Below are positions 1 to 56,702 of a stretch of DNA of 56,702 nucleotides, piece by piece. Where the stretch lies: the IMG/VR virus record IMGVR_UViG_3300039668_000004, positions 1-56,702 of that record. One strand, given 5' to 3'. The stretch comes from a virus. Lineage: Duplodnaviria > Caudoviricetes. How positions within the stretch are numbered: the stretch's first letter is position 1; every line of letters starts with the position of its first letter. The notes below the pieces were generated by a model, which had not been told where the DNA came from, ran no database searches, and saw only the letters and a program-made list of their open reading frames with translations. The position numbers were made by a program, and so were the translations under genes.

Positions 1-127
1 ATCGTAGAGCGCGTGCTGTTCGCGGGCCTGTCATCGTGCAAGATGGGGCGACCGGACTTGAACGACGCCGACGTTCACTTTGAACCGCTCGGCAAATGGA
101 AAGGAGTTCCAAAATGCAAATGACAGC
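1..127. repeat. Terminal direct repeat, left copy (circular assembly overlap)
   Basis: 1-127 is identical to 56576-56702. 127 is a common assembler k-mer size, and the ORF at 56210-56698 reads through the repeat. Confidence 0.95.
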
Positions 128-425
128 GAAGGCGCGTGCGGTGTTAGAGGCCGCAGCAGCGCATCAGGATAACGTCGCGCACGATAGCGGCATTGGAGCG
201 CGCGGCATCGCGCACGCGCTCTGGGGCAACAGTTCCAAGCCGATGCGCGCAGGGCAATACGCAGGGAAACTGATCAATCAATGTTGGCTCTGGCGGCGAA
301 TGTGCTGGTATCGCGGCGCACGCGGCCACGAGGTTTATTCGCACACGGAGTATTTCATCACACAGGAAGGGCGCAGAGCATTGAAAGGAACCAATGAGAC
401 GAAAAAGACCAATCAAAAAAGGTGA
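114..425 (+). CDS. Hypothetical protein, possible winged-helix DNA-binding protein
   Basis: AAGGAG at 101-106 precedes ATG 114. C-terminal 'YFITQEGRRAL' resembles a wHTH wing. Confidence 0.5.
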   Translation: MQMTAKARAVLEAAAAHQDNVAHDSGIGARGIAHALWGNSSKPMRAGQYAGKLINQCWLWRRMCWYRGARGHEVYSHTEYFITQEGRRALKGTNETKKTNQKR

Positions 426-825
426 TTACTTCCTTCTGCCATTTCGCGGGAGGCGCATCGAACTGCTCGTCATCACCACTGGCAAAGAGTTGGGCGGCCA
501 ACCGGAGTGCCGGTTCGTAAACGGCAGGCTGAGCAATTTCAATCTGGATGCCTGTCGCCGGATAAGCGCGACGGAGGCAGCCAAAATCATGAAAGGAAAA
601 CATGGAAACAAATCAATGCGTGCTGTGCGGCCACCCGTTCAGAGAGCCGCCCAATAGTGCGCAGCCAATCGTCGATGGGCTTTGCTGCGCTCGCTGCGAC
701 GATGTCGTCGTGACGCCGGTGCGGCTGCATCTGGCGCGGCCTTCGGTGCCACCCGTCGTGTTCATCCGGCAAGGGCTGGCGATGCACGCGGCGGTCAAGG
801 AGTTCCGAGCACAGAGGGAGCAGCC

Positions 826-1215
826 ATGAGCCCGAACGCACGCACCATGAAATGGCTGCGCGACCATCACATTGAAGCGCAGATCGTGGAGCGGCGGCTG
901 CCGCGCGGCTTTACCACGATTGATCTGTTTGACAACATAGACATCATCGCGCTGCCAAACCGGATTCTCGGCATCCAGACAACCACTGGCGATCATCACA
1001 GCCACCGCGAGCGCAAAGCGGAAACCAACGTGCGCCTCGCTCGCTGGATTGTGTGTGGCGGCGGCTTTGAGGTTTGGAGTTGGCGCAAATCGACGCGCAC
1101 AAAACGGTGGGTGCGGCGCGTCAGCGTCGGCCACCTAGTGATGGAGGAACACGAAACCTTCGTCAAGATCGAGTTCACAGAGAAGGAAGAAACCAATGAA
1201 GGAGAAACCGGCTAA
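826..1215 (+). CDS. PD-(D/E)xK nuclease, Hjc-like Holliday junction resolvase
   Basis: Motif VERR..DLFDNIDIIA..IQTT. ATGA overlap with the upstream ORF 602-829. Confidence 0.6.
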   Translation: MSPNARTMKWLRDHHIEAQIVERRLPRGFTTIDLFDNIDIIALPNRILGIQTTTGDHHSHRERKAETNVRLARWIVCGGGFEVWSWRKSTRTKRWVRRVSVGHLVMEEHETFVKIEFTEKEETNEGETG

Positions 1216-1615
1216 GGACAGGCGGCCGCAATGCGTTCGCTGCAAACAAAAATTCGATCAGCGCGAGGACTGGCAGACGCTCTGCTATGGCTGCTGGCGG
1301 CTGACCAAAGCGGAGGAAAGCTACGAGCGCGGTTTTCAAGATGGAAAGGCAGTCAGCGTGAACACCAGCGGCGGCCTCCACTACGCGAAGGGCTACGCTG
1401 CTGGTCGCCAGAACGGCTACTCCGAAGGCTGGCAGCAGGCGTTTCTCGAAATGCGTATGGGCGGGCCGTTCGACCTCGCCTTCGTGAACGAATTGATCGC
1501 GCTCTGCCATCCTGATCGCCACGCCGGCAGAACCGAAAAGGCGAACGCGGTGACCGCGCGCCTCTTGGAATTTCGCAGAGGAATGAAACAAGAAAGGAAC
1601 CATGACCATAGATGA
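1196..1615 (+). CDS. Zn-finger protein with C-terminal J-domain-like HPD motif
   Basis: CxxC..CxxC at the N-terminus; LIALCHPDRH at the C-terminus. Confidence 0.5.
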   Translation: MKEKPAKDRRPQCVRCKQKFDQREDWQTLCYGCWRLTKAEESYERGFQDGKAVSVNTSGGLHYAKGYAAGRQNGYSEGWQQAFLEMRMGGPFDLAFVNELIALCHPDRHAGRTEKANAVTARLLEFRRGMKQERNHDHR

Positions 1616-2435
1616 TTTGTTCGACGAGGAACATCCAGAGAGGCAATTCACTGGCTTTTTCGTGCCAGTCGATCTGTTAAACCGCGCTGATCTGCGACCA
1701 ACGGAGATTCTGTTGCTGGCAGAGATTGACGCGCTGACTAAAAGCGACCGCGAGCGCGGCACTTGTGCGACCGCGGAGCACTTCGCGGAGCACTTGCACA
1801 TTACACCTGGTGCGATCAAAAACTCACTGTCGCTGCTGCGAAACCTTGGCTACATCGAGGATGTCCGCTTCGACGGTCGGCGCAGATGGATTCGGCTTTG
1901 CGCTCCGTTCATCGCCTGCTTAGACCAAACGCAGCGAGCAGCGGTCAGAATAGATGATGGCAGCCATCATGTCTCGCGCGCGCGTAAGACTTCGAGAAAA
2001 GATAAGAAGGAAAACAAGCACGGTTGGCAACCTTCGTTCGACTTTGCAGATGAAGAACTGCAGGCGGAATGGGCCGCATATCAGGAACATCGACGCCAGA
2101 AGCGACAAGTCATGACAGAGATCGCGCGCGGTCGCGCCGTGCGGGACTTGAGCGCGATGGGCAAGGAGCGCGCCATTGCTGCGCTGCGGCACACGATCGC
2201 AAAAGGCTGGACGGGCATCTACGAGCCCAAGACAGCAGCGCAGCAGCAGGGCAAGCCTGACTTTTCGCGCATGGACATTGGCGCGCTGCAGCGCATGAGA
2301 GTGCGCTTGAAGAACAGCGTGAATTGGAAAAAGGGCGACGCTGAGACGGAGCGCGTGAAGCCGACGCTGCTGGCGATCAAAGAGGAACTGAAAAAGCGCG
2401 GCAAAGGCGGCCTCTACTACACGAGCACCTATTAA
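1602..2435 (+). CDS. Phage replication initiator / replisome organiser (N-terminal HTH)
   Basis: N-terminal TEILLLAEIDAL..AEHFAEHL..SLSLLRNLGYI (wHTH); C-terminal W..Y.EHRRQK..KGWTGIYEPK typical of phage O-like initiators. Confidence 0.65.
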   Translation: MTIDDLFDEEHPERQFTGFFVPVDLLNRADLRPTEILLLAEIDALTKSDRERGTCATAEHFAEHLHITPGAIKNSLSLLRNLGYIEDVRFDGRRRWIRLCAPFIACLDQTQRAAVRIDDGSHHVSRARKTSRKDKKENKHGWQPSFDFADEELQAEWAAYQEHRRQKRQVMTEIARGRAVRDLSAMGKERAIAALRHTIAKGWTGIYEPKTAAQQQGKPDFSRMDIGALQRMRVRLKNSVNWKKGDAETERVKPTLLAIKEELKKRGKGGLYYTSTY

Positions 2436-2454
2436 CTTTTGAGCAGGGCGCGGA

Positions 2455-2480
2455 AGCTTATCATGAATTCAAGATAAGCT
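2455..2480. repeat. 26-bp palindrome, copy 1
   Basis: AGCTTATCATGAATTCAAGATAAGCT; intergenic, just after the initiator gene. Confidence 0.95.
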
Positions 2481-2526
2481 GAACCGTGCTCGCGCTCGCA
2501 ACAGCAAACACAAGGAAGGAAAACAA

Positions 2527-3322
2527 ATGATCAACATTACAATCGGCAACACCGCCAGCAGCTGGGAGGTGTGGGAAACCGATGCGCCAATTGATTACGA
2601 TGGATTTGGCACGTTCCAGATCGCGTCGTATCTCGCTGTGCGCACGGTTCTCATTCGCTCTGAGCATAAGGAGTGGCAAACGGGCCGCTACGCATCCGGC
2701 TTCCACAAGACAGAGCCTTCGTCGCTCGCGGAGAACGACGTGTGCATGTTCCTCTGGAACCGGCTGCTCGGAAGGGAGGCCAAATGAGCGAACGCGCAGC
2801 GGAAGAACCGCAGCAGCCAAGCGCGGAGGAACTGCGCAGGCATCGCGACATCGCAGAGACAGTTAGCCTGCACATTCACGAACTGCGCGCGATGGTCGCA
2901 GACGGTCGCATCACTGAGGAAGATCACGACGCCATTGGCAAAGTGCTCTGCACGCACATCGGCAGTCTGATCGGGCTGACAAACGAGGCATGGGAAAAGT
3001 TCAAAGCGATCATCACTGAATCGCGGGAGGTGCATTACAACCGATGAACGATCAACGAGTAAAAGACCTCGTGCTGTATGCGTGGGTCGGTGAAGACGAG
3101 TTGGGCAGCGGCGAAGTCGGCTTGAAACAAGCGATGGTTCCTGCGGGCTGCATCCCGATTGTGGCGACCAAGCGCGCGAAAGTCGATCAATCGCTGATCG
3201 TGCGGCAGCTACAGCGGCAATCGAACAACTGGGGCAAGACGATTCGGCTGTGCCGGTTCACCTTTGCCGAGGAACTGCTGACGCTCAAACCGGAGGCGCT
3301 GCCGAAAAAGGAGGAGGGATGA
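2527..3322 (+). other. Three small hypothetical CDS (2527-2787, 2784-3047, 3044-3322)
   Basis: Translationally coupled ATGA overlaps; purine-rich RBS visible before at least the first two. Confidence 0.65.
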
Positions 3323-3762
3323 AAACGCATAACTTCTCGCGCACCAAGTGCGCTTGCGAGCAATGCGTCGGCTGCTGCAAACGACAACCAGGTCCTTTGA
3401 TTCCAGGCGACTTGGAACGGATTGCCGCGCTGCGCGGCGAGAGCGTCGAGGAAGCGAAGGCAAACTTCTGGGCCTCGCCCGGTGCATTGGTGAAACACCT
3501 TTCGACCGGCAAAGTTCAACGCATCGGCACGATCACGCCGCGATATCGGAAGGGCCGTTGCGTGTTCTTGGATGAGCACGATCGCTGCAGCATTCATGAG
3601 GCTGCGCCGTTCGGCTGCGCGTTTTTCGACACGCACATGAGCAACGTCACCGCTCAGCCGCGATCAGTGTTCGCAGCGCAGGCGGCAGAGGATCCAGAGT
3701 ATCAGGAGCTCCGAAACAGTCTGCCGTATGCGCAGCACTACAAACCGAGTCGCTACCGATGA
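3319..3762 (+). CDS. YkgJ-like Cys-cluster (Fe-S/Zn-chelating) protein
   Basis: CACEQCVGCC..CVFL..CSIHEAAPFGC pattern. Confidence 0.7.
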   Translation: MKTHNFSRTKCACEQCVGCCKRQPGPLIPGDLERIAALRGESVEEAKANFWASPGALVKHLSTGKVQRIGTITPRYRKGRCVFLDEHDRCSIHEAAPFGCAFFDTHMSNVTAQPRSVFAAQAAEDPEYQELRNSLPYAQHYKPSRYR

Positions 3763-5029
3763 AGTGTACTCATTGCAATCTGGAAATTGTGCCACACTCG
3801 AAATATCTGGCCTTCTACGCCGATCAACCGAATGGCGGCATCAGGATTGAAGTCGGCTGCGATCATCACACGCCCGAAGACTTGGATGAAGCGTTCGAGA
3901 TCGTCGGCGGAATGAATTGCGCTGCGCGCGTTCTGAGTCAGTGGATGAGCGGCCTTCAATGCAAGGAGGACCGATGATACTGGAACCGACGCATACCTGT
4001 TTCGATGACGCGCTGGACTTCCTCGAAAAACTGGCGCGGGCGAACAGTCCGAAATTGTATGACGCGCGCTGGCGCATCGTTCACGCGCTCTGCCAAGCAC
4101 CCAACGGCGAACTCTATGCGCATGGCTGGTGTGAGTGCGGCGACATCGCGGTGTTCGGCGCGATGGTCGGCGGCGCGCACGCCTACATGGAATGTGATCG
4201 GCGCTCGTTCTACCGGCTCTACAGGCCGCAGGAAATGAACCGTTACACGATCAGGGAGGCGCTGCTGCTCAACTACCGGCACTTTCACTACGGGCCATGG
4301 GAGGCGCGCTACAGAGAGTTCACCGGCAACGGCAGCGAGCGCAGAGTGTGGAGGCCGGAATGAAAAGCGTATTCCATTATCGGCCACGCACGGGCGATGT
4401 CTGGACGGTGCGGCGACCGAACCGGCGCACGATCACAAAGACGGTCGCGCGCGTTTTCCGCACTTGGTATTCGCTGCCGTGGACACTCGAAACGGGCCAC
4501 CGCTCGCTGCGCATCCCAACCGTTCATTGGGTGCGCCAGAGCAAAGGCCGCTACTCGCAGATCAGAGTCAAATGGCTGCTGAAGTATGGCACGCTGATCA
4601 GCAGAGGCTTGGAGATTGATTACAACCGCCACTCCGGCAGAGCAGCAAAAGAAAGGAAACATGACAGACGAACCGAATTGGGCAGATCAAAACTACGTCG
4701 TGCAAGACCGCGACGGTGACTATTTGCAGCGGATTGAGAGCGTGAATTGGGACACCGTGAAGTTTCAATTCCACTGGACGCACAAGCGCAGCGAGGCGCA
4801 GGTCTTCACGACCGAGGAACTTTGGGCGCGCGGCGACACGATGTGCATGGCGCTGCAGCTGGTCAAAGGCCACGCGGGCTGCAGCTTTTTAGTGGTTTCT
4901 CCCTCAGAGCAAAACCAACAACCAAGAAAGGAAACAAAGCAGAATGAAGACAGGAAGATCGCTGCGCGAGGTCGCAGCACAGATACAACGAGAGGCGCGG
5001 GAACGAAAAGATTTCCGCGTGCCGACTGA
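3759..5029 (+). other. Four small hypothetical CDS (3759-3977, 3974-4363, ~4360-4719, ~4661-5029)
   Basis: Consecutive or overlapping + strand ORFs; no recognisable family. Confidence 0.55.
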
Positions 5030-6029
5030 ACAGTTAACCTACTCAGCCGAACATACTGATCGCGGAGTAATCCAGTGGGAGGCGATGGAGAAAGGCAAAA
5101 AGCGCAAGACGGAATTTGAGGCTGCGCCGACACGGCATTGCCTCAGGCAAATCTGCGCGCGTGCTGGCATACCGGCACAATACGCTGATCGCATGATTGG
5201 AGAGAACGCGCCATTGCTGGCAGAGAACATCAACTGGTGGTGGAAACGGACGCCAGAAAAACGGATGCTGCGCACGCTGCTCAACGGCAGCCACGTAGCG
5301 CGGGCGTTCCTCAGCGAGCGATATCGGCCGCTGGAAAACTGCGATCTGGCGGCGGCAATCCTGCCGAAGCTGGAAGCCCTCAACTGCGAAGTGCTCTCCT
5401 GCGAGATCACAGAAACGCGGTTTTACATTCAGGCGGCGACGCCGAAGGTCGAGGCCAAGCTGGTCGGAGATCGCGTGCGCGCAGGCATCGTGATCAGCAA
5501 CAGCGAAGTCGGCGCGGGCAGTCTCGCGCTGGAACCGCTGCTGTATTACCTGCGCTGTCTCAACGGCATGGTCATGCCGGTCGCCATGCGGCGATATCAC
5601 ATCGGGAGGCGCAACGACCCGCTTTTCGAGTTGGAGGCGGCAGCGGAGTATTACTCGGATGCGACGCGGGAAATGGATGATCGCGCCTTCTGGATGAAAG
5701 TTCAGGATGTCGCAGACGGTGTGTTCGACAAAGACCGCTTCAATGCGCTTGTGGATAAATTCGAGGGCGCAACGGAGCAGAAAATTAAGCCGGTCGAGGC
5801 GGTGGAAGAAATCACCGAGCGATTCAAGTTCAACGACACCGAAAAAGACGCGGTGTTGAACCACCTGATCGAAAGCGGTCAGCCAAACCTGTTCGGTCTG
5901 ATCAATGCGGTGACGCGGACAGCAACCGATGTCGAGTCGTATGATCGCAGCATCGAACTGCAGCGCGTGGGTGGCGAAATACTTGAACTGCCGAAGACCG
6001 TTTGGCAGCAGCTACGAAAAGGCTCGTAA
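4944..6029 (+). CDS. DUF932-family protein
   Basis: ARAFLSERYRPLEN..GIVISNSEVG..LRCLNGMV..FGLINAVT motifs; 361 aa. Confidence 0.7.
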   Translation: MKTGRSLREVAAQIQREARERKDFRVPTEQLTYSAEHTDRGVIQWEAMEKGKKRKTEFEAAPTRHCLRQICARAGIPAQYADRMIGENAPLLAENINWWWKRTPEKRMLRTLLNGSHVARAFLSERYRPLENCDLAAAILPKLEALNCEVLSCEITETRFYIQAATPKVEAKLVGDRVRAGIVISNSEVGAGSLALEPLLYYLRCLNGMVMPVAMRRYHIGRRNDPLFELEAAAEYYSDATREMDDRAFWMKVQDVADGVFDKDRFNALVDKFEGATEQKIKPVEAVEEITERFKFNDTEKDAVLNHLIESGQPNLFGLINAVTRTATDVESYDRSIELQRVGGEILELPKTVWQQLRKGS

Positions 6030-6169
6030 ACGCGTTTTAGGCGCGCGCCCGCTCTCTCGGCCCGCGTGCAGCACAAAAACTCTGTGCGCGGGCACAGCGG
6101 CGCGCGCTTGGCGGCGTAAATCGGCTTGAAAGACAGCAAATCAGGCCACACAAAGGAACCCAACCAAGA

Positions 6170-9100
6170 ATGATCATGTTAACTCGCAGCGATCAGGGAG
6201 TAGGCAGCGGCCCATACGATTCAATCGCTTGGGCTTTCGAGGTCCACCTGCAGGAACCGGACACCAAGGAATACAACTACGCGGTCCTCTACGGCAACGA
6301 GGACGCGCCAGATCGGATTGAATTCTTCAACGACGAACCAAAGATCAATTCGCCACCACGGAAAATATGGACAGCAAACCAATGAACACGAAACAATGTC
6401 CCTCCACACGCTGGAGGAATAGCGAGGAACTGCGCTGCGAGGCTTTGGAAGGCCACACCTGCGCGCACTTCTGCGGCGACCAATGGTGGCCCAACCCTCA
6501 CGGGCTGCCAGTCAGGCCGCGATCACGCCTGATCAAATCCGGCTGCCTCGTCATGGCAGGCTGGCTGTTCGCTGCAGCAGCGTTCGGCTACTGGATTTAT
6601 TGGAGCGTGGCGCGATGACCGCCACAGAGGAGCACAACTGCGACAAACAAATTCGGGCGAACGGCTGGGCGATGTCAGGCCACCGGCAGACCGGCGACAA
6701 ATGGCGATGCGCTTGCGGCATCGTCTATGTCCACGACTGCGACGAGGCTGAGGGCTGCAGCTGGCACCCGATACAAACAAGAAAAGGAAAACAACGATGA
6801 ACATGGAAACCATTGCGGCCTCGCCTGATCAGCAGGAGAAGGCGCGCCGCAAGCGGAACAACACTCGGCGGAACCTGACACGCGCAGGTTTCGACTTGTC
6901 CTGGTATAACCGGAGCACCGGCTACTACCACGTAAAATGCAGCCAGTGTGAGGCGCTGTGCATCAACGGCACCGCCACGCACGAAACCGGCTGCCCAAAC
7001 GCTAGGAGGTCACGATGATCGAATTGAAACTGTTTGAACTGCGCGATGCAGCGACGTTCATTCCGATCTTCGCTTTCCGCTGCAGGCCAAGCAATCAACC
7101 GGAGGGCTATCTGCTCAGGCGCTCCGGCTTCGGCACCGTCAGCCCGTGCGTGATCATGGGCCGCCTCGAGTGCAGCGGCACAGATCGCAACTGCACCTAT
7201 GACAAATACTCGTGGGGCGAGAACCCGCGAACCTTCGGCACGGCGCACGCCTACATCGAGGAACACTTCGACGAAATGGCGAGCGGCCAAGTGATCGACG
7301 TTGAGTTCATCCTTGGCGAGACCGCGCAACCGAAACGATCGGAGGCGGAATGAAGTGCGCCAATTGCGGTCACGATCAGGAAGGCGTGCCGATGCCGACG
7401 CATTGCCTCAGTTGCGGGTGGCCGTTGCAGCAGCAGCCGCACTCTCCGCAAGCCAGACGGCAAATGAAAATCGTGAGGGAACGAATGCAGCGCATCGCGC
7501 GACAGATCGACAGGCAATTGCCGAAAGGCTACGGCTTCGTCGTCTTCTGCTTCCCGTTCAATGCGCCGCCAGATTTCCGTGGCGAGTATGCGAGCAACGG
7601 CAAGCGCGAGGACATCGTGCGAATGCTGCAGGAGTTCATCACGGCAAACCCGATGCCAAAACCGGAGGACAACTGACCATGGTAATTGCAAGGGCTACAG
7701 CGGACAAAGATGAACTGCTCCTATTGGGCCTCTCGCGTGAGAACGTGCGGCGGCTGACAGACGGACAGCCAATGCACTTGAAGCGGGAAACACACGGCGA
7801 TGGCATACCGGAAGGCTGGGAGATCGTGATTGTGTTTGGCGAGACTGAGCAGGCGCTGGTGGCCGAGTTTCGCCGAGCGGAAATGATCAGTCCGGAAACC
7901 AAAATACACAAGGACCCGCGCTTATGAAATGCTGCCAATTGGACACCAACGACGACGGCAACTGCCCGATTCACGCGGCACCAGGCGTATTGCGAATCCG
8001 CGACGAGCGGAACGAGCAGATCATTGACAAATGCGCCACCTCTGCCTCGCATGAGTTCTTCGCGCTGCTGCGCAACTGGACAGGTTTCGACGCGCGGATA
8101 TTCCATCGCCAGCGATTGGAAGGCATCATCACTGAGGCGATTACCAAAGTGCTCGCTGCCGAGGATCTGAACGCGCGCTACTACAATGACGCTCGCTTCC
8201 ACGCCTTCGTCGATCGGGCGTGCGCCGAAGTGCTGGAAAGAAACGAGGAGGCGCACCGCCAATGAGCCTCACTACTCGAGTACCGTTCACGGTGTGTCCT
8301 GAGTGCGGTCACAAACTGGATTCGGCAACCAGCTACCAAAACCGCAAACCAATTGAGGGCGCGATCAGCGTGTGCGTCGGCTGCGGCGGTCTGGCGGTGT
8401 TCAATGCCGATTGGACGCTGCGCGCGCTCACGCCTGAGGAAAAGCGGGAGGTGTCAATGCAGCCGCACATCACCGAAATGCAGATTCTTATCCGTGGAAG
8501 GAGGAAGCAATGATGTTTGTCCACCTGACGTTCGCGGTGTTTTTCAGTCGCAGCCAATGTCGCGGCGTAGCGTTCCTCTGGCCACACGTGCGATTCAAAG
8601 CGGAGGAGAAAAAGTGATCACCTTTCACGATGGGCCAGCGCATGGCGTCAGACTGTTCTTGGAGCGCGCGCCGTTTTATCTGCGTATCACGCATTGCTTT
8701 GAGGCGAACAAGGACAAATGGGACGCACTCGATCAGCCGGCAGACAGCGCCGAAGCGCACGAAAGCCTTTACCTCTACCGCGTGCGACCGACGCGCATGG
8801 GCTTCGCCTTTTATGACGGCACCGGAAAAAACGGCAGACGCACCGGCTGGCGGTCAATGATGGCGGATTACGACTACGTCGCAGCGCAGCCCGCCGACGC
8901 GGTGATGCGCGACAACGAACAGTGGATTGAATGGTGTCTGGAACAGTCGCTGCTGCCAGCAGTCAGCGCGATCTACAACCAATGGAAGGAGGCGAACAAA
9001 CCGCATGGCGATTGAGAATTTCGAGCAGTTCCTTTTGGCTGTGAACAAGTTAGTGCAGCGATGGGAAGGCAGCGACGAGGAATTGAACGTCGCGCCTCGT

Positions 9101-9426
9101 GAAACGCTGCAGGCGATCTGGCAGGAAGTGCGTGAACAAGCTGTGCATGACTTGGCGCAGATGCAGCGCGAGCGCGACGACGCGGTGATCGCATTGCACA
9201 GACGCTACCTGCTGGAAGCGGAGAGGACACGGCGATGAACCGGCACACCATCGAGGCCATACGCTACGCCGCCGATCAACCTTGCCGACGCCACGATTGC
9301 GGCACCGTCTGCCTCTGCGGTCCTTGCCATGCGCGGCGCGCGCTCGCTGAGGTTGACCCTGATTACCGCCCGCGATTCACAAAGAATTTGAGCGATAAAA
9401 GTTGCGCGCAGCCTCGCGCTTCGTAA
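6170..9426 (+). other. String of about 12 small, often Cys-rich hypothetical CDS
   Basis: Tightly packed + strand ORFs (e.g. 6170-6385, 6797-7018, 7015-7353, 7350-7676, 7679-7927, 7924-8265, 8614-9015, 9235-9426), many with ATGA overlaps. Confidence 0.65.
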
Positions 9427-10017
9427 CGATTACGTTCATGCCTGGCATTCCATCATAGGCCGCGCGGCCATTGTCGGCGAGACATTGACAGCCGCGCGGC
9501 CACCCCTCTCCAAAGTCGTTTCGACTTCTCCAAACCAGTTGCACAGACTACCGCCATGTCTAATCTCAGCAGCGTATGAGCCACAGCGAGGCATACTCAG
9601 GCCGACAAGACCCGATCAACTGCCAGACAATCATCGTCCAAAGCCAGCAGCGATCAGCCAGCATTGAACACGCACACAAGCGCAGCGCAGCGCACAGAGC
9701 CAATGTGCGACGCCGCAGCGGCCCGCCAAAAGGGAAGCGCGCCGCCCGCTGGCCTTAACACAACGAACGACGCGCCACTTCCTCACCTTCATCCTACCAC
9801 TTTGCTGCGCCAATGCTCCAAGCAATGCACCCGCCTGTCAACGCCCGCATAGGAAAACCGTAGCTTCAGCCAGCGATTCCACCGGAGGCGCGCGCAGCGA
9901 GTCCCCGACCTTAATTAGCTGACGGAAAAACAAAACCGCGCCGCGCCGCGCCAATCACTTGTGAGTTTGCGTTCCCGAACAGCGCGATTACTCTGGCGAA
10001 TTTAGGCGAATTTATTT

Positions 10018-10596
10018 ATGCCTCGCGCGCAGACCCTCGACATCACCACGGTTGCCAAGCTGATCAAGCTGCAGCCGCGCCAAGTGCAGCAACTGACAGC
10101 CGAAGGCGTTTTGCATCGCGCCCGTGATGCAGACGGCACAGAGATCAGAGGCCGATATCACATGGTGGAGTGCGTGCATGGCTACATCGACTATCTGCGC
10201 GCGCGGACGCCAATCGAAGGCAGCAGCGAGCACGAGTATGACAAGCTGCGCACCCGCCGCATGGCCTTTGAGAGCGAAATGGCGGAGCTAAAACTGAACC
10301 TGCTCAAAGGGACTTTGCATCGAGGCGAGGATGTCGAGTTCTGTGTGACCACCCAGATCACCGCGTGCCGCTCGCGGCTGCTCGCAATTCCCTCGCGCGT
10401 GTCGCGCCTGCTGATCGGCAAGCGCAGTTTCAAGGAAATTTACAACCTGATTTACGGCGAGATCGAACTGGCTTTGCGGGAATTGACCGGCTACGACGCC
10501 AAGAAATTCAGCGCCAAGACGATTGAGTATGTCGAATCGCTGAGCGAGCACGGCACCAATGGCGAAGGCAAAGACGCTGCAGCCAAGACTGATTAG
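10018..10596 (+). CDS. terS: Terminase small subunit (lambda Nu1-like)
   Basis: N-terminal HTH (VAKLIKLQPRQVQQL..GVL), coiled coil and RSRLLAIPSR motif; lies directly upstream of the large subunit. Confidence 0.85.
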   Translation: MPRAQTLDITTVAKLIKLQPRQVQQLTAEGVLHRARDADGTEIRGRYHMVECVHGYIDYLRARTPIEGSSEHEYDKLRTRRMAFESEMAELKLNLLKGTLHRGEDVEFCVTTQITACRSRLLAIPSRVSRLLIGKRSFKEIYNLIYGEIELALRELTGYDAKKFSAKTIEYVESLSEHGTNGEGKDAAAKTD

Positions 10597-12544
10597 CCCG
10601 CGCGGTCAGGAGGCGTTCGCCACAGCGGAGGTCGTTTACGGTTACGACACGCTCTGGCGGCCGCCTTCCAAACTGAAACTCAGCGAGTGGGCCGACCGCT
10701 ACCGCATCCTAAGCAGCGAGAGCAGCGCGGAACCGGGCCAATGGGTCACTGACAAAGCGCCATACGAGCGCGAAATCATGGACGCGATCAGCGATCCTGA
10801 TGTTCCGCGCGTGGCAGTCCAGAAGGCGTCACAAGTCGGCATCACCGACAGCGCGATCTTGAACCCGATTGGCTACTACATCGACGAGGATCCATGCCCG
10901 ATCTTGGTCGTGCAGCCCACAATCGAAATGGCAGAGGCGTTCAGCACAGATCGTCTCGCGCCGATGCTGCGCGATTCCTCCCGTTTGCACAGCAAAGTTT
11001 CGGACACGCGCTCGCGCGACACCCAAAACACGATGCGCCGCAAAAGTTTCAAAGGCGGCTTCGTCGCATTGGGCGGCGCGAACAGCGCATCGAGTCTCAG
11101 CGGGCGACCGGTGCGCGTTGTGCTGCTGGATGATGTTGACCGATATCCGGCGAGCGCAGGCACCGAAGGCAATCCGCTCATGCTGGCGATTGCGCGCACG
11201 AGTGCCTTCTGGAACCGGAAGATCGTCATTGTCAGTTCGCCTGGAATCAAAGGCGTCTCGCACATCGAACGCGAAATGGAGCAGAGCACGTGCGAGTTCT
11301 GGTATCTGCCGTGTCCACATTGCGGGCTCATGCAGATTCTCGATTGGGACAGGATTCGGTTCAGCGATCTCACGCACCGCTGCCTCGAGTGCGAGCAATA
11401 CAACGAGAAATACCACTGGCTGGCGGGAGAGGGCGAGTGGCGCGCGCACCGCCCGTTCGACAAGCGCGGCGACAAAGTGACGACGCGCGGCTTTTACCTG
11501 AGCGGCCTCTACAATCCGTGGATTGAATGGGATTTGCTGGTTGAAGAATTCGTGCGCGCTGCGCGAGCGAACGAGGAGGGCGATGTCGAACTGCTCAAAG
11601 CGTTCCGCAACACGCGGCTTGGAATGTTGCACGAGGACAAAGGCAAGCGCGTCGATGTCGATCTCTACGAACACCGGCGCGAGGATTACATCGCGGAGGT
11701 TCCAGACGAGGTGATCGTGCTGACAGCGGGCGTGGACGTTGGCGAGCGGCAATTGAATTACGAGGTCGTCGGTTGGGGCAGAGGGCGCGAATCGTGGGGC
11801 ATCGAGTATGGCCTGATCGACGGCGACCCGCGCGAGGATGAGGTATGGGAGATTCTCGACGAAGCGATTTACCACCGGCTGTTTGCGACCAGCAAGGAGG
11901 ATGAATTCATGCGGGTGCGCAAGATCGCAGTCGATTCGGGCTACGCTGCTGACTTCGTCGTCTCTTACACCAAGCCACGGCAGCCGCGATGCGTGGCGAT
12001 CAAAGGCGAAGGCGGCTTGGGCAAACCGTTCATCAAGGGCGCAGGGCGACTGTCGAAACTCAATCGCGCCACGATCATGACCTTGGGCGTCGATTCCGGC
12101 AAAGAGGAATTGGTCAACCGGCTGCAGGTGCCGAAGGTAGGACCGGGCTACTGCCATTTCCCGAAGCTGCGCAACGGCGAACCGGCGCGCGGCTACGACG
12201 AGGAATACTTCAAGGGCCTCACCGCTGAGAGCCGCATCGTGAAAAGCAAGCACGGCTTCCGCACATACATTTGGATAAAGCGATTGTCGCAGCGCAACGA
12301 GCCATTCGACTGCCGCAACTACGCCTTGGGCGCGCTGGCGATGCCGCTGACAGGCATCAAGCTGGACACGATGGCGCGCGATCTTTACCGCAAACCGAAA
12401 TCGACAGACGAGCCGGAGAGTCAGGTGCCGTTCGGCGCGACCAAATCGCCGATGTTCGATGTCGGCCACGGCGATCAGCAGCAGCAACAGAAAGGCAAGC
12501 CGAACGGCGCTAAGTTCGGAGCAGCGAACCGTCCCTTGCAATGA
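10559..12544 (+). CDS. terL: Terminase large subunit (lambda gpA family)
   Basis: SEWADRYR..PYEREIMD, KASQVGIT (Walker A-like), LLDDVDRYP, PCPHCG, AGVDV, NEPFDCRNYA. Confidence 0.95.
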   Translation: MAKAKTLQPRLISPRGQEAFATAEVVYGYDTLWRPPSKLKLSEWADRYRILSSESSAEPGQWVTDKAPYEREIMDAISDPDVPRVAVQKASQVGITDSAILNPIGYYIDEDPCPILVVQPTIEMAEAFSTDRLAPMLRDSSRLHSKVSDTRSRDTQNTMRRKSFKGGFVALGGANSASSLSGRPVRVVLLDDVDRYPASAGTEGNPLMLAIARTSAFWNRKIVIVSSPGIKGVSHIEREMEQSTCEFWYLPCPHCGLMQILDWDRIRFSDLTHRCLECEQYNEKYHWLAGEGEWRAHRPFDKRGDKVTTRGFYLSGLYNPWIEWDLLVEEFVRAARANEEGDVELLKAFRNTRLGMLHEDKGKRVDVDLYEHRREDYIAEVPDEVIVLTAGVDVGERQLNYEVVGWGRGRESWGIEYGLIDGDPREDEVWEILDEAIYHRLFATSKEDEFMRVRKIAVDSGYAADFVVSYTKPRQPRCVAIKGEGGLGKPFIKGAGRLSKLNRATIMTLGVDSGKEELVNRLQVPKVGPGYCHFPKLRNGEPARGYDEEYFKGLTAESRIVKSKHGFRTYIWIKRLSQRNEPFDCRNYALGALAMPLTGIKLDTMARDLYRKPKSTDEPESQVPFGATKSPMFDVGHGDQQQQQKGKPNGAKFGAANRPLQ

Positions 12545-12719
12545 CGCCGCCGATCAACTCCTTGGTCAGAATGTTCGCAGCGATGCGCGTGCGATAACCT
12601 TTGCCCTGCTTCTCCCGCTTCATCAATTCGTTCATCACCGCCTGCGGCACAACACATTCAATCCGGCAATCGCCCAACCGAGGGCGACCGACGCTGCGCT
12701 TTTTGTAAGTGACCGTCAT
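12510..12719 (-). CDS. Small DNA-binding protein, possibly ribbon-helix-helix
   Basis: 69 aa; GRPR motif followed by a beta-like RIECVVP and two helices; one of only two credible minus-strand genes. Confidence 0.5.
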   Translation of the reverse strand: MTVTYKKRSVGRPRLGDCRIECVVPQAVMNELMKREKQGKGYRTRIAANILTKELIGGVIARDGSLLRT

Positions 12720-12777
12720 GAAATTGCGTGTAGCGCAGCGCAGCAGCGCACGCAAGCGGAAACGATCAGGGGCAATC

Positions 12778-12803
12778 AGCTTATCATGAATTCAAGATAA
12801 GCT
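12778..12803. repeat. 26-bp palindrome, copy 2
   Basis: AGCTTATCATGAATTCAAGATAAGCT; between the two minus-strand genes. Confidence 0.95.
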
Positions 12804-12826
12804 TCCGGCCGTTGGCGTTGAGCGAC

Positions 12827-13117
12827 TTACTCCTCGTTCTCGACCGGAGCGACCTTCAACTTTTCTTTACCAGGCGTGAGAGTGATCACCATTTCGTCGT
12901 ATCGGTAGATCATCGTTCCGTCCGGCTGGCGCAGTTCCTTTTCGTGCTTGTGCAGGGCCTCGATCAGATTCTGTTTGGCGGTGACTTCGCGCGGCGTCAT
13001 CTTCATTCGCTTATCGCGTTCGGCCACGTATTTCTCAGCCAATTGGTCCACTGCTGCGATGCGCAAAGGAGCGACGCCTTTGCCCGACATTTCCGGAAGA
13101 TCAGATTGTTTTGCCAT
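12827..13117 (-). CDS. Hypothetical protein
   Basis: 96-aa protein-like ORF (MAKQSDLPEMSG...) filling the gap between terL and the head genes. Confidence 0.6.
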   Translation of the reverse strand: MAKQSDLPEMSGKGVAPLRIAAVDQLAEKYVAERDKRMKMTPREVTAKQNLIEALHKHEKELRQPDGTMIYRYDEMVITLTPGKEKLKVAPVENEE

Positions 13118-13190
13118 TAGAACGGCATAGTTATCAGGAAGTTGGAACCGTGGCAATTGAATAAAAACTCATTTTTTCCGGTCAACCTTT

Positions 13191-13565
13191 GTGATAGCCT
13201 CGCCAGCTTGGATGCCACAGCCTAACGCCAATGTCCCGCCACAACCGCCAGCAGCAGCAGTCCTGATCGCCAAAGACGCACCTCCTGACGAAACTCCGCC
13301 ACCGAACGGCGCACTTGTTCCCTTCACTTGTCCTTGGGCGCAGGATGGTTTGCGCAAAGCGTCGGAAGGCATGGGCGGTTCGAGCAGCGGCGTTCAGGGT
13401 TACAAGATCGGCACGCGCGCTGTCCAATATCGCAGCGCAGCAGAGCAAGCGAAGGCAGTCGATTACTGGCTAAAGATGGTCGAATTTTACTGCGGCGCTG
13501 CGGCTCTCCCGCCTGCGCTCACTGGCCGCGACACCGCGTTCAGAGTCATTCCGCGAGACGTATGA
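13191..13565 (+). CDS. Head-tail joining protein (gpW/DUF6148-like)
   Basis: QGYKIGTRAVQY..RVIPRD; canonical position before the portal; start may be 13212. Confidence 0.65.
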   Translation: MIASPAWMPQPNANVPPQPPAAAVLIAKDAPPDETPPPNGALVPFTCPWAQDGLRKASEGMGGSSSGVQGYKIGTRAVQYRSAAEQAKAVDYWLKMVEFYCGAAALPPALTGRDTAFRVIPRDV

Positions 13566-15331
13566 CGCCGACGCTCACACCATCGCGCAACGGCAATGGC
13601 CACCTGCCGCGCGGCGCGCTCCTCGATTCCAGAGGCGAGATCATCCTGCACTCCAAGTCAGCAGAGATTCAAGCCAACCTTGGCCTCGGTCTTTTCCGTG
13701 GCACCGGCTACGGCAACTACGGCGCGAACACGCAAAAGAATTCGCTGATCGGCTGGCTGTATGGCGGCGGCGACGCTGACCGCGACATTGGCTTGAACGT
13801 GCAGGTTTTGCGCGAACGCTCGCGCGATGCGTTCATGGGCATCCCGCTCGCTGCAGGCGCGATTGAAACTCTCGACACCAACGTGATCGGCGAAGGTTTG
13901 TATCCCGCGCCCAACGTGGACGGCGAGGCGCTTGGGCTCGACCCGAAACAGACCGCCTCGCTCAACAAGGAGATCGCGGAAAAGTATTGCTGGTGGGCCG
14001 ACGACCCGCGCGAGTGCGATTACGAGGGCAAGCACGCCTTCCCAACGCTGCAATCGGTGGCGTTCCAGTCGATGCTGCTCAGCGGCGATTGTCCGGTTCT
14101 CTTTCCGCTCAAACAACGGCCACGCACGATGTATGATCTGCGCCTGCGCATCATTGAGGCTGATCGCGTGCGCAATCCGATGCTGGAAACGATGGTCGGC
14201 CTGCCGCTAAACATTTTCTCAGGCGTCGAGTGCAGCGAGGAAGGCGAACTGATCGCGTATCACATTTCGGAACATCACCCGCTGTCCATCCGGCAATCGA
14301 CGCGCTTTGCCAGCTACAAAACCTATCGCGTGGAGCCATACGGCGCGCTCTCTGGCCGCCGCAACATGGTGATGATGATGCGCCCTGAGAGGCCAGAGCA
14401 GCGCAGAGGCGTGCCGATCTTGTCTGTCTGCTTGGAGCTCCTAAAGCAGCAGGGCCGCTACGTTGACGCCACCGTGGTAGGCGCGGTCATTCAGTCCTAC
14501 TTCACCGCGTTCATCACATCGGAGTTTCCCGACCCGACCATTTTCGATTCGCTGCTGACCGAGGAACAGAAAAAGGAATTGCTCAACTTCAATCCTTACA
14601 ACGTGCAGCTTGGGCCGGGCATCGTGAATTTCATGCGACCAGGCCACGCCGTTAACTTCTCCAATCCGACGCAGCCACAGGCGACCTTCGGCGAGTTCAC
14701 CATTTCAGTTGCGAAGTTCATCGGAGCGGCGTTGGGCATCCCATATGAAGTCCTGTTGAAGCAATACAACGCCAGCTACTCTGCATCACGCGCCGCGCTG
14801 CTGGACTTCTGGCGGCGCGTGCGGAAATATCGCGCGCTGGTCATTGATCAACTGTGCCAGCCCGCCTACGAGGAATGGCTGACAGACGCGATCACGCTCG
14901 GTCGCATCACGCAGTTCAAAGGCGGTTGGGACGATCCTTACATTCGCAAGGCGATGCTGCGCTGCATCTGGACTGGCAGCAGCGCCGGTTCACTTGACCC
15001 GCAAAAGGAAGTCGCTGCTGCAGATCAAAAAGTGAAGTGCGGTTTTTCGACCATCGAACGCGAGAGCGCGGAACTGAACGGCTCCAACTACCGCGACAAT
15101 ATCCGGCAGCAATCAAGCGAGCGCGACGAATTCGAGCAAGCCAACCTGATCTATCCACCTTATCGGCCAACACGGTTGCAGGCAGACGAAGGCGCACCGC
15201 CTGGAACACCGAAGCCGACGACTGCGCCATCACCGGCGAAACCATCAACAGCGCCACCAACGCCGCCAGTGCCGCGCACACAGTTGAACGCGGAATTATC
15301 GGGCGGCACCAGCGGGAGGTTTATACGATGA
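13562..15331 (+). CDS. Portal protein (lambda family)
   Basis: LRERSRD..NVIGEGL, RPEQRRGVP, SYSASRAALL, LDPQKEV motifs. Confidence 0.95.
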   Translation: MTPTLTPSRNGNGHLPRGALLDSRGEIILHSKSAEIQANLGLGLFRGTGYGNYGANTQKNSLIGWLYGGGDADRDIGLNVQVLRERSRDAFMGIPLAAGAIETLDTNVIGEGLYPAPNVDGEALGLDPKQTASLNKEIAEKYCWWADDPRECDYEGKHAFPTLQSVAFQSMLLSGDCPVLFPLKQRPRTMYDLRLRIIEADRVRNPMLETMVGLPLNIFSGVECSEEGELIAYHISEHHPLSIRQSTRFASYKTYRVEPYGALSGRRNMVMMMRPERPEQRRGVPILSVCLELLKQQGRYVDATVVGAVIQSYFTAFITSEFPDPTIFDSLLTEEQKKELLNFNPYNVQLGPGIVNFMRPGHAVNFSNPTQPQATFGEFTISVAKFIGAALGIPYEVLLKQYNASYSASRAALLDFWRRVRKYRALVIDQLCQPAYEEWLTDAITLGRITQFKGGWDDPYIRKAMLRCIWTGSSAGSLDPQKEVAAADQKVKCGFSTIERESAELNGSNYRDNIRQQSSERDEFEQANLIYPPYRPTRLQADEGAPPGTPKPTTAPSPAKPSTAPPTPPVPRTQLNAELSGGTSGRFIR

Positions 15332-16500
15332 ACGAAAACTTTTTCCGGTTCGTGACAGCGGAAGCTGAGGAAGAACCGGCTGCAGCGGAACTCCTGATCT
15401 TTTCGCAGATCGGCAGTTGGGATGATATGGGCGATGTGAGCGCGCGCGCGTTCGCAAGCGAACTGTCCAAGCTGCCAACCAGCGTGAAGCGGCTCGACAT
15501 TCACATCAACAGTCCTGGCGGCAGCGTGTTTGAGGCGCAGGCGATCTACTCCCGCCTCGCTGATCATCGCGCGCAAAAGGTCGTGTATGTGGACGGTCTC
15601 GCTGCGAGCGCAGCGTCAATCGTGGCGATGGTCGGGCACAAGATTTATATCCGCGCCAACGCCAACATGATGATTCACCTGCCGAGCGGCTTTGCGATGG
15701 GCAACGCCGACGATATGCGGCACATGGCGACGGCGCTGGACTCCATCACGGAGAGCATGATCAACGTTTACGCCAAGCGCACCGGCCTCGACCGCGAGGA
15801 AGTGCGTTCCTTGCTCGCTGCAGAGACTTGGTTCTCGCCACAAGGTGCGGTGGACAAAGGTTTCGCAGACGAAGTGCGCGGCGTCGTGAAAGCTGCAGCG
15901 GTCGTGGGAGAAAACCGCGCGATCTTTAACGGCATCGAGTTCGACCTTTCCAGATTTAACAATGTTCCGGCGTTCAGCGCCTCAACCACAAACCAAAGCA
16001 GACGACAGCCTATGAAAACAAACGCACCAGCAACGGGCGCAGCGTCGGAGAACCCGCCGCCTCCGCCAACACCTCCGACAGACCCGCCGCCTCCTGCGGC
16101 ACCGCCACCCGCCGCGCCGCCACCGGCTGCAGCGCCACCTCCGCCAGCAGCGCCGCCACCCGCCGCGCCTCCGGCGAACGCCGAAAGCGATCTCGACCGC
16201 GGCATGAGACTGGAACGCGAGCGCGTCACCGCTCTGCAGGCACTCGACAAACCCGCGACGCACGCAATCGTGCAGGCAGCGATCAAGGAGGGCAAGCAGC
16301 CCGCCGACATCTTCGCCGCGTGCATGGACGCGATGGACAAGGCAGGCCAGCGCAACGACCGATTCACGGACTCTGCTGTGCTCACGCGGATCCCGCCAAG
16401 CGGTCAGACCGGCGACGAGGAAAACAAATTTGCGGCCACGCTGAAGGAGCGCACCAAAGCGCGCGCAGCGGCCTCGCGGCCTAACTACAGCCGCAACTAA
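15328..16500 (+). CDS. ClpP-type head maturation protease with Pro-rich linker and scaffold-like C-terminus
   Basis: HINSPGGSV, DGLAASAAS, MMIH, ETWF..A...GFAD. Confidence 0.92.
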   Translation: MNENFFRFVTAEAEEEPAAAELLIFSQIGSWDDMGDVSARAFASELSKLPTSVKRLDIHINSPGGSVFEAQAIYSRLADHRAQKVVYVDGLAASAASIVAMVGHKIYIRANANMMIHLPSGFAMGNADDMRHMATALDSITESMINVYAKRTGLDREEVRSLLAAETWFSPQGAVDKGFADEVRGVVKAAAVVGENRAIFNGIEFDLSRFNNVPAFSASTTNQSRRQPMKTNAPATGAASENPPPPPTPPTDPPPPAAPPPAAPPPAAAPPPPAAPPPAAPPANAESDLDRGMRLERERVTALQALDKPATHAIVQAAIKEGKQPADIFAACMDAMDKAGQRNDRFTDSAVLTRIPPSGQTGDEENKFAATLKERTKARAAASRPNYSRN

Positions 16501-16545
16501 CCAACCCAAACCACCAACCACCAACCCGAAAGGAAACCAAATACA

Positions 16546-16968
16546 ATGTCAGTCAAAGGTGCGTTTTATCCGATCAACATCCTTGGTGAAGGCACTGGCC
16601 CAGACTGGAAGGTCTATCGCTATCCGTTCATCGACGTGGGAACCGAAACGCTCGCAGTCATGCAAGCCGGTTACACGCTCAAATTCAACGCCGCCAGAAA
16701 CGCGGTCGAACCTGCTCTCGCAGCAGACGACGCGCTGATCGACGGCGTCCTCGTGGACAAGCCAGACCCAGGCGACGACCCTGCCAATCCGACCGTCGCC
16801 GTTCTTGTGCAGGGCACGGTCAACAAGAATCAGATTCACTACGCCGACGCGCACAAGACGCCTGCCGGTAGCGGTCCGCCGCCTCTGAGCGCAGCAGCGT
16901 TGGCGCGCCTGAGCGTGTTGAACATCTTCCTCGATCCTGCCGTTCCGGCTGGACCGTTCGCGCCCTAA
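16546..16968 (+). CDS. Head decoration protein (lambda gpD-like)
   Basis: Size and position between protease and capsid genes. Confidence 0.7.
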   Translation: MSVKGAFYPINILGEGTGPDWKVYRYPFIDVGTETLAVMQAGYTLKFNAARNAVEPALAADDALIDGVLVDKPDPGDDPANPTVAVLVQGTVNKNQIHYADAHKTPAGSGPPPLSAAALARLSVLNIFLDPAVPAGPFAP

Positions 16969-17008
16969 CCCGCCAGTCAATCCAACCCAAACAAAAGGAA
17001 AAAACCAA

Positions 17009-18436
17009 ATGTTAACAGATCCAAATTACGAGACGAGGACGCTGCTGGCGCCCTTCGATGAAGGTCCAGTCGTTCACACGTTTTTGCGCGACACATTCTT
17101 TGGCGCGCGCGAGTATCCGCCGACCAACTTGGTCGAGTTCGACTTCCGGCGCGGTCGTCGGAAAATGGCACCATTTGTCGCGCCACTCGTTGGCGGCAAG
17201 GTGATGGAGCGCGAAGGCTACGAGACACGGTTCTTCCGTGCGCCACGCATCGCGCCTGTGCGCAATCTGCGCATTCCTGACTTGGAACCGAGAATGTTCG
17301 GCGAGACGATCTACTCAGGGCGCACGCCACAAGATCGCGCTGCCGATCTGCTCGCGGAGGATGCGGTGTATTGCGACGAGGCGATCTCGCGCAGAGAGGA
17401 ATGGATGTGCCGCGAAGTGCTGGTCAACGGCCAACTGACGATCACCGCCGATCACGGCTACACGATGGTCGTGAACTTCCTAGAAAACTCGACCGGCACG
17501 CCTGCCGACAACCATCAGGCACCCGCCAACGGCACTTGGGACGATATCAACCTCTCGACGCCGCTGACGGACTTGGAGGATGCACGGCTGGCGACCATCG
17601 CAGCGAGCGGAGTGTCGCCGGATGTCGCCCTCTTCGGCACCAAAGCGAAGGAGGCGTTCATCAACAACCTGAGCGTTCAAAAGTTGCTGGACAACCGGCG
17701 CTTTGAAATGGGCAACGTCAAGCCAGTCATCCAAGACTCGGCGGTTGTCCTTTTCGCGACGCTGCCCGGTCTGCAGTGCTACGTCTATGCGGAATACTTC
17801 GAGGACGACATGGGTGTGCTGTTCCCGATGCTGCCGGAAAACTTGGTGATGCTGCTCAGCAGCCACGTGCAGAACAAGATCGTTTACGGCGCGTTCACGC
17901 AGTTGGAGGACGTGCGCAGCAAGCGATTTGTGACCTATCAGATGTCGCGCATTCCGTTCGTCTATGGCGAGGAGGAAGACGGCCAGTTGTTTTACCGATT
18001 GACCTCATGCCCGCTCCCGATGCCGAACGACGTTCTCGGCTGGCGCATCATTGACGCTCTGCCGGCGACAGGCACCTTCGGCAGCGGTGGCAAGGGCAGA
18101 CCCATCGTTGAGATCAGCGACAAGGGCGAAGGCCGCGTCGAAGGCAAGACGGTCGAAGGCAGACCTTACTTCGCGCCGACCAATGAAACTGCGCATGAGA
18201 AAAACATGCCAGAGGAAGCGCGACAGATAAAGGAGGCCCTCGGTCAAGGCACGCCCGCTGGACAGCCGAAAGGCAAAGGCGGCGGCAACAAAGGGAAGCA
18301 GCCCGACTACGAGAGACTGACGGTGCCGGAGCTGAAGGACCTCGCTGCTGATCGCGGCTTGGAAGTGGCGCATGATGCGCGCAAGGATGACATCATCGAC
18401 GCGTTGAAGGAGGACGACAAGAACCACAGCGCGTAA
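17009..18436 (+). CDS. Major capsid protein (gpE family) with C-terminal HeH/Rho-N-like extension
   Basis: TFLRDTFF, RKMAPFVAP, ISRREEWMC motifs; C-terminal LTVPELKDLAADRGLEV..RKDDIIDAL. Confidence 0.92.
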   Translation: MLTDPNYETRTLLAPFDEGPVVHTFLRDTFFGAREYPPTNLVEFDFRRGRRKMAPFVAPLVGGKVMEREGYETRFFRAPRIAPVRNLRIPDLEPRMFGETIYSGRTPQDRAADLLAEDAVYCDEAISRREEWMCREVLVNGQLTITADHGYTMVVNFLENSTGTPADNHQAPANGTWDDINLSTPLTDLEDARLATIAASGVSPDVALFGTKAKEAFINNLSVQKLLDNRRFEMGNVKPVIQDSAVVLFATLPGLQCYVYAEYFEDDMGVLFPMLPENLVMLLSSHVQNKIVYGAFTQLEDVRSKRFVTYQMSRIPFVYGEEEDGQLFYRLTSCPLPMPNDVLGWRIIDALPATGTFGSGGKGRPIVEISDKGEGRVEGKTVEGRPYFAPTNETAHEKNMPEEARQIKEALGQGTPAGQPKGKGGGNKGKQPDYERLTVPELKDLAADRGLEVAHDARKDDIIDALKEDDKNHSA

Positions 18437-18443
18437 AACCACC

Positions 18444-18812
18444 GTGGCCCTGCGCGAACAGTTCGCTCCTGATCTGGCTCGCGTGTTCATCAACACGGAT
18501 GAGCACGCGGCCGTCAGGGAGTTTCGCATCAGTGATGGTGCGGGCGGCTTCAAGGTTTTCTCGACCAAAGTCGTGTGGGACGAGGAAGCTGCAGCGCGGC
18601 AGACGGTCGTGGCGGTTCACGGAATGTATCTCGGCGATGTCATCTGCTACATCGAAGCCAAATACCTGCCGCGCAAACCGGTGGCAGGCGAACTGATCTA
18701 CTCGCCAGCGAACAAACCGTGGGAAGTGCTCAAATGCACAGAGGAAGAAAGCTGCTACATGCTTGCGCTGAGCGCGACGCGGTCGCAACCAGGCGCATAC
18801 GGAAGGAACTGA
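18444..18812 (+). CDS. Putative head-tail connector
   Basis: DLARVFINTDEHA motif; position after the capsid gene. Confidence 0.55.
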   Translation: MALREQFAPDLARVFINTDEHAAVREFRISDGAGGFKVFSTKVVWDEEAAARQTVVAVHGMYLGDVICYIEAKYLPRKPVAGELIYSPANKPWEVLKCTEEESCYMLALSATRSQPGAYGRN

Positions 18813-19376
18813 ATGGTCGCCCTCCAAATTGACGCGCGCCAGATGCGCAAGCTGGAACGCTCGCTGAGCAACATCAAGGACGGTGTGCCTCGTGCGCTCG
18901 CTCCCGCGATCAATCGCGCGCTGGATAAAGGGCGCACAGAGGTTCGTCGCGGCATCAGGGCGGAGTATCTGATCAAACAGAAGGACATTCCGATCAAAGT
19001 GCATGGCGCAAATCAGTCGCGCCTCTCAGGGCAGATCGTGATCACCGATAAGATGATGGCGCTTGGCAAATTCAAAGTGACGCCAAAAGGTGTCGGCGGC
19101 AGACGCCGCGTGCTGCACGCGCAGGTGAAAAAGAAAGGCGGCGGCGGCTATTTGCCGCACGCTTTCAATGTCAATACCGGAGGCTACATCGGCCCGTTTG
19201 AGCGCAAGGGCGCAGCGCGATTGCCGATCAGGCGACTTTTGTCAATTAGTGCTCCTATCATGGCGAGCCAGCCAGCGGTGGGGCCAGTGGTAAACAAGGC
19301 AATGGGCGACACGCTTGCCAAGCGCATTGACCATGAAATAAACCGAGTGATGGCGAGCGCAGGAGGTCATTCATGA
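18813..19376 (+). CDS. Minor tail protein (lambda gpZ-like)
   Basis: ALAPAINRA..FERKGAARLPIRRL..KRIDHEINR; basic protein. Confidence 0.75.
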   Translation: MVALQIDARQMRKLERSLSNIKDGVPRALAPAINRALDKGRTEVRRGIRAEYLIKQKDIPIKVHGANQSRLSGQIVITDKMMALGKFKVTPKGVGGRRRVLHAQVKKKGGGGYLPHAFNVNTGGYIGPFERKGAARLPIRRLLSISAPIMASQPAVGPVVNKAMGDTLAKRIDHEINRVMASAGGHS

Positions 19377-19531
19377 GCGGTGGAACCATCATACTTATCA
19401 TTCTGATTTTGTTGCTGATCGGCGCGGTGCCAAGCTGGCCATATAGCAGGGGCTGGGGCTATTATCCGAGCGGCGGCATTGGGCTGATTGTCGTTGTGCT
19501 GATTATCCTGCTACTCTTGGGACGTTTATGA
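19373..19531 (+). CDS. DUF3309-family small membrane protein (52 aa, absent from the ORF track)
   Basis: Manual translation: MSGGTIILIILILLLIGAVPSWPYSRGWGYYPSGGIGLIVVVLIILLLLGRL. ATGA overlaps at both ends; GGAGG RBS. Confidence 0.85.
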   Translation: MSGGTIILIILILLLIGAVPSWPYSRGWGYYPSGGIGLIVVVLIILLLLGRL

Positions 19532-20202
19532 CACCGGAGCCAGTCACACCGCCAGCAGCAGACCTTGGCGTGCGCGCTCACACCGCCTACGACCTCGAGG
19601 TGACGCTGCAACGGTTCCTGACGCGGCTCTACACGCCTTTTCGGTTGGACAATCCGACGCTCAACCTCGGCCAAGCGACGCAAGCATCGCAGCCGATCAG
19701 CCCGCCTGACCCGCCTCTCATTCCGTTCGATTACACGGCGCGCGCGCAAACTCTCGACCTCAAAGTGCCGCCGCGCGTGGTGCGTGGCAGAGTGCCGCGA
19801 ACGGTGACAGGCGAGATCGCGCTGGACAAGCTGCCCGATTGCCCTTCGATCATTCTGCAGGCGATCAGCGGGAATGTCGGCAAGGATTCAACGATCGTAA
19901 AAGTTCGGATGCTGTTCAACGCCTACGACGAGAATCCGGACGGTGGCGGCTACCAAGACCTGACTAATTTGATCGAGGCTGCGGCGATTGCGCTGACAAG
20001 TTTCGGGCAGGCGGCAATCGACGAGGCATACCCGATTGTGTTGCCGTTGGAATGGGCGCATGTCGAGGGCGAAACCTTTCCGCACTTCATCGCGGAGATG
20101 ACGAGCAGCTGGGAATTGCCAAGCGGGCGGCCGATGCCAGACCCTGAGAATTTCGTCGCGCCAGCGGAATCGCTCGGCGTCAGAGTGGAGTATCGCCAAT
20201 GA
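19528..20202 (+). CDS. Putative tail terminator / tail completion protein
   Basis: Position in the neck-tail region; no diagnostic motif. Confidence 0.45.
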   Translation: MTPEPVTPPAADLGVRAHTAYDLEVTLQRFLTRLYTPFRLDNPTLNLGQATQASQPISPPDPPLIPFDYTARAQTLDLKVPPRVVRGRVPRTVTGEIALDKLPDCPSIILQAISGNVGKDSTIVKVRMLFNAYDENPDGGGYQDLTNLIEAAAIALTSFGQAAIDEAYPIVLPLEWAHVEGETFPHFIAEMTSSWELPSGRPMPDPENFVAPAESLGVRVEYRQ

Positions 20203-20525
20203 AAAAGATCGAGGGACAAGTGATCTATATGGGGCCGCACCTTCGGCATATCGGCCTTGGCTACGGCGCGATCTTCCGCAACGGAATTTTCAAGCACTTC
20301 TACGAGGAGATCGCGCGCTGCCCTGCGCTTGGCGAACTGTTCATTCCGGTGGCGCAAGTCGCTGCGGTGCGCAAGGAACTCGCCTTCGATTACGCTCACA
20401 ATATGCGCGGCACAACCGGCCCGCACGTTACCTTTTACCGCGAAGTCCAGCGATGGATTGCGCACGAACAAAACCAAACGAAAACGCCCTCGTCGGGCAT
20501 AACCATACAAAACCAAAATGCCTAA
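20199..20525 (+). CDS. Hypothetical virion-module protein
   Basis: VIYMGP..GAIF motif; directly precedes the sheath gene. Confidence 0.55.
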   Translation: MKKIEGQVIYMGPHLRHIGLGYGAIFRNGIFKHFYEEIARCPALGELFIPVAQVAAVRKELAFDYAHNMRGTTGPHVTFYREVQRWIAHEQNQTKTPSSGITIQNQNA

Positions 20526-22029
20526 TCTCGGACCTTTCAAACATGGCGTCAGCTGGGCTGACGTTCCAACCAGCGTCATCGCTCCCGTTCAAGCGGACGT
20601 GGGCCTCAACGTGGTGTTCGGTTCAGCGCCGCTGCACTTGAACAAGAACGGCAAATCCTTCATTAACAAACCTCGCATCTATAACCGCTACGAGGATGCA
20701 GTCGCGGAACTCGGTTACTCCGCCGATTGGAATACCTTCGACATTTGCGAGCACATGGACGCGGTGTTCGTGGAGTTTGGCGTTTTCCCTGTGGTTTACA
20801 TCGCGGTCAACGACCCTGAGGCTGGCGCGACGACTCTCGCGCCCAAGCAAGTCACGCTGGTCAATGGTCAAGTGAACACCGACGAGCATCTGATCGCGTG
20901 GACGGTTGAAGTCAAAGACTCCGCTGGCACCATCACGTATGTCGAGGGCGTGGACTATCTGCTGACATACGATGCCGATGGGCACGCGATCATCACACGG
21001 CTCGCAACCGGCACGATTCCGCTGCCTACCAGCACGCTCACACTCGACGGCAAGATCGTGACAGAGACGCCAATCACTTCCGCGGACATCATCGGCGGCA
21101 TTGACCCGCAGACAGGCGCGCGCACCGGCTTGGAGGTCATCGAGGACGTTTTTCAGGCGACCGGAAAAGTGCCTGGCATCCTCATTTGCCCGAAGTTCAG
21201 CAAGGATCCCGTTGTCGCAGCAGCGATGGAAGCGAAGTGCGAAAACATCAACGGCTGCTTCTCTGCGATCTGTCTGATCGACGTGGACACGACCGCCGCA
21301 ACCGGCGTCCAAACGGCGCAGGATGTCAACAACTGGAAAAACGAGAACAACATCGTTTTCCCGCGCCAGCAATGCCTCTTCGGCAAACCTGCGCTGGTCG
21401 GAGCGACACAGACGAAGGTGTTTAACTTCGCATCGCAGCAAGGGCCGCTCATGCAGTGGACGGACGCCTATCGGGGCGACGGTCTGCCGTATAATTCGCC
21501 CTCCAACAAACCGATGCGCATGAACTCGCTGCAGATCGACGATGGAACCGAACTGCCAATGCACTTGCTCGACGCCAACATGCTCAACGGGCAGGGCGTC
21601 ATCACCGCGCTCAATTGGGTCGGCGGCTGGCGTTCGTGGGGCAACCGCACCGCGTGCTTTCCGGCCAACACCGATGTCAAGGATATGTTCATCAGTGTCC
21701 GGCGAATGTTCGACTTCATCGGCAACACGACCGTGCTCACCATCTGGCAGAAGGTTGACGAGCCGGGCAACCGTCGCCTGATCGACGCGGTCGTGAACTC
21801 TCTGCAGCTTTGGCTCGACGGTCTGAGCAACAGCGAGGCGCTGCTTGGCGCGCGCATTGAGTTTCGGCAGGATGAGAACCCGACGACCGAACTGCTCAAC
21901 GGTCATTACACGTTTCACATTTACATCGCGGTGCCGACGCCCGCCGAGTGGATTGACTTCCGCATCGAGTATTGGCTGCCGTATGTCCAGAACCTCTGGG
22001 CCGAAGATCAAAGCACAGCAGCAGCGTAA
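20518..22029 (+). CDS. Contractile tail sheath protein
   Basis: FKHGVS, SPSNK, ANMLNGQGVITA, WGNRTA, ISVRRMFD. Confidence 0.93.
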   Translation: MPNLGPFKHGVSWADVPTSVIAPVQADVGLNVVFGSAPLHLNKNGKSFINKPRIYNRYEDAVAELGYSADWNTFDICEHMDAVFVEFGVFPVVYIAVNDPEAGATTLAPKQVTLVNGQVNTDEHLIAWTVEVKDSAGTITYVEGVDYLLTYDADGHAIITRLATGTIPLPTSTLTLDGKIVTETPITSADIIGGIDPQTGARTGLEVIEDVFQATGKVPGILICPKFSKDPVVAAAMEAKCENINGCFSAICLIDVDTTAATGVQTAQDVNNWKNENNIVFPRQQCLFGKPALVGATQTKVFNFASQQGPLMQWTDAYRGDGLPYNSPSNKPMRMNSLQIDDGTELPMHLLDANMLNGQGVITALNWVGGWRSWGNRTACFPANTDVKDMFISVRRMFDFIGNTTVLTIWQKVDEPGNRRLIDAVVNSLQLWLDGLSNSEALLGARIEFRQDENPTTELLNGHYTFHIYIAVPTPAEWIDFRIEYWLPYVQNLWAEDQSTAAA

Positions 22030-22056
22030 CCCACACACCCACAACAAGGAGGCTTA

Positions 22057-22584
22057 ATGCAAATCCCAAATCACGTAGCAAACTACTCGATCTTCCTCGC
22101 TGGAAAGCGGCTGATCGGGCTGGCAGATGTCGAACTGCCGAACATCCAAAACCTGACCGATTCCCTCAAAGGCAGCGGCATCTTTGGCGAGATCGACATG
22201 CCGGTTCAAGCGCACTTCCAGCCATACAGTGTCAAACTGAAATGGCTGACAATCGTGGACTCCGCGATCTTCGCCACGATTCAGGACGGCGCGCAGCTTG
22301 ACGCATGGGCGGCGCACCAACTGCATGACAGCGGCACCAACCGCATCATTCATCAGGGCTGGCGTTACGTCATGGGCACCGCGCCCAAGGCGTTCAACCT
22401 CGGCAAACTGGAAGTCGGCACCAAAGGCGAAGGCGAGAGCGAATACGAATTGATCAGTCTGCGCGCGCTGCGCAACGATCAGATCATGTTCGAGATCGAC
22501 AAGGAGAACGCGGTCTGCCGCTGGTGGAATGGCATCCAGCTTGTGGACAGCGCGCAGCCAATCCGGCAGTTGATTGGCCTGTAG
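22057..22584 (+). CDS. Tail tube protein (P2 FII-like)
   Basis: GLADVELP..GSGIFGEID..EIDKEN. Confidence 0.88.
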   Translation: MQIPNHVANYSIFLAGKRLIGLADVELPNIQNLTDSLKGSGIFGEIDMPVQAHFQPYSVKLKWLTIVDSAIFATIQDGAQLDAWAAHQLHDSGTNRIIHQGWRYVMGTAPKAFNLGKLEVGTKGEGESEYELISLRALRNDQIMFEIDKENAVCRWWNGIQLVDSAQPIRQLIGL

Positions 22585-22588
22585 GAAG

Positions 22589-22617
22589 TTGCATCGCGTT
22601 TCGGCCTCTCCTATAAG
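22589..22617 (+). promoter_or_regulatory. Putative sigma70-like promoter; transcript would be nearly leaderless
   Basis: TTGCAT-N17-TATAAG; ATG 22624 begins 7 nt after the -10 box. Confidence 0.45.
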
Positions 22618-22623
22618 GGCAGT

Positions 22624-23079
22624 ATGGATCCAACCTTGTTACAAAAATCAAGGCTGCCCGACTCGGAGAGGCCGCACGCCGGCAATCACAACGATCAGGC
22701 AGCAGAGCAGCCCGAAATTGTCGAGCCGCCACAATACCGCGAACTCAACATTGAAGCGCCACAGCCACCACTCCGGCTGCGCATGACGCCTCCGGTTGAG
22801 TATGACGGCCAAAGCTACGGCGAACTCATCCTGGACTTCGACGCCATGATTGGCAAAGACTTCCAGCGCGCGGAGAGAGAGTTCACGCGGCTCTACAAAG
22901 CCGACAAGAACGAAATGCCGCTGCCGGAATTAAAGCACTTGTATCACTGCATCATTGCAGCGCATCTGGCGAACGTGCCGATCGGATTGATTCTCAAGTT
23001 GCCTCGTCGGTATTACACGCCACTGCGAACCGAAGTCCTAAAAGCCTGTGGCAGCTCGCCGGAAGAGGAAAAAGCGTAA
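22624..23079 (+). CDS. Tail assembly chaperone, with probable -1 frameshift extension to 23234
   Basis: PVEYDG..ELILDFD...GKDF motif; GGAAAAA just before the stop; open -1 frame of about 53 codons. Confidence 0.75.
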   Translation: MDPTLLQKSRLPDSERPHAGNHNDQAAEQPEIVEPPQYRELNIEAPQPPLRLRMTPPVEYDGQSYGELILDFDAMIGKDFQRAEREFTRLYKADKNEMPLPELKHLYHCIIAAHLANVPIGLILKLPRRYYTPLRTEVLKACGSSPEEEKA

Positions 23080-23242
23080 CCGATCTCCTGCGCACCATGG
23101 CGGTGCGATTGGCGCGGGCCACGGGGAGCGGCGTCAACTACTGGATGGAGCTGCCTGTTTACGAGGTAGTGCAATGGCTGTTGGAATTGGCAAAGCAACT
23201 TGAGGAGGAACACGAAGCACGGAAAAAAGGGTGACATAACCA

Positions 23243-25372
23243 ATGGGCGGCAAGCGAGAATACACGGCGATCTTCGCCATCGGCGCGAAGCTGATGGGTT
23301 CGTTCCGTGGCGTGTTCGCGCAGGCGCAGTCCCGAATGAAGTCGCTGCAGGCGACCGCGTCTCGCGTCAGCGCATCGGTGAAAAGCATGACTTCGGTGTT
23401 CGCTGGCCTTTTCGCGGGTCTGGCGGCGTTCGGCGCAGCCGAAATCTTCAAGCGCATTTTTACCAACGCGAGCGAGGAAGCGACCGCTGCAGCGCAGCGC
23501 ACGCGGCGCATGACGACCTCGCTGCTGCAACTGACTGACATCGCCAAGAAAGGTCGCGGCTACGCGGAAGATCAGGTGCGGCAGTTGCGCGAGCACAACG
23601 ACCTTCTCGCCAAGCAGCAGGTTTACGGCGAGGAGATTCTTGACGCTGGCATCACGCAAATGGCGGTGTCCGCGATGCCGCCGAAGTATATCGAAAAGGC
23701 AATCGGGCCTCTGACCGATGTGCTGGCGTTGTCGCGCGGCGTGAGTGCCACGCAGGAAGACATGGCTGGGCTGGCCAGCGCGTTCGGGCGCGCAGTCAAG
23801 ACCGGCATGGCGCGACCGCTGCGGGAGTTCGGCATCATCATTTCCAAGCCGGAACAGAAGCTGATCTCGACCATGGCGAAGGCGGGCGACTTCATGGGCG
23901 TTTACAATTTGCTGCTCCGCAAGATCGCCTTCGCGCACGGTGAGGCGGCGCGGCTCATGGCCACGCCAGGCGGAAGAATCAAGCTGCTGCAGAACGACAT
24001 GGATGCGATGTCGAAACGGCTCGGCTTCATGATGAAGCCAGCACAAGCAGCGATGGCCGACTTCTGGCGCGCTGTGCTGCCCTCTGCCGAGCGCGCATTG
24101 ACCTCGCTGATCAAAGCGTTCGGGCGCACATTCTCGCGCTTCGGCATCCAGACAAAGTCGCTGCAGGAAATCGTGATCGGCTTCTTCGACTGGATTACCG
24201 ATCACTCTGACGCGGTCGTGACTTCCATCGAGGCAATCGCGGCTGCGCTTGGCGCGCTGATCTTGCTGTCTGCAGGCGGCACTTACATCAACGTCATTCT
24301 CGCGGGAGGCGCAGCGGGCGCGCTGGTCGAACTGACCACGCGCTACAAAAACTTTCAGGACCTCCTTGAGAAAAGACCGGGCACAATCGTCGATCCTGCG
24401 CAGTTCCAAACTCACTGGTATCTGCTCGGCCATACGTGGTCGGAAGCGAGCGCGGCGTGGGATAGTTTCTGCAACGATTTTGTCGCTGGCCTTGAACGCA
24501 TCGGCGGGTGGATTACGAAATTGAAAGAAATGTGGGACGGGTTTGTCAACGCAATCAAGACGTTCAGCCCGCCCGCATGGTGGACAACGTTCTGGGACAA
24601 GCAGGGCGAAGCCGCCAAGAACAATCCAGCAGCAGCAGCAGCAGCGAGAGAGCAGGCTGCAGGCGCTGCAGCGGACGCTGACAGGCTCAAAGCGATGCAG
24701 GCGGCATGGACAGCGGCAGGCGGCAACAAAGCGACTGGCGCGGCTGCAGCAGCGATTCCGCTGCCCTCTGGCGTCACTCCGGTCTTCGGGCCGCAAACCT
24801 TTGTGCCGCCGCAAGCGCCGATGTTCCTGCGAGCGCCAGAGACCGCAGTGACCGCGCCGTGGATGGAAGCCGCGCACAATGTGATGTCGGCAGGCGAGCG
24901 CGCGTTTACTCCGTGGCGTGAAGCGGCGACCTCGATCAGAAAGGACGCGAGCAGTTCAATTCCGAGCGCACTCAGCCAGACCGGCGACGCGATCAAAAAC
25001 TTTGTGATGCGCCCGATTCAAGATGTCATCCAGACGTGGACGACTTTGCAGACGCTGATGGGCACGCCGCTGGCGATTCCAATGACCGTGCCAGCGACGC
25101 CTTCGGGTGTGCCAATGGCGTTGCCTCCTACTGATAGCGGCGTCGATCTCCCGCCGATCTCGCCGCCTGCGCCAACGACCGCGCCGGACAAGTCGGCGTC
25201 TGCAACCACCGTCCACTTCGCGCCGAACATCACCATCCACGGCAACGCCACTGAGGATGAACAGCGCGCCATGGACTCCAAGCTGCGCGACCTCTCGCGT
25301 GACTTCGTAGCGCAGTTCAACAAAGCGCAGACAGAGGAACGGCGGCTCAGCTACGAGGGCGGCTATGGTTGA
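23243..25372 (+). CDS. Tape measure protein
   Basis: 709 aa, Ala-rich helical; C-terminal VHFAPNITIHG..RRLSY; canonical position. Confidence 0.85.
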   Translation: MGGKREYTAIFAIGAKLMGSFRGVFAQAQSRMKSLQATASRVSASVKSMTSVFAGLFAGLAAFGAAEIFKRIFTNASEEATAAAQRTRRMTTSLLQLTDIAKKGRGYAEDQVRQLREHNDLLAKQQVYGEEILDAGITQMAVSAMPPKYIEKAIGPLTDVLALSRGVSATQEDMAGLASAFGRAVKTGMARPLREFGIIISKPEQKLISTMAKAGDFMGVYNLLLRKIAFAHGEAARLMATPGGRIKLLQNDMDAMSKRLGFMMKPAQAAMADFWRAVLPSAERALTSLIKAFGRTFSRFGIQTKSLQEIVIGFFDWITDHSDAVVTSIEAIAAALGALILLSAGGTYINVILAGGAAGALVELTTRYKNFQDLLEKRPGTIVDPAQFQTHWYLLGHTWSEASAAWDSFCNDFVAGLERIGGWITKLKEMWDGFVNAIKTFSPPAWWTTFWDKQGEAAKNNPAAAAAAREQAAGAAADADRLKAMQAAWTAAGGNKATGAAAAAIPLPSGVTPVFGPQTFVPPQAPMFLRAPETAVTAPWMEAAHNVMSAGERAFTPWREAATSIRKDASSSIPSALSQTGDAIKNFVMRPIQDVIQTWTTLQTLMGTPLAIPMTVPATPSGVPMALPPTDSGVDLPPISPPAPTTAPDKSASATTVHFAPNITIHGNATEDEQRAMDSKLRDLSRDFVAQFNKAQTEERRLSYEGGYG

Positions 25373-25697
25373 AGGCAAGGCACCGATCATTGAAGGAGGG
25401 CCGGAACCTGCGCCGCAGCCGCCGCAGGAAATTCCGCCTGGATATCCCGCGCCGGAGAAAGTCGGGCGCATTTACGTTTCGACTCAGGGCGATTGGTGGG
25501 ACCTGATCGCCATGCGCGTTTATGGAATGAAGCGCGGCAACGAACACCTCATGTATCGGTTACTCGAGGCGAATTATTCGCTGCGCGAAGTGTCCAATTT
25601 TCCAGCGGGCGTGCCAGTGATTGTGCCAACCGTGGACGTGGCGACCGAGATTCCGCTGGTGCCGTGGACAAGCGCGACTTTTATCCCTGCGCCATGA
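25365..25697 (+). CDS. Tail protein X (P2 gpX, LysM-like)
   Basis: YVSTQGDWWDLIAMRVYG..LLEAN..FPAGV..VPW. Confidence 0.88.
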   Translation: MVEGKAPIIEGGPEPAPQPPQEIPPGYPAPEKVGRIYVSTQGDWWDLIAMRVYGMKRGNEHLMYRLLEANYSLREVSNFPAGVPVIVPTVDVATEIPLVPWTSATFIPAP

Positions 25698-26842
25698 TCA
25701 CGCAAGCCAGAGCAGCGCGCCCCGCGATCACGATGCAGGGCAAGGATTACTATCAATCGCTCGCGCCGTATTTTCTCTCTCTGGAATACAGCGACAACTG
25801 TGACGGCAAAAAGGCTGACGACCTCCATATCAAACTCGCTGATCGCGACCGCCGCTTTATCAACGATTGGATGCCGAAAAAAGGCGCGTTCCTCGACGTG
25901 TCAATCATCGTGGAGCGATGGTTTGCGCCGTATGCGTCAGGGCTGTCACTGGATTGCGGCCGCTTCTGGATTGACTCAGTCGATTACTCGCTGCCAGACC
26001 ATACGGTGTCGGTCAAAGGCACCTCGATTCCAACGGGCGTGCGGCTCAAAGCGAGCACAGCCACGCGCGGGTGGGAGAAGGCGAACCTGAAAGACATCGC
26101 CTCGCAGATCGCAACCGAGAGCAAAATGTCTGTGGACTATCAGAGCGACGTAAACCCGCGCTACCTGCGCACAGAGCAGCATGAGGAAAGTCCGCTGGCG
26201 TTCCTCAAAAAGCGCGCCAACAACGCCAAGCTGGCGATCAAGGTTCATCGCAACAAAATCGTGATCTTCGATGAACAAAAACTGGAAGCAGCCGCGCCGA
26301 AGTTCGCGCTGCTCTACGGCGACACCGCGCCACAAGCGGGAATGGCCGCGTATCGCATGACCGGTGGCAGCTTCACTACGAAGGTCAATGACACCGCCAG
26401 CAAAACCAAAGTGAGCCACACCGAAGTGGAAAGCGGCAATGTGAAAAGCGGCGAGTGGAAAACCGAAGGCGACAGCGGCAGCGGCAGCGGTTCAAGCGAT
26501 GACGATGAGGGTGGCGACCATCAGAGCAACGAGGACGGCGACGATGACGAGGGCGCGAGCACCGAAGCACAAGGCCGCGAACTCGCTGGCGACTGGAACA
26601 CGGGCGACAGCGCGGGCGCAACGACCATGGCGAAAGCGAAGGCGCGGGATAAGAACAAGAAAAAAGATCAAGCCAAAGTGGAACTCTCCATTGGCAACCC
26701 GCTGATCGCTGCAGGCATGACATTCAATTTGGTCGGCGTCGGGCAATTCGATGGGAAATGGTTTATCGAAAGCGCGCAGCATAGCGTCGGGCCGGAGTAT
26801 AAAACGTCTCTCGGAATCCGTCGCTGTCTGCAAGGCTACTGA
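25694..26842 (+). CDS. Baseplate hub / late control protein D
   Basis: YSDNCDGKKADDL, CGRFWID, GNPLIAAG..G.GQFDGKWFI. Confidence 0.88.
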   Translation: MITQARAARPAITMQGKDYYQSLAPYFLSLEYSDNCDGKKADDLHIKLADRDRRFINDWMPKKGAFLDVSIIVERWFAPYASGLSLDCGRFWIDSVDYSLPDHTVSVKGTSIPTGVRLKASTATRGWEKANLKDIASQIATESKMSVDYQSDVNPRYLRTEQHEESPLAFLKKRANNAKLAIKVHRNKIVIFDEQKLEAAAPKFALLYGDTAPQAGMAAYRMTGGSFTTKVNDTASKTKVSHTEVESGNVKSGEWKTEGDSGSGSGSSDDDEGGDHQSNEDGDDDEGASTEAQGRELAGDWNTGDSAGATTMAKAKARDKNKKKDQAKVELSIGNPLIAAGMTFNLVGVGQFDGKWFIESAQHSVGPEYKTSLGIRRCLQGY

Positions 26843-26846
26843 CACA

Positions 26847-27617
26847 ATGAGCGAAAAGAATCTTCTCTCCGACACCGACTACACGAAAGGTTGGGACAAT
26901 CGGTTTGGCGTGTCGGTTGCGGTCGGGCGCGTGAGCAAGATCGAAGTGACCGACAAGCAGGCGAACGTGCGCGTGATCTTTCCTGATCGCCTCGATCATG
27001 ACGACCAGCCGCTGATCAGCAAACCGATTCCAGTCCTGCAGGTCGCGTCCCAATCCAAAAAGAGTTTCGCCATACCGCGGCTCAACACCAACGTCCTCTG
27101 CGTCAAGCTGCCGAATGGCACGAGCAATTACGTTGTGCTCGGCGGCTTTTATACCACGAACGACCCGCCTCCGGTGTCTGACCCGATGCTGGATTACGTC
27201 GAATATGATGACGGCTCGACGATGCAATTCGACGCGAGCACCGGCGAACTGACTTGGAAGATCAAAGGCGATCTGCTGCTGGATAACGGCAAGGACTTCA
27301 CGATCAAGCAGCAGGGCGACTTCAACGTGGAGGCGCAAGGCAACGTAGCGATGAAGGCGCAGGGTGACATGGACGTTGAGGCGTCGGGCGACCTCGTCAT
27401 AAAAGGCGGCACGATCAAGCTGCAAGGGCCATTGACGATAGAGGGCGACATCACGCACACTGGCAACATGCACACCAGCGGCGTTCATCAGGACTCGAAC
27501 GGTTTTCATCAGAGCGGCGCGCGCGAGGACTTGGAGCGGCGCGTCGCTGCGCTGGAAGCAACGGTCAGCGCGCTTCAAGCGACAGTCGCCGCGCTGGACA
27601 AAAGGAGCTTATCTTGA
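26847..27617 (+). CDS. Baseplate spike protein (gpV)
   Basis: VGRVS..VRVIFPD OB-fold-like N-terminus, beta-helix repeats and HQD apex motif. Confidence 0.85.
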   Translation: MSEKNLLSDTDYTKGWDNRFGVSVAVGRVSKIEVTDKQANVRVIFPDRLDHDDQPLISKPIPVLQVASQSKKSFAIPRLNTNVLCVKLPNGTSNYVVLGGFYTTNDPPPVSDPMLDYVEYDDGSTMQFDASTGELTWKIKGDLLLDNGKDFTIKQQGDFNVEAQGNVAMKAQGDMDVEASGDLVIKGGTIKLQGPLTIEGDITHTGNMHTSGVHQDSNGFHQSGAREDLERRVAALEATVSALQATVAALDKRSLS

Positions 27618-27631
27618 ATTCATGATAAGCT
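27606..27631. repeat. 26-bp palindrome, copy 3 (opposite orientation)
   Basis: AGCTTATCTTGAATTCATGATAAGCT; supplies the TGA stop of gpV. Confidence 0.95.
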
Positions 27632-27639
27632 GAACCACC

Positions 27640-28113
27640 ATGGTAGAAGGCATTTACGGCGCAATCATCTTTGGTCGGCTACAAGGTCGAATCCACACCT
27701 TTAACGATCTCACGCGCAAGTATTCGGGCCGCTATTCCTCGCACATGGTTCATCTGCGCAAGCCGTTGCTGGAATGGGCGGGCAACGATCTGCTGGAAAT
27801 AGAAATGAAGATCGGGCTGAACGCCGCATGGTGTGGCGACCCGCTGCCGATCTTGGCGCAATGGCATCTGTTTCACGAAAACGCGCTCGCTGCTCCGCTC
27901 GTCGTCGGCGGCAAGCCGATGGGGCCTGGCCTATCCCTTTTCGTCATCACCGACCTCAATGAAGTTCACAAGCACTGGCTCGCAGGCGGCAAACTGATCG
28001 CAGTCGAGTTAAGCGTCACGTTCAAGGAATACATTCCGTTCACCGAAGGGCTGCTGTCGCAGTTTGGGATACCTGGCTTCGCGCAAAGCTTCTTCGGCTC
28101 AGGAGCGATCTAA
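27640..28113 (+). CDS. P2 gpU-like tail protein
   Basis: G.YG.IIF..KPLLEWAG..LVVGGK..SVTFKEY. Confidence 0.8.
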   Translation: MVEGIYGAIIFGRLQGRIHTFNDLTRKYSGRYSSHMVHLRKPLLEWAGNDLLEIEMKIGLNAAWCGDPLPILAQWHLFHENALAAPLVVGGKPMGPGLSLFVITDLNEVHKHWLAGGKLIAVELSVTFKEYIPFTEGLLSQFGIPGFAQSFFGSGAI

Positions 28114-28116
28114 ACC

Positions 28117-28887
28117 ATGTTGCCACAAATCAGCACCAACCCGCCGCCAGCCGTGCAGCAGCGCGACACCTTTCCGGGCTACGGCGAGACCGCTGACCTC
28201 GGTGTCAATTGGCGCATCAAGTTCGCGGACGCTGACGGCATCCCGTTGAACATGCTCAGCTTCGAGGAGATCGACTTTGGCGCCATCAGCTACAAGGAGA
28301 TTTTTCAGAACGTCAAAACCATCCTCGCGACGCCGCTCTACAGCGCAGCCTTGGAACGGCTGCTTGGCGTCGATCAAACCATTGTGGACCTGCCGATTGA
28401 TCAGGCCGCGCAGGCGACAGTGGCAATCCTCGATGCGATCTACTTTTGGGAACCGCGCGCGGAGGTCGTGAACATTCGCTTCGGCGGCGACGTGATTGGC
28501 GCACATTTGATCTGCAGCGTGCAGTTGAAGATCAACAACGTTCTCTACGGCACCGACACTCCCTACGATAAGAACAACATTTTTCAGACGCCGACGCGCG
28601 TGAATCAAACTCTGCCGCCGACGATTGGGACGCCTCCGGTGACACCACCGAGTGACGGCGGCACGCAAGGGCCAGCAGGGCCGCAAGGGCCAGCGGGGCC
28701 GACAGGGCCGACAGGGCAGCAGGGCGACAGAGGCAGTCTGTGGTTCACTGGCGCGACTGACCCGATTATCAATCTGGCAGGCGTCAAAGCGCAGGACATG
28801 TATCTGAACACAACAACCGCCGCGATCTTCCAGTTCGACGGCACAACGTGGAGGATGATCTTCAATGGCGTGGAATCCAAAAGGTAA
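28117..28887 (+). CDS. Baseplate wedge gpW/gp25-like protein with C-terminal collagen-like repeat
   Basis: [22 protein letters not shown]; GPAGPQ repeats. Confidence 0.8.
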
Positions 28888-29191
28888 CATCAAAGGGCCA
28901 GTCGGCTCGCAAGGTCCGCAAGGGCCAACTGGCAACACCGGTCCGCAAGGAGCGCAGGGAGCGGCAGGGCCACAAGGGCCTCAGGGAGCAGCAGGGCCGC
29001 AAGGGCCAACCGGCGCGACAGGGCAACAAGGGACGCGCGGCAGCCAATGGTTCACGGGCACCGGCGTTCCGTCTGACACCGCGCCAGGTGTCCAGCAAGG
29101 CGACATGTATCTGAACACCACCACTGGCGACGTTTACCAATTCACCGGCACTACGCGCGGCTGGAAGCCAGTGATGGAGGGAGCGGAGTAA
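28865..29191 (+). CDS. Collagen-like fibre protein
   Basis: (G-X-Y)n followed by [22 protein letters not shown]. Confidence 0.8.
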
Positions 29192-29856
29192 TGTCTTGGG
29201 GCAAGATCGCCAACATTAAAGGGCCGAAAGGCGACACCGGCAACACCGGAGCGCAAGGGCCAGTTGGCGCGACAGGCCCGCAGGGTGCGACCGGCGCGCA
29301 GGGAGCGAAAGGCGACACCGGCAACACAGGGCCGCAAGGCCCGATTGGCAACACAGGGCCGCAGGGAGTAGCAGGGCCGCAAGGAGTAGCAGGGCCGCAG
29401 GGGCCGCAAGGCGCAGCCGCTCCGAGCGCGACGACCGCGCAGTTGGCGGGCGGCAATCCTACCGGCTCGACCAGCACGACCGGCGTGATGATGGGACTCG
29501 GTCGGTCGCCTGGACTGTTTGTCATCACCCCAACCGCGAGCGGAAAAGTCTTCTTCGTCATCACCGGTTCGATCAACAACAACACGGCGGGCAGCGGCGC
29601 AATCGCGGCGGCCTATTACGGCACTGGAATTGCGCCGGCGAATGGAGGCGCTATCGCAGGGACGCCGATAGGCGGCGCGGCGTTTCGCATCGGTGGCGGC
29701 TGGGCTGCAGCAGCAGCCACTCCGTTCACTTGCGCAGGAGTGATCACTGGACTAACGGCGGGCACGCAGATTTGGATTGATCTAAGTCTGGCGATCTCAG
29801 GTTCCGGCACAGCGACGATTACCAATGCTGCCCTGTCAGCGTTTACTCTCCCGTGA
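29191..29856 (+). CDS. Collagen-like fibre protein with C-terminal beta head
   Basis: More than 20 G-X-Y triplets, then a beta-rich domain. Confidence 0.8.
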
Positions 29857-30122
29857 AAGACGAGCCATGGAAAGTTTTTCTGAACTGGGGCGCAGTCATC
29901 ATGTTCTTTTCGATGCCGCTGATCGTCATGGTGCTACAAATCTGCGCCCTGATGTTTCCACACTGGCTGTCGAAGGATTTGCCGCAGGCGGAGTTCAAAT
30001 ATCTTTACGAGTTTCAGCGCGCGCTTGCCATACTGGTGTTTGGCCTGTCAGGTTTGCGCACGTGGGAAGTCGTGCATGAGAAGAAAAACGGACATCACAA
30101 ACCAAAGGAGAAAACGGAATGA
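29853..30122 (+). CDS. Putative holin
   Basis: Two hydrophobic segments, GLSGLRTWE motif and charged C-terminus; directly upstream of the amidase. Confidence 0.7.
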
Positions 30123-30745
30123 ATATCGCAATCAGCAGTGGACACGGTAAGATCGTCAGAGGCGCAGAAGGCTACCTCGACGAAGTCGATGAAGCGCGGC
30201 GGGTGGTCAATGCAGTGGCGGCGATCTTCGACCGCGAAGGTCACAGCGCGAAGGCGTTTCACGACGATGTCAGCACCTCGCAAAACGAGAACCTGAATCG
30301 CATCGTTGACTTTCACAATGCGCAGCAGCGCGAACTCGATGTCAGCGTTCACTTCAACGCCTACAACACGACCGCCTCGCCAATGGGAACCGAGTGCCTG
30401 TTCGTGACTCAGCAGGAACTGGCAGGCAAGATCGCCAAAGCCATTTCGCAGGAAGGCAGGCTGATCAATCGCGGCCCGAAAAAGCGCGACGATTTGTTTT
30501 TCCTCAACAACACCGACGAACCGGCTGTGCTGATCGAGGTCTGTTTCGTGGATTCAAAGGCTGACGCCGACCTTTACGAGCAGCACTTCGACGCGATCTG
30601 CTCAGCGATCTACACCGCGCTCACTGGCTACGAAGTGTCTGCCGAGCCGAAGCCGCCGCCGACAACCACAGAGCCGCCGCCAGCGCAGCAAGTGACGGTC
30701 ACGATCAGCGTCGAGCCTAAAGACGTGAAGGTGATCATCAAGTAA
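30119..30745 (+). CDS. Endolysin, N-acetylmuramoyl-L-alanine amidase (Amidase_3)
   Basis: SSGHG..E, VSVHFNA, PAVLIEVCFVDS. Confidence 0.92.
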   Translation: MNIAISSGHGKIVRGAEGYLDEVDEARRVVNAVAAIFDREGHSAKAFHDDVSTSQNENLNRIVDFHNAQQRELDVSVHFNAYNTTASPMGTECLFVTQQELAGKIAKAISQEGRLINRGPKKRDDLFFLNNTDEPAVLIEVCFVDSKADADLYEQHFDAICSAIYTALTGYEVSAEPKPPPTTTEPPPAQQVTVTISVEPKDVKVIIK

Positions 30746-30757
30746 AACGAGGCCACA

Positions 30758-32233
30758 ATGCCGACCATCACCACGCCTCCAATCGCTGGCAGTCCGGCCA
30801 GTCCGGTTTCCGCTCTGCCGAGCGCGCCAGTGTATGGCTTGCCGTATGTGCCGGATATCGACTTCGCCGACAAGGATCCTGCCGACATCGTGAGCGAGGT
30901 CGTGCTGGATTATCAAGCGACATTCGAGGCGCTTACCGGCATCGCCAAGACGCTCGCACCAGGCGACCCAGTGCGGCTGTTCCTTCTCGTCGTCTGCCAT
31001 TGGCTGTCGCACCAGCGCACGCTGATCGACTTCACGGGCAAAATGAATCTGCTCAAATACGCGCACGACGATTACCTCGACAACCTCGCTGCGCTGCATG
31101 GCAACCGCACGCTGCGACTGCAGCCCTCTCCCGCGTTGACAGTCCTGCGCTTCACGCTCGCTGCGCCTCTCTCCTTCAGCGCAACCATACCGAAAGGCAC
31201 GATGTGCCAAGCGCCGAACGCGGTCGTGTTCGTCACGCTCGCGGCAGGCATCATCGCGGCAGGCGATCTCACGGTTGACGTAGCGGCGCAGGCGCTCGTC
31301 AACGGGGAAGTCGGCAATGGCTTCGGGGCTGGACAGATCAGCAGCGTGATCAACTGGAATCAGCCGTTTGGAATCTCGGTGAGCAACACCATCGTCACCG
31401 CAGGCGGGAGCGACAAAGAAACCGACGATCAATACCGCTACCGCATCTGGCTCGCCATTGAATCTTATTCGACGTGCGGGCCACATGACGCCTACGAGTT
31501 CTGGGCGCTGTCGGCGCATCCCGACATTATCCAAGCGGTCATTTACAGCGCGCCAGAGATCGCCGGCGAGGTTTGGATTTATCCGCTGCTCAAAGGCGGG
31601 CAGTTGCCGACGCAACCAATCCTCGACGTTGTGCTCGCGGTCTGCAGCGACGTGGCGCGGCGGCCGTTGACTGATTACGTGAGCGTGTTCGCGCCGACCG
31701 TGTTCACTTACACGCTCAACGTTGATTACTGGGTTGAGAAGGACAACGAGGTTTTGCTCGCGACCATTCAGGAGAACGTCAATCAAGCGGTCGCTGACTG
31801 GATTCTGTGGCAGCGCAGCTACGTCTCGCGCGATCTCAACTGCGACGAACTCGCCAAGCGATGTCTGCAGGCGGGCGCGAAACGGATTGTGGTTCATTCG
31901 CCGCTGCCGGAGTTCCAAGTGATGAATTACAACCAGCTTGCGGTCTGCGACCCGAACGGGCCACCTGCCGATCAAAGTTTTACAGATGGAGTGAACACAA
32001 CTGGCACACCAATCTGGCACAGTGCCAGTGCCAGCTTTGCGCAGAGCGACGTTGGATTGTCGATCAGCGGCGCGAACATTCCAGCAGGCACCACGATCTT
32101 GTCTGTGCAAAGTGCTACTCAGATCACGCTCTCAACGAACACCGAGACGGGCACAGGTAGCGGTCTATCGTTCACGATTCATGCGCGCCTGCCGCCTGTT
32201 CTCGTCAACTTTGTCGGCCTCGAAGACGCATGA
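30758..32233 (+). CDS. Baseplate J-like protein
   Basis: LAPGDP, LLKYAHDDYLDNL, GGSDKETDDQYRYR, GPHDAYEFWA, RPLTDYV. Confidence 0.92.
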   Translation: MPTITTPPIAGSPASPVSALPSAPVYGLPYVPDIDFADKDPADIVSEVVLDYQATFEALTGIAKTLAPGDPVRLFLLVVCHWLSHQRTLIDFTGKMNLLKYAHDDYLDNLAALHGNRTLRLQPSPALTVLRFTLAAPLSFSATIPKGTMCQAPNAVVFVTLAAGIIAAGDLTVDVAAQALVNGEVGNGFGAGQISSVINWNQPFGISVSNTIVTAGGSDKETDDQYRYRIWLAIESYSTCGPHDAYEFWALSAHPDIIQAVIYSAPEIAGEVWIYPLLKGGQLPTQPILDVVLAVCSDVARRPLTDYVSVFAPTVFTYTLNVDYWVEKDNEVLLATIQENVNQAVADWILWQRSYVSRDLNCDELAKRCLQAGAKRIVVHSPLPEFQVMNYNQLAVCDPNGPPADQSFTDGVNTTGTPIWHSASASFAQSDVGLSISGANIPAGTTILSVQSATQITLSTNTETGTGSGLSFTIHARLPPVLVNFVGLEDA

Positions 32234-32321
32234 TTCTAACTCATAACACCAACGAGGATAGACGGCGCGGGCTGCTGTCAAGCGTGAGGAAAAGCCACGC
32301 GACATCCCGCGCCACACATCA

Positions 32322-33476
32322 ATGAGTTCGACGCTGCGCAAGTCCAAACTGGTTGATCTCTGCACGCCTTCGATCAGCTACGATCGGCAGGTTCAATCCG
32401 GCTGCGCGGCGTTCGACAACCAGATGTATGAAATCATCGACGCGACCGGAGTGGTCGTGATGATTCCGAACATCATGGGCCTCACCGATTCAAACCTCGT
32501 CAACATTCTGGCGTGGCAGTTCCACGTGGACTTTTACGACGCCTCCAAGCCGCTTGAATTCCGCAAGAACCTCGTGCAGCAAGCGATCAGCTGGCACAAG
32601 CGCAAAGGCACCGTCGCGCTCGTTCAGGAAGTGCTCGACACGTATTGGCCAGGTGGAGCGACGTTGCTCGAATGGTATGCCTATTACAATCCGCTCCCGC
32701 CGAATTATCCGACTGCGCCGGGCTGGCACGACCGATATCGGTTCCGCGTTTACGTTGACGAGCAGATCATCCAACCGGCAGACGAAGCGGCGGTCCTCAC
32801 ACTGATCGAACATTACAAGCCGATCTCGCGCTGGTGCGAAGGCATCTTCCGCGCAGAGACGAGCGAGTGCGACATCGGCTGGTATGGAATGCTGCTGCGC
32901 TTCATCTACCGCGAGAGCGAGCCGCCTGACCGCACGATTGAGGCAGAGACGTATCACTTGGCTGCGCCTCCAGATGCGAGCGGCCCTGTCGCCGTTCACT
33001 CCGATTTGTTCACGGTCGCGCTGCCGACGCTGAGCACAGTCGATGCGATTGTGACAGTGACACCGGATGATGGAGGCCAAGGAGGCACGTTCATTCCTGC
33101 GAGCGCGAAATTGTCGAACGCGAATCCGGTTGCGCAGTTCGCTTACATGCCAGCATCGGCTGGCGACAAGACCATCAGCGTCACCAATGACAGCGGCCTC
33201 GCGGATCCGCCCGCAGTGAATTACCACGCCAAGGTTGTCGCGGTCACTTACACGCTGATCGGCCCTGCTGCTGGTTACATCGGCGTGGCGTCCACGGTGT
33301 TCACCGTCGCGCTGCCCATCAACACGATCACGAGCGCGCCTGTCACAATTACGCCAAGTGACGGTGGCGCGGGCGGAACCTTTACGCCTGCCAGCGTGCA
33401 GTTAGATCAGACGCTGCGATCGTTGTATGACAAAGCGGCAGGCGGCTCTGCAACCTTCACTTACACTCCCGCCTGA
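32322..33476 (+). CDS. Tail protein I (P2 gpI-like) with C-terminal Ig-like repeats
   Basis: LAWQFHVDFYD..HKRKGT..EWYAY; two FTVALP..TP.DGG.GGTF.PAS repeats. Confidence 0.85.
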   Translation: MSSTLRKSKLVDLCTPSISYDRQVQSGCAAFDNQMYEIIDATGVVVMIPNIMGLTDSNLVNILAWQFHVDFYDASKPLEFRKNLVQQAISWHKRKGTVALVQEVLDTYWPGGATLLEWYAYYNPLPPNYPTAPGWHDRYRFRVYVDEQIIQPADEAAVLTLIEHYKPISRWCEGIFRAETSECDIGWYGMLLRFIYRESEPPDRTIEAETYHLAAPPDASGPVAVHSDLFTVALPTLSTVDAIVTVTPDDGGQGGTFIPASAKLSNANPVAQFAYMPASAGDKTISVTNDSGLADPPAVNYHAKVVAVTYTLIGPAAGYIGVASTVFTVALPINTITSAPVTITPSDGGAGGTFTPASVQLDQTLRSLYDKAAGGSATFTYTPA

Positions 33477-34732
33477 TGGCCAAAGACATTACCATTTCGG
33501 TTGCGAATGACGGCGGGCTCGCTGACCCGCCGCCGCTGATCTACTCCGTGACGCCCCCGCCACTGCATGAAGGCGACACGGTGAGCGATTGGCTCGACAG
33601 CAGCGCGATGTTGAATGACGCCTTGAAACGCGGAAACCCGATCTTCAAGGAAAAGATCATTGGCCCGTGGCCGGTCGTGCGCCTCGGGGCTTCTGGCGAC
33701 GGATTCGACTTGAAGCACGCGATCTCCGGCGCGAATGACTGGACAATCCTTGCTGTGATTAAAACACTCAATCCAGCGGCCGTCTCAATGCTGATGGGCG
33801 GCACCGATGACGGGCCGTTTGGGCCGTATTTCGACGGAGCCGTGACGCCTGCAGCTTCCGTCTATGGACGCACGCAAGCGCAGACATTTCGCAGTTACGG
33901 ATTTGAAACAGCATGGAGCGTGTGGGCAGTGTCATCCTCTACCGCGCTCGGCCCCGTGTGTTACAACAACGGCGGCGGGCTGGACGGTTACGGAGTAAAC
34001 CCAGTGTCTTACATCGGCGACTTCATGAACATCGGCGGTCGCCAATCGGATAACCTTTTTCCCGCCAATCTTGACATCGCTGAGATTCTGTTCTGCGGGA
34101 CGTTCTTAGGCGACACCACCATCAAAGCCGCCTCGCAGACGCTGAGCGACAAATACAACTTCGGCCTCGCAGTCGGCACGGCGATAGATTTGTCCATGCT
34201 GCCCGCGCTGCAAGGCTGGTGGAAAGCCGACGCGCTGACAGCGATGTTCGGCGGGCCGGTCGTGCTCGACATTCAATCACCGGCAGGCGAAGGCTTCGGC
34301 GCGATCTCTGCTCTGGACGCCAGCATCACTGATACCGGCACGCTTTTTACTTCGACTGGCGGCAAGCTGCATCACGCTACGATGTGGGTCCAGCTGACCG
34401 GCGCGCCAGCTGGCAACATCGTTTGCCATATCTGGAGCCACGATCTGACCAAACTGCTCGCAGCGTCCGATCCAATTCCGGCCTCGTCGTTCTCTGCTTC
34501 AATGAAGGCAGAGGACTTCACGTTCAGTGGCGCGAATCGGCTTGTCCTGTTCAGTGGCCAGCGATACGGCATCACTGTCGGGCGAACTTATCCTGACAAT
34601 TGCGGCTGCGTCGCTAGCATTGGCCCGCACTCAACTGCGCCTGAAACCGCGTGGACGCTGAATTTCGATGGCAGCCAGTGGACGAACTATGCGGCCTACT
34701 CAGACCCGTTTGCGGTGTATGTAACCAAATGA
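33476..34732 (+). CDS. Putative tail / receptor-binding protein (LamG/ConA-like)
   Basis: IGGR..DIAEIL..LSDKY and WWKAD motifs; N-terminus continues the Ig-like repeat of the upstream gene. Confidence 0.55.
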   Translation: MAKDITISVANDGGLADPPPLIYSVTPPPLHEGDTVSDWLDSSAMLNDALKRGNPIFKEKIIGPWPVVRLGASGDGFDLKHAISGANDWTILAVIKTLNPAAVSMLMGGTDDGPFGPYFDGAVTPAASVYGRTQAQTFRSYGFETAWSVWAVSSSTALGPVCYNNGGGLDGYGVNPVSYIGDFMNIGGRQSDNLFPANLDIAEILFCGTFLGDTTIKAASQTLSDKYNFGLAVGTAIDLSMLPALQGWWKADALTAMFGGPVVLDIQSPAGEGFGAISALDASITDTGTLFTSTGGKLHHATMWVQLTGAPAGNIVCHIWSHDLTKLLAASDPIPASSFSASMKAEDFTFSGANRLVLFSGQRYGITVGRTYPDNCGCVASIGPHSTAPETAWTLNFDGSQWTNYAAYSDPFAVYVTK

Positions 34733-34745
34733 AGGAAATCACATC

Positions 34746-36536
34746 ATGAGCCTAGCGAAACAAGAGTTCACAGATGCGGGCCGCTCCATGTTGGGGCGCG
34801 CGCAGAACGGCGAGACATTGACCATCAGCAAGATCGTGATGGGCAGCGGCGTCGCTGCAGTGCCCAGCGATCTATGGCCGCTCGTTGACCCGATTGCAGA
34901 GCAGACGCCGCTGATTCCGATATCCAGCAAGCGCGACTATGGCAACGGCACTTTGCTGGTTGAAGGGAGCGTGCGCAGCGATCAGGTCGGCGCCGCGTTT
35001 TATCTGCGCGAGGTTGGCGTCTATGCGCATATCGGCAGCGAGGCTGACAGGCTCTACTCCATCGCCAACGTTTTCGCAGACCCGCCCGACTTCATTGATC
35101 CTGCCGCGCCGACCGTGCAGGTGTTCAAGATCAAGCTGGTCGTTGATCGCATTCCGACTGATGACGTCGTCGTTCAGATCGGGCCGAGCGAGGCGGTGAG
35201 CGGAGAGAACATCGGCGCGGACATGGATGGTCACGGTGTTTACAAAGACACCCAAGGCAACGTGCTTCGGTTCAAGCGCGTCGCTGCAGGCCCGCACATG
35301 GACATCACGGAAGATGTCGATGAAAACCTGATCACGATTGGCGTCAAGGTTGTCGAACGCGACCTCGACTTTTACGTGCCGCTGACTTATCCAGGCATCA
35401 CCGACCCTGCGAGTTTGTTCGCGACGATTCAGGATGCTCTCGACAGCGTGGCGGATCTGATTATTCCGGCCAATCGGCAAGTGACCGTTCACGTTTATTC
35501 CGGCCACTTCGCGCAGACCGCGAACATCACGCATCCCAATGCCACACAAATCAAGATCGTCGGCATGGACGTAGTGCAGCTTGCGATCACTGGCACAATC
35601 ACTGTTGCGGTCGCAGGCGCTGCGCCCAACTACACCGTGAGCGTCGTCGTGCCGAGCCTCACCGGCATCGCGGTTGGCGACGTGGTTCAAATCTTCAACG
35701 CGCCACACGGGCTATTGGAAACCAGCGGCTACGTTGTGGCGACACGCCCGACGCCCGCGCCAACCGTGGACATTCGGATTCGCAGCAACGTCGCGCCAAC
35801 GAGCATCGCTGCAGGCAGCGCGAAACTGATTCTCTATCCCTCGCAGATCACGACGAACGTTCCTGCGGGCGCGACGATCTTCCAGACGCGCTACGGTGTC
35901 GGGCTGATCAAGAATTTCGGCGTTCGCAACACGCTCTCCACGCCTGTCGGCCTCGGCTTGGTCCTCAATGGGCCATGCACAATCGAGAAGATCGCCGTGT
36001 TAGGATTCCAGTTCGGCATTGGAATTCAAACGGGCAGCACGACGATCAATCCGTCCATCGCTGCGACGCAGAATACTTTCGGCCTCCAAGTCGCGCCGTA
36101 TGCAGGCTGTGTCGTAGGGCCGCCAAGCGCCGATGGAATCAATCGCGTGGTGTTCAGTGGCAACCTCAACTACGGCATCTGGGTGGCGAGCGGCAGTTAT
36201 CAGTCCAGCAGCAACACATACAACTACGTGAACGCGAACAGCACGGACGGCATCCGGTGCGACAACGGCTACTTCGCCAGTGGCAACCAGCCAGCGACGA
36301 CCGGAGGCTTGGTGTGCTGCTGGAACAATGTCGGCCTCTCTGCCGCGATCATCGGCATCATCTTTACCGCGCTCAATGCGACGAACGCGGTTGCGCTGAA
36401 CGTGGCGTTCGATTGTCAGGCTGTCTCTGGCGGTCAGATCAGCGTCGTTCACAACGTGAATAACACCGGCCACTACGTTCCGGCGAATGGCGTGCTCGGA
36501 CCTGACGGTGGGTATGTCAACGTGCAAACACCGTAA
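34746..36536 (+). CDS. Tail fibre / tailspike (P2 gpH-like N-terminus, beta-helix C-terminus)
   Basis: FTDAGRSML..ISKIVMGSG..FYLREVGVYA; FATIQDALD followed by N/G/I-rich beta-helix repeats. Confidence 0.8.
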   Translation: MSLAKQEFTDAGRSMLGRAQNGETLTISKIVMGSGVAAVPSDLWPLVDPIAEQTPLIPISSKRDYGNGTLLVEGSVRSDQVGAAFYLREVGVYAHIGSEADRLYSIANVFADPPDFIDPAAPTVQVFKIKLVVDRIPTDDVVVQIGPSEAVSGENIGADMDGHGVYKDTQGNVLRFKRVAAGPHMDITEDVDENLITIGVKVVERDLDFYVPLTYPGITDPASLFATIQDALDSVADLIIPANRQVTVHVYSGHFAQTANITHPNATQIKIVGMDVVQLAITGTITVAVAGAAPNYTVSVVVPSLTGIAVGDVVQIFNAPHGLLETSGYVVATRPTPAPTVDIRIRSNVAPTSIAAGSAKLILYPSQITTNVPAGATIFQTRYGVGLIKNFGVRNTLSTPVGLGLVLNGPCTIEKIAVLGFQFGIGIQTGSTTINPSIAATQNTFGLQVAPYAGCVVGPPSADGINRVVFSGNLNYGIWVASGSYQSSSNTYNYVNANSTDGIRCDNGYFASGNQPATTGGLVCCWNNVGLSAAIIGIIFTALNATNAVALNVAFDCQAVSGGQISVVHNVNNTGHYVPANGVLGPDGGYVNVQTP

Positions 36537-36538
36537 TC

Positions 36539-36564
36539 AGCTTATCTTGAATTCATGATAAGCT
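36539..36564. repeat. 26-bp palindrome, copy 4 (left border of the modification cassette)
   Basis: AGCTTATCTTGAATTCATGATAAGCT; starts 2 bp after the fibre stop codon. Confidence 0.95.
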
Positions 36565-36680
36565 GCCAAATGCCCGTAGAATCGTTTTGTGACGCGCGCG
36601 GGTCTGCTGCTCGGCGTGCGCGCAAACAAACTCGATACGCGCAGGCCTGCGCACGGCCTTGGCACGAATAAAGGCTGATC

Positions 36681-37022
36681 ATGCCACGTTTCGCGGTCAT
36701 TGCGGTTTTCACGGTCGAAGGTTTCCATCGCTGGCCGGACGCTCCGGCGCCGGTCGAGTTCCTGCGGCAGCGGCATCGCCATTTGTTCCACGTGGAACTT
36801 TCGCGGTGGGTGACGCACGCTGATCGCGACATTGAAATCCTGATGCTGCGCCGACGCGGCATAGAAGTGCTCTGCGGCGAGTATGGATTGCCGTGCGAGT
36901 TCGGCAGCCTCTCCTGCGAGCACATCGCCGATTTCCTGCTGCGCGCGCTCAACCTGTCACGTTGCAAGGTCTTGGAAGACGGCGAGAATGGGGCGGTCGC
37001 CTATGATGTCCATCCTTCGTGA
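36681..37022 (+). CDS. dpdL: QueD-like T-fold protein, DpdL-type (predicted 7-carboxy-7-deazaguanine decarboxylase)
   Basis: LRQRHRHLF fits the LxxxHRHxF signature I recall for DpdL. Also EGFHRWP, SCEHIA, EDGENGA. Cluster has folE/queD/queE but no queC. Confidence 0.7.
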   Translation: MPRFAVIAVFTVEGFHRWPDAPAPVEFLRQRHRHLFHVELSRWVTHADRDIEILMLRRRGIEVLCGEYGLPCEFGSLSCEHIADFLLRALNLSRCKVLEDGENGAVAYDVHPS

Positions 37023-38010
37023 TACAATCGCCAACCTGCCGCCGTTCACGCACGGCGACATCAAGCCGCGCGAGTTGGTGCAGGAGCTCGCCTACGACCG
37101 CCACACGATTGAGGCAGCAGCGCAGCCGCGCCTCTACCAGTTTGAAACGACCGCTCGCTGCAATCTGGCGTGCCCGTTCTGCCCGCGCACGATTGACCTT
37201 GTGCCGAACAAGCGGCGAGACATGGAGGCGACCGTCAAGCTGGCCGACTTCGTGAAGGTCCTCGATCAAATGCCGTGGCTACGCAGCCTTGAACTGTTCC
37301 ACTTTGGAGAGCCATTCATGCAGAACGACTTTCATGAGTTCGTGCAGGCGTGCACAGATCGCGGGATATATTCGGTCGTCGCTTCCAATCTGCTGCCAGC
37401 GACGGAAGCAAAGCTGGACCGTGCTTTCAAAGCTGGCCTGAACTTTCTCGTCATGGACGTGGACAGTCTCAACGCCGATCGCTACGCGAAAGCGCGGGTC
37501 GGAGGAACACTTGCCCGCCTGCATGAACGAGTCTGCTACATCCTCGCGCACGCCGAAAAGCCGTGGTGCGTCGCCCAGACCATCATGTTGAAAGACAAGC
37601 CGGAATTCACCATGCAGGAATTTCTCGAATGGAGCGGCGGCCTCCGCCCTGACGAGATCCGCTACAAATTCCTTGATTCCTTCCGCGGCTTTGTAACGCA
37701 AAAAGGCACGCTCGGCGAAGAAGATGTCTGTCGAGAAGCCTTTTACGGTTTCACCGTGCACGCGAACGGCAATGTCGTGGCGTGCGACCGCGACTGGGCC
37801 GGAGAGAACGTGATGGGCAACGTTTTCAAGGAGGATGTAATGGCGATCTGGCATGGCGCGAAGTTTAACGCCTTCCGCGCGCAGATGAAGTCGAAAAACA
37901 AACCGGCGATGTGTAAGGGCTGCAAGGAGGGAAGGATGGTCAATGCGCGCTCGCAGCCGCATATCCAAGTGAACATGTTCAGAGGCGCGGAGGTTTATCA
38001 CGACCGATGA
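37003..38010 (+). CDS. Radical SAM protein with SPASM domain
   Basis: CNLACPFC (CxxxCxxC), HFGEPF; C-terminal CREAF..GNVVACD..MGNV..IW..CKGC. Confidence 0.92.
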   Translation: MMSILRDTIANLPPFTHGDIKPRELVQELAYDRHTIEAAAQPRLYQFETTARCNLACPFCPRTIDLVPNKRRDMEATVKLADFVKVLDQMPWLRSLELFHFGEPFMQNDFHEFVQACTDRGIYSVVASNLLPATEAKLDRAFKAGLNFLVMDVDSLNADRYAKARVGGTLARLHERVCYILAHAEKPWCVAQTIMLKDKPEFTMQEFLEWSGGLRPDEIRYKFLDSFRGFVTQKGTLGEEDVCREAFYGFTVHANGNVVACDRDWAGENVMGNVFKEDVMAIWHGAKFNAFRAQMKSKNKPAMCKGCKEGRMVNARSQPHIQVNMFRGAEVYHDR

Positions 38011-39056
38011 TTTACTTCCTGCCGATTGAACCGCTCGAAGCGCGCTACTCCGCGCAGATGCTCAAATGGGTGAGCGACGATCTGGAAAACCTCGTCGGCG
38101 CAAAACGCTTCGCGGTGCTGCTGCCCTCTGCGCCCAACCGATCAATCGCGCATGGACAATTCCTCGACGATTACGCCTCCACTCAATTCAAGGCGTGGCA
38201 GCTGGCGATGGTGTCGTATCTGTTCCAGAGCGGCAAAGTTCACACCGGCGACGTTTTCCTTTTGGGCGACGTGTGGTTTCCAGGCATCGAGGCAGTCCGG
38301 ATGATGGCAGACCTTGCCGGCGTCGGCGTCAAGATCGTCGGCTGGCACTACGCGGGCACCTTTGACCCTGCCGATTACTACAGCCGCTCGCTTGGGCCTT
38401 GGGCGCGGCGGTTTGAGGAAATGCTTTGCGAGCACGTTCTGGACGCGGTGTGCGTCGGCTCGCGCTCTCACGCTGATCTGCTGCGCAGCAACTTGAAGGT
38501 CGCAGTCCATCCGTTCGGCCTCTCATGGAAGCCACAGACGCTGATCGAACACCGCGACGAGCCACGCGAAAACATCGTGGTGTTTCCGCATCGCATCGCG
38601 CCAGAGAAAAACGTGCAGGCGTTCCTTCGCTGCGCGCGCAAGTTCAAAGGCAAGGGCTGGCGCTTTGTGATCTCGACGCCGATGGACGAAGCGCAGCGTC
38701 AGGCGGCTCTGCTGCTCGCGCGCGAGACCGTCGAAGTCGTCGCGCACAACAAAGCCGATTACTACGCGCTGCTGCGACGCTCCAAGATCGTTTACAGCGC
38801 AGCCAAGCAGGAAACCTTCGGCTACGCGATCAATGAGGCAATCGCGTGCGGCTGCGGCGTGGTCGCGCCGAACCGGCTGAGTTATCCAGAGGTGTTGGAG
38901 CACGATCAAAAGTTTCTCTACGGCGAGGACGATCAGGACGGTGTCGCGCTGCTCGCTCAGCGCATGGCGAACCATGTGCCGGTGCCGTTCAGTTACACCG
39001 ACAAGTATTCAAACTCGACGGTTCGCTTCCTCCGAGCCATTCTGCCTGTGCTGTGA
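38007..39056 (+). CDS. GT-B (GT4-like) glycosyltransferase
   Basis: FPHRIAPEKN, QETFGYAINEA (ExFG..E), PNRLSYPE. Confidence 0.88.
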   Translation: MIYFLPIEPLEARYSAQMLKWVSDDLENLVGAKRFAVLLPSAPNRSIAHGQFLDDYASTQFKAWQLAMVSYLFQSGKVHTGDVFLLGDVWFPGIEAVRMMADLAGVGVKIVGWHYAGTFDPADYYSRSLGPWARRFEEMLCEHVLDAVCVGSRSHADLLRSNLKVAVHPFGLSWKPQTLIEHRDEPRENIVVFPHRIAPEKNVQAFLRCARKFKGKGWRFVISTPMDEAQRQAALLLARETVEVVAHNKADYYALLRRSKIVYSAAKQETFGYAINEAIACGCGVVAPNRLSYPEVLEHDQKFLYGEDDQDGVALLAQRMANHVPVPFSYTDKYSNSTVRFLRAILPVL

Positions 39057-39925
39057 AAATTTTTGTCGCTGGCGCTGGCAACTACGTCGATGCGCTGCGC
39101 ATGACCGGATTGTTTGGCGGGCTGGATTGCTTTTCGAGTTACTTCGACGTGCGCGAGGTGGCGCGGTTCAAGATGTTGCGCAAGCATCGCCCGCGCTCGG
39201 TCGTCTGCGACAGCGGCGCGCACGCATACTTTTCCGCGAGCGGCGTGCAGAGCGCGTCGCCGGTCAAGCTGGCAGCGCGGCTGGATGCGCCAGACGATTA
39301 CGTGGAAGGCTACGCGAAATTGATTCATGAGGCGCTGCCGTTCGTGGATAAATTCGTTGAGTTCGACACCGTCGATATCCACGGCAAAAAGTTTCAGGCG
39401 TGGCAGCGCAAACGTTTACTCGAGGCGGTGCGCGACCCTGCGCGATTGATTCCAGTTTACCGGGCCAGCGAGCCGCGGAGCGCGCTGCACAAGCTGATGG
39501 ATGAGTTCACGACCATCGGGCTTGAAGGCTATCGCAACAAAACTTTCCTGCTGCCGGATTACCTCGACATCACGCGGAAGTGCTACGAGAAGCAGATCAA
39601 GGTCCATGTGTTCGCGTCGGTTGATCGACGATTCCTGATGCAATGTCCGGTGTTCTCGACTGACAGCAGCAGTTGGAGCATGGTCTATCGGGCTGGCGTC
39701 TTCAATCGCTTCACCGGCAAAGGCATGAGCAACGTTCACCGCACGCAAATCCCTCGCAGATTTGACATCGCGCTTGGCGTGGCCGAACCGCTTGCGAAGG
39801 CGCAGGTCAAAACGGCGACGGTGTTTCGTTACCGCGATCTGATCCGCACCTCGCTTGAACAATATGAAAAGTTCGCTCGTTACCTCACCGATGTATGGAC
39901 AGCACGGGGAATAGTCTGGCAGTAG
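39053..39925 (+). CDS. dpdA: DpdA-like DNA guanine transglycosylase (TGT fold)
   Basis: DSGAHAYF, FVEFD, LIPVY, VHVFA and STDSSSW occur in TGT-barrel order; GTGA overlap with the glycosyltransferase gene. Confidence 0.75.
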   Translation: MKIFVAGAGNYVDALRMTGLFGGLDCFSSYFDVREVARFKMLRKHRPRSVVCDSGAHAYFSASGVQSASPVKLAARLDAPDDYVEGYAKLIHEALPFVDKFVEFDTVDIHGKKFQAWQRKRLLEAVRDPARLIPVYRASEPRSALHKLMDEFTTIGLEGYRNKTFLLPDYLDITRKCYEKQIKVHVFASVDRRFLMQCPVFSTDSSSWSMVYRAGVFNRFTGKGMSNVHRTQIPRRFDIALGVAEPLAKAQVKTATVFRYRDLIRTSLEQYEKFARYLTDVWTARGIVWQ

Positions 39926-40590
39926 GCAAACGGACATTCCGCATCGTGCCGCTGGCGCTGCTGGTCAAGGCAGACTGGAATTACAAAAAGGAAGATGAGG
40001 AGCGGTCGAAAAAACTCGTCGCCAACCTCAAGCGCAACGGCCAAGTCGAAACGCTCCTGGTGCGCCACCTGCCAAACGGCAAGATGGAAGTCGTCAACGG
40101 CAATCACCGATACGACGCGCTCGCGGAACTCGGTGTTAAAAGTGCGGCCGTATGCGATCTCGGAAAAGTCAGCAAAGCCGAAGCGATGCGGCTGGCGGTC
40201 GAGACGAACGAGACAAACTTTGAAACCGACTACGTCAAGCTGTCGGGCTTGTTCAAGGAGATGAAGCTGGAATTCAAGGAGGACGATCTGCTTTCCACGC
40301 TGCCTTTCGATGCGCGCGAACTCAGCGACATCGAACAGATTACCAGTTTCGAGTGGCCGCAGGCGTATGAGAAACCGGACGCGCAGCGAGGCGCAGCAGC
40401 GCGCGCGAAAACTGAGCCGTTCGTTTTTCACCTCACCTCTGCAGAGCAGAACGCATGGACAAACTTTCAAGCGCGCAGCGGTCAGCCAACCGCCGAAGCT
40501 GCGCTGATGTTCGCCATTCGCGGCGAGAGCAGCAACGGACAGAAACGCGGCAACAACCGCCGCACGCCGCTACCGCCCAAACCAAAGTGA
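39895..40590 (+). CDS. ParB/Srx N-terminal domain protein
   Basis: KLVANLKRNGQVETLLVR..EVVNGNHRYDAL (GxxR motif). Confidence 0.85.
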   Translation: MDSTGNSLAVGKRTFRIVPLALLVKADWNYKKEDEERSKKLVANLKRNGQVETLLVRHLPNGKMEVVNGNHRYDALAELGVKSAAVCDLGKVSKAEAMRLAVETNETNFETDYVKLSGLFKEMKLEFKEDDLLSTLPFDARELSDIEQITSFEWPQAYEKPDAQRGAAARAKTEPFVFHLTSAEQNAWTNFQARSGQPTAEAALMFAIRGESSNGQKRGNNRRTPLPPKPK

Positions 40591-41033
40591 AGACCTGCAC
40601 GAAAACCTACGTGGACATTCCTTTCGCACATCGCGCGCCGTTTCACGATGGTCACTGCGCACTTATCCACGGCCACAATTGGTCGTTCGAGATCACATTC
40701 ATTGCGCGGGAAGCGGACGCTAACGGCTTCATCGTGGACTTCGGCAAGCTGCAGCCGTTGAAGGAAAACCTGATGGCGATGTTCGATCACAAGCTGGTGC
40801 TCAATGACAACGACCCGCTGGCAGAGAAGCTGATCGCCTTCACAGCGAAGTGGCACATCAGCAACATCGTGCGATTGCCGGACTGTTCCTGCGAAGGCAT
40901 AGCCAAGTTTGTTTTCAATCTTGCTGACGGCTGGGTGCGCCTGATCACCGACGACCGCGCCCGCGCGCTGCGAGTGGTAGTGCATGAGGATGCCAAGAAT
41001 TTTGCCTCGTATGGAGCAATCGCTGAAGGTTAA
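40587..41033 (+). CDS. queD: 6-carboxy-5,6,7,8-tetrahydropterin synthase
   Basis: FAHR..CALIHGHNW, GFIVDFG, FDHKLVLN. Confidence 0.92.
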   Translation: MKTCTKTYVDIPFAHRAPFHDGHCALIHGHNWSFEITFIAREADANGFIVDFGKLQPLKENLMAMFDHKLVLNDNDPLAEKLIAFTAKWHISNIVRLPDCSCEGIAKFVFNLADGWVRLITDDRARALRVVVHEDAKNFASYGAIAEG

Positions 41034-41598
41034 CGAAATCTTTTACTCGATTCAGGGCGAGGGCGCGCGCGCAGGCGAACCGTCAATCTTCATCCGGCTG
41101 GCGGGCTGCGATCTGGCGTGCTCGTTTTGCGACACCGAGTTTGAAAGCCAAGCGGTAATGTCGCTCGCTGCGATCAGCCAACACATCAGCGGCCGTCCCT
41201 GCAAATGGATTGTGTGGACGGGCGGCGAGCCAATGCTGCAGATCAACTATGAAATTGTCGAATTCTTCCACGCTGCCGGTTACAAACAGGCGATTGAAAG
41301 CAATGGCAATCACGCCATTCCGAAAACAATCGACTGGCGCGTGGTTAGTCCGAAGGTCGCAGAGCACGTCGTCAAACGGCACAATCCGGAAGGCGTCGAT
41401 GAACTGCGATACGTCCGACACAGCGGCCACATGGGAGTGCCTCAACCTGCGATCAGCGCGCAGTTTTATTACCTCTCACCGATCTTTAACGGCAACACGC
41501 CGGACGTTGCGAACGTGCGCCATTGCATGAAGCTGGCGATGGAAAATCCACCATGGCGACTGAGCCTCCAACTTCACAAGCTGCTCAACGTCCTGTAA
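41011..41598 (+). CDS. queE: 7-carboxy-7-deazaguanine synthase
   Basis: [40 protein letters not shown]. Confidence 0.95.
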
Positions 41599-42431
41599 GG
41601 CGCGTCGATTGGCCGGAGGTGTTCGGGCGCATCATCGCGCGCATTCCCGCGCATCACGTTTACTACGGCATCCCACGCGGCGGCACGATGGTCGCGGGCC
41701 TCGCTGCAGCGCACGGCTACAGCGTGACCGCTGACCCTGCGAGCGCGACAGCCTTTCTCGACGACCGCATCGACAGCGGCGCGACCAAAGCGAAATGGCA
41801 GACAAACGGCAAACCGTTTTACGCGCTGTTCGACGCGGGCGCGGAGTGGCTTGAATTTCCGTGGGGCGCAGACATGGCGACAGACGCGGAGGATATCGTG
41901 CGGCGGCAACTGCAACTGATCGGCGAGGATCCAAACAGAGAAGGGCTGCGCGACACACCCGCGCGCGTGGTGCGATCATGGCAGGAACTTTTCGCAGGCT
42001 ACAAGCAGCAGGCCGACACGGTATTGAAGTGCGAGTTTGAAAAGGATGGTTACGATCAGATGATTGTCTGCCGCGACATTCAGTTTTACTCGACGTGCGA
42101 GCATCACCTTCAACCGTTCTTTGGCCGCGCGCACGTTGGCTACCTGCCGAACAAAAAGGTCGTCGGCTTATCGAAGCTGGCGCGGCTGGTTGACGTTTAC
42201 GCGCGCCGCCTGCAAATCCAAGAACGGCTGACAAAGCAGATCGCCGACGCACTCAACGCCGCGATCAAACCGTTGGGCGTGGCGGTGGTAATCGAAGCGC
42301 GGCACTTTTGCATGATCTGTCGCGGCGTCCAGAAACAGGAAAGCGGAATGGTGACATCAGCGATGCTCGGAGCGTTTCAAGAACCGGCACCGCGATCAGA
42401 GTTTTTCCGGCTGGTAAATCGTTCCGGTTGA
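41553..42431 (+). CDS. folE: GTP cyclohydrolase I with N-terminal type I phosphoribosyltransferase domain
   Basis: PRT part: [24 protein letters not shown]. FolE part: [42 protein letters not shown]. Confidence 0.93.
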
Positions 42432-42441
42432 AGGGCTGCTC

Positions 42442-42467
42442 AGCTTATCTTGAATTCATGATAAGCT
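42442..42467. repeat. 26-bp palindrome, copy 5 (right border of the modification cassette)
   Basis: AGCTTATCTTGAATTCATGATAAGCT; starts 10 bp after the folE stop codon. Confidence 0.95.
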
Positions 42468-42657
42468 GCTCCGGCGTCGCGCCTCTGCTGCGCTGCTCAG
42501 CGCGAGAGCGACCCAAAATCCGCTACACTATACAGTAAAGCGATCAGCGCGCGCGGAACCGAAGGCGCGTAAAACGAGGCGATTTACTTGGGCAAAGAAT
42601 TTAACCGCGTGCTGTAAAAGCCCGCAAATCGCTGCTTTACGCGACTGATAACTTTTC

Positions 42658-42686
42658 TTGCGCAACTTGCGCAGAATAATTACTTT
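42658..42686 (+). promoter_or_regulatory. Putative sigma70-like promoter for the ncRNA / early operon
   Basis: TTGCGC-N17-TACTTT within a locally AT-rich patch. Confidence 0.45.
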
Positions 42687-42692
42687 ATTGAT

Positions 42693-43516
42693 CGGGTTTA
42701 CATGCAGCGCAGAGGGAGGCGCGAGCAATCGTTATTTGAAATCAAGATCAGCAGAGCAGCAGCGCAGCGCAGATTTAAGCGCGCGCTGATCTGAGCAGCA
42801 GCGCGCAGCGCGCGATTGCAAGCATCGCAGATTACTCGGTGTGCTTGGTGCTCTTACGCTGATCATTCCAAATCAGATCGAAGGTTAATGGGTAAGCACT
42901 CTATCCGGAGAAAGTCCGTGAGTAAGGTCAGGAACAAACCGAACGCTGCGCTTGATTGCGCATGATGCTTGTAGGTCCTGAGCGACGAGGAAAACGCTGA
43001 GAGGTTCAATCGACAATTTGGAATCAATGAAAATCGAGTCAGCAATTTGAGCAGCAGCGCAGCGCGCGTCCTGAAAAACGCGCTGCGCTCTGCGGGCGAT
43101 CACCGAAAGGAGTCGTTAGCTGACGCTGCCAGTCGCATAGCAAAGCGCGCTGGTAATTGCATGATCGGGATACTTCGATGAGGCCAAGCGCAGATGTTTT
43201 TTCCACTGTGGGTTAGCACAGACGCCGACGATGGGCGGTAAGCTGCGCGATTGATCAAGGGTGATCGAGGCTGCTATGCGCTGCTGTTCTGAGCAGCGCG
43301 AGGCGATTCAGTTTTAGTGTTGAAGCTGATCGCAGCGCGCAATGGGGGACAGCGGATAGCACCAGCTAGGAATCACACCAATCGTCGCCAGCGCACAAAT
43401 TCGTCAGACGAACATCTGCCATGCTCGCCAGACCTTAGCGGTCGCAAATACAGAGCATGTTCAAAGTGCGGCGGGAGAAGTCGAAACGACCAAAGACCTA
43501 TTCGGGAATGGTCGTC
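42693..43516 (+). ncRNA. Candidate large structured non-coding RNA (about 820 nt)
   Basis: No credible ORF. Many nested long-range helices (42817-26/42964-73, 43038-43/43119-24, 43190-98/43411-19, 43226-32/43381-87) and a crossing 9-bp helix (42865-73/43016-24). Confidence 0.65.
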
Positions 43517-43556
43517 GCGCGAGGTTGATCGCTCGCGCCTGATGATGACAGATCAA
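43480..43556 (+). ncRNA. Type II hammerhead ribozyme
   Basis: GTC-GAA-ACGACC..GGTCGT-C-GCGCGAG-loop-CTCGCGC-CTGATGA-T-GAC. Loop I TTGATC is complementary to the 3' tail GATCAA. Confidence 0.85.
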
Positions 43557-43591
43557 AACCAAAACAGCAGACAATAAGAAACCAAAACACA

Positions 43592-44035
43592 ATGAGAAAA
43601 GTAAAGCAGACAGCAGCAGCAGTGAAATTGGCACAGCCAACCGATACGATGCCGTATTGCATCAAGCTACAAATCAGCGCGAAGGATTACCATGCGCTCG
43701 TCGAGCACTTCGCGACACCCGCGCATCTGCGCATGGGCAAGCCGTTGGTCGCAGTGAACGAGGTGTATTCCGCATATGGGTGGGAAGCAAACCTCAAAGC
43801 GTGCGCAGCGCAGCGCGCAGCAGCGCGCGGCAATGGCGGCAATGGCGGCACTCCGATTGCAGGCCAGCAAGGCAAGCAATCGGTAATCACGTTCGCCAAT
43901 CACGGCGGGCGCGAGCAAGCCGGATTGTTTCATAGCAAAGACGGCAAGCATCGCATCAACGTGCGCAAGGCGGGCAGCAGCGAGGTCATTTCAATCGCGC
44001 GCTGCACGATCATCCTCAATCCCGATAACCGATAA
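43592..44035 (+). CDS. Hypothetical protein
   Basis: 147-aa ORF after an A-rich leader; first gene downstream of the hammerhead. Confidence 0.6.
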   Translation: MRKVKQTAAAVKLAQPTDTMPYCIKLQISAKDYHALVEHFATPAHLRMGKPLVAVNEVYSAYGWEANLKACAAQRAAARGNGGNGGTPIAGQQGKQSVITFANHGGREQAGLFHSKDGKHRINVRKAGSSEVISIARCTIILNPDNR

Positions 44036-44067
44036 GGCAGCAGCAACAAGAAAGGAAACAGCAGACA

Positions 44068-44490
44068 ATGACAGCAGCAGCAAAACGAAAAGCAAATTGG
44101 AATGGCATGAATTGGATTCGGCAGGAGAAGCGGCTAGCGATCTACCTGCGCGACGCACTCGCTTGCGTCTATTGTGGCGCAGCAGTGGAGCAGGGCGCGG
44201 CTCTGCAGCTTGATCATGTAGTGCCCGTTGAGCAGCGCGGCGGCAATGGCGCTGAGAACTTGGCGACATCGTGCGACCGGTGCAATCAAGCGAAGGCTGA
44301 TCGCAACCTCGCAGAGTTCGTGCGAGCGACAGCGGCGTATCTGAACAATGGCATCCAAGCCATTGACATTCACAAGCATGTGCTCGCCTGCCTCAAGCGA
44401 CCGTTGGACATCGCGGCGGCGAAGGCACTGATCGCTCAGCGCGGCAGCGCAGCGCGCGTGCTGGCGGCGAGAAGATCGGAGGCGGTCTGA
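44068..44490 (+). CDS. HNH endonuclease
   Basis: RDALACVYCG..LDHVVP..GGN..ENLATSCDRCNQAK. Confidence 0.92.
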   Translation: MTAAAKRKANWNGMNWIRQEKRLAIYLRDALACVYCGAAVEQGAALQLDHVVPVEQRGGNGAENLATSCDRCNQAKADRNLAEFVRATAAYLNNGIQAIDIHKHVLACLKRPLDIAAAKALIAQRGSAARVLAARRSEAV

Positions 44491-46701
44491 TGGAGGCGCT
44501 TACCTACTACCAAGCCTATCAGGAAAAGCCATACTACATCGCGGTCTGCAAATATGGCTACGGTGTCGATCGAATTCCGGCGATGGCAATTCGGCTGGCG
44601 CAAACCGAGGTGCCGCAAACCTCGCGCCCTTCGCAGTTGCTGATTTATCGGGCGCTGGATTTCATCGAACCAATCGGCTTCGGCAAAGGCGGCGCGCAGT
44701 GGCCTAACGGCAGCAAACCAAAGCTGGTCGGCCTGACAACCACGCATCGCGGCTATCGCCAATCGCCGCGCTGATCAGGGGCTGGCAGAGCCCGCAGCGA
44801 CCCGCGCAATGGGTCGCTGTCGCTCTGCTCGCATGATGTGAGCAGACCTCAACGGGCGCGGGTGATGCGCCCAAAGTTAGAAAACCAAAAGAGAAAAACC
44901 ATAAGTATGAAAAACAGCAAGACCAAAAACAGCAGCAGCAAACCAGCAGTCAAATCAATCGCCAAGTCGGCGGTTAAAAAGCCAACCACCAAACCAGCGC
45001 CGAAGAAAAAAGCGGCAACGGCAAAGTCGGCGGTGCGCCCTCGCTTCACCATCTTTGGTGAGAAGTCGGCAACGTCGGTGGTTCGTGCGCTCGGCAAACT
45101 TAATTGGAAGCCAGCGGACGCAATCAAGGCAATGGGAAAGCTGGCGCCGAAACTCTCGGCGGTCGCAATTCGGAACTCGCTCTTCGTCGGTCGGCACGGA
45201 AAAGGTGCTGCGCCTGCGACGCTCGCGCGGACGGAATTGGCACAGCTGAAGCGGCTGGCGGCCTAATTCATCGGTCGTAGATAAGGAGCAGCGCGCTCGG
45301 CTGAGAGGCTGGGCGCGCTTGCCTTGTCGATGGTCGGCAGGAAACACAAGGAAGGAAAATGAGACAATGAAAGCAGCGATCAGGCAGAACGTGTATGGCA
45401 ATTGGTATGGCTACCTCGGCGGTCGCAAGGTGGAATGGTTCACCGGCAGCACGACCGAGCAGGAACTTGCAGCGCATGAGTGGTTGGAGCACAACCAATT
45501 CCCGCCCTGCGATTACTTCGTGCGGCGGCGCGGCGGTCTTGCTCGCTGCGGCGAAACATCGGTGGTCGTGATCAACGGTTACGCGCGATGCAGCGCGCAT
45601 CGAGGAGGCGACCAATGAGGCTGAGCAAACGGAGGCGACTGCGCAAGCTGCGGCGGTCGCTCGCAGTATGTCGCGCGCGCGAGACTGCCCGCGCTGCAGA
45701 GCAGCAGAGCAGAGAAGCAGCAGCATGGCACAGCGCGACGAGCACAGCGCAGAGACAATACAAACTGAGGACTTAAAACAAATGACAATGATTGAAAGTG
45801 AGATCGAATCGAAACTGGCGACGGTCGCAGATCGCGTCACGTTCACCAATCGCGCGGCGACCGCTGTGCTGGCCTATTACAGATCGCGGCCAGACCATGC
45901 GCTGTTCGCGCAGCGCGTAGCCGATGCGCTCGGAATTCCGCTGCAGCGATGCGACGAAATCCTGATCGACAGCGGCGACGATACCAAAGGTCGTTTCGTG
46001 TGGGCATCATTCCTGATTGACGATTACCGCAATCAGGCGGGCAAGCCGCGCGGCGTAGAGAAATTCCAGGCGGGGCTGACCTCGATTGGAGACCTGCTGG
46101 CGAAGGCAATCGCTGAGCAATGAGAACCAAACGTAAATATCCGCCCGTGGAGTCCGTTGCTGACTTTCGGGCGCGCATCGCTGCGCTTGTGCGCGGCAGC
46201 AGCAACACCGAACTGCCGCCAGTCAGGCGCTCGCATCCATGTGTGGTGCGGCGTCCGACTGATCGCGGCTACTATCCACCAACCAAGAAAGGAAAATGAA
46301 TGACACTGACACTTGATAAAAGCCACCTCGATCAATTCGAGAACATCGCGCCGCCTATGAAGGATGCGCTGACGCTGCCGGTATTGGGAACGCACGGCGT
46401 GTTAATTTACGTCTGTCGCAGCCCGTTCTCTGCGCACATGCCACAAGCAGCCAAGCGCGGCGACGTTCTGCGCGTGGCGCAGGCGTTGACGCTTGCCCTG
46501 ATCATGCTGGCAACCACCGCGTGGGCTGGCGACAATCGCAAGCATGAGCGCAGCAGCGCAGACTATATCCTGCGAAGGCAGGAGAGCGGTGCAGTCGAAG
46601 GCACTCCGAGCGTGCGCCGCATCATAGGCAAGCGGGAGATCGACGTTTACCGCAACGGTCTCATGTTTGAAAAAGATTCGGTCGTTGGCGTCGCCAAGTG
46701 A
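44490..46701 (+). other. Small hypothetical CDS (44490-44774; 44907-45266 Lys/Ala-rich; 45367-45618; ~45782-46123; 46300-46701)
   Basis: + strand ORFs, several with purine-rich leaders, separated by hairpins. Confidence 0.6.
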
Positions 46702-46785
46702 ACCGCGAAACCGTCCCGCGAGCGCGGGCGGTCAGTGAGGCGCAACCGGTTCGCGCCCTCGCTCTGATGAAGACAAAGCAACCGA
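46700..46785 (+). ncRNA. Second type II hammerhead-like motif (minimal stem II)
   Basis: C-GAA-ACCGTCCCGC..GCGGGCGGT-C-AGTGAGGCGC-loop-GCGCCCTCGCT-CTGATGA-A-G. Loop CGGTTC is complementary to the 5' flank GAACCG. Confidence 0.65.
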
Positions 46786-46810
46786 TTAGAAGAAAGGAAC
46801 ACAACCACCA

Positions 46811-47515
46811 ATGGCTAACAAAGTCATGAAGGTTCACCCGCTCTGCCAACAGTTCAGCCGCATGGCGCCGCTCCCTCCGAAGGAGCGCGCGGAAATGCAG
46901 GCGGACATCAAGGAGAACGGAATCAAAGTGCCGATCTTAATTGATCGCAAAAAGACAACCATCCTCGACGGTCTCACGCGCTGGAAAATGGCGCATGACC
47001 TCAACCTGAAACTGAAACCCGAAAACTTCGAGGTGTTTCAAGGCGAGGAAGCGGACATCGAAAAGGAAATCCTGTCGCGGAATTTATTTCGGCGGCACAT
47101 GGACGGCGATCAGCGCGTAGCAATCGTCAGCATGATCAGAGGCCCGCAGCTGGAACAGGAAGCGAAGGAGCGCCAGAGCACGGCTGGCAGCTTCAAGGGC
47201 AAAAAGAACGGCAAAGCCAAACCGGAAGTATCCGGCTCGGTGGCCGCGCACATTGCCAAGGAGGCAGGTGTCTCGCAGCATAAAGCGGAGCAAGCGGAGA
47301 AGGCGCGCAAGTCCGGCGTGCTCGGCGACGTTGTCGCTGGCAAGACCAAGCTGCGCAGCGCAGCAAAAAGCGCGGGCAAAAAGCCGCGCAAACCGAAAAA
47401 GGAAACTCCTTTCGAGGATCAGGTCTATAAAAAGTGGACACAGTTCATCAACCGATACGCGCCACCGGTTCGCCGCCGCGTGATGGACTTGATCAAAGGC
47501 TGGATTGGGAAGTAG
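46811..47515 (+). CDS. ParB-like N-terminal domain protein with HTH
   Basis: HPLC..MQADIKENGIKVPILI..ILDGLTRW, SRNLFRRHM, IAKEAGVS. Confidence 0.82.
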   Translation: MANKVMKVHPLCQQFSRMAPLPPKERAEMQADIKENGIKVPILIDRKKTTILDGLTRWKMAHDLNLKLKPENFEVFQGEEADIEKEILSRNLFRRHMDGDQRVAIVSMIRGPQLEQEAKERQSTAGSFKGKKNGKAKPEVSGSVAAHIAKEAGVSQHKAEQAEKARKSGVLGDVVAGKTKLRSAAKSAGKKPRKPKKETPFEDQVYKKWTQFINRYAPPVRRRVMDLIKGWIGK

Positions 47516-47533
47516 GAGCAGCAGGCGGGAGGA

Positions 47534-47559
47534 AGCTTATCATGAATTCATGATAAGCT
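47534..47559. repeat. 26-bp palindrome, copy 6 (perfect)
   Basis: AGCTTATCATGAATTCATGATAAGCT is fully self-complementary; starts 18 bp after the stop of the ParB-like gene. Confidence 0.95.
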
Positions 47560-47641
47560 GCTCCACCTCTGGCGGCGCGTTCAATCCGTGGCCGCCAGCA
47601 TGGAGCAAATCAACGCTCCGATTAACAACGAAAGGAACACA

Positions 47642-47926
47642 ATGACAACCAAAGATGGATTCGTAATCGAATGGAGCGCGGGCGTGGCGAGAGTCACCAA
47701 GTCAGTGAAGGACAGCGGCAACTTCGACGCTGATCTGCAGAAGGCGCGCGCGCTGCTCTGCCAGTTCAAGATGGGCGTGGGCAGCGAGTGGGGCTGTGAT
47801 GGCGTCGGCTACGACGTGCAGAAAAAGATCGGATTAGTGCGGGTCAATCGCTCAGGCGTGAGCAGCGCGAGTTATCAGGCGGGCTGCGCTGCGATCAGAG
47901 CGCATGAGGCGAAGGCAGCAGCATGA
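47642..47926 (+). CDS. Hypothetical protein
   Basis: AAAGGA RBS before ATG 47642. Confidence 0.6.
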   Translation: MTTKDGFVIEWSAGVARVTKSVKDSGNFDADLQKARALLCQFKMGVGSEWGCDGVGYDVQKKIGLVRVNRSGVSSASYQAGCAAIRAHEAKAAA

Positions 47927-48225
47927 AGGTCAACGAGCAAATGTGCGCCACCTGTCCGTGGCGCGAAGGCAGCCCGTATGCCTACCTCGCTGCCGATCTG
48001 GAACGAAGCGCGCTCAGCGAAGGCTCGCGCATCTGCCACAGCACCGGCAGCAACAACGCGATCAATGCGCGCACCGGCAAGCCGGAAGCGATCTGCCGTG
48101 GAGCGCGCGACGTTCAACTGCGCGTGCTGGCGGGGCTTGGCTTTTTGTCCGAGCCGACAGACAAAGCATGGGAGGAAAAGTGCGGGCAATTAGGAATCAA
48201 ACCAAATGAACGGCTTCGACATTGA
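47923..48225 (+). CDS. Cys/His-rich protein (DUF6283-like)
   Basis: CATCPWR..ICH..ICRGA. Confidence 0.5.
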   Translation: MKVNEQMCATCPWREGSPYAYLAADLERSALSEGSRICHSTGSNNAINARTGKPEAICRGARDVQLRVLAGLGFLSEPTDKAWEEKCGQLGIKPNERLRH

Positions 48226-49891
48226 GAAAGTATTTTGGAGCGCGCCGCGCGTCATTGATACCTCGATTGGCAGGCGGCGAGTGCGAACGTGGACGATTCC
48301 CGCGCGCTCTGCCTTCTGGCAGGAGTGGCGAACGGGCACGCTGCGGCAGCAGGGCTACACCGTGAGCAAGTGGCAGGGCGAATGGATTGTGACCGAATGG
48401 CGATTGCCAGACGGCAGCGAGAGCAGCGGGGCGCGCAGCGCGACAGCAGCAGCGCAGCAGAGCCAGCGCACAGAGCACGCGATTGATCAGGCTGAGGTGG
48501 ATTTGCCGAAGGCGCTGCAGCGGCGGTTTGATCGAATCATAAAACCGATCTACGACCGCATCCTGCAGGAAACGGGCGAGGACTTTTCGTATCAGTTTCC
48601 TTCCATCAAGCGGCTGGCGATTGCGGTGGAGGCGTTCGACGGTGCTCTGGACGCGAGCGACACCGGCGTTGGCAAAACTCCGGTCGCTTGCGCGGTGGCG
48701 CGGCTGCTTGACCGCGATCTGTTTGTGATCTGTCCCAAGAACGTCATTCCTCCGTGGGAGCGCATGGCGCAGCTTTTCGGTGTGCGCCTCACGGCGATCA
48801 ACTATGAAATGCTGCGCACCGGCCGCACGGAGTTCGGCTATTGGGCGGAAGATCACGGCAACAAGAAGCGGAAGAAACCGTTTCGGAAATTCGTTTTCGA
48901 TTTGGATCCGCGAACGCGGCTGTTCGTGTTCGACGAGTGCCACCGGATGAAGGATTACACGACGCTCAACAGCGCGATGGGAGTGGCGGCAATCGACGCG
49001 CAATACAAAGTCATGGCGCTGTCGGCCACCGCTGCTGACAACCCGATGCACATGAAATTCGTCGCGCTACTGACAGGTCTGATCAGACACCCGAATCACT
49101 TTTACGGCTGGATGACTGAGAACGGCGTGTGCAAGGGCCGCTTCGGTCTGCAGTTCGTTGGCGGGCGCGAGGTAGTGTCTCGCATCCATCGGCAAATCTT
49201 TCCGTTGCACGGCTCGCGCATCAGGATTGCCGACCTTGGAGATCGCTTTCCGGAAACGAGAATCATCAGTGAGGCTTACGCGGTCGAGGACCCTGCGCAG
49301 ATCAATGCGATCTACGAGGAAATGCACGCTGAGATCGCAAAGCTGGAACGATCAAAGGAGGCAGACACCGGCGCGAGCATCCTTGTCGCGCTGCTGCGCG
49401 CGCGGCAGCAGGTGGAGCTCCTGAAAGTGCCGACCTTTATCCAGATGGCGCAGGACGGAATCGCAGAAGGCATGAGCGTGGTTGTCGCGCTCAACTTCAC
49501 CGACTCGATCACAGCGTTGGCGCGGCGGTTGAACACAACCAATCTGCTGACAGGCGAGACACCTGACGATCAGCGGCAGGAGATGATTGATCGCTTCAAT
49601 CGCGACGATGAAACGCTGCTAGTGATGAACGTCAAACTCGGTGTCGGCATCGGCTTGCACGGCACGCGCAATGGATTGACGCGGCTCGGCCTGATCAGTC
49701 CAACCTTCAGCGCACCGGACTTGAAGCAGATGATTGGCCGCTTCCCGCGTGGAGGCGGCGCGCGATCAATCGTCAAGATCGTCTGGGCTGCCGGCACGGT
49801 TGAGGAAAACGCCTGCGACAAAGTGCGCACGCGGCTGCAGCGGATTTCTATTTTCAATGACGGCCAGCTGGATGAAGCTTTGGCGATTTAG
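48206..49891 (+). CDS. Superfamily 2 helicase
   Basis: DTGVGKT, VICPK, FDECH, LSAT, GVGIGL, QMIGRFPR. Confidence 0.92.
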   Translation: MNGFDIEKVFWSAPRVIDTSIGRRRVRTWTIPARSAFWQEWRTGTLRQQGYTVSKWQGEWIVTEWRLPDGSESSGARSATAAAQQSQRTEHAIDQAEVDLPKALQRRFDRIIKPIYDRILQETGEDFSYQFPSIKRLAIAVEAFDGALDASDTGVGKTPVACAVARLLDRDLFVICPKNVIPPWERMAQLFGVRLTAINYEMLRTGRTEFGYWAEDHGNKKRKKPFRKFVFDLDPRTRLFVFDECHRMKDYTTLNSAMGVAAIDAQYKVMALSATAADNPMHMKFVALLTGLIRHPNHFYGWMTENGVCKGRFGLQFVGGREVVSRIHRQIFPLHGSRIRIADLGDRFPETRIISEAYAVEDPAQINAIYEEMHAEIAKLERSKEADTGASILVALLRARQQVELLKVPTFIQMAQDGIAEGMSVVVALNFTDSITALARRLNTTNLLTGETPDDQRQEMIDRFNRDDETLLVMNVKLGVGIGLHGTRNGLTRLGLISPTFSAPDLKQMIGRFPRGGGARSIVKIVWAAGTVEENACDKVRTRLQRISIFNDGQLDEALAI

Positions 49892-50015
49892 TCTCTGGCA
49901 GGATTTGTCCACCTGCCCGCGCGCTTGCTGCTCACGGCCTTAGCCTCCTGAGCGATGGAACAGGGCACAGGCGCGCGTCAGGTGGACAACCAAAAACAAG
50001 AAAGGCAAAAACGAA

Positions 50016-51461
50016 ATGGAGTGGATAACATGGCATCACCCGCGGAGCGGCAATCGCACGACCCGCGCGCACGCTGCCAGTCAGTTTCTCAGTAATCGCA
50101 CCGAGTGCGGCTGGCCGATTGGCTCGCTGACCGCGAACGCGCCGCGCACGCTGCCGCGCTGCGCTGCTTGTGTGGCGGCGATTGGAAAAAGCAACGAGGA
50201 AAAAAGGAGGCTCAGATGATGTGCAACTTTTGCACGCTGCAGCAGATCAAAGCGAACGCGAAGGCGAAAGGTCAGACGATCACGGTGCTGGCAGACGGAA
50301 CGGCGAGCAAAAACGTTTACGTGCATCCGAAAGGCGTCGATGTGCGCGCGCTGAGCGATCAGCGGCGCTTGGAATACTTCACGGCGTGGCTGGACGATCT
50401 CACGCCAGAGTGCGTGTGCTGAAGCGAAGAACGGCCAGTGACCGCCTCGCGCTGCACGGCCCGCATAAACAGACCAATGCAGATGGAAACCGGTCTGGAT
50501 AATCACGTTCCGGAGAACGGAAAACGGCAAGACCACGAAAGAAACTCTGCCGGCGTGTGACCGCTGCCTGGCCGAAGCCAGAGAAGACAAGACAATTAAC
50601 CATCATTATCACCGCCAGAGGAGAAAGATTAACTACCAGAAATTCACGGAGGCAACATGACCGAATATCCTGCGCCTAAAGCATGTCCGCGTTGCGCCTC
50701 TCGACGTATTGGACAAGTCGGCATTGCTCGATGGCATTGCAATTCTTGCAGTAAACGGTGGTCCGTAAAGAAAAGATCGAAATGACAGGCCAACTCATTC
50801 GGATTGATCAGATTGATTTCCATGCCGCGTCGGTCGGTTCGCCGAGAAGCCCGAGCGCATGGAAACTCACATGATTACGTATCTACTCGAAGCGCTCCGT
50901 TGGGCATCCGACCAGCCGTGTAAACCGGACAACTGCGGCACTTGCGAGCGCAAACGAGCAAGCGCGCCCTCACAGTGCCCGTGCAGCGAGTTTGTTTGGC
51001 GCTCCGCTTATCATCACCCTCCGAGCGGCTGCACTTGGAGAGCGGGGCGAGTAGCCCTGTTGCAGCCCGCTAGAACCCGTTAAACGGGTCGGATTTCATC
51101 ACTTGGGGCCTTCCCAAGTGAACGCTGGGCGCGCTGCGCTCTGCTGCGCTGATCAGCGCGCCCAGTAACCAATGGCAGCGCAGCATCACACAACGAAAGG
51201 AAAACAAGATGAAAAAGAAAAGCGAAGTCAGCACCGGAGGCGAACGCCATGGCGCTTGATCAAAGCGAAACCAAGCACGTTCCGCTGATCGAATCTGAGC
51301 GCGTGGCGGTCGTGACCTCGGTGCGAAACTCGATTGATCTCTACGCGCGCTACGTCACGCTCCGGCCAGAATCACCGGAGATGAAACGCAAGCAGGGACA
51401 GAAACGCCGCCAACTCGGTTTGCTCAGAACCGCGCTGACGAAATTGAAAGGAGCGAAATAA
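50016..51461 (+). other. Small hypothetical CDS (50016-50219, ~50216-50422, 50657-50785 Zn-ribbon, 50859-51083, 51249-51461)
   Basis: Short + strand ORFs, several with CxxC pairs. Confidence 0.5.
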
Positions 51462-51682
51462 ATTGGAACCGCTCACAGAGGATCAAGTGCTCGACCGCGC
51501 GCGCGATTGGGCACATCTGCACAAGAATCCGAAAACGCGCGGCGACATGGACAAGCTGCTTGAGGGCCTTAGCAAGCCCGATCAGCGGCGAGTTTACCTT
51601 TGTGGCCAGCGCATCGCAGGCGGCTTGCCATACAAGGTGTTGCCGCGCGTTCAACCACCAACCAAACGAAAGGAGGTCTCAG

Positions 51683-51916
51683 ATGGGAAACCGAATCAAG
51701 GAGCGCAGCGACGGAAGGCTGCCGCTGCAGAAGGCTCTCCGGCTCCTGAAAAGAAAAAAGCCGTGGGCGCCGCTGGCGTCCCTCCGCAGAGCAGTAACCG
51801 AAGGTCGCGTTCCAGCCGTGCGGAGTAGCACGGCAAAAAAGGCACGCTACTATGTCACCGTCGCAGATTTGGAAGCGGCATTGCCCGTCCAAGTGAGCGG
51901 TGACGCTGCAGTGTAA
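51683..51916 (+). CDS. Excisionase/MerR-type HTH DNA-binding protein
   Basis: LASLRRAVTEGRVPAVR..YYVTVADLEAAL; AAGGAGG RBS. Confidence 0.6.
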   Translation: MGNRIKERSDGRLPLQKALRLLKRKKPWAPLASLRRAVTEGRVPAVRSSTAKKARYYVTVADLEAALPVQVSGDAAV

Positions 51917-52008
51917 ACCAACAAAAAGACGCCGCGAACTTTCGACTGTCGCAACGAGGCGACGGTGTTAATCATTCGCGGCGTCCCACAAGAAAGGAAA
52001 ACAGCAAG

Positions 52009-53169
52009 ATGAAAAGCACAGAGCAGAACGCAGAGCGCGCTACACCGCGCGAATCAGCAGAGCAATCTTCCGGAAGTGCGAAGGACGCACAGCCGAGAAG
52101 TTTAGTCAACAAGCTGGTCGAAATCCTCGCTGATCTCGGCCCTGTTGAAAAGCGAGGCCGCAACGAGCACTTCAAATACAATTACGTGAGCGAAGGGCAG
52201 ATGATGGCGGAGCTGCGCGATCGGTTGAGTTCGCGCGGAATCTTCCTCTTTACCAGCGTGGAGGAAATCACGCCGCACTACGGAGCGAACGGCGAGGCGA
52301 AAGGAGGCGTGTTTGTTTGCGTGAAAACCAAGCACACCTTCCGCGATGTAGAAACTGGCGAGGAGGAGGTGGTGTTCAGCGGCGGTGTCGGTTGGGACAG
52401 CGGCGACAAAGGCGCATACAAAGCGATCACTGGCGCGACCAAATACGCGCTCATGAAAAACTTCCTCGTCACAGACGAGATCAACGACCCTGAATCAAGC
52501 GGGCGCGGACCGGCAGGGAGAACCGCACCAGGAGCAGTTGGCCACCGTCGCACGCGCGCCTACGACGAGGAAGGCAGCGAAGGCAACAAGCAGGCGACCA
52601 AAGACCTCGATGAACTCAAATCGTTCCTCAGCGAGAACAAGATTCCAGACGGCTTCTTGCTCGCGCTGCTGCGAGAGAAGCAGTTGATCGACGGTCGCGT
52701 CAAGGAAGTCGGCGCGATCAATCCGGGCATCCTGCGGCGGGTGCTGGCGAAATCATCGCTGGCCAATCTGATCAAAGCATGGGCAGCGCAGCAGGCGGGC
52801 AGCAGCAGCAGCACAGAGCCGCCGAAGGGCAAGGCTGCGCCGCCAGCGAAAACCGAACGCGGGCCATTCGACAATGGCGAGCCGGTGCGCACGAGCGAGG
52901 GCGATCAATCGCGCAGTCGTCAGCCAGTGCTCGACGACATGCACCCGCGCGCTCGCTTGGAAAAGGCAGGCTACCGCGACTGGCGCGAGGTCGAAATTCA
53001 CTTCGGCGATAAAAAGGATACGCCGTTAGGAAAGCTGACTACTCGGTCGCTGGCGTGGTGGATTGAGAATTACAAACCAAAGCAGTTCAAGAACCGCTGG
53101 CAGCCCAAGGATATGATCTTTGACGCTGCGCTCTGCTTGGCTGACGCGGAGATGAAGGGAGGCGAATGA
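52009..53169 (+). CDS. ERF-family ssDNA-annealing protein
   Basis: KRGRNEHFKYNYV, GWDSGDKGAYKAITGATKYALMKNF..D.E. Confidence 0.88.
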   Translation: MKSTEQNAERATPRESAEQSSGSAKDAQPRSLVNKLVEILADLGPVEKRGRNEHFKYNYVSEGQMMAELRDRLSSRGIFLFTSVEEITPHYGANGEAKGGVFVCVKTKHTFRDVETGEEEVVFSGGVGWDSGDKGAYKAITGATKYALMKNFLVTDEINDPESSGRGPAGRTAPGAVGHRRTRAYDEEGSEGNKQATKDLDELKSFLSENKIPDGFLLALLREKQLIDGRVKEVGAINPGILRRVLAKSSLANLIKAWAAQQAGSSSSTEPPKGKAAPPAKTERGPFDNGEPVRTSEGDQSRSRQPVLDDMHPRARLEKAGYRDWREVEIHFGDKKDTPLGKLTTRSLAWWIENYKPKQFKNRWQPKDMIFDAALCLADAEMKGGE

Positions 53170-53441
53170 GCGACAACTGCCGAAGCTGCGGCGCGAAGGT
53201 GATCTGGACAGAGACTGAGCGCGGTCGCCGGATGCCAGTGGACAAGGAGGCGTCGCCGGAAGGCAACCTCCTTCTCATGCACAGAGCGGGCCGCGCGCCG
53301 CTGGCGGTGTATCAAACCAAGGAGGCGTTGGAGGCGCTCGCAAAGGAAGGCGGGCTGCAGCAGCATCGCCTCTACGTATCGCACTTCGCCACCTGTCCAC
53401 AGAGCAAGAAATGGAAAACCAAGAAAGGAGGTAAGCAATGA
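53166..53441 (+). CDS. Small Zn-binding protein
   Basis: CRSCGAKVIW..GRRMPVD..SHFATCP. Confidence 0.7.
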   Translation: MSDNCRSCGAKVIWTETERGRRMPVDKEASPEGNLLLMHRAGRAPLAVYQTKEALEALAKEGGLQQHRLYVSHFATCPQSKKWKTKKGGKQ

Positions 53442-54583
53442 CGAAGAGACGCAAACGGAAAAGACCGGACGCGCCACCTGACCCGATTGAAGACGAGCGC
53501 GGAGGGCTGCCTTCGGCGAGCGGTTTCGATTCGGAGTTCCGGTGTCCTGGTAAACGCGCGCTGTGCAAACGGTTGCCACGCGAGGAAGATCAGGCGGCGG
53601 CTGAGCGCGGCAAAAGAATCCATGACGCGCTGCAGGCGGGCGACTTTAGCAACCTCGTCGAGAACGAGCAGCGCACAGCCTCGCGCATCGCGTATGGCGA
53701 GAGTGAGATCGTGCATGAGCATGGTTTCGAGGGCGCAGAGGTCACGTTCGAGGAACGGATATGGGACTTCGACGATGCCTTCAATCGCACATGGAGCGGG
53801 CGCGTAGATCGCTACGATTGGCAACCGGACAAGCGGCGGCTGCTGATCATCGACGCGAAAAGCGGCTGGACATCACCGCCTCCGATTCACGACAACTGGC
53901 AGGTTCGGAGCGAGGCTGCGCTGCTCTGCGAAAACTTCTCAGCAGAGGAAGTGGTCGCTGGCCTGATACACCCGCACCATCCTGAATCGCTTTGGGAGGC
54001 GAAGGTTTATACGGCTGAGGAAATGCGACACCTTCTGGACATCGTTCGGGAGAATGTCGCAGCGATCACGCCGGACGCGCGGCGGATACCTGGGCCAATC
54101 CAATGCCAATGGTGCGAGGCGAAAAGGATCTGTCCCGAATACAAAGCGGCCAGCGCGGAACTCGAACAAGCGATTGCCGACGAGATCGCTGACCAAGGTT
54201 TCACAGCGATCAACCGGCGCGACAAACACGAACGCGGCAATCACGTTCGCGCGTTGAAGGAGCAGATGAAGAACATCGAATTCATCCTCGATCAATACGT
54301 TGAACTCGCTGAGCGCGACCCTGACGGTGTCGCTGGCTGGCGGCTGGCGCGGAAAATGACGCGCAGCGTGACCAATGAGATCAAGGCGATGGACCTCGCG
54401 CGCGCGGAGTTTGGGCCTGATGCGCTTTACGCTGCGCTCAAATTCAGTCTGCCCGCACTCGAGGCGCAGCTGGCGAAGACTGCGACAGCGAAGGAGGCGA
54501 AGGCATCGGTCATTCGCGTCCTTGGGCCGCTGATCAAATACACCAAGTCCAAGAATTACTTGGAGGAAGCGAGGTCGCTGTGA
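53438..54583 (+). CDS. PD-(D/E)xK exonuclease (Cas4/DUF2800-like)
   Basis: SAS..CPG, GKRIHD, SGRVD..IIDAKSG, Q, CQWCEAKRICP. Confidence 0.85.
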   Translation: MTKRRKRKRPDAPPDPIEDERGGLPSASGFDSEFRCPGKRALCKRLPREEDQAAAERGKRIHDALQAGDFSNLVENEQRTASRIAYGESEIVHEHGFEGAEVTFEERIWDFDDAFNRTWSGRVDRYDWQPDKRRLLIIDAKSGWTSPPPIHDNWQVRSEAALLCENFSAEEVVAGLIHPHHPESLWEAKVYTAEEMRHLLDIVRENVAAITPDARRIPGPIQCQWCEAKRICPEYKAASAELEQAIADEIADQGFTAINRRDKHERGNHVRALKEQMKNIEFILDQYVELAERDPDGVAGWRLARKMTRSVTNEIKAMDLARAEFGPDALYAALKFSLPALEAQLAKTATAKEAKASVIRVLGPLIKYTKSKNYLEEARSL

Positions 54584-55460
54584 CGCCTGAGACATTGCGG
54601 CTGTCGAGTGAAAAGCAGTTGGAAAGCTACCGGACTTTTCTGGCAGAGCGGCGGCAAAAACTGCGGGTGCTGTATCACTCCTTCCGTGGCTACGGCTCAG
54701 CGATGCAGCAAAAAGGGCTGGTCAAATGGAGCGGCGAAAAACGCGGCTACGTCTCGGAGGTGTGTTACATCGGCAGCGGCTTCGGCGCGAAGGAACGCGC
54801 GCTGGTCAAATCGCTGCTGCAGCTGGAAAAGAACATCACCCAACAGGCGCTGCTGCTGCTTGAAATGGAACATTCAATTGATTGTGAGGAGGTAAAACGA
54901 AATGAGCGAGGACAAGCGGAGAGTGTTCGGCAAGAAACTGATCGCGGCGGCGCTGGACACGTTTGAGGCGGCATACAAGCTGCACGAACGCGGCCAGAGC
55001 GAACAGGCGCTGCTGATCACCTTCGACATCTACGCGGCTGGCGACAGCTACGCGCCAGAGATCGCAGCGATGCACCGCGCGGCGATAAAGTCGGCGGTGG
55101 AGGCGTGCGACAAACAAATTCCGCTGCTGCTGGCTGGCTATTGGCTGGAACGGCGGCTTGCTGATCGAATGGAGAAAACCATCAATGAAGAAAATCAAAC
55201 GTAATCTGACGCACTCGCTGATCTACTCCGCGCGCGCTGATCGCTGGAAATGCAAGTGCGGCTACACGCTTGGCGACGGTCACGCGCAACTGTATGCGCG
55301 CTGCAAACTGGCGCAGCCGGAAGCTTATCATGAATTCAAGATAAGCTCCGCGCCCAAGGCAAAGAACCATGCGAAGAACCCGACTAAAAAGGAGCAACGC
55401 CAAACGGCGCGAACAGGAGCAGGAATATCACAAGCGGAGGCTGATCTTTTTAATCGCTAA
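54580..55460 (+). other. Three hypothetical CDS (54580-54966, 54902-55204, 55185-55460)
   Basis: Overlapping + strand ORFs. Confidence 0.55.
55322..55347. repeat. 26-bp palindrome, copy 7
   Basis: AGCTTATCATGAATTCAAGATAAGCT inside ORF 55185-55460, where it reads AYHEFKIS. Confidence 0.95.
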
Positions 55461-55665
55461 TCCGATTTGCCAGTTTTGCCGCACGCTGCCGAGCACTTGC
55501 ATTGAGCACACGGCTGGCCGCGACGGTCGCTGGCTGAACGACGAACGTTATTGGCGCGCGGTCTGCGGGGCGTGCGCCGATTACATCACCCGCAGAGGAA
55601 AAGCTGCAGCGCAGCGCGGATTCAAAGTGCTGCGCCGCATATCACAGAAAGGAAACCAACCATGA
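55369..55665 (+). CDS. Small HNH-like / Zn-binding protein
   Basis: PICQFC..CIEHTAGR..VCGAC. Confidence 0.55.
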   Translation: MRRTRLKRSNAKRREQEQEYHKRRLIFLIANPICQFCRTLPSTCIEHTAGRDGRWLNDERYWRAVCGACADYITRRGKAAAQRGFKVLRRISQKGNQP

Positions 55666-56213
55666 GTAAATCGCATCGCATTCCAAAGCGATTAAAGCAA
55701 CGGCCGCAATGGCGCGGGCTGCCGATTCCATACATCGCGCTGATCAAGGCAGACGGTCAGCCGGACTTCCGAGTGACCGACGAGCAAAAACGCCGCACAG
55801 TGATGATCAATCGCTGGTGCCAATTGTGCGGCGACCCGTTAGGGCGCTGGATGTTTTTCACCGGAGGGCCTGATTGCGCGAAGGCCAACCATTACTTTGA
55901 GCCAGCAGCGCACTTGGACTGTTTGATCTACGCCATGCAGGTGTGCCCGTTCATCGTCGGCAGGATTGATCACGCGGACACAGACAAGATCATTGCCGAC
56001 AATCCGACCTTGCGCATTAAGGAGGACGCGAACTTCTCCACCACGCGCAACCCGCTCTGGATAATCAAAAAGGCAATCGCCTACAGCTACGCCCGAACCT
56101 CTGACAACACGATCATGCTGGTGCCAGCAGTCGAAAAAGAAACTGCGCCGCTGCATCCTGAGACAATGAACGCGCAGGACTGGCAGCGCGTGATGGAGGA
56201 ACTGATGAAATGA
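55662..56213 (+). CDS. Hypothetical Cys/His protein
   Basis: RGLPIPY..CQLCG..EPAAHLDC..VCPF. Confidence 0.65.
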   Translation: MSKSHRIPKRLKQRPQWRGLPIPYIALIKADGQPDFRVTDEQKRRTVMINRWCQLCGDPLGRWMFFTGGPDCAKANHYFEPAAHLDCLIYAMQVCPFIVGRIDHADTDKIIADNPTLRIKEDANFSTTRNPLWIIKKAIAYSYARTSDNTIMLVPAVEKETAPLHPETMNAQDWQRVMEELMK

Positions 56214-56698
56214 GCGAGGCTGTCACCATCTGCGCAGATACGCCGTGCGGCTCCTGCCCGTGGAGGAAAAGTAATCGCGGCAAGGACTCGCCGAAAGTCG
56301 AGGGCTTCCGATATCGGTGGTATTCGCGGACAAACCAAAACCGGCTGTGGCGCGGTTTGCGCAACGGCGAGCGCATGACCTGTCACCCGACCGATTCGCG
56401 GCATCCACAGATCAACGGCAGGGACTTGCCAGACACGGTTCAGACCCGCGAGTGCGCGGGCGCGCTGATTCTCGTTCAGCGGGAAATGATGATCGCTCAG
56501 GCGATGCCAGACAAAGGTTTCAAGACGTATCGGCGCGCGCGGCCTTTCGGCCTCACGCTCTGCGGGATGCGTGTGATCGTAGAGCGCGTGCTGTTCGCGG
56601 GCCTGTCATCGTGCAAGATGGGGCGACCGGACTTGAACGACGCCGACGTTCACTTTGAACCGCTCGGCAAATGGAAAGGAGTTCCAAAATGCAAATGA
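56210..56698 (+). CDS. Cys/His-rich protein (DUF6283-like)
   Basis: PCGSCPWR..TCH..ECAGA. Confidence 0.55.
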   Translation: MSEAVTICADTPCGSCPWRKSNRGKDSPKVEGFRYRWYSRTNQNRLWRGLRNGERMTCHPTDSRHPQINGRDLPDTVQTRECAGALILVQREMMIAQAMPDKGFKTYRRARPFGLTLCGMRVIVERVLFAGLSSCKMGRPDLNDADVHFEPLGKWKGVPKCK

Positions 56699-56702
56699 CA
56701 GC
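56576..56702. repeat. Terminal direct repeat, right copy
   Basis: Identical to 1-127. Confidence 0.95.

Follow-up and report, generated by a model that had tools for sequence, protein, structure and literature searches.

A probable pseudoknot-stabilised type II hammerhead ribozyme ahead of the small early-type genes of a 56.7-kb phage, and a second candidate before a ParB-like gene

An intergenic RNA element at 43479–43557 (+ strand) of an uncultured phage genome, here termed HH1, is in our judgement quite probably a functional pseudoknot-stabilised type II hammerhead ribozyme acting in + strand phage transcripts, likely for mRNA processing. The stretch of DNA analysed, called the window throughout, is a complete IMG/VR virus record (56,702 nucleotides, 56.7-kb) with an exact 127-bp direct repeat at its termini. 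From the anatomy of the element and the known hammerhead mechanism we infer self-cleavage and a role of HH1 in mRNA processing.

When both strands of the whole window were scanned with the gathering thresholds of all 4227 Rfam families, a single match exceeded its threshold. This was RF02276 (Hammerhead_II) at HH1, which scored 46.2 bits (gathering score, 37), with an E value of 2.5e-6 that covers this entire search space, and aligned across model positions 1–66 of 66. A permissive scan of 41500–45500 returned two extra matches only, both at chance level (mir-1251, 16.9 bits; sR28, 15.2 bits), and an RF02276 search of 14 control genomes matched none of them (0/14). The original prediction had described a type II hammerhead with a pseudoknot between loop I and the 3’ tail. 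Re-read base for base, all of its coordinates for HH1 were correct, and both the topology and the pseudoknot are backed by the Rfam model, by orthologues and by covariation in 139 distinct sequences.

The HH1 sequence (43479–43557) reads AGUC GAA ACGACCA...UGGUCGU C GCGCGAG GUUGAUCG CUCGCGC CUGAUGA U GAC A GAUCAA A. Its core is complete by the CUGANGA/GAAA/NUH definition, with CUGAUGA (C3–A9) at 43539–43545, GAAA at 43483–43486, including G12-A13-A14 (GAA, 43483–43485), and GUC at 43514–43516. These core positions, and the predicted cleavage site between C43516 (C17) and G43517, follow from the Rfam alignment. The stems are arranged in the type II permutation, in which stems I and III are closed by loops and stem II is open. 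Stem II pairs GUC 43480–43482 with GAC 43547–43549. The stem III hairpin (43486–43515) consists of ACGACC(A) 43486–43492 paired with (U)GGUCGU 43509–43515, amounting to 7 bp when A43492-U43509 is counted, together with an inner extension, and the stem I hairpin (43517–43538) consists of GCGCGAG 43517–43523 paired with CUCGCGC 43532–43538 (7 bp) around an 8-nt loop. Within this loop, UUGAUC (43525–43530) is complementary to GAUCAA (43551–43556) in the 3’ tail, giving a pseudoknot of 6 bp that exceeds the minimum of at least 4 bp for this feature, which is a majority but non-obligatory one in Hammerhead_II. Of the pairs that flank the core, A43486-U43515 and G43517-C43538 are in place; G43547-C43482 is also present, but an extra nucleotide, U43546, separates G43547 from A9. 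Minimum free energy (MFE) folding of the 79-nt element, with a program that cannot display stem II or the pseudoknot, recovered both stem I and stem III, at a z score of -2.2 and with 6 of 200 shuffled sequences folding equally well, along with a weak alternative hairpin, UGAU/AUCA.

This anatomy matches the RF02276 class as set out in passages of Perreault et al. 2011 (PMC3088659), namely a stem II that is open, GAAA, stem III, NUH, stem I and CUGAUGA following one another in this order, a loop I pseudoknot of at least 4 bp with nucleotides just 3’ of stem II, and an intergenic position before phage genes, with more than one copy per genome flanking blocks of genes. Since pseudoknotted type II hammerheads flanking phage genes were published in 2011, HH1 is an ordinary member of that type and adds to it. 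It differs from RF02276 in the extra U between A9 and G10.1.

Convincing ORFs occur on the + strand only across the whole window, and since all called genes lie on that strand, + strand transcription through HH1 is likely. The gene layout was read from PHROG matches. It begins with a replication-initiator-like gene, continues with the large terminase, portal, protease and major head protein and then, as far as 36.5 kb, with sheath, tape measure, baseplate and tail fibres, and leads through a 7-deazaguanine-type module (36883–42431, 36.9–42.4 kb) to a set of small early-type genes, an HNH endonuclease, a second ParB-like gene, a helicase, an Erf-like protein and an exonuclease, all on the + strand. 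The content of the module (radical SAM, glycosyltransferase, queuine tRNA-ribosyltransferase-like (DpdA-like), ParB-like, QueD-like, QueE-like and GTP cyclohydrolase) hints at a 7-deazaguanine derivative in the DNA of the phage. In the major-head-protein ORF (17009–18436), C-terminal residues about 393–473 match endonuclease VII-type PHROGs, and the ORF may be a fusion or an unsplit gene pair. The nearest relatives of the large terminase in prokaryote genomes are on two short contigs binned in Candidatus Udaeobacter MAGs, one with 78% identity (residues 31–129) and one with 62% identity (residues 32–629); these sequences give a weak hint that Candidatus Udaeobacter is the host.

HH1 lies near the end of an ORF-poor 1.1-kb gap (42431–43592) that separates the GTP cyclohydrolase gene from the first small gene. 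Its position is intergenic, on the coding strand and immediately 5’ of a gene. The start codon that had been placed 75 nt past G43517, ATG 43592, does open an ORF, of 147 aa (43592–44035, + strand). This first ORF after HH1 is an orphan with neither a PHROG nor a Pfam family, one partial relative among 5.8 billion proteins and no relatives either in viral contigs or in related records (0 of 5), and because relatives are absent there, synteny could not be traced through it. An 86-aa ORF with a GTG start that overlaps HH1 (43317–43577) was rejected as a gene: Pfam assigns it to no family, and in G001, one of the related records described below, the orthologue of HH1 is not spanned by any ORF of 60 aa or more. 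A blastn search of 42300–44100 against 50,697 phage records gave zero matches. Within 42000–47200, a scan for sigma-70-type promoters found 1 site against 1.6 expected, located inside the upstream gene, and a terminator scan found 7 terminator-like sites, every one of them on the - strand, compared with 8.3 expected, which is nothing beyond chance. The leader upstream of HH1 (42470–43345) is rich in direct and inverted motifs of the TGAGCAGCAGCGC / GCGCTGCTCAG type, which may be operator or iteron-like sites; motifs of this type were not found in the matching regions of G001, G002 and G007. Also in the leader, a 14-nt segment (42717–42730) is 93% complementary to 43527–43540, which spans loop I, the stem I 3’ strand and C3 of HH1. 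This segment could compete with the active HH1 fold, or the match could be due to chance.

A second type II hammerhead candidate, HH2, which the original prediction had overlooked, lies 3.2 kb downstream of HH1. It is an RF02276 match at 46703–46778 (+ strand) with 35.5 bits, below the gathering score of 37, and extends to 46784 when its pseudoknot tail is included; its identification relies on synteny as well as on the Rfam model. The core contains CGAAA at 46706–46710, GUC ending in C46733 and CUGAUGA at 46764–46770. Stem III has 9 bp with a bulged U, stem I has 10 bp with a bulged C, and a 5-bp pseudoknot pairs CGGUU 46747–46751 with AACCG 46780–46784. Stem II is reduced to about 1 bp, C46706-G46772, a pairing that requires A46771 to be taken as an extra nucleotide like that of HH1; this near-absence alone does not disqualify HH2 as a hammerhead candidate. 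HH2 begins 2 bases past the stop of the ORF 46300–46701 and ends 27 nt before ATG 46811 of a ParB-like gene (46811–47515, + strand) that was recognised by PHROG match and has orthologues in G001, G002 and G007. A search of the window with a model derived from HH1-like sequences, filters off, gave no credible further copy besides HH1 and HH2. A weak match at 54481–54552 (18.5 bits) was dismissed as chance, as it lies inside the exonuclease ORF and carries CUGAUCA and GAAG at the core positions.

A related large terminase is encoded by 75 viral contigs, and the closest 29 of these (59–76% identity) were searched with RF02276 at E <= 0.01. Matches were present in 3 of the 29 records and, among the 4 records with a completeness of 90% or more, in 2, and just one match among the 29 records passed the gathering score. 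The matches, together with those of the window, fall into two orthologous series, HHa, which is like HH1 and starts AGUCGAAACG, and HHb, which is like HH2. HHa was found in G001 (5253–5329, - strand, 42.7 bits), G002 (1935–2013, - strand, 36.8 bits) and G007 (39209–39290, + strand, 30.3 bits), and HHb in G002 (56582–56680, - strand, 28.8 bits) and G007 (41891–41971, + strand, 31.7 bits). The window, G002 and G007 share the order HHa, 2.7–3.2 kb, HHb and ParB-like gene, the distance between HHa and HHb in G002 spanning the record ends. In both G002 and G007, HHa lies 2.7–3.1 kb upstream of HHb, and HHb ends 20–50 nt before the orthologue of the ParB-like gene. The genes between HHa and HHb are not conserved, though the order is. 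On the other side, HHa in G001 and G002 ends about 15–25 nt before a gene of 304 or 315 aa that encodes an ArdC N-terminal domain and a zincin peptidase domain (E from 1e-32 to 1e-37), and this ArdC-like gene is, by its predicted domains, an anti-restriction-type early gene. There was no Hammerhead_II match at E <= 0.01 in G009, G016 (near-complete) or G029 (87% complete), and G001 keeps the ParB-like gene but is missing HHb, with no CUGAUGA in the preceding 240 nt. Because these three records are without a match and G001 is without HHb, the ribozymes are dispensable in the clade. Relatives gathered through FolE (three loci, 38,109 bases in all) contained no hammerhead at E <= 0.1.

Support for the fold came from covariation. 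MAFFT alignments of the hammerheads were dropped, as they placed the stems out of register, and four distinct HHa sequences were aligned with a model for which the window itself supplied sequence and structure. In this alignment 91.3% of 92 cells are standard pairs, a count inflated by the fitting of nested helices to the model, compared with 74.0 ± 2.8% in shuffled alignments (0/500 reach the observed value) and 19–39% when the pairing partners are slid. Twelve of the 23 pairs change on both sides, including all seven of stem I and one in the pseudoknot, where an A-U pair in the window corresponds to G-C in the orthologues. For a wider sample, viral contigs were scanned for conserved HHa ends, and the resulting 75 loci were searched with the model of the four HHa sequences, which gave 150 matches, 139 of them distinct. 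Here 91.9% of 3091 cells pair, again with nested helices fitted to the model and the count inflated accordingly, against 65.4 ± 0.6% shuffled (0/500 reach) and 29–44% slid. All four helices covary, 22 of 23 pairs being changed on both sides, with 7/7 in stem I and 6/7 in stem III. The three stem II pairs form in 99% of cells, and the core in the 150 aligned rows is CUGAUGA in 133, CGAAA in 147 and GUC in 129, values to be read with the fact that the pattern used to pick the 75 seed loci fixed stem II and part of the core. The pseudoknot lay outside the search model; 76.6% of its cells pair, and compensatory change is seen at each of its six pairs. Hammerheads often occur in arrays at these loci (35 of 75 carry between 2 and 7 copies, in every case in the same orientation and spaced at a median of about 400 nt, compared with 3.2 kb between HH1 and HH2), and six loci (L133, L125, L162, L141, L119 and L123) hold 4 to 7 co-oriented type II hammerheads within 2.5–3 kb, about 250–600 nt apart.

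The extra nucleotide after CUGAUGA to which the original prediction had drawn attention is present as U43546 (inserted in both the cmscan and cmsearch alignments) but is not a novel structural feature, as it has relatives among the 139 distinct sequences and a precedent in a viroid. No nucleotide is found between A9 and G10.1 in the three closest orthologues of HH1 (3/3). In the 150-row family alignment, 11 rows have a residue in the U43546 column, and in 10 of these it is U; CUGAUGA followed by U and a properly paired stem II occurs in 10 of 139 distinct sequences, the window included. The one G in this column (L144) is better read as part of a 4-bp stem II and was rejected as an insertion. 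Several of the sequences with extra U have a GCC/GGC stem II in place of GUC/GAC, and L123 contains three such hammerheads. The extra A10 of the CChMVd (+) hammerhead was reportedly first described by De la Pena and Flores in 2001. In that ribozyme, an A inserted exactly as in HH1, between A9 and G10.1, moderately lowers the rate of trans-cleavage, C or G at position 10 is harmful and U speeds cleavage 3–4 fold, as given in parts of two papers on it (PMC3705267, PMC1636495). The CChMVd (+) hammerhead is a type III viroid ribozyme with loop-loop contacts, whereas HH1 is of type II, has a Watson-Crick pseudoknot and comes from a DNA phage. A U after A9 is a known, recurring variant, reportedly tolerated in the viroid ribozyme and, as argued from its recurrence in 10 of 139 distinct sequences, probably tolerated in pseudoknotted type II hammerheads too. 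U43546 could conceivably lower the activity of HH1, since it sits at the A9/G10.1 junction and is missing in the three closest orthologues. Text in Perreault et al. (PMC3088659) indicates that the pseudoknot is required for fast cleavage of type II hammerheads and that small changes in spacing around it can drop rates by orders of magnitude.

In the mechanism proposed for HH1, stems III and I would fold during RNA synthesis, the 3’ tail GAUCAA would pair with loop I, and the 3-bp stem II would close the core. The 2’-OH of C43516 would then attack its own phosphate and cut the RNA before G43517, leaving an upstream product whose end is the stem III hairpin bearing a 2’,3’-cyclic phosphate and a downstream product with a 5’-OH at G43517, flush with the stem I hairpin and 75 nt before ATG 43592. 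Joined by the 3-bp stem II only, the products would part and the cut would therefore be effectively irreversible. Cleavage would free the early-gene message from the 1.1-kb leader or from read-through of the DNA-modification module, and both products would gain hairpin-protected ends. HH2 would act likewise, setting off the ParB-like message, and together the two ribozymes probably cut long phage transcripts into separate messages. Hairpin, 5’-OH and cyclic-phosphate ends of this kind slow exonucleolytic and 5’-end-dependent decay in bacteria, and the processing role is favoured because both types of end slow bacterial RNA decay. The same role is suggested for clustered prophage hammerheads in a passage of Perreault et al. 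(PMC3088659).

Other readings of the locus were weighed against mRNA processing. Both copies may be decaying or crippled, U43546 in HH1 and the near-absent stem II in HH2 rendering them slow or inactive, so that only a structured leader persists. The lack of the extra U in the three closest orthologues, the score of HH2 (35.5 bits, under the gathering score of 37) and the loss of hammerheads in related genomes all agree with this, as do natural core variants, some of which are weak or inactive by the account in Perreault et al. (PMC3088659, in part). It is nevertheless unlikely, given that the invariant core bases are all intact in both HH1 and HH2, that 10 of 139 distinct sequences carry the extra U, which argues for tolerance, and that the effect published for U10, so far as the text in PMC3705267 gives it, is positive. 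Another reading makes HH1 an expression switch that limits early or anti-defence expression, either because cleavage strips the 5’ triphosphate leader and so destabilises or silences the early message, or because pairing with the leader tunes the rate. The 93% complementarity of 42717–42730 to 43527–43540 could compete with the active fold, and the UGAU/AUCA hairpin of the MFE fold points the same way. But a single near-complement of 14 nt counts for little within 1.2 kb that are GC-rich and full of repeats, the relatives do not conserve the leader, so that its pairing is not a family feature, and nothing else indicates regulation. We regard a switch as still more improbable than decay.

The pairing of HH1 with HH2 allows a further reading, in which the two excise a 3.2-kb early cassette RNA (G43517–C46733) whose ends are joined by a reverse hammerhead reaction or an RtcB-type ligase to give circular or spliced RNA. 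Co-oriented hammerheads do bracket small variable genes in the window, G002 and G007, and ends consisting of a 2’,3’-cyclic phosphate and a 5’-OH suit RtcB. The possibility is also raised in Perreault et al. (PMC3088659), but the portion of that work concerned with it reports that spliced or circular products were sought and none detected; moreover, no more than 1 bp would form between the stem II halves of HH2 and HH1, and no ligase gene was noticed among the PHROG matches of the window. We regard excision with joining as the least probable of the readings. Scarcely more probable is a broader scheme in which HH1 and HH2 bound a hypervariable early or anti-defence cassette, the freed 3.2-kb RNA with its 5’-OH and 2’,3’-cyclic phosphate being open to closure into a circular phage mRNA by an RtcB-type ligase or by a hammerhead rebuilt from both halves, and in which they would form, with seven 26-bp hairpins, a host-independent punctuation of a genome transcribed in one direction.

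Splitting of phage transcripts at hairpins is familiar from phage T7, where RNase III processing hairpins between early genes cut the polycistronic transcript and leave hairpin-protected ends. HH1 is proposed likewise to divide a phage transcript into hairpin-ended messages; the T7 hairpins need a host enzyme, whereas a hammerhead needs none and leaves 5’-OH and cyclic-phosphate ends. Cleavage of type II hammerheads in cells has been described for Desulfovibrio vulgaris, in which three copies cleave in vivo by cyPhyRNA-seq and give fragments that carry 2’,3’-cyclic phosphate and 5’-OH ends, and these resemble HH1 in lying near hypothetical or phage-like genes, two of the trio being close together (PMC8782182, in part). 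The Desulfovibrio vulgaris copies are chromosomal or prophage elements of a cultured bacterium, and are likened to HH1 here by description. A hammerhead directly 5’ of the anti-restriction gene ardA in Legionella and a triple hammerhead in Agrobacterium tumefaciens are mentioned in Perreault et al. (PMC3088659, in part). The former recalls the HH1 orthologues that precede an anti-restriction (ArdC-like) gene in G001 and G002, but those genes are ArdC-like rather than ArdA, and the gene at the same place in the window is an orphan.

The role of the thousands of phage hammerheads is still open according to statements in a 2017 review (PMC6155905), and the HH1/HH2 locus offers a clean test case, being part of a complete phage genome with one transcription direction. 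HH1 lies where a long non-coding leader gives way to the first early gene, a gene of the anti-restriction type in two relatives, HH2 fronts a ParB-like gene that a conserved hairpin closes off, and relatives missing one or both hammerheads are natural controls. The locus itself leaves existing knowledge unchanged. What is added here are HH2, a conserved layout in which two ribozymes flank a variable early cassette, the association with an ArdC-like gene seen in relatives, the recurrent U insertion after A9, with ten natural type II examples, and a separate family of hairpin repeats punctuating the genome.

These repeats are a near-perfect palindrome of 26 bp, AGCTTATC(A/T)TGAATTCA(A/T)GATAAGCT, present in 7 copies in the window compared with 0 expected from 100 shuffles (2455–2480, 12778–12803, 27606–27631, 36539–36564, 42442–42467, 47534–47559 and 55322–55347). 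Six of the seven copies are at, or within about 25 nt past, the stop of a + strand ORF, including those of a tail fibre, the GTP cyclohydrolase and the ParB-like gene. The copy at 42442–42467 (+ strand) closes the 7-deazaguanine module upstream of HH1, and that at 47534–47559 (+ strand) closely follows the ParB-like gene. One copy is fully symmetric; of the other six, three are the reverse complement of the remaining three. The palindrome may act as an RNA hairpin (terminator, processing or 3’-stabilising) or as a DNA site for a dimeric protein. Repeats with AGCTTATC/GATAAGCT arms numbered 0 in G007, G009, G016 and G029. G001 carries arm repeats at L081:357–382 and L081:3850–3885, one after the upstream module and one before the ParB-like gene that is without HHb. 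In G002 the same 8-bp arms enclose a 10-nt non-palindromic centre in 12 copies (for example 56637–56662), all in one orientation relative to the genes, and one of these copies forms the tip of stem III of the G002 HHb.
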